DNA of 49,493 nt from a virus (taxonomy: Duplodnaviria; Caudoviricetes): positions 1 to 49,493 of the IMG/VR virus record IMGVR_UViG_3300020045_011377. One strand, 5' to 3'. Below are positions 1-49,493 of the stretch, piece by piece. A program made the position numbers and the translations under genes. A model generated the notes under the pieces. The model ran no database searches. It was given only the letters and a program-made list of their open reading frames with translations, and was not told the DNA's origin. Within the stretch, counting starts at the first letter, position 1. Each line of letters opens with the position of its first letter.

Positions 1-121
1 GTCATCGAGCATTTTCTGAAGACTATCACGAGTGACTGGCATGATTTAGATACCTCTCAAAAACAAATTATAGTATGAAACTATGCTCTGGGCAAAACTA
101 TTTAAACCTTCAGAGTTGTGA
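1..121. repeat. Exact 121-bp direct repeat, copy 1 (identical to 3494..3614); may extend beyond the left edge
   Basis: Base-by-base identity from gtcatcgagc to cagagttgtga; the copies diverge at 122/3615. Confidence 0.97.
67..95 (-). promoter_or_regulatory. Sigma70-type early promoter TTGCCC-N17-TATAAT
   Basis: Minus strand reads TTGCCC agagcatagtttcatac TATAAT, then GAGG and ATG. Confidence 0.8.
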
Positions 122-130
122 AAGATTGTG

Positions 131-400
131 TTACTTGTTGAACAACGAGGTTTTTGTTTCACGATACTTCTTGATACTATCAACAAGCTCTACTTTTTCG
201 GCGAGCTCAGTTTTCAGCACTTCAACATCTGCAGCTTCATTTACTTCTTGAATCTGTTCGATTACCTTACTCGCCTCTGATTTCCTGAATAACGGGAATA
301 GAGGTCTGTCGCACCACAGAGGAATAATAATCTGTGATACAACAAACACCACCAGCAAGAACAACATCACTACAAGAAATACATACCAGATGAGCATCAT
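131..400 (-). CDS. Hypothetical protein with N-terminal transmembrane helix
   Basis: 89 aa, hydrophobic N-terminus, AGGAG SD. Confidence 0.75.
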   Translation of the reverse strand: MMLIWYVFLVVMLFLLVVFVVSQIIIPLWCDRPLFPLFRKSEASKVIEQIQEVNEAADVEVLKTELAEKVELVDSIKKYRETKTSLFNK

Positions 401-420
401 CTTCTCCTTAAAATTCGAAA

Positions 421-1374
421 TTACGCGGCTTCTGCGTATTGAATTGCCTTCTTCAGCGCCACTTCTTTGAGTGTCTTGTTGCTACCATACCACATCGAAG
501 CCACGCGATTTTCTGCGTTGCGACCATAAATGTGATCAGTGAAGTGTGTCACTGCGTTGAAAGGCTGCCACCAGCTACCTTCAGCAAACTTGGCGCCAGG
601 CTGGGTTTCAAGCAACGACAAAACACGTGCACCGTTTTTCGTCATCTGTCCAGGAACAACTTCTTTGTTCTTGATGACCGGGAACAAATCTGCGAGGTAT
701 TTCTGAATTTCGGGAAGTGATGCTTTGCGGCTGCCGAGGAATTCAGCTTTCTTTTTGTATTCAGCGAGACGCGCTTTCGAGATACCAAGCATTTGCTTGA
801 CATGATCTGCGTTGAAAGCAGAACGATGACTCGCGCGCACTGATTTCGCTGAAGTTTGGCCGAGCGCTTCAGTCAACGTGTTGTTGCAGACCACGCGAAC
901 TGGAGTAAAGCGAACATCGATCGAACTCGCGTAGCGATGTGGATTCGTGAGCAGCAAGTAGCTGTCAACGCGATCACCACCGAATACTTCGAATGAATCT
1001 TTCACTTTTGCAAGTGCCCAGACATAAAGGCCGTTTTTGATGGAACCTGCAGTATGCATTTCCATGTCACCAGCTGCGACAAATTCGTGAAAAAACTTGA
1101 AAGCATCTTCATTCTGCAGCGGTTGCCAATCTTTCGACACAATGTCATACTCGTGGCCATCGCGATCACGAGTCAATATGCTGAAGTCTTTGATTTCTGT
1201 GCCGTCGGCGCGGAACAGCGGGCGTTTTTCAACGCGCCAGTTCAGATTTGCAGCATTCATGATTTGCTCAGGAGACAAATCCGCGGGCACTTTCTTACCA
1301 AGGCCGTGCCACGGCAACTCACCTGCATACGCCATCGATGCTTGACCACCTACGAGTTCAAGTTCATGTGACAT
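421..1374 (-). CDS. DUF932 family phage/plasmid-like protein
   Basis: AYAGELPWHGLG, TAGSIKNG and FTPVRVVCNNTL motifs. Confidence 0.85.
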   Translation of the reverse strand: MSHELELVGGQASMAYAGELPWHGLGKKVPADLSPEQIMNAANLNWRVEKRPLFRADGTEIKDFSILTRDRDGHEYDIVSKDWQPLQNEDAFKFFHEFVAAGDMEMHTAGSIKNGLYVWALAKVKDSFEVFGGDRVDSYLLLTNPHRYASSIDVRFTPVRVVCNNTLTEALGQTSAKSVRASHRSAFNADHVKQMLGISKARLAEYKKKAEFLGSRKASLPEIQKYLADLFPVIKNKEVVPGQMTKNGARVLSLLETQPGAKFAEGSWWQPFNAVTHFTDHIYGRNAENRVASMWYGSNKTLKEVALKKAIQYAEAA

Positions 1375-1445
1375 GATGTAATCCTTCTCAGTTAGTTTTA
1401 AATACTACAACAACAATGATATAGTGTTTCTGTAATTAAATAAAG

Positions 1446-2390
1446 TTATTTCAATGAGCTTTTAACTTTAAAACGCTGAATCAAGCGTTCTTCATACAGT
1501 TCTTGATAAGGTTGAGGATCCAGGCCCATATCTTTGAGCATTTTGTTGATCGCGTTTGAAGTAGCTCTACGACCTTTTTCCGCGTGATATTTTGTAGTTG
1601 TTTTCTCAGGTACAACGATAAATGCATCATTATTCTTGATGCGCTCTTCAATCCATTGTGCGTAGGCCTGAGCAAAGTTCATGTGAAGAACTTGGCCCTT
1701 CCAATCAGCTGGCATATCAAACACGCGATATTCAACCGTCTCAGCATTGGTGAAATTCAAACCACCACGAGGAAGCATTGCCTGCGCTTCCTCGAGCTCA
1801 TCTTGATAATCTTCAACTGTTTTCTTCAGTTCACCGTAGAACAACATTTTGCGTTTCTGAGCGATTGTCCAGAAGTGATGAGTACTACCCCAGGAATTAC
1901 GTGAAACTCGAGCTTTGTTGGGGGCTCGATACGCTGCTTTTGCATCAATACCCATATGATTTGCGTTGTAGACGTCATCAACATCATTGAAAAACCAATT
2001 CAGATAGGGCCGCGTTGCCCAGTCTCGTGCCATCGCGCTGCGCAGCAAAACTTGTTCACTACGATCAATTCCGATGTGAATATGACCGCCACCACCCATG
2101 TAACCTTCTGCAACAGGGACAAGACCAATTTCAAGTGCAGTATTATTGATACCGTCGAAATGTTTCTTGAAATCCCCCCAGTTCTTGCAAACACGAGTAG
2201 GAACCTCAATTGCGCCACACTCTTCTTCGCAAGCCCAGTGTGGAATATTTTTTGCATTGAGTAGATTACTCAGTAATTCAGCATACTGGCCAGCCACATC
2301 ATTCATAGCAAGATCGCCGAGTGAATGCCACGGCTTAGGTGCATTGTAGGTCAACTCAACACCAGCAGTATATTTGAAAGGCACATTCAT
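1446..2390 (-). CDS. Putative amidoligase (COOH-NH2 ligase fold)
   Basis: GVEL, IEVPT, GGGGHIHIG and TVEYRVFD motifs. Confidence 0.65.
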   Translation of the reverse strand: MNVPFKYTAGVELTYNAPKPWHSLGDLAMNDVAGQYAELLSNLLNAKNIPHWACEEECGAIEVPTRVCKNWGDFKKHFDGINNTALEIGLVPVAEGYMGGGGHIHIGIDRSEQVLLRSAMARDWATRPYLNWFFNDVDDVYNANHMGIDAKAAYRAPNKARVSRNSWGSTHHFWTIAQKRKMLFYGELKKTVEDYQDELEEAQAMLPRGGLNFTNAETVEYRVFDMPADWKGQVLHMNFAQAYAQWIEERIKNNDAFIVVPEKTTTKYHAEKGRRATSNAINKMLKDMGLDPQPYQELYEERLIQRFKVKSSLK

Positions 2391-2400
2391 AATATAATCC

Positions 2401-2823
2401 TCAGAGAAGTTTGATGCGTTTCATTTCAGAATGAAGAAAAGTGTAATCTGTTATCGACTTATGTGTGTAGTACTGCGCGCCATACATCGCCATCAGACTA
2501 ATCCAGAATTTAACGAATGCAACGTTGTGTGGGTTTTTGAATGAACCAAAGCCACGCGCGTGTACAAATTCGTGTGAGATGGTTGTAAACTCCATATCAC
2601 TTCGAGTGAGTGTAATGAGGCGGCGGCCCTGACATGTTGAAATCTTATCAGTATCACTGATGTTGAGTAGCGGCCGCCGATCGCACCACCGACCTTCAAA
2701 AGTCCACAGAAACTGAAGAATTGTGGAGAGGCGCCCTGCGTCCAGTTGAATTTCGTGTGGATGGATGACCTTCTTCTCCCACATATACAACGCGCGGGTA
2801 CGTGCACCAGGATGAGTAATCAT
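2401..2823 (-). CDS. HExxH putative zinc metallopeptidase
   Basis: SHEFVH followed by a downstream His (PHNVAF). Confidence 0.55.
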   Translation of the reverse strand: MITHPGARTRALYMWEKKVIHPHEIQLDAGRLSTILQFLWTFEGRWCDRRPLLNISDTDKISTCQGRRLITLTRSDMEFTTISHEFVHARGFGSFKNPHNVAFVKFWISLMAMYGAQYYTHKSITDYTFLHSEMKRIKLL

Positions 2824-3083
2824 TTTTGCGGATACTCTTCGATTGCGAGGGTCTGGCCGTGGAAAGGAAACTTTATCAACTCTTCATCGCGCGTCCATTC
2901 TTGATAAGCATCATGTCCCCAGTGATGAGGGAAATAGACCAAGTACCACTTACCACCGAGTGATTTACGCTGCCAGCGATAATCACCACTCTGGATAATG
3001 AATACCCAGAAACTGTGGCAGACATCTTTGATGATAAACTTCAAGACACCCATCTTTGTTCCATCATGTTTGAACTGGCTCAT
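2820..3083 (-). CDS. Hypothetical protein
   Basis: ATGA overlaps with both neighbours. Confidence 0.65.
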   Translation of the reverse strand: MSQFKHDGTKMGVLKFIIKDVCHSFWVFIIQSGDYRWQRKSLGGKWYLVYFPHHWGHDAYQEWTRDEELIKFPFHGQTLAIEEYPQK

Positions 3084-3535
3084 TGAGAGGCTTTCAGTTT
3101 GTTAATTTCAGCGACAATAGGGTCAATGATTGCAGGGTCATCAGAATCGATCACCATACCGAGGTCATATTCGAGTTGTTGGAGCCGAGTCCACTGAGAA
3201 GAATTCTTCAAAGCTTTTTCTTCAGCGATCTCATTGAGTTGACGAGCATACTTGCAGATGCGTGAGTAGTTCGTCTTGATGGGGCTCAGCCATTTGTTGA
3301 CCTGCCATTCAGTCAGTTTACCGTGCTTCATGAAATACTTCGCGGTCAACGAACCTGAACGAGCATCTGCAGAACTGAAGCCAACGTTGTTGGTCACATG
3401 AGTACCGTTGACATTCTTCTCCATCTCAGTTTGCCGAGTGAAGATTGCAACGAGAGCTCGACCGATGATGACTTGCTTCTTACGTTCATCAGCGTCATCG
3501 AGCATTTTCTGAAGACTATCACGAGTGACTGGCAT
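3080..3535 (-). CDS. Hypothetical early protein
   Basis: 151 aa, GAGG SD, directly downstream of an early promoter. Confidence 0.8.
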   Translation of the reverse strand: MPVTRDSLQKMLDDADERKKQVIIGRALVAIFTRQTEMEKNVNGTHVTNNVGFSSADARSGSLTAKYFMKHGKLTEWQVNKWLSPIKTNYSRICKYARQLNEIAEEKALKNSSQWTRLQQLEYDLGMVIDSDDPAIIDPIVAEINKLKASQ

Positions 3536-3614
3536 GATTTAGATACCTCTCAAAAACAAATTATAGTATGAAACTATGCTCTGGGCAAAACTATTTAAAC
3601 CTTCAGAGTTGTGA
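3494..3614. repeat. Exact 121-bp direct repeat, copy 2
   Basis: Identical to 1..121; contains a promoter (3560..3588) and the first 14 codons of ORF 3080..3535. Confidence 0.97.
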
Positions 3615-3644
3615 GCACTTCACCATAATTCCATATTCGGTCAT
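3603..3644 (-). pseudogene. 13-codon ORF MTEYGIMVKCSQL, possibly a gene truncated at the repeat junction
   Basis: Has its own promoter and AGGAG SD; its stop codon lies inside the repeat. Confidence 0.5.
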
Positions 3645-3676
3645 CTTATTCTCCTAAGAATTTAACTACACAATTA

Positions 3677-3705
3677 ATTATAGGAAAACGTTGTATTTAG
3701 GGCAA
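3677..3705 (-). promoter_or_regulatory. Early promoter TTGCCC-N17-TATAAT
   Basis: TTGCCC taaatacaacgttttcc TATAAT. Confidence 0.8.
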
Positions 3706-3708
3706 ACC

Positions 3709-4164
3709 TTATTTTAGTGTTTGCAAATACTTTCTGTACTCGCTAGCGAGAATACGAGCACCTGCGCGCGCTTCGATCTCCCACGGTTGACGACGATACG
3801 GAATCTTGTTAGAATCCAATCGTTTATCGTGCCATTTCGTGAGTTCTGGTTTCGTAAGATCTTTGAGATATCCCTCAGCGAATTGCTTCAGGTGAACACA
3901 CTCATGAGCGAGTACGTTGATCTTACAAGTTTTTGAGAGATCTTTATCTAAGTCGATAAAGAAGCTTCGGGGTTGATGGTTCTTATCAGTCCAGATGATT
4001 GAACCTTTGTATCTCTCTTTGATGTAGAGGTCAGATACAACTTTGATCTTAATCTTGACGTTTTTGAGAATTGATGGGGACACTAGGTGATGTAAGAACC
4101 AAACCATCGCCTGTTTGAGCTCTTCTCTTAGCTCTGGATCTTCGCCTCTGATACTAATTTGCAT
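3709..4164 (-). CDS. HExxH putative metallopeptidase
   Basis: LAHECVHLKQ...PWEIEA; paralog of 22233..22664. Confidence 0.7.
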   Translation of the reverse strand: MQISIRGEDPELREELKQAMVWFLHHLVSPSILKNVKIKIKVVSDLYIKERYKGSIIWTDKNHQPRSFFIDLDKDLSKTCKINVLAHECVHLKQFAEGYLKDLTKPELTKWHDKRLDSNKIPYRRQPWEIEARAGARILASEYRKYLQTLK

Positions 4165-4814
4165 GTGGCTTCCTGAGTAAAAATCTTCTTTACATCACTC
4201 AGGTACTTTTCTTTCGAACATATGAATTCTTGTGGCTCCATATGCTCCTCACCGACAATCAATATCACAACTTGCTCAATAGGTAACTTCGCTACCTCTT
4301 CCACCATCAACGCATACGCTGTAACCTGATAGTAATATGTGAGAATATGGTCTTCAATTCTCAGTTTACGCGCAGTCTTGACATCAATAATCGAGTTTTT
4401 ACCTTTGTACTTCGCGATAAGATCTACAGTACCTGCTGCTTTGAGCACATCTGAATAAACAGGGTACTCAATTCCGTATACTGTATTTATATTTGCGAGA
4501 CTCTTCCGTAGCATCGTGAATAAAAATGATACGGAAGGTAATTCACGACCGAGTACTATCTCCTGATTGAGAAGATGTCTTTCAACGATTGAGTGTAGAC
4601 TTGTTCCACGTGCAGCTGCGAGGCGTACTATGCGTTTTGCTTCTTCTTGACCAACGACCTCTTTCCAAGCATTAAGACTGTCCTTATCGATCTGACTCAG
4701 AACAGTGGTAACTGAAGGATAGATGTTTCCTTCAGGTGTTGCGTATCTGCGGCCTGCTTTGGTTTCTTTACGAACTACGCCACAGGGCTTCAGAATCTCG
4801 TGTTGAAACATCAA
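4128..4814 (-). CDS. PD-(D/E)XK exonuclease
   Basis: YPSVTTVL, RGTSLH, AGTVDLIA, IIDVKT and QVTAYA motifs. Confidence 0.85.
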   Translation of the reverse strand: MMFQHEILKPCGVVRKETKAGRRYATPEGNIYPSVTTVLSQIDKDSLNAWKEVVGQEEAKRIVRLAAARGTSLHSIVERHLLNQEIVLGRELPSVSFLFTMLRKSLANINTVYGIEYPVYSDVLKAAGTVDLIAKYKGKNSIIDVKTARKLRIEDHILTYYYQVTAYALMVEEVAKLPIEQVVILIVGEEHMEPQEFICSKEKYLSDVKKIFTQEATCKLVSEAKIQS

Positions 4815-5050
4815 TTGATCCTGATGTTACTCATACGACCATTCTTGCGTTTTCGCTCTTTCAAGATATCTCTGAATGTATCATCAACCTTCTTGAAACC
4901 TAGCGCAACTGGGTCACCGAGACTTGGTGATGAAAGATGAACTTGCTCATAATCGAGATTATCTTTGAGAAACTGATCGCGCTCACTGATACGCATGACC
5001 TTCTCTTCAACAACTAGAGTGATACGGTGACGAAACTGATATGTTGGCAT
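4811..5050 (-). CDS. Small protein of T4-like phages (MPTY, FmdB-like N-terminus)
   Basis: MPTYQF start; position next to the exonuclease. Confidence 0.65.
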   Translation of the reverse strand: MPTYQFRHRITLVVEEKVMRISERDQFLKDNLDYEQVHLSSPSLGDPVALGFKKVDDTFRDILKERKRKNGRMSNIRIN

Positions 5051-5220
5051 TACTTAATGTACCTTGCGTACTCTTCAAATTCTTTTTCATCATCAAAACC
5101 AAGAGCGATTGGATCATCTTCTTCAATCTTCTTCGCATCTATTTTCTTACGACGATGAAACTCATGTCGGGGAGCCACTTCATCTGACTCTTCTCGACGC
5201 TTGTGCGCGGTCTTGCTCAT
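5050..5220 (-). CDS. Small charged hypothetical protein (56 aa; not in ORF track)
   Basis: MSKTAHKRREES...EYARYIK; TAATG coupling to the next gene. Confidence 0.6.
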   Translation of the reverse strand: MSKTAHKRREESDEVAPRHEFHRRKKIDAKKIEEDDPIALGFDDEKEFEEYARYIK

Positions 5221-5227
5221 TTCTCTC

Positions 5228-5638
5228 TCAGACTAGGTTAGGGAATGCTTTGTTGATTACTGATTTTGTAAGCTTTTCGTAAGGCAACTTCTTGTCCTTC
5301 GCTGCGAGAAGAATCTTTGCATCTTCTGGGTCAACAGCTTCGAGTAACTGAATGAACAGCTGCTCTCGACGAAGTTGCTTCAGGTTCTTGTTGCCACCCT
5401 CAAGATAAAGGTACAACTTCTTGACCTCCTGACGAAGGCGGCCGTGTTGATCAGGAATGTTCTGAGGCCTGTAAGGAGGTGCACCTTCAGGCAACAACCA
5501 TTTCACATTCGGATCCAGCGCGTATTTCAGCATGATGACTTCAGGTGATTTGAAGTTGCGTTTCATGTATTCAACGCGTTCAGCCACATTTTCGATCTTG
5601 TTCGCTTTATCGAACAACTCATGTATACTCAATTGCAT
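5228..5638 (-). CDS. Conserved T4-like hypothetical protein adjacent to rnh
   Basis: WLLPEGAPPY and RREQLFIQLLE motifs. Confidence 0.75.
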   Translation of the reverse strand: MQLSIHELFDKANKIENVAERVEYMKRNFKSPEVIMLKYALDPNVKWLLPEGAPPYRPQNIPDQHGRLRQEVKKLYLYLEGGNKNLKQLRREQLFIQLLEAVDPEDAKILLAAKDKKLPYEKLTKSVINKAFPNLV

Positions 5639-6507
5639 TAGAACTCCCCAATCTTTTCGTGTAGTGTTTTTAGGTTGTATTTCATGAAGTAGTTGAACAG
5701 TTTCGAGCGATCTTTGACCTTCGCTTCCTGAGCATCATACTCCGCATTCACCTTTGCCATAATCATTATCGGAATCTTCCAGAGGTCAATCATTGCCTCA
5801 TTACGCCTGTATCTTATAAGCATCTCTTCATTACAGAAGTGTTCAGGTTTCTGTAAGAGCCACTCATTCAACTTCGGTGTCATGATCGACTTCTGACGTC
5901 TCTTTTCAAGAAGACAGGAATCATCAGAGAGAATGTTAGGAACACCATCACCGGAATCACCACGAATTAGCATCTCTCTGAGGTATAGGTCAGCATTCGG
6001 ACATACCTTCAGCTTATTCTGTCTTGGGTCGTATTGTGAGACGTTAGCGTATTTTTGTAGCTGCTGGAAGTCCTTATCACCAGATAGGATCACTATCTCT
6101 GTCTCACCACCTGAGTTTAGAGGAGTTGCGAATCGATGACTGAGAGTACCGATAATATCATCAGCCTCAGCTCCTTCAATTTTGATAACGCGATATGGAA
6201 AATGATCACGCAACTCTTGCTCCATCATGTCCATACAGTGATGGATCATAGCCCAATCATAAGGAGACTCAGCTTTATCAATTGCTCGGCGGCCCTTGTA
6301 TTGTGGGAAGATATCTTTGCGCCACGATTTGCGCGAATCACACGCAATAACCAGCTCACCTTGCTTACGAAACATCACATTTAATCTACGAAGAGAGTTA
6401 AGAACCATATGACGAAACATATCTTCTTCAATCTTCAGCTTATTATCAAAATCATACATGTGCATGACATTGGATATTACAACCTGCGAGAAATCAGCTA
6501 TCTTCAC
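5638..6507 (-). CDS. rnh: T4-type RNase H (5'-3' flap exonuclease)
   Basis: SWRKDIFPQYK, EADDIIG, SGDKDFQQL and GDSGDGVPNILS motifs. Confidence 0.93.
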   Translation of the reverse strand: MKIADFSQVVISNVMHMYDFDNKLKIEEDMFRHMVLNSLRRLNVMFRKQGELVIACDSRKSWRKDIFPQYKGRRAIDKAESPYDWAMIHHCMDMMEQELRDHFPYRVIKIEGAEADDIIGTLSHRFATPLNSGGETEIVILSGDKDFQQLQKYANVSQYDPRQNKLKVCPNADLYLREMLIRGDSGDGVPNILSDDSCLLEKRRQKSIMTPKLNEWLLQKPEHFCNEEMLIRYRRNEAMIDLWKIPIMIMAKVNAEYDAQEAKVKDRSKLFNYFMKYNLKTLHEKIGEF

Positions 6508-6847
6508 TTGGATCTAAACCTTCTGTAATAATTGTGCCATCAGCAGTTACATACTGTCCATTGGCGTTTGTCAGTACCACTGTATCTATCGCCATCTGCT
6601 GAAGAGGGTGTTCAACATGATAACTTCGACAGATCATCGATTTAATCATATCGAGAAGCAGTCCCATATCATATGGATTGATGGTACTGAATCCCATCTT
6701 AAACAAGGTCTGTGCGACCGCCACTGCGACGTTATCAACAGCGGCTTCGATTGACGCGTCCTGGCTTTCTTTAAGATTTCGTTTAATCTCGTCGATATTT
6801 TGTGGTACATTGTTGTTTCTATTCGGAAACTCGATTACTTTACCCAT
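6494..6847 (-). CDS. Hypothetical protein
   Basis: 117 aa, VIEFP N-terminus, operon context. Confidence 0.7.
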   Translation of the reverse strand: MGKVIEFPNRNNNVPQNIDEIKRNLKESQDASIEAAVDNVAVAVAQTLFKMGFSTINPYDMGLLLDMIKSMICRSYHVEHPLQQMAIDTVVLTNANGQYVTADGTIITEGLDPSEDS

Positions 6848-7799
6848 TGTTCCTTTTCTTACTATTCAGAAGCATACTCAAGAACGAGGTCCATTGGGCA
6901 CCACGTAAACTCCAATTATATGTTGAATCCACATACCACTTAGCAGATTTTTGGTGAAAATTATATTCTTCACCGCTCTTTACCTTCGATATCATTTGAT
7001 TAAGTAGAGCAGACATTACATTGTAGAATCCCTGGGCGTGATCACGATTATCTTCTGTCCATGGATACATGCACGTGAAGTTCGATGCCGTCTCTGGGAG
7101 CGCTGCGAGTGTAGGATGCACACAAACACACTCGGCCGACATCGCTTCGATTAGACTGATACACGAAGTCTCTTTCCAGATAGATGGATACGCGAAAATG
7201 TGTGCCTCACTAAGTGCTTTACGAACCTCTTCATTAGATACTGCGCCATGATAGTTAATCTGAGGATGATCACGACACATTTGAAACAACTCTTCAAACG
7301 GCTTATCGCGATCTTCCCAACCATAGAGTTTGAAACTCGAATATACATCAAGCTCTATCTCTGGATATTTATTAGCGAGATGTATGAATACAGGAACGAG
7401 TATCTGCAGACCTCGATGAGGTGTAGTATGATAGATGATCTTGATCTTGTCCTTACTCTTCACGATTGGATTGATTGGCTCAATCGCATTCTGAAGTACA
7501 ATCGACTTGTTGAAAGGCACACCATACGCAGCATTGTAGGCTTGCTGTTGCCAGTGAGAAACGAATACAATCTTCTCGAACTTGTTCCACCCACCTGCGC
7601 GTAGATGCTCACTCTCAGGGTCACCAGGTAGATCATGTAGCCAGAGGATAGGTATCTTCGTATTATCAATCTCGCGGACCCGAGACTGAATGATCTGGAA
7701 GTTACTCAATAGGTCTTTATCAACGTGTTTCTCCAGAGCGAGACCCATCAGCTCTGTTCCACCCATCGCATTTTTATTCAACTCATTTACTTCAGGCAT
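6840..7799 (-). CDS. GT-B (GT4-like) glycosyltransferase
   Basis: GGTE, YHTTPHRGL and YPSIWKETSCISLIEAM (Ex7E) motifs. Confidence 0.88.
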   Translation of the reverse strand: MPEVNELNKNAMGGTELMGLALEKHVDKDLLSNFQIIQSRVREIDNTKIPILWLHDLPGDPESEHLRAGGWNKFEKIVFVSHWQQQAYNAAYGVPFNKSIVLQNAIEPINPIVKSKDKIKIIYHTTPHRGLQILVPVFIHLANKYPEIELDVYSSFKLYGWEDRDKPFEELFQMCRDHPQINYHGAVSNEEVRKALSEAHIFAYPSIWKETSCISLIEAMSAECVCVHPTLAALPETASNFTCMYPWTEDNRDHAQGFYNVMSALLNQMISKVKSGEEYNFHQKSAKWYVDSTYNWSLRGAQWTSFLSMLLNSKKRNNG

Positions 7800-7814
7800 C
7801 GTGCATCCTCTTTG

Positions 7815-8543
7815 TTATAAATCAATTACTACTGGTGGATTGACGTGTGTGTAGTTGCGATCGCACATCGCAACGTTATAGAAATCAATACCACCGAAAC
7901 TTGTTCGTCCATAACTCTCGTGAATATGACCACATATCCATACCTTCGGAAGCTGATAGTGTTCGTTGTTACTATCAGCTAGCTTGTAGATATGTTTAAG
8001 ATAGGCACTTATCCCTGTGTGTACACCCTCAGAGTTTCTATCGAGGAAGCCACTCACAGGAGAGTGGCTCACTACCACATCATACTTCACATCTGTGTGC
8101 GGAGACCATACCTTCATGAGGTGATCCGCAAGCGCAGCTTCATCAGTATTCATAGCCCAGCGTGGTAGGTTAACCACGTATGGAAGTCCTAACAGGTTCA
8201 TACCATTAGGGAGACGAACAGCCACATAATTGTCATTACCAGGTAAACCTACGCACGTTACATTGATAGATCGAAGTTCTTGTAGCGCTGGTCCTGGATA
8301 CACCTGCAGATGGAAGTCGTGGTTACCTGGAACGTATAACTTGATCTTGTGAGGTAGACGTTCTAACCACTCGAGAGCAGCTGGCCACTCATCAGGATAA
8401 CCAGTACGCAGAAGATCACCCGCATGAACAAAGACGTCACCATCAGGAATCTGAACCGTTGGTGACCAGATTGTATTGAGGTGTTGATCTTGCCACTGGT
8501 TGAATGGTGGATAGTGAGTGTCGCTCGTTGCTACAATTCTCAT
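7815..8543 (-). CDS. Calcineurin-like metallophosphoesterase
   Basis: SDTH, HAGDL, GNHD, SHSP and GHIHE motifs. Confidence 0.9.
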   Translation of the reverse strand: MRIVATSDTHYPPFNQWQDQHLNTIWSPTVQIPDGDVFVHAGDLLRTGYPDEWPAALEWLERLPHKIKLYVPGNHDFHLQVYPGPALQELRSINVTCVGLPGNDNYVAVRLPNGMNLLGLPYVVNLPRWAMNTDEAALADHLMKVWSPHTDVKYDVVVSHSPVSGFLDRNSEGVHTGISAYLKHIYKLADSNNEHYQLPKVWICGHIHESYGRTSFGGIDFYNVAMCDRNYTHVNPPVVIDL

Positions 8544-8737
8544 TTTATAGGCTTCAGTTTTTCTTTTATTTCTTCAGCGTCAGCTTCTAGACCGCGACCC
8601 CAGCATATGATACAAGCTAGGGATGCAGATATAAATGTGAATAGGTTAAACCAGAACCCCAAACTCAGTGACATTACCACACCACATAGGAATAGTATCA
8701 AAGGTGCTGAGAAGAAATACTTATTTGATGCTCTCAT
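8540..8737 (-). CDS. Small membrane protein
   Basis: Two hydrophobic segments; coupled overlaps. Confidence 0.6.
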   Translation of the reverse strand: MRASNKYFFSAPLILFLCGVVMSLSLGFWFNLFTFISASLACIICWGRGLEADAEEIKEKLKPIK

Positions 8738-9012
8738 TAACCCGGTCCCCTGTAGTACTCTGCATTACTGCGATTAATCTTAAATTCAAACTCAAACTTC
8801 TTACGACCGATGAGATTGAGTAGTATAGGTGCTTGTATCTCTTCGGAAGCTGTCATATCTTTGAGGCCGAGATACGCGAGTGCAAAACACTTCCACGCAT
8901 TCTCGACCGCATCACCATGCTCGGGTTGCTGTTGTACTGGCTCATTGATGAGATCGAGAAACTGCTTCCCCATCTTACGAAACTCATCGAATGTTACTTC
9001 AATGGTCGCCAT
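8737..9012 (-). CDS. Hypothetical protein
   Basis: 91 aa, operon context. Confidence 0.65.
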   Translation of the reverse strand: MATIEVTFDEFRKMGKQFLDLINEPVQQQPEHGDAVENAWKCFALAYLGLKDMTASEEIQAPILLNLIGRKKFEFEFKINRSNAEYYRGPG

Positions 9013-9013
9013 G

Positions 9014-10186
9014 TTAACCTACCTTCACGATGATGATTTCTTCGCTGATGCGACCACTCTGAGGAGACGGCTTCGTCGTCAGAGCATCGAATGCTTGCTT
9101 CAACGTCACTTCAGTTGATACGTTGTCACCGAAGTGTTGCTTCAAGAACTCTTCTGGATGACGCAACGTTTTGCCGAAGGACTGAGCAGCATTCACATTG
9201 TAGAGTGTCGATGACCACTCTTTCGCTGAGAAGCCACCGCTGTTATCGGCAACCAACTTGCTCAACTTCTTATACTTCGTATGGTACACCCAAGCGAATT
9301 GGGCGCCCACTAGTTTATCAGGGGTAACACCCTTGATTCCCTCGGCTTCCATCGCTGGTTTGTACATCTTCGTGAGTTCTGTTGCCGGCTTCACCTTCGT
9401 CTTACGTGGCTGCCGAACTGCTTGACTCGCTTCAATCAACTTCTGAGCAGAGTCGATAATGCTTTGGTAGAAGGCGACAGCACGCTTGAGGTTCACTTTA
9501 CCATAACGACGATAACCTTCAGCGAGCTGATTCGGAACCTTCTCTTCTTCGATGATTTCTACTTCATCCCACTTGTTCAGAGCTTCCTGAATCTCATCGC
9601 GTTCTTTGCGATAGATTTCGATGATACGTCGGCCATGTGCTGCTTTGAATGCACCAGCAGCGTAAAGGCTGCGCATGTCGATTTTCACATCAAAGTTTTC
9701 TGAGGTAAACAACTCATCAACCTTGACATCGACTTCCGAGCAGACTTTCTTGACCTGCTCATCGATACGCGTTTGAATGTCAACAACTGCTTTCGGCGAA
9801 GTGTCAACAACCGCAACCTTCATCGATTGACCTAACATGTATGCATCTTGCAACGCGTTGGCCAACCACTGATCATTAGCAGCGGGAAGAACACCACCAC
9901 GCGAGACAATTCGGCAAATGTAGCCGAGTGTCGTGTTGAGCTTGGTATCAGGAACTCGTGAGATGCGCGTATGCATATCTTCAGGAGCTGTTTCCTTCAG
10001 ATAAGCGAGCAGATACTTCTTCGCTTCGCTACGATCACGCATACGATTGTACCAATTCAGAAGATGCATCAGCTCTTCTTTCGTGAGTACAGCTTTTTCA
10101 ACAATCACGGGTTCTTTGTTACCCATAATCTGTTCTGCGAGAGCTGCGTGAGTCTTTTCAGGATTCATGATTTTGTGATCTCTCAA
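9014..10186 (-). CDS. Hypothetical protein of T4-like phages
   Basis: 390 aa ORF with an upstream promoter-like element. Confidence 0.8.
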   Translation of the reverse strand: MRDHKIMNPEKTHAALAEQIMGNKEPVIVEKAVLTKEELMHLLNWYNRMRDRSEAKKYLLAYLKETAPEDMHTRISRVPDTKLNTTLGYICRIVSRGGVLPAANDQWLANALQDAYMLGQSMKVAVVDTSPKAVVDIQTRIDEQVKKVCSEVDVKVDELFTSENFDVKIDMRSLYAAGAFKAAHGRRIIEIYRKERDEIQEALNKWDEVEIIEEEKVPNQLAEGYRRYGKVNLKRAVAFYQSIIDSAQKLIEASQAVRQPRKTKVKPATELTKMYKPAMEAEGIKGVTPDKLVGAQFAWVYHTKYKKLSKLVADNSGGFSAKEWSSTLYNVNAAQSFGKTLRHPEEFLKQHFGDNVSTEVTLKQAFDALTTKPSPQSGRISEEIIIVKVG

Positions 10187-10244
10187 GTTAGGGTAATTTT
10201 AACTACAAATACATTATATGTTATTTGACAATTAAAATAAAGGT

Positions 10245-10273
10245 TTGCCCTAAACAGAATGACCCCATATAAT
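10245..10273 (+). promoter_or_regulatory. Plus-strand promoter TTGCCC-N17-TATAAT, antisense to the surrounding operon
   Basis: Same consensus as the other early promoters, opposite orientation. Confidence 0.7.
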
Positions 10274-10334
10274 GTTGTAAATGGAGAGACCAACGATAAC
10301 CAACTGAAGGCTAATTATGATTATCTGAAATAAA

Positions 10335-10535
10335 TCAGGTCGTTGCTGCGCTTGCTTGGGTGTCTTCTTGAACGACATCAGCTACCTTTGATTTTTGCGA
10401 GCGTTTTGCAGCTTCTTCAGCACCATGCTGAACTTCGACCATCATTTTGAGGTACTCACGGCTCTTTACCGGGTCAATGAATGTTGCAGCTACTCGCTTT
10501 GTTTCTTGCTTGATGCGAAACGCTTTAGTAAGCAT
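10335..10535 (-). CDS. Small hypothetical protein downstream of a late promoter (TATAAATA 10552..10559)
   Basis: 66 aa ORF. Confidence 0.65.
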   Translation of the reverse strand: MLTKAFRIKQETKRVAATFIDPVKSREYLKMMVEVQHGAEEAAKRSQKSKVADVVQEDTQASAATT

Positions 10536-10554
10536 GTGATCTTCTTTCTGTTAT

Positions 10555-11331
10555 TTATAGATTAAAGTGCGCGTTGATGTTAAAATGTTTGTTCATGTGG
10601 TGCCCGATGTAACCTCTTGGATTGATTAGGACTGTTGTATCATCAATCTCAACTCTCGCTGTGTTGTGGAAATGACCGTGGATCCAGAACTCTGGCTGCC
10701 ACGCTAGAATCTCTTGCTCTAGATTTGTAAAGAACGCAGGTTGTAACGCGTCCATTCTCCATCGAGGATCAGCCGCCTGCTCTGTGACACCGTGATGCGT
10801 GAATACAACAATCTTCTTCTTGGTACCCTTTGCGATTTTGATATAGTCGCGTATGTGTTGAAAGTGTTTATTGAACAGCTCAACGGAATCTGCTGGGTGA
10901 AGGTTGTGACCATTCTTCGTGATATGCCCACCGAAGTCGGCCATACTCTTCTTTGCATGCTGCACCGCGAACCAGTCATTATTCTTGAAACTAGTCCAGA
11001 GTGTGGCACCGATGAACGCTACATCACCATTCAAGTGATATATTGTGTCGTTGAATATGACATTCGGCAGATTGAGTGAATCAATCACACCTCTCATATC
11101 AACGAGTGTCTTCTCTATATCACCGTGGTAGAACTCGTGATTACCGGGAATGTAGAGGACCTCTTGAACACGTGGCGCAAGATCCTTCAGAAACGCGGTG
11201 AAAGTATCAGGATTATAGCCGTTACCAATATCTCCAGAGAGAATCACTACATCATCATCTGTACCTTCAAACCCATCAAGAGATAGAGGTCCCCTCTCAA
11301 GATGAAGGTCACTCATGTAAAATATCTTCAT
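10555..11331 (-). CDS. Calcineurin-like metallophosphoesterase
   Basis: SDLHLE, GDIG, GNHEFY, THH, HGHFH and NPRGY motifs. Confidence 0.9.
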   Translation of the reverse strand: MKIFYMSDLHLERGPLSLDGFEGTDDDVVILSGDIGNGYNPDTFTAFLKDLAPRVQEVLYIPGNHEFYHGDIEKTLVDMRGVIDSLNLPNVIFNDTIYHLNGDVAFIGATLWTSFKNNDWFAVQHAKKSMADFGGHITKNGHNLHPADSVELFNKHFQHIRDYIKIAKGTKKKIVVFTHHGVTEQAADPRWRMDALQPAFFTNLEQEILAWQPEFWIHGHFHNTARVEIDDTTVLINPRGYIGHHMNKHFNINAHFNL

Positions 11332-11597
11332 TTTGCTGCTTTTATCAATTCACGCCTGAGTTTTTTATCATAGCGAAAACAAGCGGCTCGCGCATTTGTT
11401 ATTTTATTTTCTTGTGCATACTTCAACACACACTCAACATGCTCAGCGAATTCTTTCTTCGCCTCCATATCATCTGTATTCTTGATATCAATGGGTAAAA
11501 AGATGTCTTCTGCATACAGCATTGTAAGTTCTGCTTCAACTTCTTTACGCAGCTTTCTTAGTGCAGATCTCTTGGTCGCGAGCTGAAATTTTGTCAT
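11328..11597 (-). CDS. Hypothetical protein, probably leaderless
   Basis: TATAAT 5 nt upstream of the ATG. Confidence 0.6.
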   Translation of the reverse strand: MTKFQLATKRSALRKLRKEVEAELTMLYAEDIFLPIDIKNTDDMEAKKEFAEHVECVLKYAQENKITNARAACFRYDKKLRRELIKAAK

Positions 11598-11607
11598 AAA
11601 TAATTAT

Positions 11608-12045
11608 ATGATAACTACAGAAAGAAATAAAGTGAATTGGACTTTTGAGGGAATTATAGTTGAGAATCCACCTGAGAAAGCGTATGGTTTTATTTATGAA
11701 ATCACGTGCACTACCTCAGGCCGTAAGTATATTGGTCGTAAATATCTCACTTTTGCGAAAACGAAACAGGTCAAGAAGAAAACAAAGAAGTTTCGAGTAG
11801 AATCTGATTGGCGTGATTATTGGAGCTCTTCTCCATACCTACTTGAAGAAATGGAAAAAGTGGGGAAAGAGAACTTCAAACGTGAAATCCTCTTATGGTG
11901 TTACTCGAGAGCAGAGTGTAATTACATGGAACTCCGTTATCAATTCGATCGCCGTGTAATAGAGAGTGATGATTACTACAACTCAAACATCGCCTCAAAA
12001 CACTTTAAGCGCGTCGTTTCCAAATTTCCGTCCATAAAAACCTAG
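11608..12045 (+). CDS. GIY-YIG family endonuclease
   Basis: GFIYEIT...KYIGRK, FKREIL and YYNSNI motifs; CATAAATA late promoter at 11595..11602. Confidence 0.85.
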   Translation: MITTERNKVNWTFEGIIVENPPEKAYGFIYEITCTTSGRKYIGRKYLTFAKTKQVKKKTKKFRVESDWRDYWSSSPYLLEEMEKVGKENFKREILLWCYSRAECNYMELRYQFDRRVIESDDYYNSNIASKHFKRVVSKFPSIKT

Positions 12046-12660
12046 ACGAGTGTAACCTGGTGGAGTCTCAACATCAGGAATCCACGTGTATCCTGAGTCT
12101 TTGAAGTATTGGATCATTGATAGAGTTGTGAGATTATCCACTACATAAAGCATATCGAAGTCGCGGTCAGAGAAATCAGGGTTCCGGCGAAGATGTACCT
12201 CAATCACATTCTTACCGATATACTCGATATTGATTTCAACTACCCCTGAACCATAAAGTTCGTAGATGAGAAACTGTGGCATCTCAAACCTACCATCATA
12301 CTTCTCCCACGCTGAAAAGAATCTGAAATCGCGCGCAGGATGACCTTTGACCGTTAGTCCCTGTACCCATTTACCATTTTGATAGGTGAAGTCAACTGAT
12401 ACATGCTCACCATAAAAGTATTCACACCAGAAATCATTCGGGTCAGTGATATGATCTCCTTTGAAATGATTTTCATCTTTCGCGCCCTCAGCTAATCCAC
12501 TGAGATTTATAATGGGTCGAACTATGTAGCGACCGGCGCGTGGAATAGGATCATCAATAGTACCACACTCATACCCGAGCATCTTTGAAAGCCACAGCTT
12601 GTCGTATATGTGAGTCAGTTTTGGATATCTATCATACACTATTTCATCTGTAAGCCGCAT
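11995..12660 (-). CDS. ATP-grasp-like phage protein
   Basis: YIVRPIINLSG, FWCEYFYGEHVSVD and NIEYIG.NVIEVHLRRNPDF motifs. Confidence 0.6.
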   Translation of the reverse strand: MRLTDEIVYDRYPKLTHIYDKLWLSKMLGYECGTIDDPIPRAGRYIVRPIINLSGLAEGAKDENHFKGDHITDPNDFWCEYFYGEHVSVDFTYQNGKWVQGLTVKGHPARDFRFFSAWEKYDGRFEMPQFLIYELYGSGVVEINIEYIGKNVIEVHLRRNPDFSDRDFDMLYVVDNLTTLSMIQYFKDSGYTWIPDVETPPGYTRLGFYGRKFGNDALKVF

Positions 12661-12856
12661 ACTTCACCTCATCATCTATTTTTGTGTAACAATCTTTGCA
12701 GTACCATTTCTCATTCAAACCATATTGTGATTCAGCACCACATTCACAGAAGAACGGAAGCGGTATCCATTTCTGCTGACCGTTTTCATCAATGTATGGT
12801 GCATGTCCCCTCACATTAGGGAGCACTGAATGTAACCTCACACATTGCACCCTCAC
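12644..12856 (-). CDS. Small Cys-rich hypothetical protein (start uncertain)
   Basis: FCECG...WYCKDC. Confidence 0.4.
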   Translation of the reverse strand: MRVQCVRLHSVLPNVRGHAPYIDENGQQKWIPLPFFCECGAESQYGLNEKWYCKDCYTKIDDEVKYAAYR

Positions 12857-14705
12857 ATGCCATACTCTGAGATGCTACTGTGTTATCATCCTGCTCAGAG
12901 AATTCAGACCATCTGATCTTCGGAAGTGAGGCTACTGCTGCTTCATATTCTTCTTTTGTGATAGGCTGATATGGCGCTTGTTTGTAAGCGTGATCTGAGT
13001 GAGGAAGGAATGAAACACCACCGATATCGTTCCAGTTTCGATAGACCCAGTTACCAACTTCGAGCCATTCATTTTCACGAACGTAGACTGTAATAGAAGG
13101 ATTATGCTCACACCACTCATCTCGGTAAACACGATAAATCTCAAGTTGCTCGATTGCTGTCATCTTGAAAACAGCGTGTTTTGGTGATTTGATGGGGAAC
13201 GAAAATACTGCTGTCGAACCTGGTTTGGTTACATCATCTTCGCAGGGGACACCTTGAGCAATAAGGAATTCGTACAACGGATCCTTCTTATCATGGCGAA
13301 CTGTTCTGAGGTAATATTCAGAGAATCTTGGGTGAATACCTGATGATGAATCAACGAGCTGACTTACTGTCCCCGATGGTTTCACGCATGTAATTGCGAC
13401 TGATGCGTTAATACCGAGCTTTGTTGCCCACTCTTTGTTTGTATCTATAGTAACCTGGCGAAGCTCTTTTAACCAATGAGCGAGTTTAACATATCCCTTT
13501 TGCCCTGAGGTAACTTCGTTGTCCATAATACCGGTCAATGATACACCGAGAAGACGCTCCTCTTCACAGTTCTTCTTCCAGATATTACGAAGATACTTGA
13601 AATTAACAAGAGTAGATTGAAATGTACCGAGAATCGTAGCAAGGCGAACCTTCTCTTTGAGAGTGTCCAGGGTATCATTTGCACGAATAATCACTTCAGT
13701 TAAATTACAGAATTCGTTAGGACGAAGAATAATCTCACCACAAGGGTTTGTACCGTAATCCCAGCCTTCAACATCGCGCCGCCCGTTTTTCTGAGCTTGC
13801 TTTGTGGCGGCAACGCGATTAAAAATACCTCGCTCACCTGAACGTGACTCAAACAACGAGAGCCATTCTTTCATGAAGATGCCCATATCTGGCTTCTCTG
13901 TGTAGGCTGCTGAGTTGTTCGATAAAGCACGCTGAACATTGTCCTCCCACCACTGACCCATCTTCGCCATTCTCATTCTATCATCAGATAAATTGGACAA
14001 CGAAATAAGAGCGGAGCGACGGACACCACCCACAACAACTACCTCACCAATCTTACAAGCGATATCGTGTACTTCGAGTGAAGTAAGCTTGCGACCTTCT
14101 GCTTTCTTAAATGTCGCGACACAGAATTTGAAGAGATCATCGAGAGGGGCGGGACCACTTGAACGACCACCGAAGGTCTTCAGACGTGCACCAGCTGGAC
14201 GAAGAAGCGAGAGGTCCCACTTTGGAATGCGACCAGAGTAGAGAAGAGTCAGTAATTCATGAAAGCCTGTGACCCAACCAATCTTCGAATCCTTAACAAC
14301 GATGACAGTTTCTGTTGGATGCAACTCTTCAGCAATCACCGGAAGCTGGGATACATACTGCCGCTCAACAGAGAAGCCGGCACCAGTACCACTCATCAGA
14401 ACATGCATTGTCTCACTAAAAGCACGAGGGTGGTCGAATGTGAGATAAGAGCAGTTGTAACCTGCTATATTATCGCGCTCCAGTGCTGGTCCTGCTGACA
14501 TCAACGCTCTCATTGAACCAACAAAGTTCATCGTGACGATACCAGTTTTGATATCGTTCTCAAGCACCTCTCTGTGCTCCGGATACTTATCCGCGAAGAA
14601 CTTCACATACCTACTAACAGTCTCATCCCATGTTTCACGGCGCTTTTCACTATCCAAAAACCTTGCGTAGCGCGACTGATGTATGTATGTTTGATAATCG
14701 TTCAT
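12816..14705 (-). CDS. nrdJ: Class II (adenosylcobalamin-dependent) ribonucleotide reductase
   Basis: YNCS, GTGAGFSVE, VVGGVRRSALIS, TNPCGE, KPSGTVSQL and a C-terminal Cys pair; AGGAG SD before ATG 14705. Confidence 0.92.
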   Translation of the reverse strand: MNDYQTYIHQSRYARFLDSEKRRETWDETVSRYVKFFADKYPEHREVLENDIKTGIVTMNFVGSMRALMSAGPALERDNIAGYNCSYLTFDHPRAFSETMHVLMSGTGAGFSVERQYVSQLPVIAEELHPTETVIVVKDSKIGWVTGFHELLTLLYSGRIPKWDLSLLRPAGARLKTFGGRSSGPAPLDDLFKFCVATFKKAEGRKLTSLEVHDIACKIGEVVVVGGVRRSALISLSNLSDDRMRMAKMGQWWEDNVQRALSNNSAAYTEKPDMGIFMKEWLSLFESRSGERGIFNRVAATKQAQKNGRRDVEGWDYGTNPCGEIILRPNEFCNLTEVIIRANDTLDTLKEKVRLATILGTFQSTLVNFKYLRNIWKKNCEEERLLGVSLTGIMDNEVTSGQKGYVKLAHWLKELRQVTIDTNKEWATKLGINASVAITCVKPSGTVSQLVDSSSGIHPRFSEYYLRTVRHDKKDPLYEFLIAQGVPCEDDVTKPGSTAVFSFPIKSPKHAVFKMTAIEQLEIYRVYRDEWCEHNPSITVYVRENEWLEVGNWVYRNWNDIGGVSFLPHSDHAYKQAPYQPITKEEYEAAVASLPKIRWSEFSEQDDNTVASQSMACEGAMCEVTFSAP

Positions 14706-14716
14706 CTGTTCTCCTG

Positions 14717-15742
14717 TTATTTTTTCCACTGCTGCCATTTTGCGAATGCTATGAGGCCACTGAAAGTGTTGTTATCAATCGTGAGCTTTATCTCAGCCTG
14801 ATTACGACACTGCAAGTACCAATCGTTTATATCTTTCGAGTCAATATGTGAAGGCCATATGAAGACTCTATAATCATCTTGAATCAACTCTTTAACACGA
14901 CGAACCACATCTGGATTTCTCGGATCATTGTCGAGAATAATCGTAACCTTACTCTTGTCCGGTGGAGTAAATCTGACCAGAGAGACTCCACCCATTGCAA
15001 TACTGTTTTCTAAGAAATAAGAGTCAAATGCGCCTTCAACTACATAGATGTGTTTGTTGATATCGAGATCTTCGAGACCGAAAACCCGATTCACATCTTT
15101 ATTTATTATCACTACGTAATAGCGTTCCTGATTTTCATTTAAAGCTCTACCAGCGCAACCGAAGAATCTCTTCTTCGCATCAAGCATCGGTATAACGATA
15201 CGTTCATCTTTCTCTGGAGGTCGAGGAAATTTACCAGGTATGAATGTATTCACCCACTCTTGGAAGTTATCTGTGTAATAGAGTTTGTAATGATACTGCG
15301 CTGGTATCATTCTCTTCTCGATGTAGAGCTTCGCCTTATGCATCGGATGCAAGCTAGAGATCTTTTCGAGCTTTGCGAGAGGAGAGTGAGTAAAATACTT
15401 AAACGCAGGATCAAACTTCGTTGCTGGTGTTTCAACTGGATCTATGATTGTTGGAGTATTTACAATCGTTCCAGCTTCTTTTATCGATTCAAGTCGATAC
15501 TCGCTGTAAAGAGCTGAATCAAGATGATTCAGGAACTGTGGAAACCCGGTGCTAACCTGACAATTCTGACACTTGTAGATTATCGCGCTTTTATGCTCGA
15601 AGAAATAACCTCGAGCCTTGCGTTTGTTGGTTTTGGAATCACCACAGTAGGGACATCTAAAATTCCAAACCGTATCTGATTTCCGAGTGAATTGCTGTAA
15701 CCGCGATGAAACTAAGTTGATATATTTCAGTTCAAGCCACAT
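14717..15742 (-). CDS. gp61: DNA primase (T4 gp61-like)
   Basis: NFRCPYCGDS...KARG zinc domain; TOPRIM EGAFDS, DND and KDIND. Confidence 0.93.
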   Translation of the reverse strand: MWLELKYINLVSSRLQQFTRKSDTVWNFRCPYCGDSKTNKRKARGYFFEHKSAIIYKCQNCQVSTGFPQFLNHLDSALYSEYRLESIKEAGTIVNTPTIIDPVETPATKFDPAFKYFTHSPLAKLEKISSLHPMHKAKLYIEKRMIPAQYHYKLYYTDNFQEWVNTFIPGKFPRPPEKDERIVIPMLDAKKRFFGCAGRALNENQERYYVVIINKDVNRVFGLEDLDINKHIYVVEGAFDSYFLENSIAMGGVSLVRFTPPDKSKVTIILDNDPRNPDVVRRVKELIQDDYRVFIWPSHIDSKDINDWYLQCRNQAEIKLTIDNNTFSGLIAFAKWQQWKK

Positions 15743-15801
15743 TTACCATTACCTATCATAACAAATAACATTATATATGAAATCAAAGATTTACAAAAGA
15801 G

Positions 15802-16209
15802 TTATCTTACATGACTCTTTATGTATTCCCAGAGTGAGTAGCCAATGAGGACAACTAGTGCCCATATACCACCAGATAATAATTTACCCTTAACACTCTG
15901 CTTCAACTCTTCATCCTGCATCGCTTGTTTGGCAATAATTTCATGAAAGCGGTTGTGCTCAGAGAAATCAGCGTCAGGAAACGCAGCTACAATTTTATCA
16001 ACAGCTGCTTTTTGATTTAATTGTTGTTCAAATACTTCTCTTTTGATGGTTTCAACATCAGTACTCAATAATTGCATTTTAGCGCTGTGTTGATTGCGCC
16101 ACTCATCAGTCTCATCTTTGAAGTTCTGTAGAGTGTTCAGTATAACTTCATCTAATTTGCGTCTATTTTGTGGTACTACACGTTTCTTTGTAGATTTACG
16201 AGCGGTCAT
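15802..16209 (-). CDS. Membrane-anchored coiled-coil protein
   Basis: C-terminal transmembrane helix. Confidence 0.65.
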   Translation of the reverse strand: MTARKSTKKRVVPQNRRKLDEVILNTLQNFKDETDEWRNQHSAKMQLLSTDVETIKREVFEQQLNQKAAVDKIVAAFPDADFSEHNRFHEIIAKQAMQDEELKQSVKGKLLSGGIWALVVLIGYSLWEYIKSHVR

Positions 16210-16493
16210 TGGGGTGGGTCCTTCCTTGCGAGCAACTCTGTCTTCTGAGAGCTTCCCTCTGATGTACCGTAATAGTACCCTACAACAAGACCGAGCATCG
16301 CATCGAGTGTGCCCAGTGCACGCATTACGATCTCACGCATATCTGCGGCGATTATATCATTCAAAAGAAACCATTGAACATACACGTATAAAGAGATGAT
16401 AATAACCGCGATTATACTACGCATTTTAGTTAGGCCCGGGCGGTGCGTGCGTTTTTCGCGAGGCTCATTAGTCGCTGGCTGCTCGTTTGACAT
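16206..16493 (-). CDS. Two-TM membrane protein (holin-like candidate)
   Basis: Two TM segments followed by YYYGTSEGSSQK. Confidence 0.6.
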   Translation of the reverse strand: MSNEQPATNEPREKRTHRPGLTKMRSIIAVIIISLYVYVQWFLLNDIIAADMREIVMRALGTLDAMLGLVVGYYYGTSEGSSQKTELLARKDPPQ

Positions 16494-16956
16494 TTTCGTT
16501 CTTTCTTTTAATTATTTTTTTGAAAATTTGTATTCTATTTTTCTTTGATTTGCCAGGTTCCCCGTCAACACCCACACCAATTGCCGCAATGTGTCCTGCA
16601 CCTGCGTTATTCACCGCAACTTCTTCTTGAAGCTTTTTCAAAATTAAATCTAATTCACTATCATCCATTTTATCACCTTCGTGCTCTCTCAATAATATTG
16701 CGCTTACTACAACAGAAGTAAGTACTGCAGAACCACCTGGTAATTTTGCTAGAAGCTTTTTCAGATTTGCAATGAATATATCGAAGTATCCCCACGCCTC
16801 AAGTTCCGCAGTAGTCTTAAGTGTTTCTCGCTTACGAAGTACTTTACCATCCTTATCGATTATACCAAGGTCGTAAGCATCCCATTTATCAAACGGTAAA
16901 ACAATACGTTTTATAATCTGATAAATTAGGAAAATGTCTACAACTTTGTTTGTCAT
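16468..16956 (-). CDS. Conserved T4-like late protein
   Basis: PFDKWDAYDLGIIDKDG motif. Confidence 0.75.
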   Translation of the reverse strand: MTNKVVDIFLIYQIIKRIVLPFDKWDAYDLGIIDKDGKVLRKRETLKTTAELEAWGYFDIFIANLKKLLAKLPGGSAVLTSVVVSAILLREHEGDKMDDSELDLILKKLQEEVAVNNAGAGHIAAIGVGVDGEPGKSKKNRIQIFKKIIKRKNENVKRAASD

Positions 16957-17348
16957 TAGAGTCTCTTCAATATATCGTAAATGTGTGTGTCTACTTCTAT
17001 TTCTGATCCATGAACTGTTTTGTTGTTGAAACCGATTCCAACCACCGTAACAGGCATATAACCAAGATAGAGTAGGAACGCTTTCAGATAATTGTAGTAC
17101 TCTTGCAACTTGAGAAACAAAAGCTTTGTTGCTGCTTCAACACCAAAAACATTGTAAAGAATAATGATGTGATTGATAATCAACCGCTCTTTGAGCTCAC
17201 CTGTTTCTTTGTACTTATTCAGAAGACGTTTTATGTATTTGATTCTATTCAAGTCTTCATAAAATTCAACAGTATCAAAACATTGAGGATTCTCATAATG
17301 TCTCGCAGCATACAACATAAAATTTGCTTCAGTTATCACATCAGTCAT
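16956..17348 (-). CDS. Conserved T4-like late protein
   Basis: NFMLYAARHYENPQC...KYIKRLL...LIINH motif. Confidence 0.8.
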   Translation of the reverse strand: MTDVITEANFMLYAARHYENPQCFDTVEFYEDLNRIKYIKRLLNKYKETGELKERLIINHIIILYNVFGVEAATKLLFLKLQEYYNYLKAFLLYLGYMPVTVVGIGFNNKTVHGSEIEVDTHIYDILKRL

Positions 17349-17349
17349 A

Positions 17350-17661
17350 TTAGAAATTCTGCAGAGGAATCCTTTTGAGCGAATTATTAGCGACTGCTAC
17401 ATACAAATAATTATCATCGAACCAAATCTTACGACCGGGTGTTGATTCGGAATTAGATACCGGTGTAGTATTTGATGTAATTAGCACTACATTTGACGAA
17501 ACGCTGTTTGAACTAATCGTGTTAGTGAGATCACCAAAAGTGATCATCACCGTATTCGCGTTAGCAGTATCAGGACCGGTGACAGCGAAAAGCAGCGAGT
17601 TAGCTGCTATCGATACCACACGATCGAGTTCTGACCCTTTGGCAGCTCTATCAATAGTCAT
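17350..17661 (-). CDS. Putative virion protein
   Basis: GRKIWFDDNYLYVAV motif, typical of fibre/structural proteins. Confidence 0.65.
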   Translation of the reverse strand: MTIDRAAKGSELDRVVSIAANSLLFAVTGPDTANANTVMITFGDLTNTISSNSVSSNVVLITSNTTPVSNSESTPGRKIWFDDNYLYVAVANNSLKRIPLQNF

Positions 17662-18209
17662 TATGCGTCAGGAAGTGTTGTATCGTCTGACGCATCGCCA
17701 GAGATGGATCCCATTGCTACCAATGTTTCCCAATTCTTACGGTTTGCACGACCGCCAACAACAGCAGTAAGTGTTGCACCTGAACCAGCTCCATTAGGTG
17801 TTACTGTCGGTGCTGTGATAAATCCGCTCCCGCCGTTTGTTACATTGACGGCGGTGATTTGACCTGAACCGTTTGTAACTTGCGTCGCAGCTGCGTTACC
17901 ACCAGGACCACCAGCACTAATTGTAACAGCACCGTTTGTGTAGCCCGATGTACCATTAGCAGTAACTGTGATGCTTAATACAGGTCCTGTACCCTGGGTT
18001 AGTTTCACCCAACCAGCGTGTGTCACACCAGCCGCCGCAGCGTTTGCTGTTTCTGCGGCTGATACACCAAACACACCTACTGATTTACCAGTAATGAAGC
18101 TATCGCTCGTAACGTTACCGAACATCACTTCTCCGTTTGCTGTGACCTTAGCCTCTACACCTGAAATAGGTGCTCCGTTGGCCTGATCGACGTTTTTCCA
18201 TTGTGGCAT
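17661..18209 (-). CDS. Putative virion structural/decoration protein
   Basis: Gly/Thr/Ala/Asn-rich; HAGWV and ETLVAM motifs; CATAAATA upstream. Confidence 0.75.
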   Translation of the reverse strand: MPQWKNVDQANGAPISGVEAKVTANGEVMFGNVTSDSFITGKSVGVFGVSAAETANAAAAGVTHAGWVKLTQGTGPVLSITVTANGTSGYTNGAVTISAGGPGGNAAATQVTNGSGQITAVNVTNGGSGFITAPTVTPNGAGSGATLTAVVGGRANRKNWETLVAMGSISGDASDDTTLPDA

Positions 18210-18240
18210 TTTAAATCTCCTAGAGTTATTATTTATGTTG

Positions 18241-19584
18241 TTATTTGAGATGGTTATGAACTTGCATCAGATTTTCGTGTGATGCGGCGATGTGCGCCTG
18301 AACTGCGAGACGTGCATCAGGCTTAAGCTTCACAATATTTTTGAGGACCTTTTCAGCAACTTTCGCAGGCACCTTATGAACTTGTTTGTTCATGAAAGCA
18401 ACACCGTGCTCACCGTTGGTGTCAACAGCTTTCTTGAGGTGCACTATAATATTCTGATCAGGTTCTGCTTCACCTGTACCTGAACCCTTCGCAGGGCGCC
18501 CTCTCTTAGCTGGTTGAGCGTTTTCAGTAAGCTTCTTAACAGCTGCGTAGATACCGCGGCGACGCTTCTTAGCTGTTGCGTATCCCTTCACTGCTGTTGC
18601 ATTTTGAGTGGTTGCAATACGAGCATCACCGTAATCAAACATCGCAGCTTTTACGTAGTCACCGAGCTTCTGCTTTGAGAGTTCATCAATCTGCTCAACT
18701 TCCTCTTTCATCGGGTGACCCACCTTCCATGTTTGATAGCCGGTGTGTTTGTTTGCAAGCTCAACTGCGTGCTTCTCATCCTTGGCTTGTAAGAGTACAT
18801 CACGAAGCTCTTTACTACGCGCATCATAACCACCACTCTTATGAAACATTACAGTGCTGAGACTGTGAGGTATGTTTTTATGACCAGCCATTCCTACCCA
18901 CTTATCAGCTTTATTAATAAAGACTTTGTATGTATTACCATTGTGATCTGTGGTGTGAATCTTGATACTCTCATTAACTTGTTCAATTTCTTCTTTGAGT
19001 TTTATTTGACCGAGACCTTTACATTTTGTACAGTGCTTCTTGCTAAGAGCCCCGTAACCAAACTTGTTAACAGCAAAACTTGATATAAGACCTTGCCCCT
19101 CGCAGGCATCACATTCAACAATACCACGGCGCTTCAAGTGAGCTTTTGCCATGGCTTCAGCAGATGAGTATCCGTAATTTTCAGCTACACTTTCTGTAGT
19201 AGCAGCTGCCTTTGGCTTAATCTTTACCCACCAGTGTGTTTGATCTGCAACTGATGCACCACCTCTAAATGAAGTGTAGTGCTCACCGTGAGTAATATGA
19301 TGTGTATCATCACTAACACCATGCTTACTAAGAGCTTCTTTTACTCTTGAGTGTAAATCAGCAGATGATTTGCCGTGAGAATAGAAGAACCCTTTACGAA
19401 CAGTGATTGTACCATCACGTGCTTTTCCAACTGTGTCAGGATGTACACCACCATCTTGAAGATGTTTCTTGATCTGACTAGCTGTATTCTCATCTAGCTG
19501 AGTAATCTTTGTATCTTCATTAACAGCAAGAGCGGCAGCAAGTACAGCGTCACTGATATTATGGAATTTTTGTAGTGATGTCAT
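18241..19584 (-). CDS. Putative internal head polyprotein (DnaJ-type CxxCxGxG pair, AT-hook-like KRGRP)
   Basis: Lys/His-rich blocks separated by (I/L/V)xE acidic linkers. Confidence 0.65.
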   Translation of the reverse strand: MTSLQKFHNISDAVLAAALAVNEDTKITQLDENTASQIKKHLQDGGVHPDTVGKARDGTITVRKGFFYSHGKSSADLHSRVKEALSKHGVSDDTHHITHGEHYTSFRGGASVADQTHWWVKIKPKAAATTESVAENYGYSSAEAMAKAHLKRRGIVECDACEGQGLISSFAVNKFGYGALSKKHCTKCKGLGQIKLKEEIEQVNESIKIHTTDHNGNTYKVFINKADKWVGMAGHKNIPHSLSTVMFHKSGGYDARSKELRDVLLQAKDEKHAVELANKHTGYQTWKVGHPMKEEVEQIDELSKQKLGDYVKAAMFDYGDARIATTQNATAVKGYATAKKRRRGIYAAVKKLTENAQPAKRGRPAKGSGTGEAEPDQNIIVHLKKAVDTNGEHGVAFMNKQVHKVPAKVAEKVLKNIVKLKPDARLAVQAHIAASHENLMQVHNHLK

Positions 19585-20957
19585 GCTGTTACTCCACCTG
19601 AAAGTTGTTTGTGAATATGTTGTACGTGTTGATATATCTGACCTGGATCAAGATCTTTAGCAAACTGCGATTCTGTGCACCACTTCTTCACAGTACCTTC
19701 AGAAGGGCAGCCTTTGCTTTTGATTGTATCGAGATTCTTCACGAACATATGCTTTGCGATTGTGAAGAAATCAATCTTCGCTTCTGTGACCATACCAACG
19801 TGATTGGCATCGTGAACCTTGTAGCCCTTGCGCGAGTAGTACTTCTTAGCTTGCTCGACTGCTTCAGGTTTCGTTTGATTACCTGATACACGTACAAACT
19901 TTTCTGTACGCTCTTTACGCTTTGTAACCATTGTGTGATTAGGTTCAGATACTGTTACAGAGATGCGATGTTTTTCACCAACATTTTCATCAATTATTTT
20001 CATCTTGATCTCAGCATCTTCGCGGCCTACTACCTTTGCAGGTTTGCGTGGAAGGGTATCCTTCGCTGCCTGTGCTTCACCAAGGCGCGCTTTCCGGTCT
20101 AGTGACTTTTTACCAATTGCTGGGTGATGTGTAAATTCTGCAGTTGCAGCGAGAGGGCCGATACGCTTTTTAAGATCATCAATATGAGCGTTAGCCTTTT
20201 CTGTTGATGTAAATACCTTAACCTTACCATCAACATCTTTTACCCAACCAGTCTTTGTACCGATCTTCGCGTGAACTTTCCAGTGTGATACTTCTTCAGA
20301 TACAGGAATTTGTTTATTTGCTTGCTTACGAAGATCAGCGAGTTTCTTTTGTTCACGTGTGCGATGAGGAACAGCTGACTGCTCACGCTTATTTGCGGAT
20401 ACTGCTTCTTTCAATGGCTTCTTGAAATGCTCTTTATCGTGTGGCTTCGCTGTTTGAATCCAGCTTGTTGAATTCGCTTCTTTACTAATACGAGGATCAT
20501 TCTTATCTTGTTCGGATTTATCTGAGAATGAGTGCTTCAGCTTCTTCTTGTCGCTTGTTGTGTAATAGATTGTGTGGATTGGATGACCTTCAACAGGTGT
20601 CCTAACACCAATCTTGTGCACTGTGTGACCGTTACTCTTGAGGATTTCGGCTTGCTTCTTCGCACCTTCTTCACCTGTTTCACGATGAGTATAGACTGTA
20701 ACTGCCTCATCAAGTACCTCTTCATTCATACCCTCTGATTCTTTCTTACGCTTATCGCGAAGAGCTTGAAGGTAAAGATCATCAACAATCTTACGAGCCT
20801 TTTCGTTTTTACGACCAGCTTCACGGCCATACTCACCATACATGTTAAAACCGGGTGAACGCTTTGGCTTTTCTCCTGGTTTACTCTCTTCAACAACTGC
20901 TTTCACAGCATCTACGAGTGAGTCAGAAATATTGTGGAATTTTTGTAGTGATGTCAT
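19581..20957 (-). CDS. Putative internal head polyprotein
   Basis: Same MTSLQKFHNISD N-terminus as 18241..19584; repeated (I/L/V)xE linkers. Confidence 0.65.
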   Translation of the reverse strand: MTSLQKFHNISDSLVDAVKAVVEESKPGEKPKRSPGFNMYGEYGREAGRKNEKARKIVDDLYLQALRDKRKKESEGMNEEVLDEAVTVYTHRETGEEGAKKQAEILKSNGHTVHKIGVRTPVEGHPIHTIYYTTSDKKKLKHSFSDKSEQDKNDPRISKEANSTSWIQTAKPHDKEHFKKPLKEAVSANKREQSAVPHRTREQKKLADLRKQANKQIPVSEEVSHWKVHAKIGTKTGWVKDVDGKVKVFTSTEKANAHIDDLKKRIGPLAATAEFTHHPAIGKKSLDRKARLGEAQAAKDTLPRKPAKVVGREDAEIKMKIIDENVGEKHRISVTVSEPNHTMVTKRKERTEKFVRVSGNQTKPEAVEQAKKYYSRKGYKVHDANHVGMVTEAKIDFFTIAKHMFVKNLDTIKSKGCPSEGTVKKWCTESQFAKDLDPGQIYQHVQHIHKQLSGGVTA

Positions 20958-21436
20958 ACTTGTCCTAGACTGTCAACCTTCAACACTTTTGATTTATATT
21001 TTGAAAGAAAATGTGATTTAACGGCCCCGGAGCTTTTACCGATAAATGTCTTCTTACCTGTGAGATTTGTTTCACCTCGTTGATATTGAACAACAAACTT
21101 TTCTTTCGGACCAGGTGTACCACCTTGAAGACCACGCAACTCTTTTAGAGTACGCATCACGGGGGCAACAGGAACCTCTTCCTTTACCACAACAGGCTCT
21201 TCAATCTTTTTATTACCACGATTCTCTTCGCGTAGCTTCACAACAACACGATAAGCTATCTCTTCTGCGAATGATTCTTTGCATGTGTGTCGATACACAT
21301 AACTTGTAATCCATTCAACAAGATCAGCCTCTTTACCAAACAATTCATATTGATTGAGTGACTCTTCTACCCAATCAGCGGTCTCCTTTGCGGCGGCGGC
21401 TTGTTGAACTGCTTTAGCTGCATCATATAGTCTCAT
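20954..21436 (-). CDS. Putative late/internal head protein
   Basis: 160 aa in a late operon. Confidence 0.6.
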   Translation of the reverse strand: MRLYDAAKAVQQAAAAKETADWVEESLNQYELFGKEADLVEWITSYVYRHTCKESFAEEIAYRVVVKLREENRGNKKIEEPVVVKEEVPVAPVMRTLKELRGLQGGTPGPKEKFVVQYQRGETNLTGKKTFIGKSSGAVKSHFLSKYKSKVLKVDSLGQV

Positions 21437-21438
21437 TA

Positions 21439-22200
21439 TTAATCCTTATTCTTAGCGTGTCCATGGCCATAGTGAAGTCGGTTTGGATGATCAGCATCAC
21501 GGTGAACGTGTACATGAATTGCATCACTAACAGCAGAAGCGTGCTTTGGAATACCCATCTCTTTTCGATCATACTCAGCGTGCACAGTAAGATTTACTGC
21601 AGCAACTTTCTTACCTTTGTGTAGAATATGTGTGTTGTGGCCCCATGAGTCAACAACTTTTGCACCGATGCCCGAGCCCGTGTGCTTTCTTAGTTGGCGG
21701 TCGAGTTTGTTACCATCTTCTGTGTGATGACCCTCAATAGGTGCTGTTCGCTTATTGTGCTTCTCACTCTCTTTACGATCTGCTAAAATCTTCTTAAAGC
21801 GTGATACTTCAGGTGCATCTTTGATTGTGTGCTTCTGAAGTGCACCAGATTTACCTACCTTACGATAGACAACGCGGTCTTCCTTGAGGTGTTTCTCTAT
21901 ATCATCTTTATTCATAGTCTTCGATGCAAGCATAACAGTTTCATAGCCATTACCAGTGCCGATACTATGAATGTGATCTTTGAGTTTTGGATGAGCGGCA
22001 ATAAAAGCTTTGATTGGCTTGTAATCTTTGATACCACCAACTTGCCTGTGACTCACAGTCACAGTACCCTTGTAAGGCTTAGCAGTAGTGGGAGTACTTG
22101 AATGGGGAGCAGGTGGAATGAATGCTTCACTAACCGGAGCTGTATCGCGTTTCCAACTTTCGTGGAGATAATTCTTCAGGGATTCGAGACGGTCAGACAT
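21439..22200 (-). CDS. Putative internal head protein
   Basis: SLKNYLHE N-terminus; very His/Lys-rich; late promoter upstream. Confidence 0.65.
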   Translation of the reverse strand: MSDRLESLKNYLHESWKRDTAPVSEAFIPPAPHSSTPTTAKPYKGTVTVSHRQVGGIKDYKPIKAFIAAHPKLKDHIHSIGTGNGYETVMLASKTMNKDDIEKHLKEDRVVYRKVGKSGALQKHTIKDAPEVSRFKKILADRKESEKHNKRTAPIEGHHTEDGNKLDRQLRKHTGSGIGAKVVDSWGHNTHILHKGKKVAAVNLTVHAEYDRKEMGIPKHASAVSDAIHVHVHRDADHPNRLHYGHGHAKNKD

Positions 22201-22202
22201 TG

Positions 22203-22237
22203 AAATAATCCTGTGGTATCATACAGGATTATTTATA
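22203..22237 (-). promoter_or_regulatory. Late promoter TATAAATA overlapping a 12-bp RBS-sequestering hairpin
   Basis: AAATAATCCTGT pairs with ACAGGATTATTT, ending 2 nt before ATG 22200. Confidence 0.75.
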
Positions 22238-22664
22238 AAGAAAAGTGTTTTAACCAGTCTGTGTAGAGTTGTGTTTCTCTTTGATACGCTTCGACCTCCC
22301 AGGGACCACACTCAGTAGTAACTGGGTAAGGCTGTCTATGCCACAGAAACACCGGCTCACCACTCGGCCCTTGTGAAATCAAAGGATCAAACTCATTTCT
22401 TATCATCTGTTTGACATGAACCATCTCATGGGCAAGAGTGCGATACAGTTCTTCTTGCGATAGGGGTATGAAAATATCTACACCATACATACCATCATCA
22501 ATACATGTTGCGCGCCCGGTGTCAAGCATGTTACCCGACTTCAGAGTGATATACAACTCTGTTTTTGTATTGATAATACCTAACTTCTTCGCAAAATACT
22601 CTGCTGCAGCATCGATATGACCCGGTGGCTGGAGTGTCTTCTTCTTAAATACGAAAATGTTCAT
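22233..22664 (-). CDS. HExxH putative metallopeptidase
   Basis: LAHEMVHVKQ...PWEVEA. Confidence 0.7.
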   Translation of the reverse strand: MNIFVFKKKTLQPPGHIDAAAEYFAKKLGIINTKTELYITLKSGNMLDTGRATCIDDGMYGVDIFIPLSQEELYRTLAHEMVHVKQMIRNEFDPLISQGPSGEPVFLWHRQPYPVTTECGPWEVEAYQRETQLYTDWLKHFSL

Positions 22665-24034
22665 TTCCGAACATCCTTAAAGAATTCTGCTTGTATTCGT
22701 TCACCACTCTTTGTATCATCAAAGAGTGGTTTATCAACTACTTCACCAGTTTCTTTATCAACCTGATCAACATCAAAGAACTTCATCTTAGGTCGCTCAA
22801 TACCCATCAAGAACTTATTGAAGATATTCAAGCTTGCGTATCTATTCTTCAGTTGTTTACAGAAGATTTGGCCAATCTTCTCGAGTTCTTCAAGAGACAG
22901 CATCGCAAGGAATAGATCGAAGGTCATCGGTCCACCCATACTATCTGAGGTAGCAGTGAGTGTGATGTCACTAGTATTATAACCCTCACGATTCGTCTGA
23001 GTTGCAGTGAAAATAGGAACATTGAATTCAACAGCGAGACCTCTAAGCTCTTCAGCAATTGATTTGATGTATGAGTATGAATTTACACCAACCCCCATCT
23101 TGATTCTCGATGAGCAGCAGATATTCAGATAATCGATGTAGATGATATCAGGAATAAATCCTTGTTTGATCTTCAGCTCATTCAGAAGATGTCTGAAGTT
23201 AGCAGCACCTGCACCTGTCGTAGGGTACTCTTTGATGATGAGTTTACCCTTCGTCTTCTCATTAATTCTATCAATCTTCTTCTTAAACACTTCTTTAGGA
23301 AGAATCTCAACATCATCAACAGGAATATTGAAGAGATTTGCATCGATACGAGCAGCAATTTCTTCCTCTGACATCTCAAGAGTGATGTAGAGGACATTGT
23401 AGTTTGATTTGATATTGAAAGCAGCGCAGTGACACATAAACGCTGATTTACCAACACCAGTTGAAGCGAGAATTGCGTTCAGTGTCTTCGGAGTAAGACC
23501 ACCTCTAGTAATCTTATTCAGAATATCGATATCGAAGGGAATACGCTTCTTATCAGTGTGATAATAATCGTATCGCTTTTCCCAATCATCGAGATAGTTG
23601 TGACCAATATGCTTATCAAATCCAACAGAGAGTGCCTCTGTTAGAAGATGAGGAATCATTGAGCGAGGTTTCTCAACCTTACCATCCATGATGCCGATTG
23701 ATTCCAGCATCGCGATATGAAGTGCTTTCTCTTGACAGAATCGCTCTGTTTCGTCGACGAGCCACTGGACGTTCTCATCTTTCTTCTCAAGAGATTCGAT
23801 TGTTTCAACAGCTCCTCTGAATTCCTGCTGACTGAGACCTGTTACTTTATCAAGATCAACTCTGATTGATTCTTTTGTTGGTAGCTGACCGTATTTCTTG
23901 AAGTGTAGATCTACGAGCTTAAATACAATTCGTTGGTCCTTGCTTAGAAAGTATGATGCCTCGATGTAAGAGAGCACTTTTCGTGTGTACTCTTCGTTGT
24001 AAACCAGATTCTGTAGTATGACCTTCTCGACCAT
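22661..24034 (-). CDS. gp41: Replicative DNA helicase (T4 gp41)
   Basis: ASTGVGKS, ITLEM, IIKEYPT, IDYLNI, SIAEELRGLA, ATQTNR and QLKNRY motifs. Confidence 0.95.
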   Translation of the reverse strand: MVEKVILQNLVYNEEYTRKVLSYIEASYFLSKDQRIVFKLVDLHFKKYGQLPTKESIRVDLDKVTGLSQQEFRGAVETIESLEKKDENVQWLVDETERFCQEKALHIAMLESIGIMDGKVEKPRSMIPHLLTEALSVGFDKHIGHNYLDDWEKRYDYYHTDKKRIPFDIDILNKITRGGLTPKTLNAILASTGVGKSAFMCHCAAFNIKSNYNVLYITLEMSEEEIAARIDANLFNIPVDDVEILPKEVFKKKIDRINEKTKGKLIIKEYPTTGAGAANFRHLLNELKIKQGFIPDIIYIDYLNICCSSRIKMGVGVNSYSYIKSIAEELRGLAVEFNVPIFTATQTNREGYNTSDITLTATSDSMGGPMTFDLFLAMLSLEELEKIGQIFCKQLKNRYASLNIFNKFLMGIERPKMKFFDVDQVDKETGEVVDKPLFDDTKSGERIQAEFFKDVRK

Positions 24035-24141
24035 TCGGCTTATACCCCCTCATTATTTCTTTCATTATTTCACGATCATGATAATCACGTAGATCATCAA
24101 TTGCAGCTTTTACAACTGCTGGATCAAACTCTTTTGGCTTT

Positions 24142-25224
24142 TTAGTCTGGGGTGCCCAGAGCGTCTTCAACCACAACAGCAGGCTTTTCACCTTGTCCAG
24201 AACCATAAGTAAACTCCGCTTTTGCAAATTCTTCAAGTTTAGCCATCACCTCAGGTGTGAACCATTTCTCGGGTTCAGAGTAAATCTTGTTGGCTGTAGG
24301 GGCAATTTCACCGCCAGGCCACTCAAAACCACGAGTCATTTTCTTAAAGTAGCCGTATTTTATACCGAGATCAATCAGACCATAGTATCTTTCAAGACCT
24401 GAATCATACATCAATCTGAACTTTGTTTTCTTGTTCTCAACTGAGAGGCGAGATTTGTTCATCGTTGCTGTGATGATGTTACCAACGATTTGTGTATCAT
24501 CTTTCGAATCGCGCTCTTTTGCTTTCGAGAGGAAGATGATTGATGATGCAGCATACTTAACACCGCCACCACCGCTCATTTCTTTCTGAGGATAGTGTGA
24601 TCCAACAACATCATAAGTGTGATTCGTCAAGATGAAAGGAATCTGCGCTCTTGCGAGCTTCAGCGTAAGAGTTCTGAATGCACTACGAATCGCCATCGCG
24701 CGAGTCATATCACGAACATTCTTACCCTCTGTTGAATCTTCAAGCTCTTTGTTCGTTGGTAGCATACCAAGAGAGTCAAGAACCATCATCATGCGAGGTT
24801 TTGTCTTCGACTTAACAGCGTGATACTTTTCAATCATCTGAAGACAGTGAGTTTTGAATTTCTCAACAGTATCAGGTTCAGAGATAATGACGCGAGTTGT
24901 ATCTATACCACGTTCTTCCATCATACTCTTTGTGACAGAAGCTTCAGTATCATAGTAAACAACACCAGAGTTAGGAAATTGCTGCTGGAACGATTTTACT
25001 AGGCTGAGTGCGATGTAGGTTTTACCAACTGATTCTGCGCCAGCAAGCGCGATAACTTTGTTATCGGCGAACCCACCATACAACGAACCTGACATACCAG
25101 CGTTGAGCATATAACTACCGGTATCGATAAAGCTATGAAACTCTGCTGCTCCATTTCCATCGGACGCGATATTTGTATCTTCGTCCTTCATCTCGTCAAC
25201 TAGATTCCGCAAAAATTCTGACAT
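24142..25224 (-). CDS. uvsX: RecA-like recombinase
   Basis: DTGSYMLN, GAESVGKT, LDSLGML, DMTRA and MSGGGG motifs. Confidence 0.95.
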   Translation of the reverse strand: MSEFLRNLVDEMKDEDTNIASDGNGAAEFHSFIDTGSYMLNAGMSGSLYGGFADNKVIALAGAESVGKTYIALSLVKSFQQQFPNSGVVYYDTEASVTKSMMEERGIDTTRVIISEPDTVEKFKTHCLQMIEKYHAVKSKTKPRMMMVLDSLGMLPTNKELEDSTEGKNVRDMTRAMAIRSAFRTLTLKLARAQIPFILTNHTYDVVGSHYPQKEMSGGGGVKYAASSIIFLSKAKERDSKDDTQIVGNIITATMNKSRLSVENKKTKFRLMYDSGLERYYGLIDLGIKYGYFKKMTRGFEWPGGEIAPTANKIYSEPEKWFTPEVMAKLEEFAKAEFTYGSGQGEKPAVVVEDALGTPD

Positions 25225-25271
25225 ATTTTCCTTTACTTAACAATATATTATATGTGTTCTGATGCTTATTA

Positions 25272-25517
25272 TCAAGATTTCTTTGCCATCGTTCTTACTG
25301 CGATAGCGTGTTGCTCAATCTTCGCAACAAATTCTTCCATCTTTTGTGCACGGTTCGGCCAGTGTAAGTACTCTTTCTCTGGATCCTTCGTTAAATTTCT
25401 CAGGAGCGGTGTAACCATGCTGTAGAGTTCCTCATACGCTTGTAGATAAGATCCAGTATGAACAGCGGCGATGGTCTTCGCCGATTCGAGTGTGAATCCA
25501 AAATCATCATCCTTCAT
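25272..25517 (-). CDS. Conserved small protein between gp43 and uvsX
   Basis: DDFGFT...PLLRNL.KDPEKEYLHWPNR; AGGAG SD. Confidence 0.7.
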   Translation of the reverse strand: MKDDDFGFTLESAKTIAAVHTGSYLQAYEELYSMVTPLLRNLTKDPEKEYLHWPNRAQKMEEFVAKIEQHAIAVRTMAKKS

Positions 25518-25527
25518 CTTGTGCTCC

Positions 25528-28053
25528 TTACCTGAAATAGTCAGTGAGAGTGGACTGTTCATCGATATCCCATCCTTCCATAACTTTTGTGATTGAACGA
25601 ATCGGTGTCATGAAACCCTTTTCGAACTGTGTCTCATAATCGATGTATGCGTGAAGACCGAAATCAGGGGGTAGTGTATGCTTAATCGCGACCACATTCT
25701 CACAGAGTGGGTTAGGAGTAGTTAAGTAACAGAACTTGATCTTATCACCGTCGTAGATTGGCTCGTATTTGTTCGAGAGACCTTTATCTTTCAACAAATA
25801 ATTGAATAACAACGCAGCTCTCGAGTGAATCGGAGTACCTTTACCGTAGATTGTATCATTCGAACTATATCTCGCGAGTTCTTTGACACCTCGAGGAAAT
25901 GCAATCTCTTCGAATGGAAGACTTCTGAAGTTGTCTCTCAGATTTTTGATGAAGGTTCGAAGATCATCAATTTCTTTGTTCATGATAAGCGAGATAGCAT
26001 CTTTAATCGCCACTCTGCACGCTGCAGGTGTTGAAGACCTCACAGCTTCAATACCCATCATCTTGAGCTTAGGTTCAGTGTAACGAACACCTTCCTGATC
26101 GAATACGTTCAAGATGTAGTGTTTCTTACCAGTCCAGATTCCTTTGTTCGCGATCGCCTCTCGCTTCATTGACATATGCTGCTCAAAAGCATTCATATAC
26201 TCAGCGAGTTCATCGAAGCTCTTATCGATGTATGGAGTTAGCGCTTCTTTGCAGACCTTATCAAGAAAATCAATTTTATCTTTTGCTTTTGATCCAACTT
26301 TTTCGACAAGTGGACCAGCGTTGATGTAGACTGAGTCCGTATCACACGCGATGATATAATCAACATCTTTTGTCTTCAGAAGATTGTTGAAGTAAAGATT
26401 GAGTTTTCGTTCAATCCAGCGAGTTGTCAGTTGACCACACATTGTGATTGACTCAGCAAATCTCGGCTCATACCATCTGAAGAATCTATTCGCCAAAGCG
26501 CCATACAATGAGTTAATTTGAATCTTCTTGGCCATCTGAAGATTGTTCCATTTTGCCACATCAGCTTCAATTTGCTTTCGATTTTCATCAGTTGCATGTT
26601 CCAACTGCTTCTTCGACTCAATCATCTTCTTTTTGTAGATATCACGCTGATTGAAAATACGAGCAACTAGAGCAGGTAAGAAGCCTTGATAATCTCGATC
26701 AAAGGTGCAACCTGATGCACAGATGACAATATTCTGATCTTTCAGAGCCTTGCGATATTCTTCTTTGTTGAAGAGACCATTCAACACACTGAGTACTTTT
26801 TCTTCTGAATCGTTACCATCAACAGGAAGTACACCTCTGAATGTCTCGGGCGAGATGTTGTACATTCTCATAATCATCGGATACAGAGACGTCAAGTCGA
26901 ATGAGAGAACCCATCTCCAAAGACCAAGTTGAGGATCTTTGACATATCCACCGATGATGCCACCCTCGTTGATGTTGTCATCATACTCTACGTGAGGTAC
27001 AACAATCTTCTGATCGAGCAGGTGATTGTGAATGATTGTATCCCACAACCTCACTGTTGTCAACGAATCAGAGTAGTTGACCTTCGCATCATACGCGATA
27101 GCGAATACTTGCTCGATGAAGCCAAGCTTATCATTCAGCTCTTTTACACGAATAGAATCTTGAATGTTGTATTCGATGAACTTCTGATGATTCTGAGTAT
27201 ACAGTTCAGTAAGTGAACCATACTCTGAGTAGTCAAGCTTACCTTTACCAAGTTCGTAGTGCGCGATATGGTCGAGGCGATAACTTTCTTGAGGAGTGTA
27301 TGCGAATCGTTTGTAGAGCTGAAGATAGTCGAGAATCGCGAAGCCTATTGGATTAGGAACTTCGACATCTTTATTCGCAAATTTGATTGTGCGAGTATAC
27401 AGAAGCCCGTGAGGAGATATCTTCTTCGCCTCTTCGTTGCCCAAGACATTCTGAATACGGGTGATGATGTATGGCATGTCAAACATCTCAACGTTCCAGC
27501 CACTCACAACATCAATATCGAGAATCTGCCACGCTGCTAGGAACTTTTCAAGCAGATGCTTCTCTGATTTACATTTGAGATAGTGATACTTCTCATTCGA
27601 AGGTTTATAATCACCAAGACCGAAACAGAAGACCTGATCACCCTTCATGAGTGATATCGCTGTTACCGGTCGATCAGCTTTCGATACATCAGGAAAACCA
27701 CCATCTGATTGAACCTCAATGTCGATGTAAACAACATTGATCTGAGTCGCATCAAATTCAACAGTACCAGGGAAATTATCGTTGATACACGCGTATGGGT
27801 ACTGAGTAAGACCAAAGATTGGGAAGTTCGACACATCTTTGTATTTGTTTACAAAATCACGTGCATCGGTGATGCTGTCGAAATCCATCTTCTGAACAAA
27901 CTGACCCTTCAACGTTTTAAACTCAGAAGGATTAGGCGATCTTACAAAGAGATATGGCTTGTATCGAATTTCGTCGGTGAAGCGTTTACCATCTTTCCAG
28001 CCCCGAACAAGAATCTTATTTTTAACTTGGGTGAAACTTGTGTAGAAGTGCAT
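25528..28053 (-). CDS. gp43: Family B DNA polymerase (T4 gp43)
   Basis: Exonuclease DIEV, FDLTSLYP, KIQINSLYGA and DTDS motifs. Confidence 0.97.
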   Translation of the reverse strand: MHFYTSFTQVKNKILVRGWKDGKRFTDEIRYKPYLFVRSPNPSEFKTLKGQFVQKMDFDSITDARDFVNKYKDVSNFPIFGLTQYPYACINDNFPGTVEFDATQINVVYIDIEVQSDGGFPDVSKADRPVTAISLMKGDQVFCFGLGDYKPSNEKYHYLKCKSEKHLLEKFLAAWQILDIDVVSGWNVEMFDMPYIITRIQNVLGNEEAKKISPHGLLYTRTIKFANKDVEVPNPIGFAILDYLQLYKRFAYTPQESYRLDHIAHYELGKGKLDYSEYGSLTELYTQNHQKFIEYNIQDSIRVKELNDKLGFIEQVFAIAYDAKVNYSDSLTTVRLWDTIIHNHLLDQKIVVPHVEYDDNINEGGIIGGYVKDPQLGLWRWVLSFDLTSLYPMIMRMYNISPETFRGVLPVDGNDSEEKVLSVLNGLFNKEEYRKALKDQNIVICASGCTFDRDYQGFLPALVARIFNQRDIYKKKMIESKKQLEHATDENRKQIEADVAKWNNLQMAKKIQINSLYGALANRFFRWYEPRFAESITMCGQLTTRWIERKLNLYFNNLLKTKDVDYIIACDTDSVYINAGPLVEKVGSKAKDKIDFLDKVCKEALTPYIDKSFDELAEYMNAFEQHMSMKREAIANKGIWTGKKHYILNVFDQEGVRYTEPKLKMMGIEAVRSSTPAACRVAIKDAISLIMNKEIDDLRTFIKNLRDNFRSLPFEEIAFPRGVKELARYSSNDTIYGKGTPIHSRAALLFNYLLKDKGLSNKYEPIYDGDKIKFCYLTTPNPLCENVVAIKHTLPPDFGLHAYIDYETQFEKGFMTPIRSITKVMEGWDIDEQSTLTDYFR

Positions 28054-28099
28054 ATATTCCTCATTGACATCACCCTATATTATATGTGTTTCTTACTTT

Positions 28100-28576
28100 T
28101 TAATCAAGTTTTATAAGACCGGGCAGATAAATTGTGCGCCCGTTCTTTCTCGTTGCTGTGAGAACTTGACGACGATTTTTCTTTCTACTAAACGAACAAT
28201 GAATCCACCCACTATTCATATCAACATTTTCATTATAGAACTCGAGAATCAGCTGATCAAACGCTGGACAATTATCAGCAATCCACCTTGCGAGCCGGAA
28301 GTTATCGATACCATAGATCTCAAAGTCAGCAGCTTCACCATTCATGTGTGAAGAGGTAGAAGAACCACCAATAGCTATATTTAATGCAGGCAATCTTAGA
28401 CCGCTTGAGATACTTACTGGTTTATCGAAGTGTATTCTTATAGGTTCAAGAATGTTATCAACGAGAGCTTTAATATTCTCAAGTTGTTCTGCATTCGGTT
28501 GATTGTAGATTCCACGTCGAATCGCTTCTTGCGAACGTGTAAATTCATAGAGTGTAAAATGCTCTGACAACTTCAT
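28100..28576 (-). CDS. Peptidase M15A-family protein (endolysin candidate)
   Basis: ISSGLR, SSHMNGEAAD and WIHCS motifs. Confidence 0.85.
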   Translation of the reverse strand: MKLSEHFTLYEFTRSQEAIRRGIYNQPNAEQLENIKALVDNILEPIRIHFDKPVSISSGLRLPALNIAIGGSSTSSHMNGEAADFEIYGIDNFRLARWIADNCPAFDQLILEFYNENVDMNSGWIHCSFSRKKNRRQVLTATRKNGRTIYLPGLIKLD

Positions 28577-28589
28577 AACTACCTCGCCA

Positions 28590-28627
28590 AAATAATGGAG
28601 ACATGTGAATAGTCTCCATTATTTATG
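28590..28627 (-). promoter_or_regulatory. Late promoter variant CATAAATA overlapping a 13-bp hairpin (terminator or RBS modulator)
   Basis: AAATAATGGAGAC pairs with GTCTCCATTATTT. Confidence 0.65.
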
Positions 28628-28638
28628 AAACGAGGTAA

Positions 28639-28737
28639 TTAGCGATTGCGATGCTTTGTTTGCAGCGCGTGAGCTTCATCCATCACATCAATTACGATGT
28701 TGATGAAATTGAAAATCTTAGCGAAAAACTTCTTCAT
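28639..28737 (-). CDS. Small protein (32 aa) coupled to hsp20
   Basis: MKKFFAKIFNF...; TAATG overlap. Confidence 0.5.
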   Translation of the reverse strand: MKKFFAKIFNFINIVIDVMDEAHALQTKHRNR

Positions 28738-29198
28738 TATTTCTTCCCTTCTTCATTGAGTACTTGTGGGCCCGAGGTGATATCGATCTTTACTGCCTTG
28801 TTCATCGCAATCACATTCTCGAGAGTAATCTTCAACATGCCGTTGATGAGTTCTGCACCTTTCACTTCAATCGTATCTGCCACAGGAAAGCTGCGAACAA
28901 ACGCGCGACCTGCGATACCCTTATGAAGGAATGATTCAGCAGCTTCAGTTGTATCTGCACGACCTGTTACAACCAAGCGCCCACCATCAAGAGTGATATC
29001 AAGTTGCTGTGATGCAAAGCCGGCTACGGCAATTTCCACAGTATACTTGTTCTCATCGACCTTCTTGATATTGTAAGGTGGATAACTGTCAACAACTTGT
29101 TTTTGGAATTGAGCGAGACGTTTGAAGGTTTCATCGAAGCCGAAAAAACCACGACCGCTGAGAAGAGAGTTCATTTCATCAAATACAGACTTAGTCAT
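28737..29198 (-). CDS. hsp20: Small heat shock protein Hsp20 (IbpA-like)
   Basis: YPPYNI, EIAVAGF, FLHKGIA.RAF and NGMLKI motifs. Confidence 0.95.
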   Translation of the reverse strand: MTKSVFDEMNSLLSGRGFFGFDETFKRLAQFQKQVVDSYPPYNIKKVDENKYTVEIAVAGFASQQLDITLDGGRLVVTGRADTTEAAESFLHKGIAGRAFVRSFPVADTIEVKGAELINGMLKITLENVIAMNKAVKIDITSGPQVLNEEGKK

Positions 29199-29265
29199 AA
29201 GTCCTCCTATTAAGTTAGCAAGGTTAAGTGCGTAGACCCTATCGGCATCTACGCACGTATTTATA
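29199..29265 (-). promoter_or_regulatory. Late promoter plus ROSE-like 5' leader of hsp20
   Basis: TATAAATA at 29258..29265; hairpin at 29228..29256; CUUGCU can pair with AGGAG. Confidence 0.65.
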
Positions 29266-29287
29266 ATAAGTTATTTCTACTATTAAA

Positions 29288-29812
29288 TCAAGAGCTTTTT
29301 AGAGGTACTTTCGCATTTGCGTTGTTAGTACCACGTGGAGATGCAGTACCATCATTTGCCTTCTTGATACGAGTATGAAGTGATTTCAAAGAGCGCTGAG
29401 AAGTGAAAGGAACCTTCTCTTCCGCTATCTTCAACTTCGCGGGTCCTTCACCACCAGAGTTAACTTTATAGTGAGGCCATGATTTGTTGTGCACGGCTTC
29501 CCACGCTTGGATCACTGTGTGACCATGTTCTTTGTGATGTGCGGAAGCGGCGTCTTGAGCCTTTGTGTATTCAGCTGATGACTTCTCATGAGCTTCATGA
29601 GCTTTCTTGAGAGCATCTACAACACGAGGGCCACCCTTGCTTACAAACTTTTTACCACGCATCTTCATAAACTCAAGTTCGACTTTGTGGTGATTTGTAC
29701 CACTGAAAGCGTTACTTGCTTTTATAAGATTTTCAGCGTGTTCCGCGCCTTTGACCGCGACATGGCGAGGAACTTCTGCTTGCTCAGCAAAGTATTGTAT
29801 GAATGATTTCAT
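29288..29812 (-). CDS. Internal head protein candidate with a T4-like capsid targeting sequence
   Basis: MKSFIQYFAE resembles the T4 IP N-terminus MKTYQEFIAE; basic protein. Confidence 0.7.
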   Translation of the reverse strand: MKSFIQYFAEQAEVPRHVAVKGAEHAENLIKASNAFSGTNHHKVELEFMKMRGKKFVSKGGPRVVDALKKAHEAHEKSSAEYTKAQDAASAHHKEHGHTVIQAWEAVHNKSWPHYKVNSGGEGPAKLKIAEEKVPFTSQRSLKSLHTRIKKANDGTASPRGTNNANAKVPLKSS

Positions 29813-30210
29813 GACTTCTGCAATACTTCTTTCGCCGCTGCGTATGCGCGAGTAAGATCTTCACCTTCATGCATACCAACCTTCTTCGAGCCCGCTTTCA
29901 AGATATGAGCGTGAAGAGCGTCAGGATTTGCTGAGTGGGCGTGCTGCCCTGATGGTAACCTCTTTGTATGATCGTGAGATTTATCACCACCAATACGCCA
30001 TACACCATATGACTTGTATACAGTGTACATGTGACCTTGTTTCTTATCATGTACAACAACATCTTTGGAGTACTTTTCTTTGTTCTGACTCTTCATACCA
30101 GCACCATGGCCAAATGCTGCTTCCATGTGGTGATCCGTAACATCAGGCATCTCTTTAACGAGAGACCCTCGATAGTTTGAATTTTTAACGCGTGAAAAGT
30201 CGTGTTCCAT
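29809..30210 (-). CDS. Late His/Lys-rich protein (internal protein candidate)
   Basis: TATAAATA at 30230..30237; AGGAG SD. Confidence 0.65.
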   Translation of the reverse strand: MEHDFSRVKNSNYRGSLVKEMPDVTDHHMEAAFGHGAGMKSQNKEKYSKDVVVHDKKQGHMYTVYKSYGVWRIGGDKSHDHTKRLPSGQHAHSANPDALHAHILKAGSKKVGMHEGEDLTRAYAAAKEVLQKS

Positions 30211-30247
30211 GAACAATCTCCTTATTGCGTATTTATAGAGATAGGTA

Positions 30248-30499
30248 TTAGAACAAGCAACGCTGTTTCGGAATCACGTAATCTTTCAGAGTCAATTTCT
30301 GAAGATCCGCGAAAGCGAGAAACACTTTGTGTCCCTTGTGTGAGATATTCCAACCCAGAATGTATTGGGTCCACTTGTTCCTCTGAATCTTCAGAGGTTT
30401 CAGAATTCCACTCTTGATTGAGTAGAGTTTCTGCTCTTTCAGATGCCAGAAGTAACCAGCAAATGCAACAGGAGTAAAACCATGGGGCAGTGTAATCAT
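30248..30499 (-). CDS. Hypothetical protein
   Basis: Start reassigned to the ATGA-coupled ATG at 30499. Confidence 0.65.
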   Translation of the reverse strand: MITLPHGFTPVAFAGYFWHLKEQKLYSIKSGILKPLKIQRNKWTQYILGWNISHKGHKVFLAFADLQKLTLKDYVIPKQRCLF

Positions 30500-30600
30500 T
30501 TGTAACCTCTCATAACACCACGTAGACATGAATGGCAGCCATCACCATCGCGTTGATTCTTTGAAGTACAACCACAGAAATTACAACGAGTATAATACAT
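30496..30600 (-). CDS. Small CxxC-CxxC zinc-ribbon protein (34 aa)
   Basis: MYYTRCNFCG...GCHSCLRG; coupled at both ends. Confidence 0.55.
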   Translation of the reverse strand: MYYTRCNFCGCTSKNQRDGDGCHSCLRGVMRGYK

Positions 30601-30701
30601 CACTTCTTCCTCTTATCAAGCCAAATACCGGGAAGCGCCATTGCGCAAAATATCACAGCGATTACGAGTACGACGCCGACAGCTTCAATTAATGTTTCCA
30701 T
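30600..30701 (-). CDS. Small single-TM protein (33 aa)
   Basis: METLIEAVGVVLVIAVIF...KRKK. Confidence 0.55.
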   Translation of the reverse strand: METLIEAVGVVLVIAVIFCAMALPGIWLDKRKK

Positions 30702-30703
30702 GA

Positions 30704-31075
30704 TTAAAATCCGTATCGAAGAAGTGATTTATTTGCGCGCTTCCAATCGATGTCATCAAGATCACTGATGTAGGTGTTACCATTCACATCAGTTTTGATT
30801 TCAAGATTGAGGAAAATTTTACCAGATTGCACTGCGCGCTGCATACGCTCAGCTAACTTCTTGTTGTTTGTGCCCCAACCACCTGAGTGGCTGCGATCAA
30901 CACCCTTCCAGATGGGGTCAACGATATAGCGAGCTGAGATACCATCTGTCGGATTACGATCTACCAACTGAACCGATTCAAGATGCTTCGCAAGAAACTC
31001 TGCGATTTCAGCCTCAGACATCAGGGGCTTCTTCATCAGCCGGCACATGTCATACTGGTCGCGTTTGAATTCCAT
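30704..31075 (-). CDS. Hypothetical protein
   Basis: GGAG SD before ATG 31075. Confidence 0.7.
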   Translation of the reverse strand: MEFKRDQYDMCRLMKKPLMSEAEIAEFLAKHLESVQLVDRNPTDGISARYIVDPIWKGVDRSHSGGWGTNNKKLAERMQRAVQSGKIFLNLEIKTDVNGNTYISDLDDIDWKRANKSLLRYGF

Positions 31076-31076
31076 G

Positions 31077-31493
31077 TTAGACTCCAAACCACTTGTAGAC
31101 TTCATCCATCGTACCAGTCATCAGCGCTTCGCTGAATGCGTTTTCTTTCCCCCAAACAGATGCTTCACCTTTAACTGAATCATGACCGCTCGACGGCGTC
31201 ACACAGAAGACAACATCACCATCGTCACCAACTTCGCAGATGCGAAAATCATCGTACAACTTACCATACATCGGGCAGTTGTTCTTCATGATGACATAAT
31301 GCTTGTCGAGATTAACTTTCGACGATTTGGCGATACGCACAATCTTCTTTGCAAGCTTGCGAGTTTTACCACCAAGCTCTGCATCAGTGCAGAACCAGTC
31401 GAAAAACGTGTTGATCGCCACACCTTCTTCGAAAGATTTGACAAATTCGCGAAGAGTGACGTCACGACCCACATTCTCAAGAACCATCATCAT
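31077..31493 (-). CDS. Hypothetical early protein
   Basis: FFDWFC, KNNCP and LYDDFRIC; GGAG SD. Confidence 0.75.
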   Translation of the reverse strand: MMMVLENVGRDVTLREFVKSFEEGVAINTFFDWFCTDAELGGKTRKLAKKIVRIAKSSKVNLDKHYVIMKNNCPMYGKLYDDFRICEVGDDGDVVFCVTPSSGHDSVKGEASVWGKENAFSEALMTGTMDEVYKWFGV

Positions 31494-31527
31494 AATATAT
31501 TCTCCAATTAATTTAACCCCACAATTA

Positions 31528-31556
31528 ATTATAGGATAACGTAGATATTAGGGCAA
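31528..31556 (-). promoter_or_regulatory. Early promoter TTGCCC-N17-TATAAT
   Basis: Closely resembles 3677..3705, including flanks. Confidence 0.8.
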
Positions 31557-31571
31557 CCCTTATTTAATTCT

Positions 31572-31817
31572 TCATCGTTCACCTGCAGGATTAACTTTTC
31601 TAACTTCACCGATGAACCCGAGATTTTTACCGCACTCGCTGCAGATCGCATCACACGCGCGTGTCTCGTAATATTTGACGTGAGGACATTTCTTCTGCTC
31701 TCGATACTGTGCCCACATAATAGATCCTACAATTATGAGGAATATAATCACTGATAGAATCAGAAAGAGTATCTCTGCTGCAATCTTCGCGAGCCAGAAT
31801 AGTATGTAGGATATCAT
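31572..31817 (-). CDS. Membrane protein with C-terminal Cys motif
   Basis: TM segment, then CPH...CSECGK. Confidence 0.6.
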   Translation of the reverse strand: MISYILFWLAKIAAEILFLILSVIIFLIIVGSIMWAQYREQKKCPHVKYYETRACDAICSECGKNLGFIGEVRKVNPAGER

Positions 31818-31818
31818 A

Positions 31819-32736
31819 TCAAACCTTCTTCACAATACCAGCGGCGACTGCTGCGTCGAAACGCTTCATGTAGTCATCCGAATACATATCTTCAACCTCA
31901 TAATAGTGTTCCCAAGCGTACTCGCGGAACCAACCAGATGTGATTGAAGAGCACACTTTCTCAAGTGCATACTTGAAGCTGTGACGAGGAGACCACTTAT
32001 TTCGGAATGGAATCTGCGACCGCTCAAGAGCAAGCACATACGATTCTTCGAGTACAGCATTAAGCTTCACTGCATCTGTCTGAGCATGAAAGAGGTCTTC
32101 GCTGCACATAACCTCTGCGTCGTGTTTCTTGAAGAATCGATAGGCAGGTTGATGCATCTGCTTCATCGCTTCGTGAATTGTGTCGTGATCAAAGATGTAT
32201 TTGATGCCATCATCTTTGAAGAAGTCGCCTTTCATCACATTAAGCTTCGGATGCGCGTAATCATACGTCTCATCTTGACGAAGCTCATAAAATTCTTGAA
32301 ACTCAGGTCGAATCTTCGCACCGAGGCGACGCATCGTCCAGATATCGAACATGGTCTTCTCAAAGTGAGGAGAGTTTCTCCTGTAGCGATGAGACATCTT
32401 CAATGTGTAGAGAAGATCAAGAGGCGCAGAGTATCGAGAAAGCCCGTCGATAACACAAACGAGTTTACCATACTGTTTGCAGAGATGAAGAAGCAGCTCA
32501 CTTGATGTATCAGACCATGCGATCTCACCTTCGATCACTGGCCGACCTTCGAGCCGAATAAGAGTCTTCTTACCACTATCAATTGGATACTGTGCGAGCT
32601 TCTCACCACCCATTTGAACTGCAAATTTGTTGATATCAGCGAGCTTACCAACAACATCGATATCACGAGGAACACGTAGATCTTTCGGTCGCTCGAGCAA
32701 GAGCGCTTGGCTACCGATAAGAGCTACGTGATTCAT
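31819..32736 (-). CDS. Putative nucleotidyltransferase-fold protein
   Basis: LIGS...DIDV N-terminal motif; KMSH, HDTIH and EESYVLALER. Confidence 0.6.
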   Translation of the reverse strand: MNHVALIGSQALLLERPKDLRVPRDIDVVGKLADINKFAVQMGGEKLAQYPIDSGKKTLIRLEGRPVIEGEIAWSDTSSELLLHLCKQYGKLVCVIDGLSRYSAPLDLLYTLKMSHRYRRNSPHFEKTMFDIWTMRRLGAKIRPEFQEFYELRQDETYDYAHPKLNVMKGDFFKDDGIKYIFDHDTIHEAMKQMHQPAYRFFKKHDAEVMCSEDLFHAQTDAVKLNAVLEESYVLALERSQIPFRNKWSPRHSFKYALEKVCSSITSGWFREYAWEHYYEVEDMYSDDYMKRFDAAVAAGIVKKV

Positions 32737-32737
32737 C

Positions 32738-32968
32738 TTAGCAGCTTTGCGAACTCGGCTTCCAACCAGCCGATTCATCAAAACCTTCGTCATCTTCAGA
32801 CTTGGTACCAATGAAGTAGCCGCCCATGCCGTAGCCGCCGAGATTCATACGGAAATCAACACCATTTTCATTGGCGATGGTTTCACACTCGGTTACTAGT
32901 TTCTGTGCTTCAGCCAATTTCTTGGCAATTACTTCACTTGCTTTCTTTTGCTGAGCTTCTGTTGCCAT
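32738..32968 (-). CDS. Hypothetical protein
   Basis: AGGAG SD; ends WKPSSQSC. Confidence 0.7.
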   Translation of the reverse strand: MATEAQQKKASEVIAKKLAEAQKLVTECETIANENGVDFRMNLGGYGMGGYFIGTKSEDDEGFDESAGWKPSSQSC

Positions 32969-33347
32969 GTTTACTCTCCTTGACCCTCATTCTCTGGTGG
33001 CGTGCTTCCTGGACGGGGTCGCTCCATTCAGTCACGAGATACTTCATCGGATCCTCATTTACGAGCTTTTCAGCGCGGTCATATGAGGATTCATACGATT
33101 CTTTTGGTTGCTTTGTTACAATGATTTGATACTTCAAATAGTGATTATGATAATTCAAGGCACTGTTGATAGTGGTGTAGCCTGTCATGACGCGTTTCGG
33201 ACTACCAATACCATCCTCTTCTGTCACACCGTTTGCTGCGTTACATGCTTGACACTCACTGTAGATACAGCAAAGATGTGGTATCCAGAATTGTACAGGT
33301 GATTCAGGGTATTTCTTACAACGCGCGAAGTGGACTGTGAGTTTCAC
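32934..33347 (-). CDS. Hypothetical protein
   Basis: GTGA-coupled start inferred. Confidence 0.55.
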   Translation of the reverse strand: MKLTVHFARCKKYPESPVQFWIPHLCCIYSECQACNAANGVTEEDGIGSPKRVMTGYTTINSALNYHNHYLKYQIIVTKQPKESYESSYDRAEKLVNEDPMKYLVTEWSDPVQEARHQRMRVKESKHGNRSSAKESK

Positions 33348-33553
33348 TTGAATCCCTCGACGATACCAGCCCAAGCAGCATGCCAAAGAACACGCTGTGG
33401 TTCAGGTGTCAACGCATACACAAGAAATATCAGAGTTAAAAAGAAGCCTACAACCGCTGAAGAAATAAAGAATGTCCACTTAAAGAGGAACATCATCACC
33501 CTCAGCCAGATGTAGGCCGCGAACGCTGCGATTATGACAAAAATAATACTCAT
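33344..33553 (-). CDS. Small membrane protein, probably leaderless
   Basis: ATG 6 nt after TATAAT. Confidence 0.6.
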   Translation of the reverse strand: MSIIFVIIAAFAAYIWLRVMMFLFKWTFFISSAVVGFFLTLIFLVYALTPEPQRVLWHAAWAGIVEGFK

Positions 33554-33559
33554 AAACAT

Positions 33560-33588
33560 ATTATAGGGTAAACCTGATAATACGGCAA
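33560..33588 (-). promoter_or_regulatory. Early promoter TTGCCG-N17-TATAAT
   Basis: Consensus spacing. Confidence 0.75.
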
Positions 33589-33595
33589 CCCTTCT

Positions 33596-33910
33596 TTATC
33601 GCATCAACTTAAATTTCCTCATCGGTGCTCTTTCAGGGCCAACGAGCGGAAACGTACAAATTGCTGTATGACCGTTGATCTCTGGCATCGTCTCTTTGAA
33701 GATCTTGTACTTGATGCCATTCATCTCGAGATACATCGCGATCTCTTCGAGTTCAACTTCATCTTTCGCCGCACTGAGGACGAAGTTAACAGCACTCTCT
33801 TGAGGTCCTATCTCCGAACCAACCCACATACAAGCGTGACCAGCCTGAACAATCTGTTGAGGGCATGTGAGATCGGTGCGTACAAAAACGTATGAATAGG
33901 CGTTACTCAT
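33596..33910 (-). CDS. Peptidyl-tRNA hydrolase, Pth2-like
   Basis: YVFVRTDL...QAGHA and TAIC motifs. Confidence 0.75.
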   Translation of the reverse strand: MSNAYSYVFVRTDLTCPQQIVQAGHACMWVGSEIGPQESAVNFVLSAAKDEVELEEIAMYLEMNGIKYKIFKETMPEINGHTAICTFPLVGPERAPMRKFKLMR

Positions 33911-34209
33911 TTGATTGCCTCAAGTATCAATGCGCACTTCTCATCAGTCAACAGATCACCAAAGATCTTCCTGATGTATTCAGGGCGATGTTTGAGGGAC
34001 CAACGCGCGTTACCGATGGATGGATAGTTGTAGTTTGATTGCGCACCATTCGCAAGTTTGATTGGATTGGTGAGCGGTGTGAAGCCTTTATCAGATGCAA
34101 CACCGCGAATCACATTGTAGATGATGTAATCGTGCGCGCTTTTGATCTCGGCTTTTTTGAAACTCTCTTTGATAGAGAGGAATTCTTGCTTACTGAAAAT
34201 GTATTCCAT
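33907..34209 (-). CDS. Hypothetical protein, first gene of the Pth2 operon
   Basis: YNVIRG...GFTP motif; AGGAG SD. Confidence 0.75.
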   Translation of the reverse strand: MEYIFSKQEFLSIKESFKKAEIKSAHDYIIYNVIRGVASDKGFTPLTNPIKLANGAQSNYNYPSIGNARWSLKHRPEYIRKIFGDLLTDEKCALILEAIK

Positions 34210-34262
34210 TTGAATCTCCTAGTAGTTTGATTGAATGTATAAAACGTCACCTACTAGCGAGT

Positions 34263-34289
34263 TTATGGTGGTCTAATCTAGAGCTTCAT
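34263..34289 (-). promoter_or_regulatory. Leader minigene ATG AAG CTC TAG ATT AGA CCA CCA TAA, next to an anti-SD hairpin (34216..34261)
   Basis: GGAG SD 7 nt upstream; CTCGCTAGTAG pairs with CTACTAGGAG. Confidence 0.65.
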
Positions 34290-34471
34290 CTCTTTTCTCC
34301 GGTTGGTGGGCAAACACAAGCATTATGTCTGAGGAGCATTATTTCATTCGCTGCCTCTTCAAGAATATCTGAGATACGGTCAGGTTCACCTCGAGGGATA
34401 CTTCTACGAATCTCGGCACGCTTACGTAATCTGTAAACGATGTCCTCTGTATTTATTTCATTTGAAGCCAT
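34286..34471 (-). CDS. Small conserved phage protein
   Basis: DIVYRLRKRAEIRR...DRISDILEEAANEI. Confidence 0.7.
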   Translation of the reverse strand: MASNEINTEDIVYRLRKRAEIRRSIPRGEPDRISDILEEAANEIMLLRHNACVCPPTGEKR

Positions 34472-34829
34472 GAAGCACTCTCTTCCAGAATCCCATCGCT
34501 CTGTATTCTGCTAATCTTATCTTCGCAAGACCAAGATTAGTCTCATTAATCTGTAATTTATTTTCAAGTGATTCAATACGCCTTTGAAGTGCTCTGAATG
34601 GTATGTTGAGATATTCCTCTACCTCTCTACTCCAAGCAATGTAGCGATCAGGCTCACCATTACTACAAAAACGCGAAACCGGTACAACGATCTTGTCTAC
34701 TTTAACATCACATAGCATGGTACCATCTTCGGATACCGTAAATGGTCGACTAACTTGGTGATATTCAACAACATTCGCTGCAAGCACTTCACGTATGACC
34801 AGTTTTTCAACGAATTTAACTTTTTTCAT
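34458..34829 (-). CDS. Hypothetical protein
   Basis: 123 aa ORF. Confidence 0.65.
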   Translation of the reverse strand: MKKVKFVEKLVIREVLAANVVEYHQVSRPFTVSEDGTMLCDVKVDKIVVPVSRFCSNGEPDRYIAWSREVEEYLNIPFRALQRRIESLENKLQINETNLGLAKIRLAEYRAMGFWKRVLHGFK

Positions 34830-34835
34830 AATATT

Positions 34836-34909
34836 TGGTGTCCAAGGTGAGTATCGAACTCACGTCGTCGGTTTTAGAGACCGCCGCTCTGCCATTGAGC
34901 TACATGGAC
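34836..34909 (-). tRNA. Amber suppressor tRNA, anticodon CUA, with encoded CCA
   Basis: Cloverleaf: GTCCATG/CTTGGAC acceptor, GCTC/GAGC D-arm, anticodon loop CTCTAAA, GTGAG-TTCGATA-CTCAC T-arm, ACCA end. Confidence 0.9.
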
Positions 34910-35076
34910 TATGCACGAAAACTACATACAACAATTACAACGGCTGCTGAAAATACAGTCGCTATCATCAGAGGATCAAAAGAAGCATACACCACAGTAC
35001 CCAAGATCCCCGGTACAAGTGGTGCTACTGCCGCTGTAACAGCTAGTTTGTCGCTGTAAGTTAGTTTGATTGACAT
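34909..35076 (-). CDS. Small membrane protein (55 aa) ending in TAG at the tRNA 5' end
   Basis: MSIKLTYSDKLAVTAAV...CSFRA. Confidence 0.5.
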   Translation of the reverse strand: MSIKLTYSDKLAVTAAVAPLVPGILGTVVYASFDPLMIATVFSAAVVIVVCSFRA

Positions 35077-35261
35077 AGTACAATTCTCGCGTCTTGTGAA
35101 TATTCACCAAACGCACAAGCTACCTTAATTGGATTTGCCCCACCTTTGATTAACTCTGCCATCTGTGAGTTACGATTACTGAAGTATAACATCGGCGCTG
35201 TTATTACCAGCGCCAACGTTACACAAACTACAACAAGCACTACTGATGTGTTATTATCCAT
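35061..35261 (-). CDS. Small membrane-anchored protein
   Basis: GGAG SD; TM segment; GANPIKVACA. Confidence 0.65.
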   Translation of the reverse strand: MDNNTSVVLVVVCVTLALVITAPMLYFSNRNSQMAELIKGGANPIKVACAFGEYSQDARIVLCQSN

Positions 35262-35343
35262 TATTTTCTCCGTGGTGATCAACTGCTTTGAATATTTTCA
35301 TACAATAATTATAAGGTAGTTGTATGAATAAACAAAGATATTT

Positions 35344-35844
35344 CTAGCGATCTCTCGCGACCCACTTAAGAACGTGATTAATACACGCTTTCGGACTACT
35401 GTGTACAGGCCATAACGCTGCTGTATCACAAAAACCTAAACCAAGTTCAAGCTCGAGTTGGACTTGAACATCAAATTTACGAGCGTATTCTTTGTGGCAA
35501 CCAACAATTAACATCTTATTCTTAGCACTCATCTTACCAAGTTCGAAGAGAGTGATTGGGCAAAGGGTTTCTTTTGGGAACCAGAATATTACAGTAGGTG
35601 TCTTAGTGAGAGCAGAGTATTCCCACTCAATCTGCTTGCGTGCCATTGTCGGGTCGTTGATATCAAAGTTTTTGCGCCGTGGATTGATTAGAACAAGGCG
35701 CGAGTGTTCGTGAGTCGCAACTTTCTTCGCATAACGAATAGCTGATGCTTGCCAATCAGGACAATTCGAAATGCCACCAGCAAGAAATACTGGCTTCTCC
35801 CAGCTCTTCAGTTCAACAACTTCAGGACAGCGAATTACTCTCAT
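35344..35844 (-). CDS. Nucleoside 2-deoxyribosyltransferase-like protein
   Basis: VFLAGGI...DWQ, NPRR, QIEWE and PITLFELG motifs. Confidence 0.85.
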   Translation of the reverse strand: MRVIRCPEVVELKSWEKPVFLAGGISNCPDWQASAIRYAKKVATHEHSRLVLINPRRKNFDINDPTMARKQIEWEYSALTKTPTVIFWFPKETLCPITLFELGKMSAKNKMLIVGCHKEYARKFDVQVQLELELGLGFCDTAALWPVHSSPKACINHVLKWVARDR

Positions 35845-36209
35845 ACTTTGACTTTCTGATGTGCATCATATAATGTGATAAAGTGCTTGAATGAGCCAAG
35901 CGCTGGTTCTGAGTAGAAGGCATCTTGTGGGTCAATCGGACACCACATGACAATTCGTGAATCATCATTCATAATCCAGAGGTACCCTACAATCTTACTC
36001 TCGTGTAACTTATAATTTCTGAGTGCTTCATCTCCATCAGAGCCTGGTGGGCCATCTGCTCCACAGTTTTCACAGTGAACGTAGAAAGTATCAGACCCGG
36101 GTACACCATAGGTGCGACCGCTATCATCAGCAGCACGCTGAGGCATCAAAGTGAGTGACTTTGAATTACAAAATATGCACAGTGAAGTAGGAAGCTCAGA
36201 TTTGAACAC
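35841..36209 (-). CDS. Lar-like zinc-finger protein
   Basis: CIFCNS...YVHCENCGADGP. Confidence 0.55.
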   Translation of the reverse strand: MFKSELPTSLCIFCNSKSLTLMPQRAADDSGRTYGVPGSDTFYVHCENCGADGPPGSDGDEALRNYKLHESKIVGYLWIMNDDSRIVMWCPIDPQDAFYSEPALGSFKHFITLYDAHQKVKV

Positions 36210-36212
36210 GGC

Positions 36213-36410
36213 TCATACTTTCACTTCCACCAGCTTCAGATCGCGACCTTGCCACATAACAGCATCACACTGCTCACCATTCATCAGTGTTGCGTGAAGT
36301 CTGCGAATAGGTGGTTCAGCAGCTACACTCAGATCATTATCAACTGTGTAGACTTCAACAGCTTGATCTGGTGCGCTACCATTGTTTTTGATTACTACAT
36401 TGATTGTCAT
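36213..36410 (-). CDS. Hypothetical protein
   Basis: 65 aa; GGAG SD; ATGA coupling. Confidence 0.6.
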   Translation of the reverse strand: MTINVVIKNNGSAPDQAVEVYTVDNDLSVAAEPPIRRLHATLMNGEQCDAVMWQGRDLKLVEVKV

Positions 36411-36757
36411 TCTTTATCTCCAGGTGTGTAGCCAAGAAAATCTTCCTCGCTTATTCCCCAAGGTCCATTCGGATCATCGGGATCAAAGTCATCATAGAGG
36501 TATATTCTTTCACGAGGTCTTGGCTTATGTGTTACAGCAAACGCTTCAAACTTCTCTTTCTCTGGTGGAGTCAAAGAAAAGTTCATGATATTGTTAGCGA
36601 GCAACCATCTGATATAGCTCGGATTCTCGCGAATCACATAGTTAACAGTCATACCTTTGTACTTACCGAACCAGAGTCTGCGCTGCTTAGAAGCAGGGCG
36701 CGCCACAGTTAACACATCCACCAGCCATACTCCTCTGTTCATTCTCGCAGCAATCAT
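36407..36757 (-). CDS. FGKYKG-motif small protein
   Basis: FGKYKG...PSYIRW. Confidence 0.6.
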   Translation of the reverse strand: MIAARMNRGVWLVDVLTVARPASKQRRLWFGKYKGMTVNYVIRENPSYIRWLLANNIMNFSLTPPEKEKFEAFAVTHKPRPRERIYLYDDFDPDDPNGPWGISEEDFLGYTPGDKE

Positions 36758-36944
36758 CTTCTGGGAAAGGATCGATAGCCATCATTTGCTGACCATTCCA
36801 CAAGGCAGTTGGAGGCATGATTACCTTCCAGCGACCTCTATACTCACCATCATCAGCAAATTGCTCGAAAACATCACCAACTTTGAGTTCTTTAACAACA
36901 CAAGGTACTTTCTGACCTTTGAATATTTTATTGTAGTTCATCAA
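36687..36944 (-). CDS. Hypothetical protein with C-terminal Cys cluster
   Basis: CCENE...GGCVNCGAPC. Confidence 0.6.
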   Translation of the reverse strand: MMNYNKIFKGQKVPCVVKELKVGDVFEQFADDGEYRGRWKVIMPPTALWNGQQMMAIDPFPEDDCCENEQRSMAGGCVNCGAPCF

Positions 36945-37174
36945 AACCTCGGTGGTTCAACATGAACTGGTTGATAATCGTAGATCCATTGTTCAATCTT
37001 ACGAACGCGCTCATCCATTGTGAGGCTGTTTAATTTAGCGAAGTGTTGAGCTCTTTTGAATTCGCGTGAATTCGTCGTGCAATCATCACACTCAGTAGGA
37101 TAAACACCTGATGCATGAGTTGCAATCTTGTGTTGAAAACATCGCTGACATAAGATTTCAGTTACGAGTGCCAT
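36941..37174 (-). CDS. Zinc-finger hypothetical protein
   Basis: CQRC...CDDC; GGAG SD. Confidence 0.65.
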   Translation of the reverse strand: MALVTEILCQRCFQHKIATHASGVYPTECDDCTTNSREFKRAQHFAKLNSLTMDERVRKIEQWIYDYQPVHVEPPRF

Positions 37175-37190
37175 CTACTTCTCCAAATAA

Positions 37191-37569
37191 GTGTAAGGTC
37201 TTAGTAGTCAGAGTTCTGTTCTATCCGTAAATTCGTCTACGAGTTTCCTCGTCCTCCCCACCTCACGATGGATCACTGGTGCACCAACCCGGACCAATAA
37301 CCAAGAGATTGCCTGGCCCTGTATGGCTTGCTGGCTATATCACGCTAGTGTTAACGATGGTAGATATTGAAGGTGTCCAGTGCTGATCTCTGGAATAGTG
37401 GTTTTCAAAGCAAACGTTTGCACCTGGATCCTCGGCTCACTAAGTTGTTTCCCCATCACTTTGCGCATCAGCCTACGCATCCACCTTCAATATCTACCAT
37501 CTCCTATACGTCTCTTGCGCCAGCTCTGAACTTCCTCGACTTTCGCCGCTTACGGTCAAAACCTTACAC
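37191..37569 (-). ncRNA. rnpB: RNase P RNA-like ribozyme with a non-canonical specificity domain
   Basis: P1 GTGTAAGGTTTT/AAGACCTTACAC; P2 CCGTAAG/TTTACGG; P3 with GAAA loop; P4 pseudoknot GAGGAAGTTCAGAG/ACAGAACTCTGAC with bulged U; P5 GCTGG/CCAGC; P6 CAAGAGA/TCTCTTG; L15 GGU; CR-IV-like AGACGAAT; TATAAT at 37574..37579. Confidence 0.85.
37356..37501. repeat. Perfect 20-bp inverted repeat enclosing a two-hairpin kissing-loop module
   Basis: gatggtagatattgaaggtg (37356..37375) and caccttcaatatctaccatc (37482..37501). Confidence 0.95.
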
Positions 37570-37581
37570 ATTAATTATATG

Positions 37582-38658
37582 TTAAATTCGATGCTCTCTA
37601 TAGATTTCTGCTAAAGTCATTTCTTTATCAAAAATCTTTTTACTGTCAGGCACAAGTTTTGTAGAAAACGCTGTTGCTTGCGCACCTGTTAACCGATCAA
37701 GCTTCAGATGAGCAAAACAACGACCTGGCCTCATTAGAGCTTCATCAATATCACCGATATTCGGAAGATTGGTTGTGAAGATGACCTTACGACCAACGCT
37801 CTTGATGATACCATCGCTGATGGTCAAGAAACGATGCATATCCTTATTACCATCAGAGCGAGGCTTCAGAACGTGATCTGCATCTTCAACTATGAAGAGT
37901 ATCTCTGAACCGGTAATAAAGTGTGCAAAGATTTCATCACCTTCGAAGATCTTTGAATCGCTGACATACAGCGCAACGCGAGGGGTACTCGCATCATCAA
38001 TTCGATTTACATCTTCTTGCTTCGATACGAAATTACCAGCTTCTTTCAAGATTGCACGTAAGAGGCGCGACTTACCTGTGCCTGGCACACCTTGAAGAAT
38101 AAGAACAGATTCATCACCATGAAGAAACGCTTTGATGAACTTCTCAATTGAGCCCCACTTTGCGACGATTGATGGATACGCTTCATCGTGAATCTTGTCA
38201 TCGATGATTTCTTCGATGTAAGACACATCAAGCCCGCGACTTGTTGTGTATGCCCAGCGGATACCAACAGCAACGTTATCCGCAATTACCTTACCATCGA
38301 ACAAACTATAGAGGCGCTTTTGTTCTTTCTTGAACGCATCTTCATCTTTACACCATATACGAACATAGAACGAGCAATATTTTGTACGCTGTTGAACCTT
38401 GATTGCAGCGATAACGTTTGGTATTGCTGTATCAGTGTTTGTGATGAGATACTTGTTCGGCTGAACTGCAATCACCTGACATTTATCGAGAATTTTGAAT
38501 TTTGCGCAGATATCGTTGATATCACCTACAACTGCAAACCCGTAATCCTTACAAAATCCAGGTACATCTTGTCCAGCATTTTGTGCTTTTTCAAACACTT
38601 CAAATACATACTTGTCTTCAAACTCATGAACTTGAAGCTGAATCTCACTGTTCTGCAT
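37582..38658 (-). CDS. AAA+ ATPase
   Basis: GVPGTGKS, FIVEDAD, FTTN and DEALMRPGR motifs. Confidence 0.9.
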   Translation of the reverse strand: MQNSEIQLQVHEFEDKYVFEVFEKAQNAGQDVPGFCKDYGFAVVGDINDICAKFKILDKCQVIAVQPNKYLITNTDTAIPNVIAAIKVQQRTKYCSFYVRIWCKDEDAFKKEQKRLYSLFDGKVIADNVAVGIRWAYTTSRGLDVSYIEEIIDDKIHDEAYPSIVAKWGSIEKFIKAFLHGDESVLILQGVPGTGKSRLLRAILKEAGNFVSKQEDVNRIDDASTPRVALYVSDSKIFEGDEIFAHFITGSEILFIVEDADHVLKPRSDGNKDMHRFLTISDGIIKSVGRKVIFTTNLPNIGDIDEALMRPGRCFAHLKLDRLTGAQATAFSTKLVPDSKKIFDKEMTLAEIYREHRI

Positions 38659-39499
38659 TTTTTGTCCTCATGTCAACCAATGTGTTTTCAATTTTGTATC
38701 GCCATACTTTAAAACCACTCTCGTTCAACTTATCAACGAGAGCGAGCATTCTTGTATTAATATCTGAATAACTAGCACTACGACCTGTGCAGAAGGTATC
38801 GTTCTTTGAACGCTCCTCTGTATCTGATTTACGCTTCTTCATCAGAAGATCTGCCACTCTAAACGCATACTGCTTCGCAATCTGTCTGAACTCTTCAAGT
38901 CTCTCATCAAACACCGGCTCTACTGTGATATGACACTCAAAGTAGAGATCTGTTTTGTATTGATCTCTGATACTCTGTTCGTGGTCAAATACAACAAGAA
39001 CACCTGCTTCTTTGAACTGCATCAGCGACTCTTCAAAGTTATTATCTCTGATTACAACTGGATCATCAACGAAAGGAGCAACCACACGTTTGATCTGAGC
39101 TTGAATAACCATCGAAGCGCACACTGAACACGACATTAGAGGCCATGTATACAGCGTGCAGTTCGATAAATCACGACGAGCGAAGATGATGGCGTTGCGC
39201 TCACAATGAAGAACCATCTTGTGTTTTAACTCACGGTTAGCGTAACGCTCAGGTGTGTCGTCTACTCCACGCGCAAATCCATTGAATCCAATTGATACAG
39301 GGTAATTTGTATAAGTTTCAGCGATTACAGCGCCCGTCTGAGTACGAGGATCTTTCGACCAATCGTTAGCAACGAATCGCGCGAGACGTAGATACTTTTT
39401 GTCCCAGCTTCTTACTGAGAGTAAACAATCTTTATGACAGCGTGGTCGCCCTGTGTTGACATCTTCTCGACAATCACGATGATGTCTAAAATGCGACAT
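38645..39499 (-). CDS. dCMP deaminase fused to an extra C-terminal domain
   Basis: SKDPRTQTGAVI, HCERNA and SCSVCA motifs; about 95 additional residues. Confidence 0.85.
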   Translation of the reverse strand: MSHFRHHRDCREDVNTGRPRCHKDCLLSVRSWDKKYLRLARFVANDWSKDPRTQTGAVIAETYTNYPVSIGFNGFARGVDDTPERYANRELKHKMVLHCERNAIIFARRDLSNCTLYTWPLMSCSVCASMVIQAQIKRVVAPFVDDPVVIRDNNFEESLMQFKEAGVLVVFDHEQSIRDQYKTDLYFECHITVEPVFDERLEEFRQIAKQYAFRVADLLMKKRKSDTEERSKNDTFCTGRSASYSDINTRMLALVDKLNESGFKVWRYKIENTLVDMRTKNAEQ

Positions 39500-39599
39500 G
39501 GAAGAGCAAGTGAGCTGCGTAAATGATTACTGCAGGGATGATCCACCAGAGCGAAAGATTTAAACCAAAGATTAGTAGTAAGGCAATGAAAAGTGTCAT
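39486..39599 (-). CDS. Small membrane protein (37 aa), amber stop
   Basis: MTLFIALLLIFG...; GGAG SD; TTGATT-N17-TATAAT at 39621..39649. Confidence 0.55.
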   Translation of the reverse strand: MTLFIALLLIFGLNLSLWWIIPAVIIYAAHLLFHVAF

Positions 39600-39652
39600 G
39601 ACAGCTCCAAATTATCAAACATTATAAGGTATTCAACCAATTAAATCAAGGG

Positions 39653-40591
39653 TTACACATGAATCAACGGCTTCGGAGTATGAACAATTGGCATCCCGCG
39701 CCCGACTGAGGGTTTCGCAAGCTCAGGGTGTTTCTTCATCCAATCTTGAACGAACCAGAGCTGACCACAACCACCACCAATGTCATCCTGACCAGCGGGG
39801 TCGAAGCAGCGAGTACTGAAACCTTCATTCGCGAGTTTGGTCATGAAGTTCTGAGCTAATTCACGCTGCCTGAAGTTTGCTGCAGCGATACTTTCATCAC
39901 GCTCGCAAATAACGCTGATTGTCGCTTGCCATACTGCTGGGTCAAAAAACACGAGAAGACGCTTGACATCTTCATCACTCGTATTTTTCTCATGCGCACA
40001 GTAATTGAAGAATGGCATACGCCCTGTTGCTTCATGCCACAGTTGACCTTCAACACCAATATCAGCGAGGGTGAGTTTACCCTTCAGCGGAATCAGTTTA
40101 TCGCGTTCAACATCAAGCGATTCGTGAACACTAAACTGCAGACCAACCGTCGGGATGCGCTTACTGATTTCACGGAAGCGTTTGTAATCAGACTTCGGTG
40201 CTGATGTGCTTACAAGCAACGCAGCTTTCGGATATCGACGATACAACTCATCGAGCGCGCCTTCAAGCCCATTGAGATTCAAGAGTGGTTCACCCATGCT
40301 CATGAACATAATCTGCATACGCTGAACTTGATCAGGGTCGATGTTACGATCTTTGAAGAGATACTCAACTTGCGCAACAATCTCTTCTGATGTTAATGAG
40401 CGTACAAAGTTGTCACCTGCCCCACAGAAACGACATCCAACGGGGCAACCACTTTGAGTTGAGCAGCAGATAACTGTGCGTTCTTCGTATGTTGGATATT
40501 TGTAGAGAACTGATTCTGCTACAGCATTTCCAAAGTCATACACATATTTACTGACATTTTCGTCAGATGAATCTACACGACGAACTTCCAT
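39653..40591 (-). CDS. RlmN/Cfr-like radical SAM RNA methyltransferase
   Basis: ICCSTQSGCPVGCRFC, FMSMGEP and GGCGQL motifs. Confidence 0.85.
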   Translation of the reverse strand: MEVRRVDSSDENVSKYVYDFGNAVAESVLYKYPTYEERTVICCSTQSGCPVGCRFCGAGDNFVRSLTSEEIVAQVEYLFKDRNIDPDQVQRMQIMFMSMGEPLLNLNGLEGALDELYRRYPKAALLVSTSAPKSDYKRFREISKRIPTVGLQFSVHESLDVERDKLIPLKGKLTLADIGVEGQLWHEATGRMPFFNYCAHEKNTSDEDVKRLLVFFDPAVWQATISVICERDESIAAANFRQRELAQNFMTKLANEGFSTRCFDPAGQDDIGGGCGQLWFVQDWMKKHPELAKPSVGRGMPIVHTPKPLIHV

Positions 40592-40592
40592 G

Positions 40593-41978
40593 TTATTTCT
40601 CCTCTGCGTTGGCGCGCTGACGTACTTCATCAAAGTTCCAACGCTTGGTTAGAACACCATTTTCATACACTGTTACCAGCGCATCAGGTTTACCAGGAAC
40701 AAAAGGTGCAGATGTATATTCACCTGTATATTTGTCCTGGAACAACGTTACACGACCTTTCTTTGAGCGCTTACCAGTATCAGTAACAGGATCTTTGTAA
40801 ACATCGCGCCACTGATTGTTGACTTCAATGGCAGAGCATTTCATGGCCCATTTATTGGTATCGCGATCCAGTTGCTGGAGCAACGCACCACCTTGGCCGA
40901 ATGCAACGTTATCAGTACTGTATCCGAGTTCAGTGATTTTCTCCAAGATGTCTTTAATTGACTCTTCTGTAATACCATCACCTTGAATCACACGCATGTT
41001 GTTCAATACTTTGTATCCTTTCGAATTCACTGTGTGACCATAAGCGTTATTGAGCATCACTAGACAATCAGCGACTACTTCAGAAGGAACTCCTGAGTCA
41101 GGGCGAATAATAACCACGGCGCCCGAATCAATAACCTCTTGCTTCAATGTGCGCCCCCAGTGATTCTCAACTGCTTGATAAATATTGTAGGAATCTGATA
41201 CAACAGCCACCGGCGCACCCGGCTTCGCGAATTGCTTTAGCATATTGCGATACGCTTCAACTTCGTTTTCACGGCCCCAACTTGTGATTGTACTGTGCTC
41301 TGCTGCAGGAATACTGAATGATGGCTTCACTGCGTTGTAGTATTTCATTGCAAACAATGCACCGGTTACCGTATCAGAGCCCATTGATCCAGCGGCCAAG
41401 AACGCCATATCACCAATACCAGCAGACTCAAACGAGCTTACACCGCGCGCACCAAAATCGTGATGCTTGAAATTCAGGCCATTTACATCACCAGTCTTTT
41501 CAAGATAACTACGAATCACATTGCGAATCGACCATGCATTTGTCGCGACAGTTGAGCCATACCACGCAGCACGTAAGATACCAGTTTCGAGCCATGTGGT
41601 CGCCCAAGGAAATTCGGGATCTGTGTTCTCAATTGTTACGAGAACGTTGTTTGTAGGAACAACGGAACCTTCAGGAACAGCGCGAATACGCACTGGGAAG
41701 AAACCTCTGTGCTTAGCAAGCATATTAATCCACGCTTGCTTGTTAAATGGTTCCCCGTGATCAGCCCAGAACTTCGCAGCTTCATCGATATCTCGACGAG
41801 TAAATGGTGTCATCAGATACTCCATCAAGTAATACTGAAGACCAAAGAAGACCGTCTTCGGGTACTTACCACCACGCGATTCAACGTATGAAAATACACG
41901 CTGAGTTCCGGGTGGGTACTGACAGTGCATTGATGCTTTGTAACTATCTGTGTTTAACGCAATATTCTTCAAATTCAT
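40593..41978 (-). CDS. nadV: Nicotinamide phosphoribosyltransferase (NAMPT)
   Basis: TDSYKASM, HDFGARG, PAAEHS, VSDSYN, RPDSG and KRSKKGR motifs. Confidence 0.95.
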   Translation of the reverse strand: MNLKNIALNTDSYKASMHCQYPPGTQRVFSYVESRGGKYPKTVFFGLQYYLMEYLMTPFTRRDIDEAAKFWADHGEPFNKQAWINMLAKHRGFFPVRIRAVPEGSVVPTNNVLVTIENTDPEFPWATTWLETGILRAAWYGSTVATNAWSIRNVIRSYLEKTGDVNGLNFKHHDFGARGVSSFESAGIGDMAFLAAGSMGSDTVTGALFAMKYYNAVKPSFSIPAAEHSTITSWGRENEVEAYRNMLKQFAKPGAPVAVVSDSYNIYQAVENHWGRTLKQEVIDSGAVVIIRPDSGVPSEVVADCLVMLNNAYGHTVNSKGYKVLNNMRVIQGDGITEESIKDILEKITELGYSTDNVAFGQGGALLQQLDRDTNKWAMKCSAIEVNNQWRDVYKDPVTDTGKRSKKGRVTLFQDKYTGEYTSAPFVPGKPDALVTVYENGVLTKRWNFDEVRQRANAEEK

Positions 41979-42001
41979 GTAAATCTCCTTTACAATTTAA
42001 A

Positions 42002-42024
42002 CACTCAACGTCTATCGTTAAGTG
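42002..42024 (-). promoter_or_regulatory. GAUAGAC-loop leader hairpin upstream of nadV
   Basis: CACTTAAC GATAGAC GTTGAGTG. Confidence 0.7.
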
Positions 42025-42110
42025 ATACTAACAGAAAATAACCACTGATTAAATGTCATCCAAACAGCTGCGGTCACTACTAAAAGAATGTATGTAGTTT
42101 TGATTGACAT
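42018..42110 (-). CDS. Small hydrophobic ORF (30 aa)
   Basis: TGATG coupling to the natV stop. Confidence 0.45.
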   Translation of the reverse strand: MSIKTTYILLVVTAAVWMTFNQWLFSVSIT

Positions 42111-43120
42111 CATACACTCCCAAGCAAATAGGTGATGATGTCGAGATGGTCTTCAAACATCTTTTGTGAATTGATTGAACCGATTGGAATCCACGCAGCT
42201 TTTACTGCGTCTTCAGCACCTTGAACCTTTGGCAATTCACCAGCCGGTAACTGGATCAAGAATGCATGAGTTATTGTTCGACCACGCAAAGAGCGCTTTG
42301 GATGATCAAATACGTGGCGGTAGACAATACTACCTTTCAAAACAGGACCAGGAACTTTGAGTCTCGTCTCTTCACGCAATTCACGAATCATACCATCTTC
42401 AATTCGTTCATTTTGATTGAGGAAACCACCAGGAAGTGCCCATTGACCTTCACCAGGCGCCGCTTTGCGTTTTACGAGCAGCACATGGCCTGATTGAACA
42501 ACGACCGCATCAGTTGTCACGAAGATAGGTGGGTATGGAGCGGCTTCCCACGACTTCTTGTAATCTCTGATCACATTTGCTTCGCGCATGAGTACTTGAT
42601 ATTCATCTGTTTTCTTGAAGCGAGCAAGTGAGGCGCTCGTTGAATTCGGAAGCGCACCAGAGTAGAGCATCTCGCTCACTTCACTGAAATACATCTCACG
42701 AATATCAGATGCGTTGACGTTGTTACTCATCTGATGGTCAACGCGGAACCACTGAGGAAAAAGATCGAGATAGAACGATGAATCATCTTTCGCATGCCCG
42801 ATGATTTCAACCGTATCCCCCTCTCTTGTGTTATCAACAACAATACGCTGCACACGAGCAGCCCACTTCTGGTTGTTGTAAATTGAATCAGTCAACGGAA
42901 ACACGAAGAGTTTCGTTGGATTTAGATGCTCGTTTGGATAGTTCGCCAAGATCATATTTCGACGCTCGGCGTAGGTCCACGGATTCTTGATTGTGCGGGG
43001 CTGAAACGAGCTGCCGATGAGCAGAATTACCTTGTCTGCTGAAGACAGAGCGTAATCAACAAGACGTTTGTGTTCCGAGTGAAACGGTTGGAATCGACCG
43101 ATAAATACTTTAACGCGCAT
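42110..43120 (-). CDS. natV: Bifunctional NMN adenylyltransferase / Nudix hydrolase (NadM-Nudix)
   Basis: GRFQPFH, KNPW, NASDIR, WALPGG and Nudix box RELREET. Confidence 0.93.
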   Translation of the reverse strand: MRVKVFIGRFQPFHSEHKRLVDYALSSADKVILLIGSSFQPRTIKNPWTYAERRNMILANYPNEHLNPTKLFVFPLTDSIYNNQKWAARVQRIVVDNTREGDTVEIIGHAKDDSSFYLDLFPQWFRVDHQMSNNVNASDIREMYFSEVSEMLYSGALPNSTSASLARFKKTDEYQVLMREANVIRDYKKSWEAAPYPPIFVTTDAVVVQSGHVLLVKRKAAPGEGQWALPGGFLNQNERIEDGMIRELREETRLKVPGPVLKGSIVYRHVFDHPKRSLRGRTITHAFLIQLPAGELPKVQGAEDAVKAAWIPIGSINSQKMFEDHLDIITYLLGSV

Positions 43121-43131
43121 AGGAAATCCTC

Positions 43132-43287
43132 CTAGTTATTGGAAAGCTGTCTATCAGCAATCCTTGATTCAAAATCTTCTTCTGACTCAGCATACTCAAC
43201 GTGGCCACATTCTGGACACTTCACATCACCGTAGCCCATACTATCCCACATTCTATCGATAGTGGCTTCACATTTAGGACAAATCAT
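43132..43287 (-). CDS. Small zinc-ribbon protein (51 aa), leaderless, amber stop
   Basis: CPKC...CPECG; TATAAT 5 nt upstream. Confidence 0.55.
   Translation of the reverse strand: MICPKCEATIDRMWDSMGYGDVKCPECGHVEYAESEEDFESRIADRQLSNN
43141..43163 (-). promoter_or_regulatory. GAUAGAC-loop leader hairpin upstream of natV
   Basis: GGATTGCT GATAGAC AGCTTTCC. Confidence 0.7.
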
Positions 43288-43307
43288 ACAATATTATATG
43301 GTACCTA

Positions 43308-44201
43308 TCACATAAAACCAAGCATTCTCTCAACTGGCTTTCGCGCTCGACGAATGATATCATCTGAGAGATAATCGATACGATCACCAATACCACCCAT
43401 CGCTTTGATTGATGCCTCGAATGTATTCTTCTTCATGAACGGACACGCGTTGCAGTGACATCCATTGTAAATTGGTGCCTGACGAATATCGAGGTCAGGG
43501 CGAGCTTCTCGCATATTGTGAAGTAGGCCTTCTTCCGTTGCAACATAGATGATTGCATCATCGCGAGTGTTCTTGACCCAATTCAGCATCTTCATAGTTG
43601 AGCCAACAACATTGCTCACTTTGAGAATTGAAAGAGGTGACTCTGGATGAGAGATAAGAACCTTACGCTTACCTGGATCCTTCATGTAAGCGACCATCAA
43701 CTCATCGAGATTGAACTGATCGTGCACATCACACACCGCGGACCAGAGTGGCATGTTCCAACCATAGGTGTAGTTAAGATACGCTCCCATGTTGCGATCT
43801 GGTGAGAAGATTACCTTCTTACCCTGCTTGTAGATGTGTTTGATGACATCATCTACATTACGAGAGGTAACGATCCAATCACTCAGCGCTTTGTGCTCTG
43901 CTGAAGAGTTGATGTAGGCTACGTGTTCATGGTCGTGATACTGCTCACGCCATTTACGCAGTTCTTCAATGTCGGTCTGTTCGACCAACGAGCAAGATGC
44001 GGATAGAGTGGGAATGATTACTTCGGCGGCAGGATTCAGAATCTTAGCTGTTTCAGCCATGAATCGAACACCGAGAAACACTATTCGATCTGCTTTGGCG
44101 GCGCGCGCAGCGAGTGAGAGATCGAGTGAGTCGCCAACGTGATCGGCGAGCTTCTGTACCTCAGGAGAGGTATAGTAGTGAGCAAGTACAATTTGACGCA
44201 T
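43308..44201 (-). CDS. nadA: Quinolinate synthase
   Basis: LAHYY, GDSL, FMAETAKILNP, YINSS, HPE and GST motifs; three Fe-S Cys (SCSL, CDVH, CPFM). Confidence 0.93.
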   Translation of the reverse strand: MRQIVLAHYYTSPEVQKLADHVGDSLDLSLAARAAKADRIVFLGVRFMAETAKILNPAAEVIIPTLSASCSLVEQTDIEELRKWREQYHDHEHVAYINSSAEHKALSDWIVTSRNVDDVIKHIYKQGKKVIFSPDRNMGAYLNYTYGWNMPLWSAVCDVHDQFNLDELMVAYMKDPGKRKVLISHPESPLSILKVSNVVGSTMKMLNWVKNTRDDAIIYVATEEGLLHNMREARPDLDIRQAPIYNGCHCNACPFMKKNTFEASIKAMGGIGDRIDYLSDDIIRRARKPVERMLGFM

Positions 44202-44226
44202 AGGAAAATCCTTCCTAGAATATAGC

Positions 44227-44259
44227 AGGACCGTCTATCGGTTCCTTGATGTATTTATA
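44227..44259 (-). promoter_or_regulatory. Late promoter TATAAATA plus GAUAGAC-loop leader hairpin upstream of nadA
   Basis: AGGAACC GATAGAC GGTCCT; promoter at 44252..44259. Confidence 0.7.
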
Positions 44260-44276
44260 ATATGTTATTCTGGCAA

Positions 44277-44687
44277 TTAAATCAAGTACTTCTTTGATCT
44301 TGGTTTGTATATCAACTCATACCACCATAGTTCTTGAGGGCAGATTGATTTAAAAGCTTCATTGAAATTTTTACCGTGACCATCATCTCTTACTGATGCG
44401 AGGTGCGCAAGTTCGTGCGCCAAGTAATATGTGGCAAACCTATCACCACCGTGAACATATGCCTTACCACAGAAATGAATTCTGGTTTCATACACCCAGG
44501 CTGGTATTCTTACACTTCTATACTTTCTACTTGAGTTACCCGCCTTACAGTGAGATACTACAATCACTGTATCTTCAAGAAAATCAATACCGTTATGAAG
44601 CAGTGGTAGTGAATTGAGTAGTAAACGTCTTGTGAGCTCTAGATCAACATTACGTATATACTTCATCTCAATCTTTAGAAATTGCAA
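44277..44687 (-). CDS. SprT-like HExxH metallopeptidase
   Basis: LAHELAH...GHGKNF. Confidence 0.65.
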   Translation of the reverse strand: MQFLKIEMKYIRNVDLELTRRLLLNSLPLLHNGIDFLEDTVIVVSHCKAGNSSRKYRSVRIPAWVYETRIHFCGKAYVHGGDRFATYYLAHELAHLASVRDDGHGKNFNEAFKSICPQELWWYELIYKPRSKKYLI

Positions 44688-44709
44688 CGAGTGAGTTTAT
44701 CAAATTCCA

Positions 44710-44973
44710 TTATTCATAATACCAGAGAATATCACCTGGTTTACCCATATATACACAGCGTGACATACGGAAATTACGCTCACCAGTTGTCTCGAGAAGT
44801 GTTAAATTCTTGCAATCACCGTCTTCTCGAACATCAAGGATACGAACCTGATATGACTTCTCTGAAGCAACCACTACTTGCTCAGCAGGCGCTTCTACTT
44901 TCTTCTGTGGTCTCTCCCCGCAAGCTGGTATCAGGAGTAATACCACAAGCAACACTACTTTCTGAATCTTCAT
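44710..44973 (-). CDS. Putative lipoprotein
   Basis: Signal peptide ending LLIPAC. Confidence 0.6.
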   Translation of the reverse strand: MKIQKVVLLVVLLLIPACGERPQKKVEAPAEQVVVASEKSYQVRILDVREDGDCKNLTLLETTGERNFRMSRCVYMGKPGDILWYYE

Positions 44974-45343
44974 AAGGAACCCACCTTCCTTCTTCACGTT
45001 TTTCAATTCTAACATTATGTCGAATTTCATATGCTACTTGCTCTTCAATCTTCTTTGTTTCACCTGTAAGACGACCAACTTCAGAAGCATGCCACTTCTT
45101 AAACTCTTTCGTAAGGGCCATGCGTTCAAACGCAAGCTGCTTATTACTCAGTTGGGAGCGGGTATCTTCGGCGTACCCATGAGCACCTGATGCACGATGA
45201 GAGCAGTGCACGGCACTTGATGTCTTATTTTTCTTCTGGCCGCCCGCACCTGTTCCACGAGTGTATGACCAGTCGCAGTCTTTAGCAGTGACAGAAAAAA
45301 GTATCTTAGAGTCCATTGGTCTTCTTAAAGTATTCAACGGCAC
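44882..45343 (-). CDS. Stand-alone GGQ peptide chain release factor domain protein (ArfB/PrfH-like)
   Basis: RGTGAGGQKKNKTSSAV...RSQLSNK. Confidence 0.85.
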   Translation of the reverse strand: MPLNTLRRPMDSKILFSVTAKDCDWSYTRGTGAGGQKKNKTSSAVHCSHRASGAHGYAEDTRSQLSNKQLAFERMALTKEFKKWHASEVGRLTGETKKIEEQVAYEIRHNVRIEKREEGRWVPYEDSESSVACGITPDTSLRGETTEESRSAC

Positions 45344-45572
45344 GATCGCGTTCTTGACTCAGCCGTGCAACAAAATATTTGGATAAACACTCAAAGAAGA
45401 TTTTAGCTGATTCATCAGCCTCACCTTCAAATGTCATCACCGGTCCTTCGAAGTTTAACTCACCAACCTTCTTATTGGTTACTGTGTTGTACAGAACAAT
45501 ATTGTGTATTGGTATCGGTGCTGCTATTGTACAATAGATAGTATTGGCTGTGATTGTTTCTTCTTGACCCAT
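45306..45572 (-). CDS. Hypothetical protein
   Basis: FEGEADESAKIFF. Confidence 0.6.
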   Translation of the reverse strand: MGQEETITANTIYCTIAAPIPIHNIVLYNTVTNKKVGELNFEGPVMTFEGEADESAKIFFECLSKYFVARLSQERDRAVEYFKKTNGL

Positions 45573-45805
45573 TCTGTTACTCTTTCAGGTGAACCATAGC
45601 ATTCAGCTGGTGCCTCATTATAGAGGTAAGCCATATACGCTGGTAGATTATCAATATTCGTATCATCAGCTCTCGATACTGCTTCTTTCAGATCATTTTC
45701 AAGAACTGCTGTTAAGAAGCTTCCAGGTAATACACCACGATCGATATAAAGCTCGAGGCCATTCATCATGTAATCAGGAATGTAATACTTTCTGTAGCGA
45801 TACAT
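45524..45805 (-). CDS. Hypothetical protein
   Basis: PGSFLTAVLENDL..AV.RAD...GSPE. Confidence 0.7.
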   Translation of the reverse strand: MYRYRKYYIPDYMMNGLELYIDRGVLPGSFLTAVLENDLKEAVSRADDTNIDNLPAYMAYLYNEAPAECYGSPERVTEWVKKKQSQPILSIVQ

Positions 45806-45806
45806 T

Positions 45807-46622
45807 TTAGTCCTTCTTCACGAAGACCAGATTCGGGAACAACGCATTGAGATGCATGATGTCAATCTTACTATCGTTTACTGCTTGGCGAAGATCACGA
45901 CCGAGTTTCGCATCAGCTGCATCACGAGCTGCTTGATGATTGCCAAGCTCAAACAACTCCCAGGTGCGAGGAAACTGCTCTTTGATGAGGCTACCAACAG
46001 CATTCGCATACTGGCGAATTTCCCACTGCGCGTTGTGATCCATACGTAGAGTCAAGAATGCGAGCCAATTGCGAAGATTCGCAGAGACTCGCATTCGTGA
46101 ATATCGAGCAACAGGAACCGGAAGACGAGCGATTTCTTTCGGAATACCTCTGGCAAGACCTCTATCGTATACCGCTTGAGCCCATTTGTAGGAATTATCA
46201 AGCTCACTCAACCACTGTTCAATCTCTGCTCTCGTTGGTTGTTTACCAGTTCCAGTAGCTTGACGATTCTTTTCATCGATTTGTACGATGCAACGTTCAA
46301 CCGTTGGCGTGTAGTTTTCATCAGGAAGAGGAATGTAACGAGCACTCATCTCATTGTAACTCTGTGTGCGGTGCCGATGCCATTCGCGGAATACGAAGAT
46401 AGGCGCCTTCACTTCAAGCACCATTCCTTCCATCTCGAAAGGTGTCATGTGTTTGTGGTTGTAGAGATACTTCAGAAGACCAGTGTCACTCTCCCAACCC
46501 TGAAAACCTTTGTTGGTCGACATACGCGCTGATTCAATAATACGCTCATCTGAACCCCAATGCTCAATGTATTCAACATACCCATTATCTAAAACTTTTG
46601 GACCATCACCTTCGTGCAGCAT
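45807..46622 (-). CDS. thyX: Flavin-dependent thymidylate synthase
   Basis: HMTPFE, RHRTQSYNEMSARY, NLRNW and AQWEIR motifs. Confidence 0.95.
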   Translation of the reverse strand: MLHEGDGPKVLDNGYVEYIEHWGSDERIIESARMSTNKGFQGWESDTGLLKYLYNHKHMTPFEMEGMVLEVKAPIFVFREWHRHRTQSYNEMSARYIPLPDENYTPTVERCIVQIDEKNRQATGTGKQPTRAEIEQWLSELDNSYKWAQAVYDRGLARGIPKEIARLPVPVARYSRMRVSANLRNWLAFLTLRMDHNAQWEIRQYANAVGSLIKEQFPRTWELFELGNHQAARDAADAKLGRDLRQAVNDSKIDIMHLNALFPNLVFVKKD

Positions 46623-46720
46623 ATCTCAATCTCCAAATCTCTTGTCTCGTAGGACCTAATGTATCATAACAAACTGGATGAGTCCAGTATGCTGTGTGTA
46701 GTGCGACCCAAACGTTAATA

Positions 46721-47011
46721 TCAGGGTGTTCCACGGGGTCGAGGTGTTTCAGGTGGTATCTGGCTCTTCAAAAGCTGAATCTGTCTGTTGATATACCAGA
46801 TAGCTTTCTCGTAATCTTTGATCGCGTCAGCTTTATGCTCACCACGACCCAGATATTTAACCGCGTTTCCGATGTTGAAGCCAAGTTTCCAATCTTCGAT
46901 AACGTCGATTACTTCGAACTTACCTTGATTGTAGTGACTCGGATGATCTATACCCTTTGGGTCAATCAGTTTGCCGCCAGGACTTATCGCCATTATTTCA
47001 CCTTCGGACAA
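46721..47011 (-). CDS. DUF3310 family protein
   Basis: HPSHYN...IGNAVKYL.R...KAIWY. Confidence 0.85.
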   Translation of the reverse strand: MSEGEIMAISPGGKLIDPKGIDHPSHYNQGKFEVIDVIEDWKLGFNIGNAVKYLGRGEHKADAIKDYEKAIWYINRQIQLLKSQIPPETPRPRGTP

Positions 47012-47217
47012 TCAGTTGTGATACGACACTCAACGAAGAATCCTTTCCATCCACATGCATCGATTGTTGCGTATACATACAATCCACCCAATATGAAAGG
47101 TGATAAGCAGAGTGCGAGTATCGCGATGCTTTCTGTAATACGTGATCCTTGTTTCGCGGCCATATTATATTTCCTATCTACAGTATTGATTATATAGTAA
47201 AAGTTATTTCTCACCAA
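46993..47217 (-). CDS. Small membrane protein
   Basis: One TM segment; start uncertain. Confidence 0.5.
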   Translation of the reverse strand: MVRNNFYYIINTVDRKYNMAAKQGSRITESIAILALCLSPFILGGLYVYATIDACGWKGFFVECRITTDCPKVK

Positions 47218-47489
47218 GAATCATTTGGTGTCACACCCTGAGAATTTGAACCTATCTCACGGTAGTAGTCGTAGTAACTTGGAAATGAGCCGTAGCGAAC
47301 ACTGTTGTTATTGCGGCAGTTACGACGCCTCTCAATCCAGCCGAGCCAGATACAGACCTCTTTACCATTCTCTGAACCTACATTTGTAGGCCACCATGCG
47401 AAATAACGTTGCCATTTCGCAGCATTTGTGATGATTACTTGGTATCTCTCATAACGAGCTTCGAGAGTTTCACCACAATGGAATTTCAT
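47211..47489 (-). CDS. Hypothetical protein
   Basis: W..YFAWWP...WL.WIERR. Confidence 0.65.
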   Translation of the reverse strand: MKFHCGETLEARYERYQVIITNAAKWQRYFAWWPTNVGSENGKEVCIWLGWIERRRNCRNNNSVRYGSFPSYYDYYREIGSNSQGVTPNDSW

Positions 47490-47788
47490 CGGTACATCAC
47501 CTTCTCAATCGCTGCTTTCGCATCTCTGATAAAATCTACAGCAGCAAGGAAAATAGCACCGGGAATGACTGTCAACGCAATATTAACAAAGAATACAAAC
47601 ATACCTTTGAGTGAACCATCTTCAATCTTGGCCCACCAAGTTATATCGAAAAACGCGTAGAGCACAATCAGGAGACACATCAGCAGAAACCAACCACCAC
47701 TGATCATCATCGCAAACTGTGCAAACACTTTCACGCGATCGTATTCTTCCTTCGCTTGTTGCTGTCTCGGTGTCAATTCTGTAGTCAT
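47486..47788 (-). CDS. Two-TM membrane protein
   Basis: Hydrophobic segments; ATGA coupling. Confidence 0.65.
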   Translation of the reverse strand: MTTELTPRQQQAKEEYDRVKVFAQFAMMISGGWFLLMCLLIVLYAFFDITWWAKIEDGSLKGMFVFFVNIALTVIPGAIFLAAVDFIRDAKAAIEKVMYR

Positions 47789-48765
47789 TCTGGTCTCACT
47801 TTCTGCTTTTTGCGTTCAGGAATAAATCGATAGTTGTACTCATCTTCATGAATCTTGACATTCTCTTTCCAGTCATTATCAATCCAAGAGATGATTGATT
47901 TATTCATCTCTTGGATCTTTTCAACTGGATGGCCATTCAACTCAAATTTACGACGTTCTTTGAGGTAAAACTCTGGTTGATCTTGAAACGGGTAATCCGA
48001 ACCAATGATCCATCTCTTACAATCTTTCAACGAATACGCTTTGAATGGCGTGAAGATTGAGCTTTCAGCCATCAAATTGTGCAAATCGTTTGTGTAGAGG
48101 ATTGTTGACATAATCACTGCACGGCTATGAGCGTGTCTTAGAGGAGGTCCAAACGGACTCCCATGACTCGGGTCTGTGTATGCTGCGGGCCGATTTGAAA
48201 GCATCGCTTGGCCATAATCACCACAGTGATTTGCGATAAATTTCAAATGACCAAACTTCTGCGCATACATCGCAATCATCTGAGACACTGGAGGAGAACT
48301 GAATGTTGGTTCACCTTGCATATGGAATGAACACATCGCATTCTCAGGTAATTTCTTCAGAATATTTCCGATGAAACGAGAATCAGCATAGTTTAATCCA
48401 CTATCAACAACACCGTCGCGAACCCACCAACCACGGTGAGATGCAAGTTTAATGCCGTGACACAGACCGCCATACTTGAACGATCGAGTGATGTCATTCA
48501 CATCATACGTGAAGTTCTTGACATCAGTTGGTTCTTCTTTGAAGCGACCCATTACCACTTGCAGGCCGATATGACGAATGTGAGGTGTGAGTCGAGCTAC
48601 TTCCTCGAGCATCATGTAATCATCGCGAGGATACAAGCAGATATGAGCATCAATCTTGTTTGTCAAGAGATGTTCAACCATGCCCTCAACAGGACCTTCG
48701 TGAATGCGACCTGAGGATTTGCTTGTAGGGAAAATACCTAGATTTGTGTGACCGTCAAAGTTCAT
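47785..48765 (-). CDS. Amidohydrolase-superfamily (TIM barrel) protein
   Basis: FDGHTN, GIKL, FHMQG, ANHCG and IGSDYPF motifs. Confidence 0.7.
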   Translation of the reverse strand: MNFDGHTNLGIFPTSKSSGRIHEGPVEGMVEHLLTNKIDAHICLYPRDDYMMLEEVARLTPHIRHIGLQVVMGRFKEEPTDVKNFTYDVNDITRSFKYGGLCHGIKLASHRGWWVRDGVVDSGLNYADSRFIGNILKKLPENAMCSFHMQGEPTFSSPPVSQMIAMYAQKFGHLKFIANHCGDYGQAMLSNRPAAYTDPSHGSPFGPPLRHAHSRAVIMSTILYTNDLHNLMAESSIFTPFKAYSLKDCKRWIIGSDYPFQDQPEFYLKERRKFELNGHPVEKIQEMNKSIISWIDNDWKENVKIHEDEYNYRFIPERKKQKVRPE

Positions 48766-48901
48766 GTGTTACCTTATTCAAACGCTGGCAGAATGATATC
48801 GCTGGAACCATCAGAATTCGATTGCTACGATGGCCTGTTCCCATGAATGCATACCAGCGACCATCGAGCCGACCAATTCGTGGTTTGTGTTGTCTTTTCA
48901 T
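48755..48901 (-). CDS. Small hypothetical protein (48 aa)
   Basis: MKRQHKPRIGRLDGRW...; fills the gap between genes. Confidence 0.45.
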   Translation of the reverse strand: MKRQHKPRIGRLDGRWYAFMGTGHRSNRILMVPAISFCQRLNKVTHEL

Positions 48902-48904
48902 TAC

Positions 48905-49204
48905 TTAGCTGAAAGTGAAGTTTGCTTCGTAGCTTTCGTTGTAACCAGGTTTGTCGTAATACACCTCCCAACCAGCTTCACGATACATTGGCTCGAAGTT
49001 CAACCAACCACGCTCGGATATGTCATTACGAGATACAGAAGAATCGCGTTTCATCAACGCTTCAACAATATCTTTTTGAAGTATGCGCGATGTAGGACCA
49101 TTCATATTCGCTGCGATAAGTCTATTGATTGTATCAATGACCCACTCAGGAATCTGAGATTGCTGTTGCTTGCCTACATCTTTGGGTGAGATTGGAGTAA
49201 TCAT
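48905..49204 (-). CDS. Hypothetical protein
   Basis: IPEWVI...YREAGWEVYYDKPGYNE. Confidence 0.75.
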   Translation of the reverse strand: MITPISPKDVGKQQQSQIPEWVIDTINRLIAANMNGPTSRILQKDIVEALMKRDSSVSRNDISERGWLNFEPMYREAGWEVYYDKPGYNESYEANFTFS

Positions 49205-49317
49205 TTATTCACCTCTGAATAAAACCAGATCAAGATAACAAGAACCCACAACCAGATGAAGCAGCGATCAATACTCTCGCGCTCAGGTGATATTGGATCT
49301 CGATTCCAGGCGCTCAT
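49201..49317 (-). CDS. Small single-TM protein (38 aa)
   Basis: ATGA coupling at both ends. Confidence 0.5.
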   Translation of the reverse strand: MSAWNRDPISPERESIDRCFIWLWVLVILIWFYSEVNK

Positions 49318-49493
49318 GCTGGTAATCCTTCGCTGAATCCCTTGAGCCAGATCTCAACTTCTGAGACGGTCAAGTTTTCGATGAGTGAGCGGCGACCTTC
49401 TATGACATTGTCTTCAACCAACACAATGTTATAGGTTGCGCGTGATGGCTTCCTGATGACGTTTGATCGCTGTATCTCAAGCCTTTCACCGTT
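49314..49493 (-). CDS. 3' end of a hypothetical protein running off the right edge
   Basis: Open frame ending ...EIWLKGFSEGLPA-TGA. Confidence 0.55.
   Translation of the reverse strand, partial: NGERLEIQRSNVIRKPSRATYNIVLVEDNVIEGRRSLIENLTVSEVEIWLKGFSEGLPA

Follow-up and report, generated by a model that had tools for sequence, protein, structure and literature searches.

Comparative sequence analysis indicates that the short leaders preceding the NAD genes nadA, natV, and nadV of a T4-like phage are copies of a real, widespread, and uncatalogued two-hairpin element of the NAD pathway, for which a role in translational control is predicted. NAD rebuilding is one of the main means by which phages counter NAD-depleting immunity. 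The leader, which phages share with bacteria, is a concrete candidate for its control element. What is new here is the comparative evidence on the reader of the leader, in which NatV appears as the leading candidate. If NatV does read it, a metabolic enzyme would double as the RNA-binding repressor of a regulon; if the leader is a riboswitch, it would represent a new class.

Leaders of the NAD genes in the window

The window, i.e., the whole stretch of 49,493 nucleotides that was analyzed, covers 49.5 kb of a T4-like phage genome and encodes a family B polymerase, RecA-like and DnaB-like proteins, and a T4-type RNase H. The genes nadA, natV, and nadV are consecutive on its minus strand, which places nadA in a three-gene set under the leader together with natV and nadV. 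The features of the region, in the order of their reading, are as follows:

44252..44259, minus strand: T4-type late promoter box TATAAATA ahead of nadA
44227..44246, minus strand: nadA leader H1 (G-AUAGA-C)
44201..44217, minus strand: nadA leader H2 (A-GGAUU-U over the Shine-Dalgarno sequence, SD; the stem ends at the A of AUG)
43308..44201, minus strand: nadA, quinolinate synthase, 297 aa
43132..43287, minus strand: 51-codon Zn-ribbon-like ORF (weak matches, below the cut-off)
43141..43163, minus strand: natV leader H1, with a 2x2 U-U internal loop
43120..43134, minus strand: natV leader H2 (A-GGAUU-U)
42110..43120, minus strand: natV, NMN adenylyltransferase-Nudix fusion (NadM-Nudix, PRK05379), 336 aa; candidate reader
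42018..42113, minus strand: 31-codon hydrophobic ORF, its stop within the 5' arm of nadV H1
42002..42024, minus strand: nadV leader H1, 9 bp
41978..41994, minus strand: nadV leader H2 (A-GGAGA-U)
40593..41978, minus strand: nadV, nicotinamide phosphoribosyltransferase (NAPRTase + NAMPT_N), 461 aa
39653..40591, minus strand: RlmN/Cfr-like radical SAM gene, directly 3' of nadV

Each leader consists of two hairpins, H1 and, about 22 nt further on, H2, and comes to about 50 nt altogether. On folding, H1 forms a pentaloop AUAGA closed by a G-C pair, and H2 a GGAnn loop that contains the SD, with a stem reaching the A of AUG. A first-pass annotation of this DNA had reported GAUAGAC before nadV, natV, and nadA and nowhere else on the minus strand, which was confirmed: GATAGAC occurs at 42010-42016, 43149-43155, and 44233-44239, 28-31 nt upstream of each start. 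The seven bases had been taken for the loop, but the outer G and C pair, so that the loop is the pentaloop. The tetranucleotide AUCA at the 5' edge, described as part of the motif, turned out to be local to the window, being present in 10/156 leaders of the wider set. A scan of viral contigs for ATCA together with the 7-mer returned about 32,000 stretches; it was too loose, and its loci were left out.

By itself, the 7-mer is no rarer in the window than chance would have it (5 found, 5.97 expected), and the folding z-scores of the single copies are modest (-2.0, -1.3, and -1.0). It is the placement of the leaders before the three NAD genes that goes beyond chance: on the minus strand, a GGA SD precedes 49 ORFs, and both hairpins were present at none of these but nadA, natV, and nadV. 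The RlmN/Cfr-like gene is without a leader in the window, whereas its homologue in another contig (L006) has one. The Zn-ribbon-like ORF spans natV H1, and its stop lies within the 5' arm of natV H2.

The nadA copy does follow a late promoter, as had been noted, with TATAAATA at 44252-44259. This box occurs six times in the window, always on the minus (coding) strand, compared with 1.4 expected copies. With T4-type geometry, which we take to apply here, transcription of nadA would begin near 44246, where H1 has its first base. No such box was found at the natV and nadV copies, which would be internal to a longer transcript. A position at the 5' end is not general among the leaders, either; 75 of 156 start near a promoter box (17.9 after shuffling).

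The leader is conserved as an RNA structure

We aligned the three copies of the window with 96 of 116 non-redundant leaders, and removed 9 further rows by hand. Covariation was seen at all 12 pairs, with 84.6% of the cells paired compared with 50.1% in shuffled alignments and 29-42% in slid controls, and two-sided changes in the stems numbered 437, compared with 155 after shuffling. The second mini-hairpin at the SD, as the first-pass annotation had called it, folds as described, but it is an integral half of the element rather than an accessory: 94% of its cells are paired, compared with 78% for H1, a figure that leans upward for H2, as H1 was chosen by loop letters and position and H2 by best pairing. 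Few bases of the alignment are invariant, and the spacing from loop to loop is narrow, mostly 20-25 nt. The stem arms are variable and the center is conserved.

Adjoining the H1 loop, G-U was counted 20 times and A-C once across 156 leaders. This excess suggests that the conserved form is the sense-strand RNA; the folding energy of whole leaders shows no preference for the sense strand (58 vs. 65) and is uninformative. An operator acting as DNA was rejected in view of the variable arms around a conserved center, of the same G-U bias, and of cyanobacterial loci, in which the two hairpins are preceded by a separate NrtR-like box and by TATAAT. Intrinsic termination was rejected as well: only nadV H1 passes a terminator scan (5 sites, 4.1 by chance), and an SD hairpin follows H1 everywhere. 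A further candidate, a role of NatV in capping the leader with NAD, was considered and dropped: the natV and nadV copies of the window appear internal, and E. coli NadD and NadR are described, in the accessible part of the source, as lacking NAD-capping activity (PMC8131947).

Distribution of the leader

Loci were collected by homologue searches of IMG/VR, GenBank phages, GTDB, and metagenomes, and they represent the best matches per search rather than a random sample. The same two-hairpin layout precedes natV and nadV in phages RTH11, B23, BUCT-ZZ01, and RpAliso, and the leader was also found in Gammaproteobacteria, in cyanobacteria, and in one leptospire MAG. Synechocystis salina (L252), whose NadM is closely related to the solved enzyme 2QJO, bears it. 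It precedes nadA in three more contigs (L001, with a weak model score, L322, and L470).

The association with NAD genes that the first-pass annotation had predicted for other genomes was borne out by a covariance model. In the window, the model matched only the three copies, all used in building it. In 433 kb outside model building, 35/35 matches at E<=0.01 precede natV (19), nadV (15), or nadA (1). Matches in three whole phage records and in one further genome (G001) were at natV or nadV, bar one weak match. Such whole-genome searches are lossy, as known copies were missed in G003, G005, and W03, and none was returned for BUCT-ZZ01 despite its element. Both hairpins were seen before 9 of 293 other ORFs of the phage loci, each a small ORF of a natV-nadV locus that, judged from its position, lies between the leader and natV. 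The leader is almost confined to natV, nadV, and nadA and to the ORF that opens their transcription unit.

The matches among 35 nadA loci were confined to the 4 with natV nearby. In a sample of 121 genomes of one family, 7 had matches; NadM-Nudix is encoded by 18 genomes of the sample and NadV by 10, and all 7 belong to both groups. Among 301 cyanobacterial genomes, 7 encode NadM-Nudix, of which 5 have a leader of the C-GG(A/G)GA-G form, one a divergent leader, and one none. One pattern match in cyanobacteria (G586) precedes no NAD gene and probably arose by chance. Of 400 Gammaproteobacteria, 10 encode NadM-Nudix, and the leader was recognized by eye in 4 of these. It was absent at the loci of ACP17 and Mx1, at several other loci, and at the acidobacterial nadV loci examined, and KVP40 has only H2-like hairpins. 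The leader is common but not universal.

Comparison with known control elements

The leader matched no family of Rfam 15: cmscan of the whole window at the gathering cut-off returned one tRNA only, and positions 41900-44350 gave no match at E<=10. Its unlikeness to both NAD+ riboswitches, noted in the first-pass annotation, was upheld by the absence of the structural features of either, as far as the accessible parts of their descriptions go. The NAD+-II (pnuC) riboswitch, which binds NMN/NAD+, is described there as having an internal loop flanked by P1 and P1a, an absolutely conserved 3-bp UCC-SD pseudoknot, and an A-run (PMC9841397, PMC10085692). By this partial account, the leader resembles it in the NAD pathway, in the sequestration of a GGA-bearing SD, and in a translational OFF logic, but differs in having two separate hairpins, no large internal loop, and an SD held by the stem of H2 itself; no UCC was present in the H1 loops examined, so that the described pseudoknot has no counterpart there. 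Miniature NAD+-II variants with an H-type pseudoknot to the SD have reportedly been found as well; in the leader, no complementarity of a loop to the SD was seen. NAD+-I (the nadA motif) consists, in the consulted part of the source, of two full tandem aptamer domains, and occurs in Acidobacteria (PMC9841397). Like that motif as described in part, the leader precedes nadA and has tandem parts, but it spans about 50 nt in all, is lacking at acidobacterial nadV loci, and matches nothing in Rfam. The guanidine-II (mini-ykkC) riboswitch likewise places a pair of short, conserved-loop hairpins next to the SD; the leader differs from it in its loops and genes and in having no self-complementary core.

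Among protein-read sites, autogenous operators read by enzymes are known from the E. coli thrS operator, bound by ThrRS, and from the operator of T4 gene 43. The leader shares with them two stem-loops by the ribosome-binding site, an oligomeric pathway enzyme as the proposed reader, and translational feedback; unlike them, it fronts several pathway genes, holds the SD itself in a loop, and shows no evident tRNA mimicry. By analogy, it would work like an operator of the thrS or PyrR type, a putative membership. NrtR, according to the part of the source consulted, controls nadM-nadV and nadA, senses ADP-ribose by a Nudix domain near that of NadM, and has a separate DNA-binding domain for its operator, a 21-bp DNA palindrome in which conserved arms flank a GT-N7-AC core (PMC2330246). 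With variable arms and an RNA-type G-U bias, the leader does not look like an NrtR site so described.

The two enzymes encoded by nadV and natV are those of NARP2 (Nampt + Nmnat), presented as a phage counter-defense pathway in the accessible part of its description (10.1101/2024.02.11.579819); the window phage adds nadA, and that part describes no RNA leader. We found no published account of NARP2 control and no published description of the leader in a search beyond which lay the supplements of PMC11109978 and subscription papers. A term search did not find the motif in the main texts of PMC11109978 (no nadV), PMC8632094 (no nadV or nadM), PMC7266159, and PMC9503650.

Loop variation and NatV as a candidate reader

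The loops vary by lineage, with G-AUAGA-C, C-AGAGA-G, G-GUAGU-C, and four-base loops all represented. The H2 loop is sometimes AGAGA or GUAGA and the H1 loop sometimes GGAGA, and since the loop types interchange, H1 and H2 seem to be equivalent as sites. Within a genome, natV and nadV have leaders with the same closing pair and the same loop size in 27/32 representative loci (15.8 after shuffling) and in 23/28 loci with unlike stems (12.5 after shuffling), a count that leaves out three mis-called loci and is inflated by shared ancestry. At one cyanobacterial locus (L247), the loops of the two genes differ.

As natV and nadV nearly always co-occur, presence alone cannot tell them apart as the reader, and the natV leader tracks NatV through linkage anyway. 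In a clade of freshwater phages, the NadVs are about 80% identical both across and within groups, and NatV is of two types, of 339 and 324 aa, that are 36% identical. The nadV H1 was present in 46/46 contigs with the 339-aa NatV and in 0/23 with the 324-aa NatV, whereas nadV H2 was kept in all 69, including 23/23 with the short protein; 18/23 short-NatV contigs carry an H1 of the G-GUAGU-C type at natV (two read by eye). The nadV H1 thus follows the NatV type within one NadV clade, which disfavors NadV as the reader. This 46/23 split may reflect few events, since the AU test did not reject a single NadV clade for the 324-aa group (p=0.088; 8 changes on the tree and 2 when forced), and the nadV leader, lying 1-3 kb from natV, could move with natV by recombination. 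Loop class changes 12 times on the NatV tree, 18 times on the NadV tree, and 44 times after shuffling (six labels corrected by hand).

A translational regulon had been suggested in the first-pass annotation, either sensing NAD, NMN, ADP-ribose, or PRPP directly or bound by a protein such as NatV. An RNA-based NAD regulon is well supported by covariation, the G-U bias, the SD in H2, and the association with NAD genes; of the options for sensing, a NatV operator gained comparative support and the direct sensing of a small molecule gained none. We propose that the leader is a translational operator bound by NatV, with ADP-ribose as a possible inducer, and judge the chances of this reading, which rests on sequence comparison, to be about even. 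Probably by a basic patch adjoining the Nudix box (R249, K255, and K300), an oligomer of NatV would grip both pentaloops, which are similar and lie about 22 nt from each other, and, when bound, would keep H2 closed and so block the ribosome at all three mRNA starts. In the most speculative step, ADP-ribose, a Nudix substrate and a product of NAD-cleaving host defenses, would release the RNA, by analogy with NrtR, a Nudix-derived repressor whose DNA binding is reported to be suppressed by ADP-ribose (PMC2330246). The costly pathway would then run only during NAD destruction. NARP2 is reported, in the accessible part of the source, to overproduce NAD and to consume PRPP, and its KVP40 operon to be toxic in E. 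coli (10.1101/2024.02.11.579819). That NadM-Nudix is an unrecognized RNA-binding repressor of the whole NAD regulon, released by ADP-ribose, seems doubtful to us; if true, phages would sense NAD cleavage of the Sir2/TIR type and switch on NAD rebuilding translationally, with loop and protein co-evolving in each lineage.

Several other readings were weighed against the proposed binding of NatV. Two short hairpins with conserved loops and a narrow spacing, the SD inside H2, the strict tie to one pathway across phyla, and the start of about half of the leaders near a promoter box would also suit a new small riboswitch, whose two loops would close on a metabolite, be it nicotinamide, NMN, NAD+, ADP-ribose, or PRPP, and lock the SD without a protein, a model for which is the guanidine-II riboswitch with its tandem hairpins. 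We regard this as unlikely: the loops vary by lineage yet agree within genomes, are not complementary to each other, and have few invariant bases, and the loss of nadV H1 tracks the NatV type, which would be unexpected for a fixed ligand. No reader would be needed if H1 protected the mRNA 5' end and H2 lowered initiation on the mRNAs of costly enzymes, with the hairpins opened by ribosomes that complete the small upstream ORFs. Such an arrangement is consistent with the likely 5'-end position of about half of the leaders, the small-ORF stops within the natV and nadV hairpins of the window, the retention of H2 without H1 in 23/23 short-NatV phages, and the KVP40 operon toxicity as partly documented above; we consider it very unlikely, as it leaves unexplained the conserved loop letters on free stems, the fixed spacing, and the agreement of loops within genomes. 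Still less probable, in our view, is a site for a host factor common to phages and bacteria, such as a CsrA/RsmA-type protein, a nuclease, or S1. Each leader does offer two sites, and the hairpin loop that covers the SD contains GGA, but GGA is not in both loops as at a CsrA/RsmA site, H1 usually having AGA, and the CsrA consensus places GGA in another register. Moreover, CsrA (PF02599) was found in 0/5 leader-bearing cyanobacterial genomes (the control was positive in 3/14), and a host factor would not account for the tie to the NatV type.

The operator could also be read by NadV, or by NadV and NatV as a pair. NadV is a phosphoribosyltransferase, and PyrR is an RNA-binding homologue of such enzymes; all 7 genomes with model matches in the family sample also have NadV, and no H1 was seen at the NadM-Nudix genes of loci in which NadV was not found (L436 and 7 nadE-type-linked copies), so that the losses in L436, described below, fit a NadV reader equally well. 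The loop class is clustered on the NadV tree, too (18 changes vs. 44 shuffled). Nevertheless, NadV is alike in phages keeping and losing nadV H1, one cyanobacterium (L467) has nadV but no leader, bacterial nadV genes that have no fused NadM-Nudix nearby are mostly leader-less, and L323, an independent C-G case, does not share the NadV columns that rank highest for loop class. A NadV reader is distinctly unlikely on this balance, ranking between the riboswitch and an element without a reader.

Candidate RNA-binding surface of NatV

We compared the NatV proteins of 61 leader-bearing cases with those of 20 leader-less ones, labeled by hand and numbered as in the window. Lysine or arginine was found at position 255 in 85% of the leader-bearing and 15% of the leader-less proteins, at position 300 in 92% and 35%, and at position 249 in 84% and 45%, respectively; the best contrast of the same kind in NadV was 0.44 vs. 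0.70. In an AlphaFold model of NatV (pLDDT 94), R249 lies on the Nudix helix, and K255 and K300 in loops after the helix. The three residues may form a basic patch beside the Nudix box that would contact RNA.

Two leader-less proteins are nested among leader-bearing relatives. L436, 73% identical to L404, has lost H1 and carries R249H, K255N, and K300T, and L467, the cyanobacterium that kept nadV and lost the leader, has A249, S255, and A300; the Nudix box is kept in both. The window NatV itself has Q300 and E224. Exceptions are L353, with an H1-like hairpin but without K255/K300, KVP40 and RAS14, which keep both residues with H2-like hairpins only, and ACP17, which keeps R255, with no leader seen.

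For loop class, position 41 of NatV ranked first: it is mostly P in 37 G-C types and A in 11/12 C-G types, including the independent L323. It is a lead only, as about one in five G-C types also has A.

Leader Position, Small ORFs and Leader Variants

In nine comparison loci from the homologue searches, unrelated ORFs of 108-155 amino acids were located between the two-hairpin leader and natV (NMN adenylyltransferase-Nudix fusion), directly 3' of the leader:
L158:922, L159:1257, L160:2602, L170:1575, L176:1598, L180:1572, L182:1608, L186:2156, L190:2601, ORF between leader and natV

The leader of these loci keeps its place by the promoter, which implies control through translational coupling. 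Two small ORFs of the window end inside leaders, and ribosomes terminating on them could open the natV and nadV leaders:
43132-43287, minus strand, small ORF, stop within the natV hairpins
42018-42113, minus strand, small ORF, stop within the nadV hairpins

Two cyanobacterial nadV leaders (L246:270-322, L247:3929-3981) retain the GGAGU loop of the second, SD-bearing hairpin (H2) despite a second SD-like AAAGGAA downstream, which indicates that this loop is conserved independently of a role as SD. Divergent loops of the first hairpin (H1) were found in Ochrobactrum phage OC (L314), SCTP-2 (L315) and RsoM2USA (L133/L406), being GGGG-rich, six-base GAUAGA and GCCGAA/GAAGAA, and each recurs before both genes of its genome.

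Further Genes and Proteins

The next gene directly downstream of the window nadV (nicotinamide phosphoribosyltransferase) is:
39653-40591, minus strand, RlmN/Cfr-like radical SAM gene, scoring under every family cut-off

A gene of this type in another locus (L006:711-1655) has a two-hairpin leader of its own. In other phages, such genes are frequently in the vicinity of NAD genes.

The HxGH motif of the window NatV (42110-43120, minus strand; residues 14-17) is HSEH, a version shared only with L001 among the NatV proteins compared. In the leader-associated NatV proteins of L219 and L315, the Nudix box glutamates are substituted (KLKAE, NLKKD), hinting that the domain may be retained without catalysis.

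Quinolinate synthase is rare in phages: a homologue search of 50,697 GenBank phages gave 9 records, each at most 34% identical to the window protein. Neither nadB nor nadC was noticed among 35 scanned window proteins.
43308-44201, minus strand, nadA, quinolinate synthase
44882-45343, minus strand, RF-1-domain protein, weakly PrfH/ArfB-like, upstream of the NAD cluster
34839-34909, minus strand, tRNA gene, the sole Rfam match across the window
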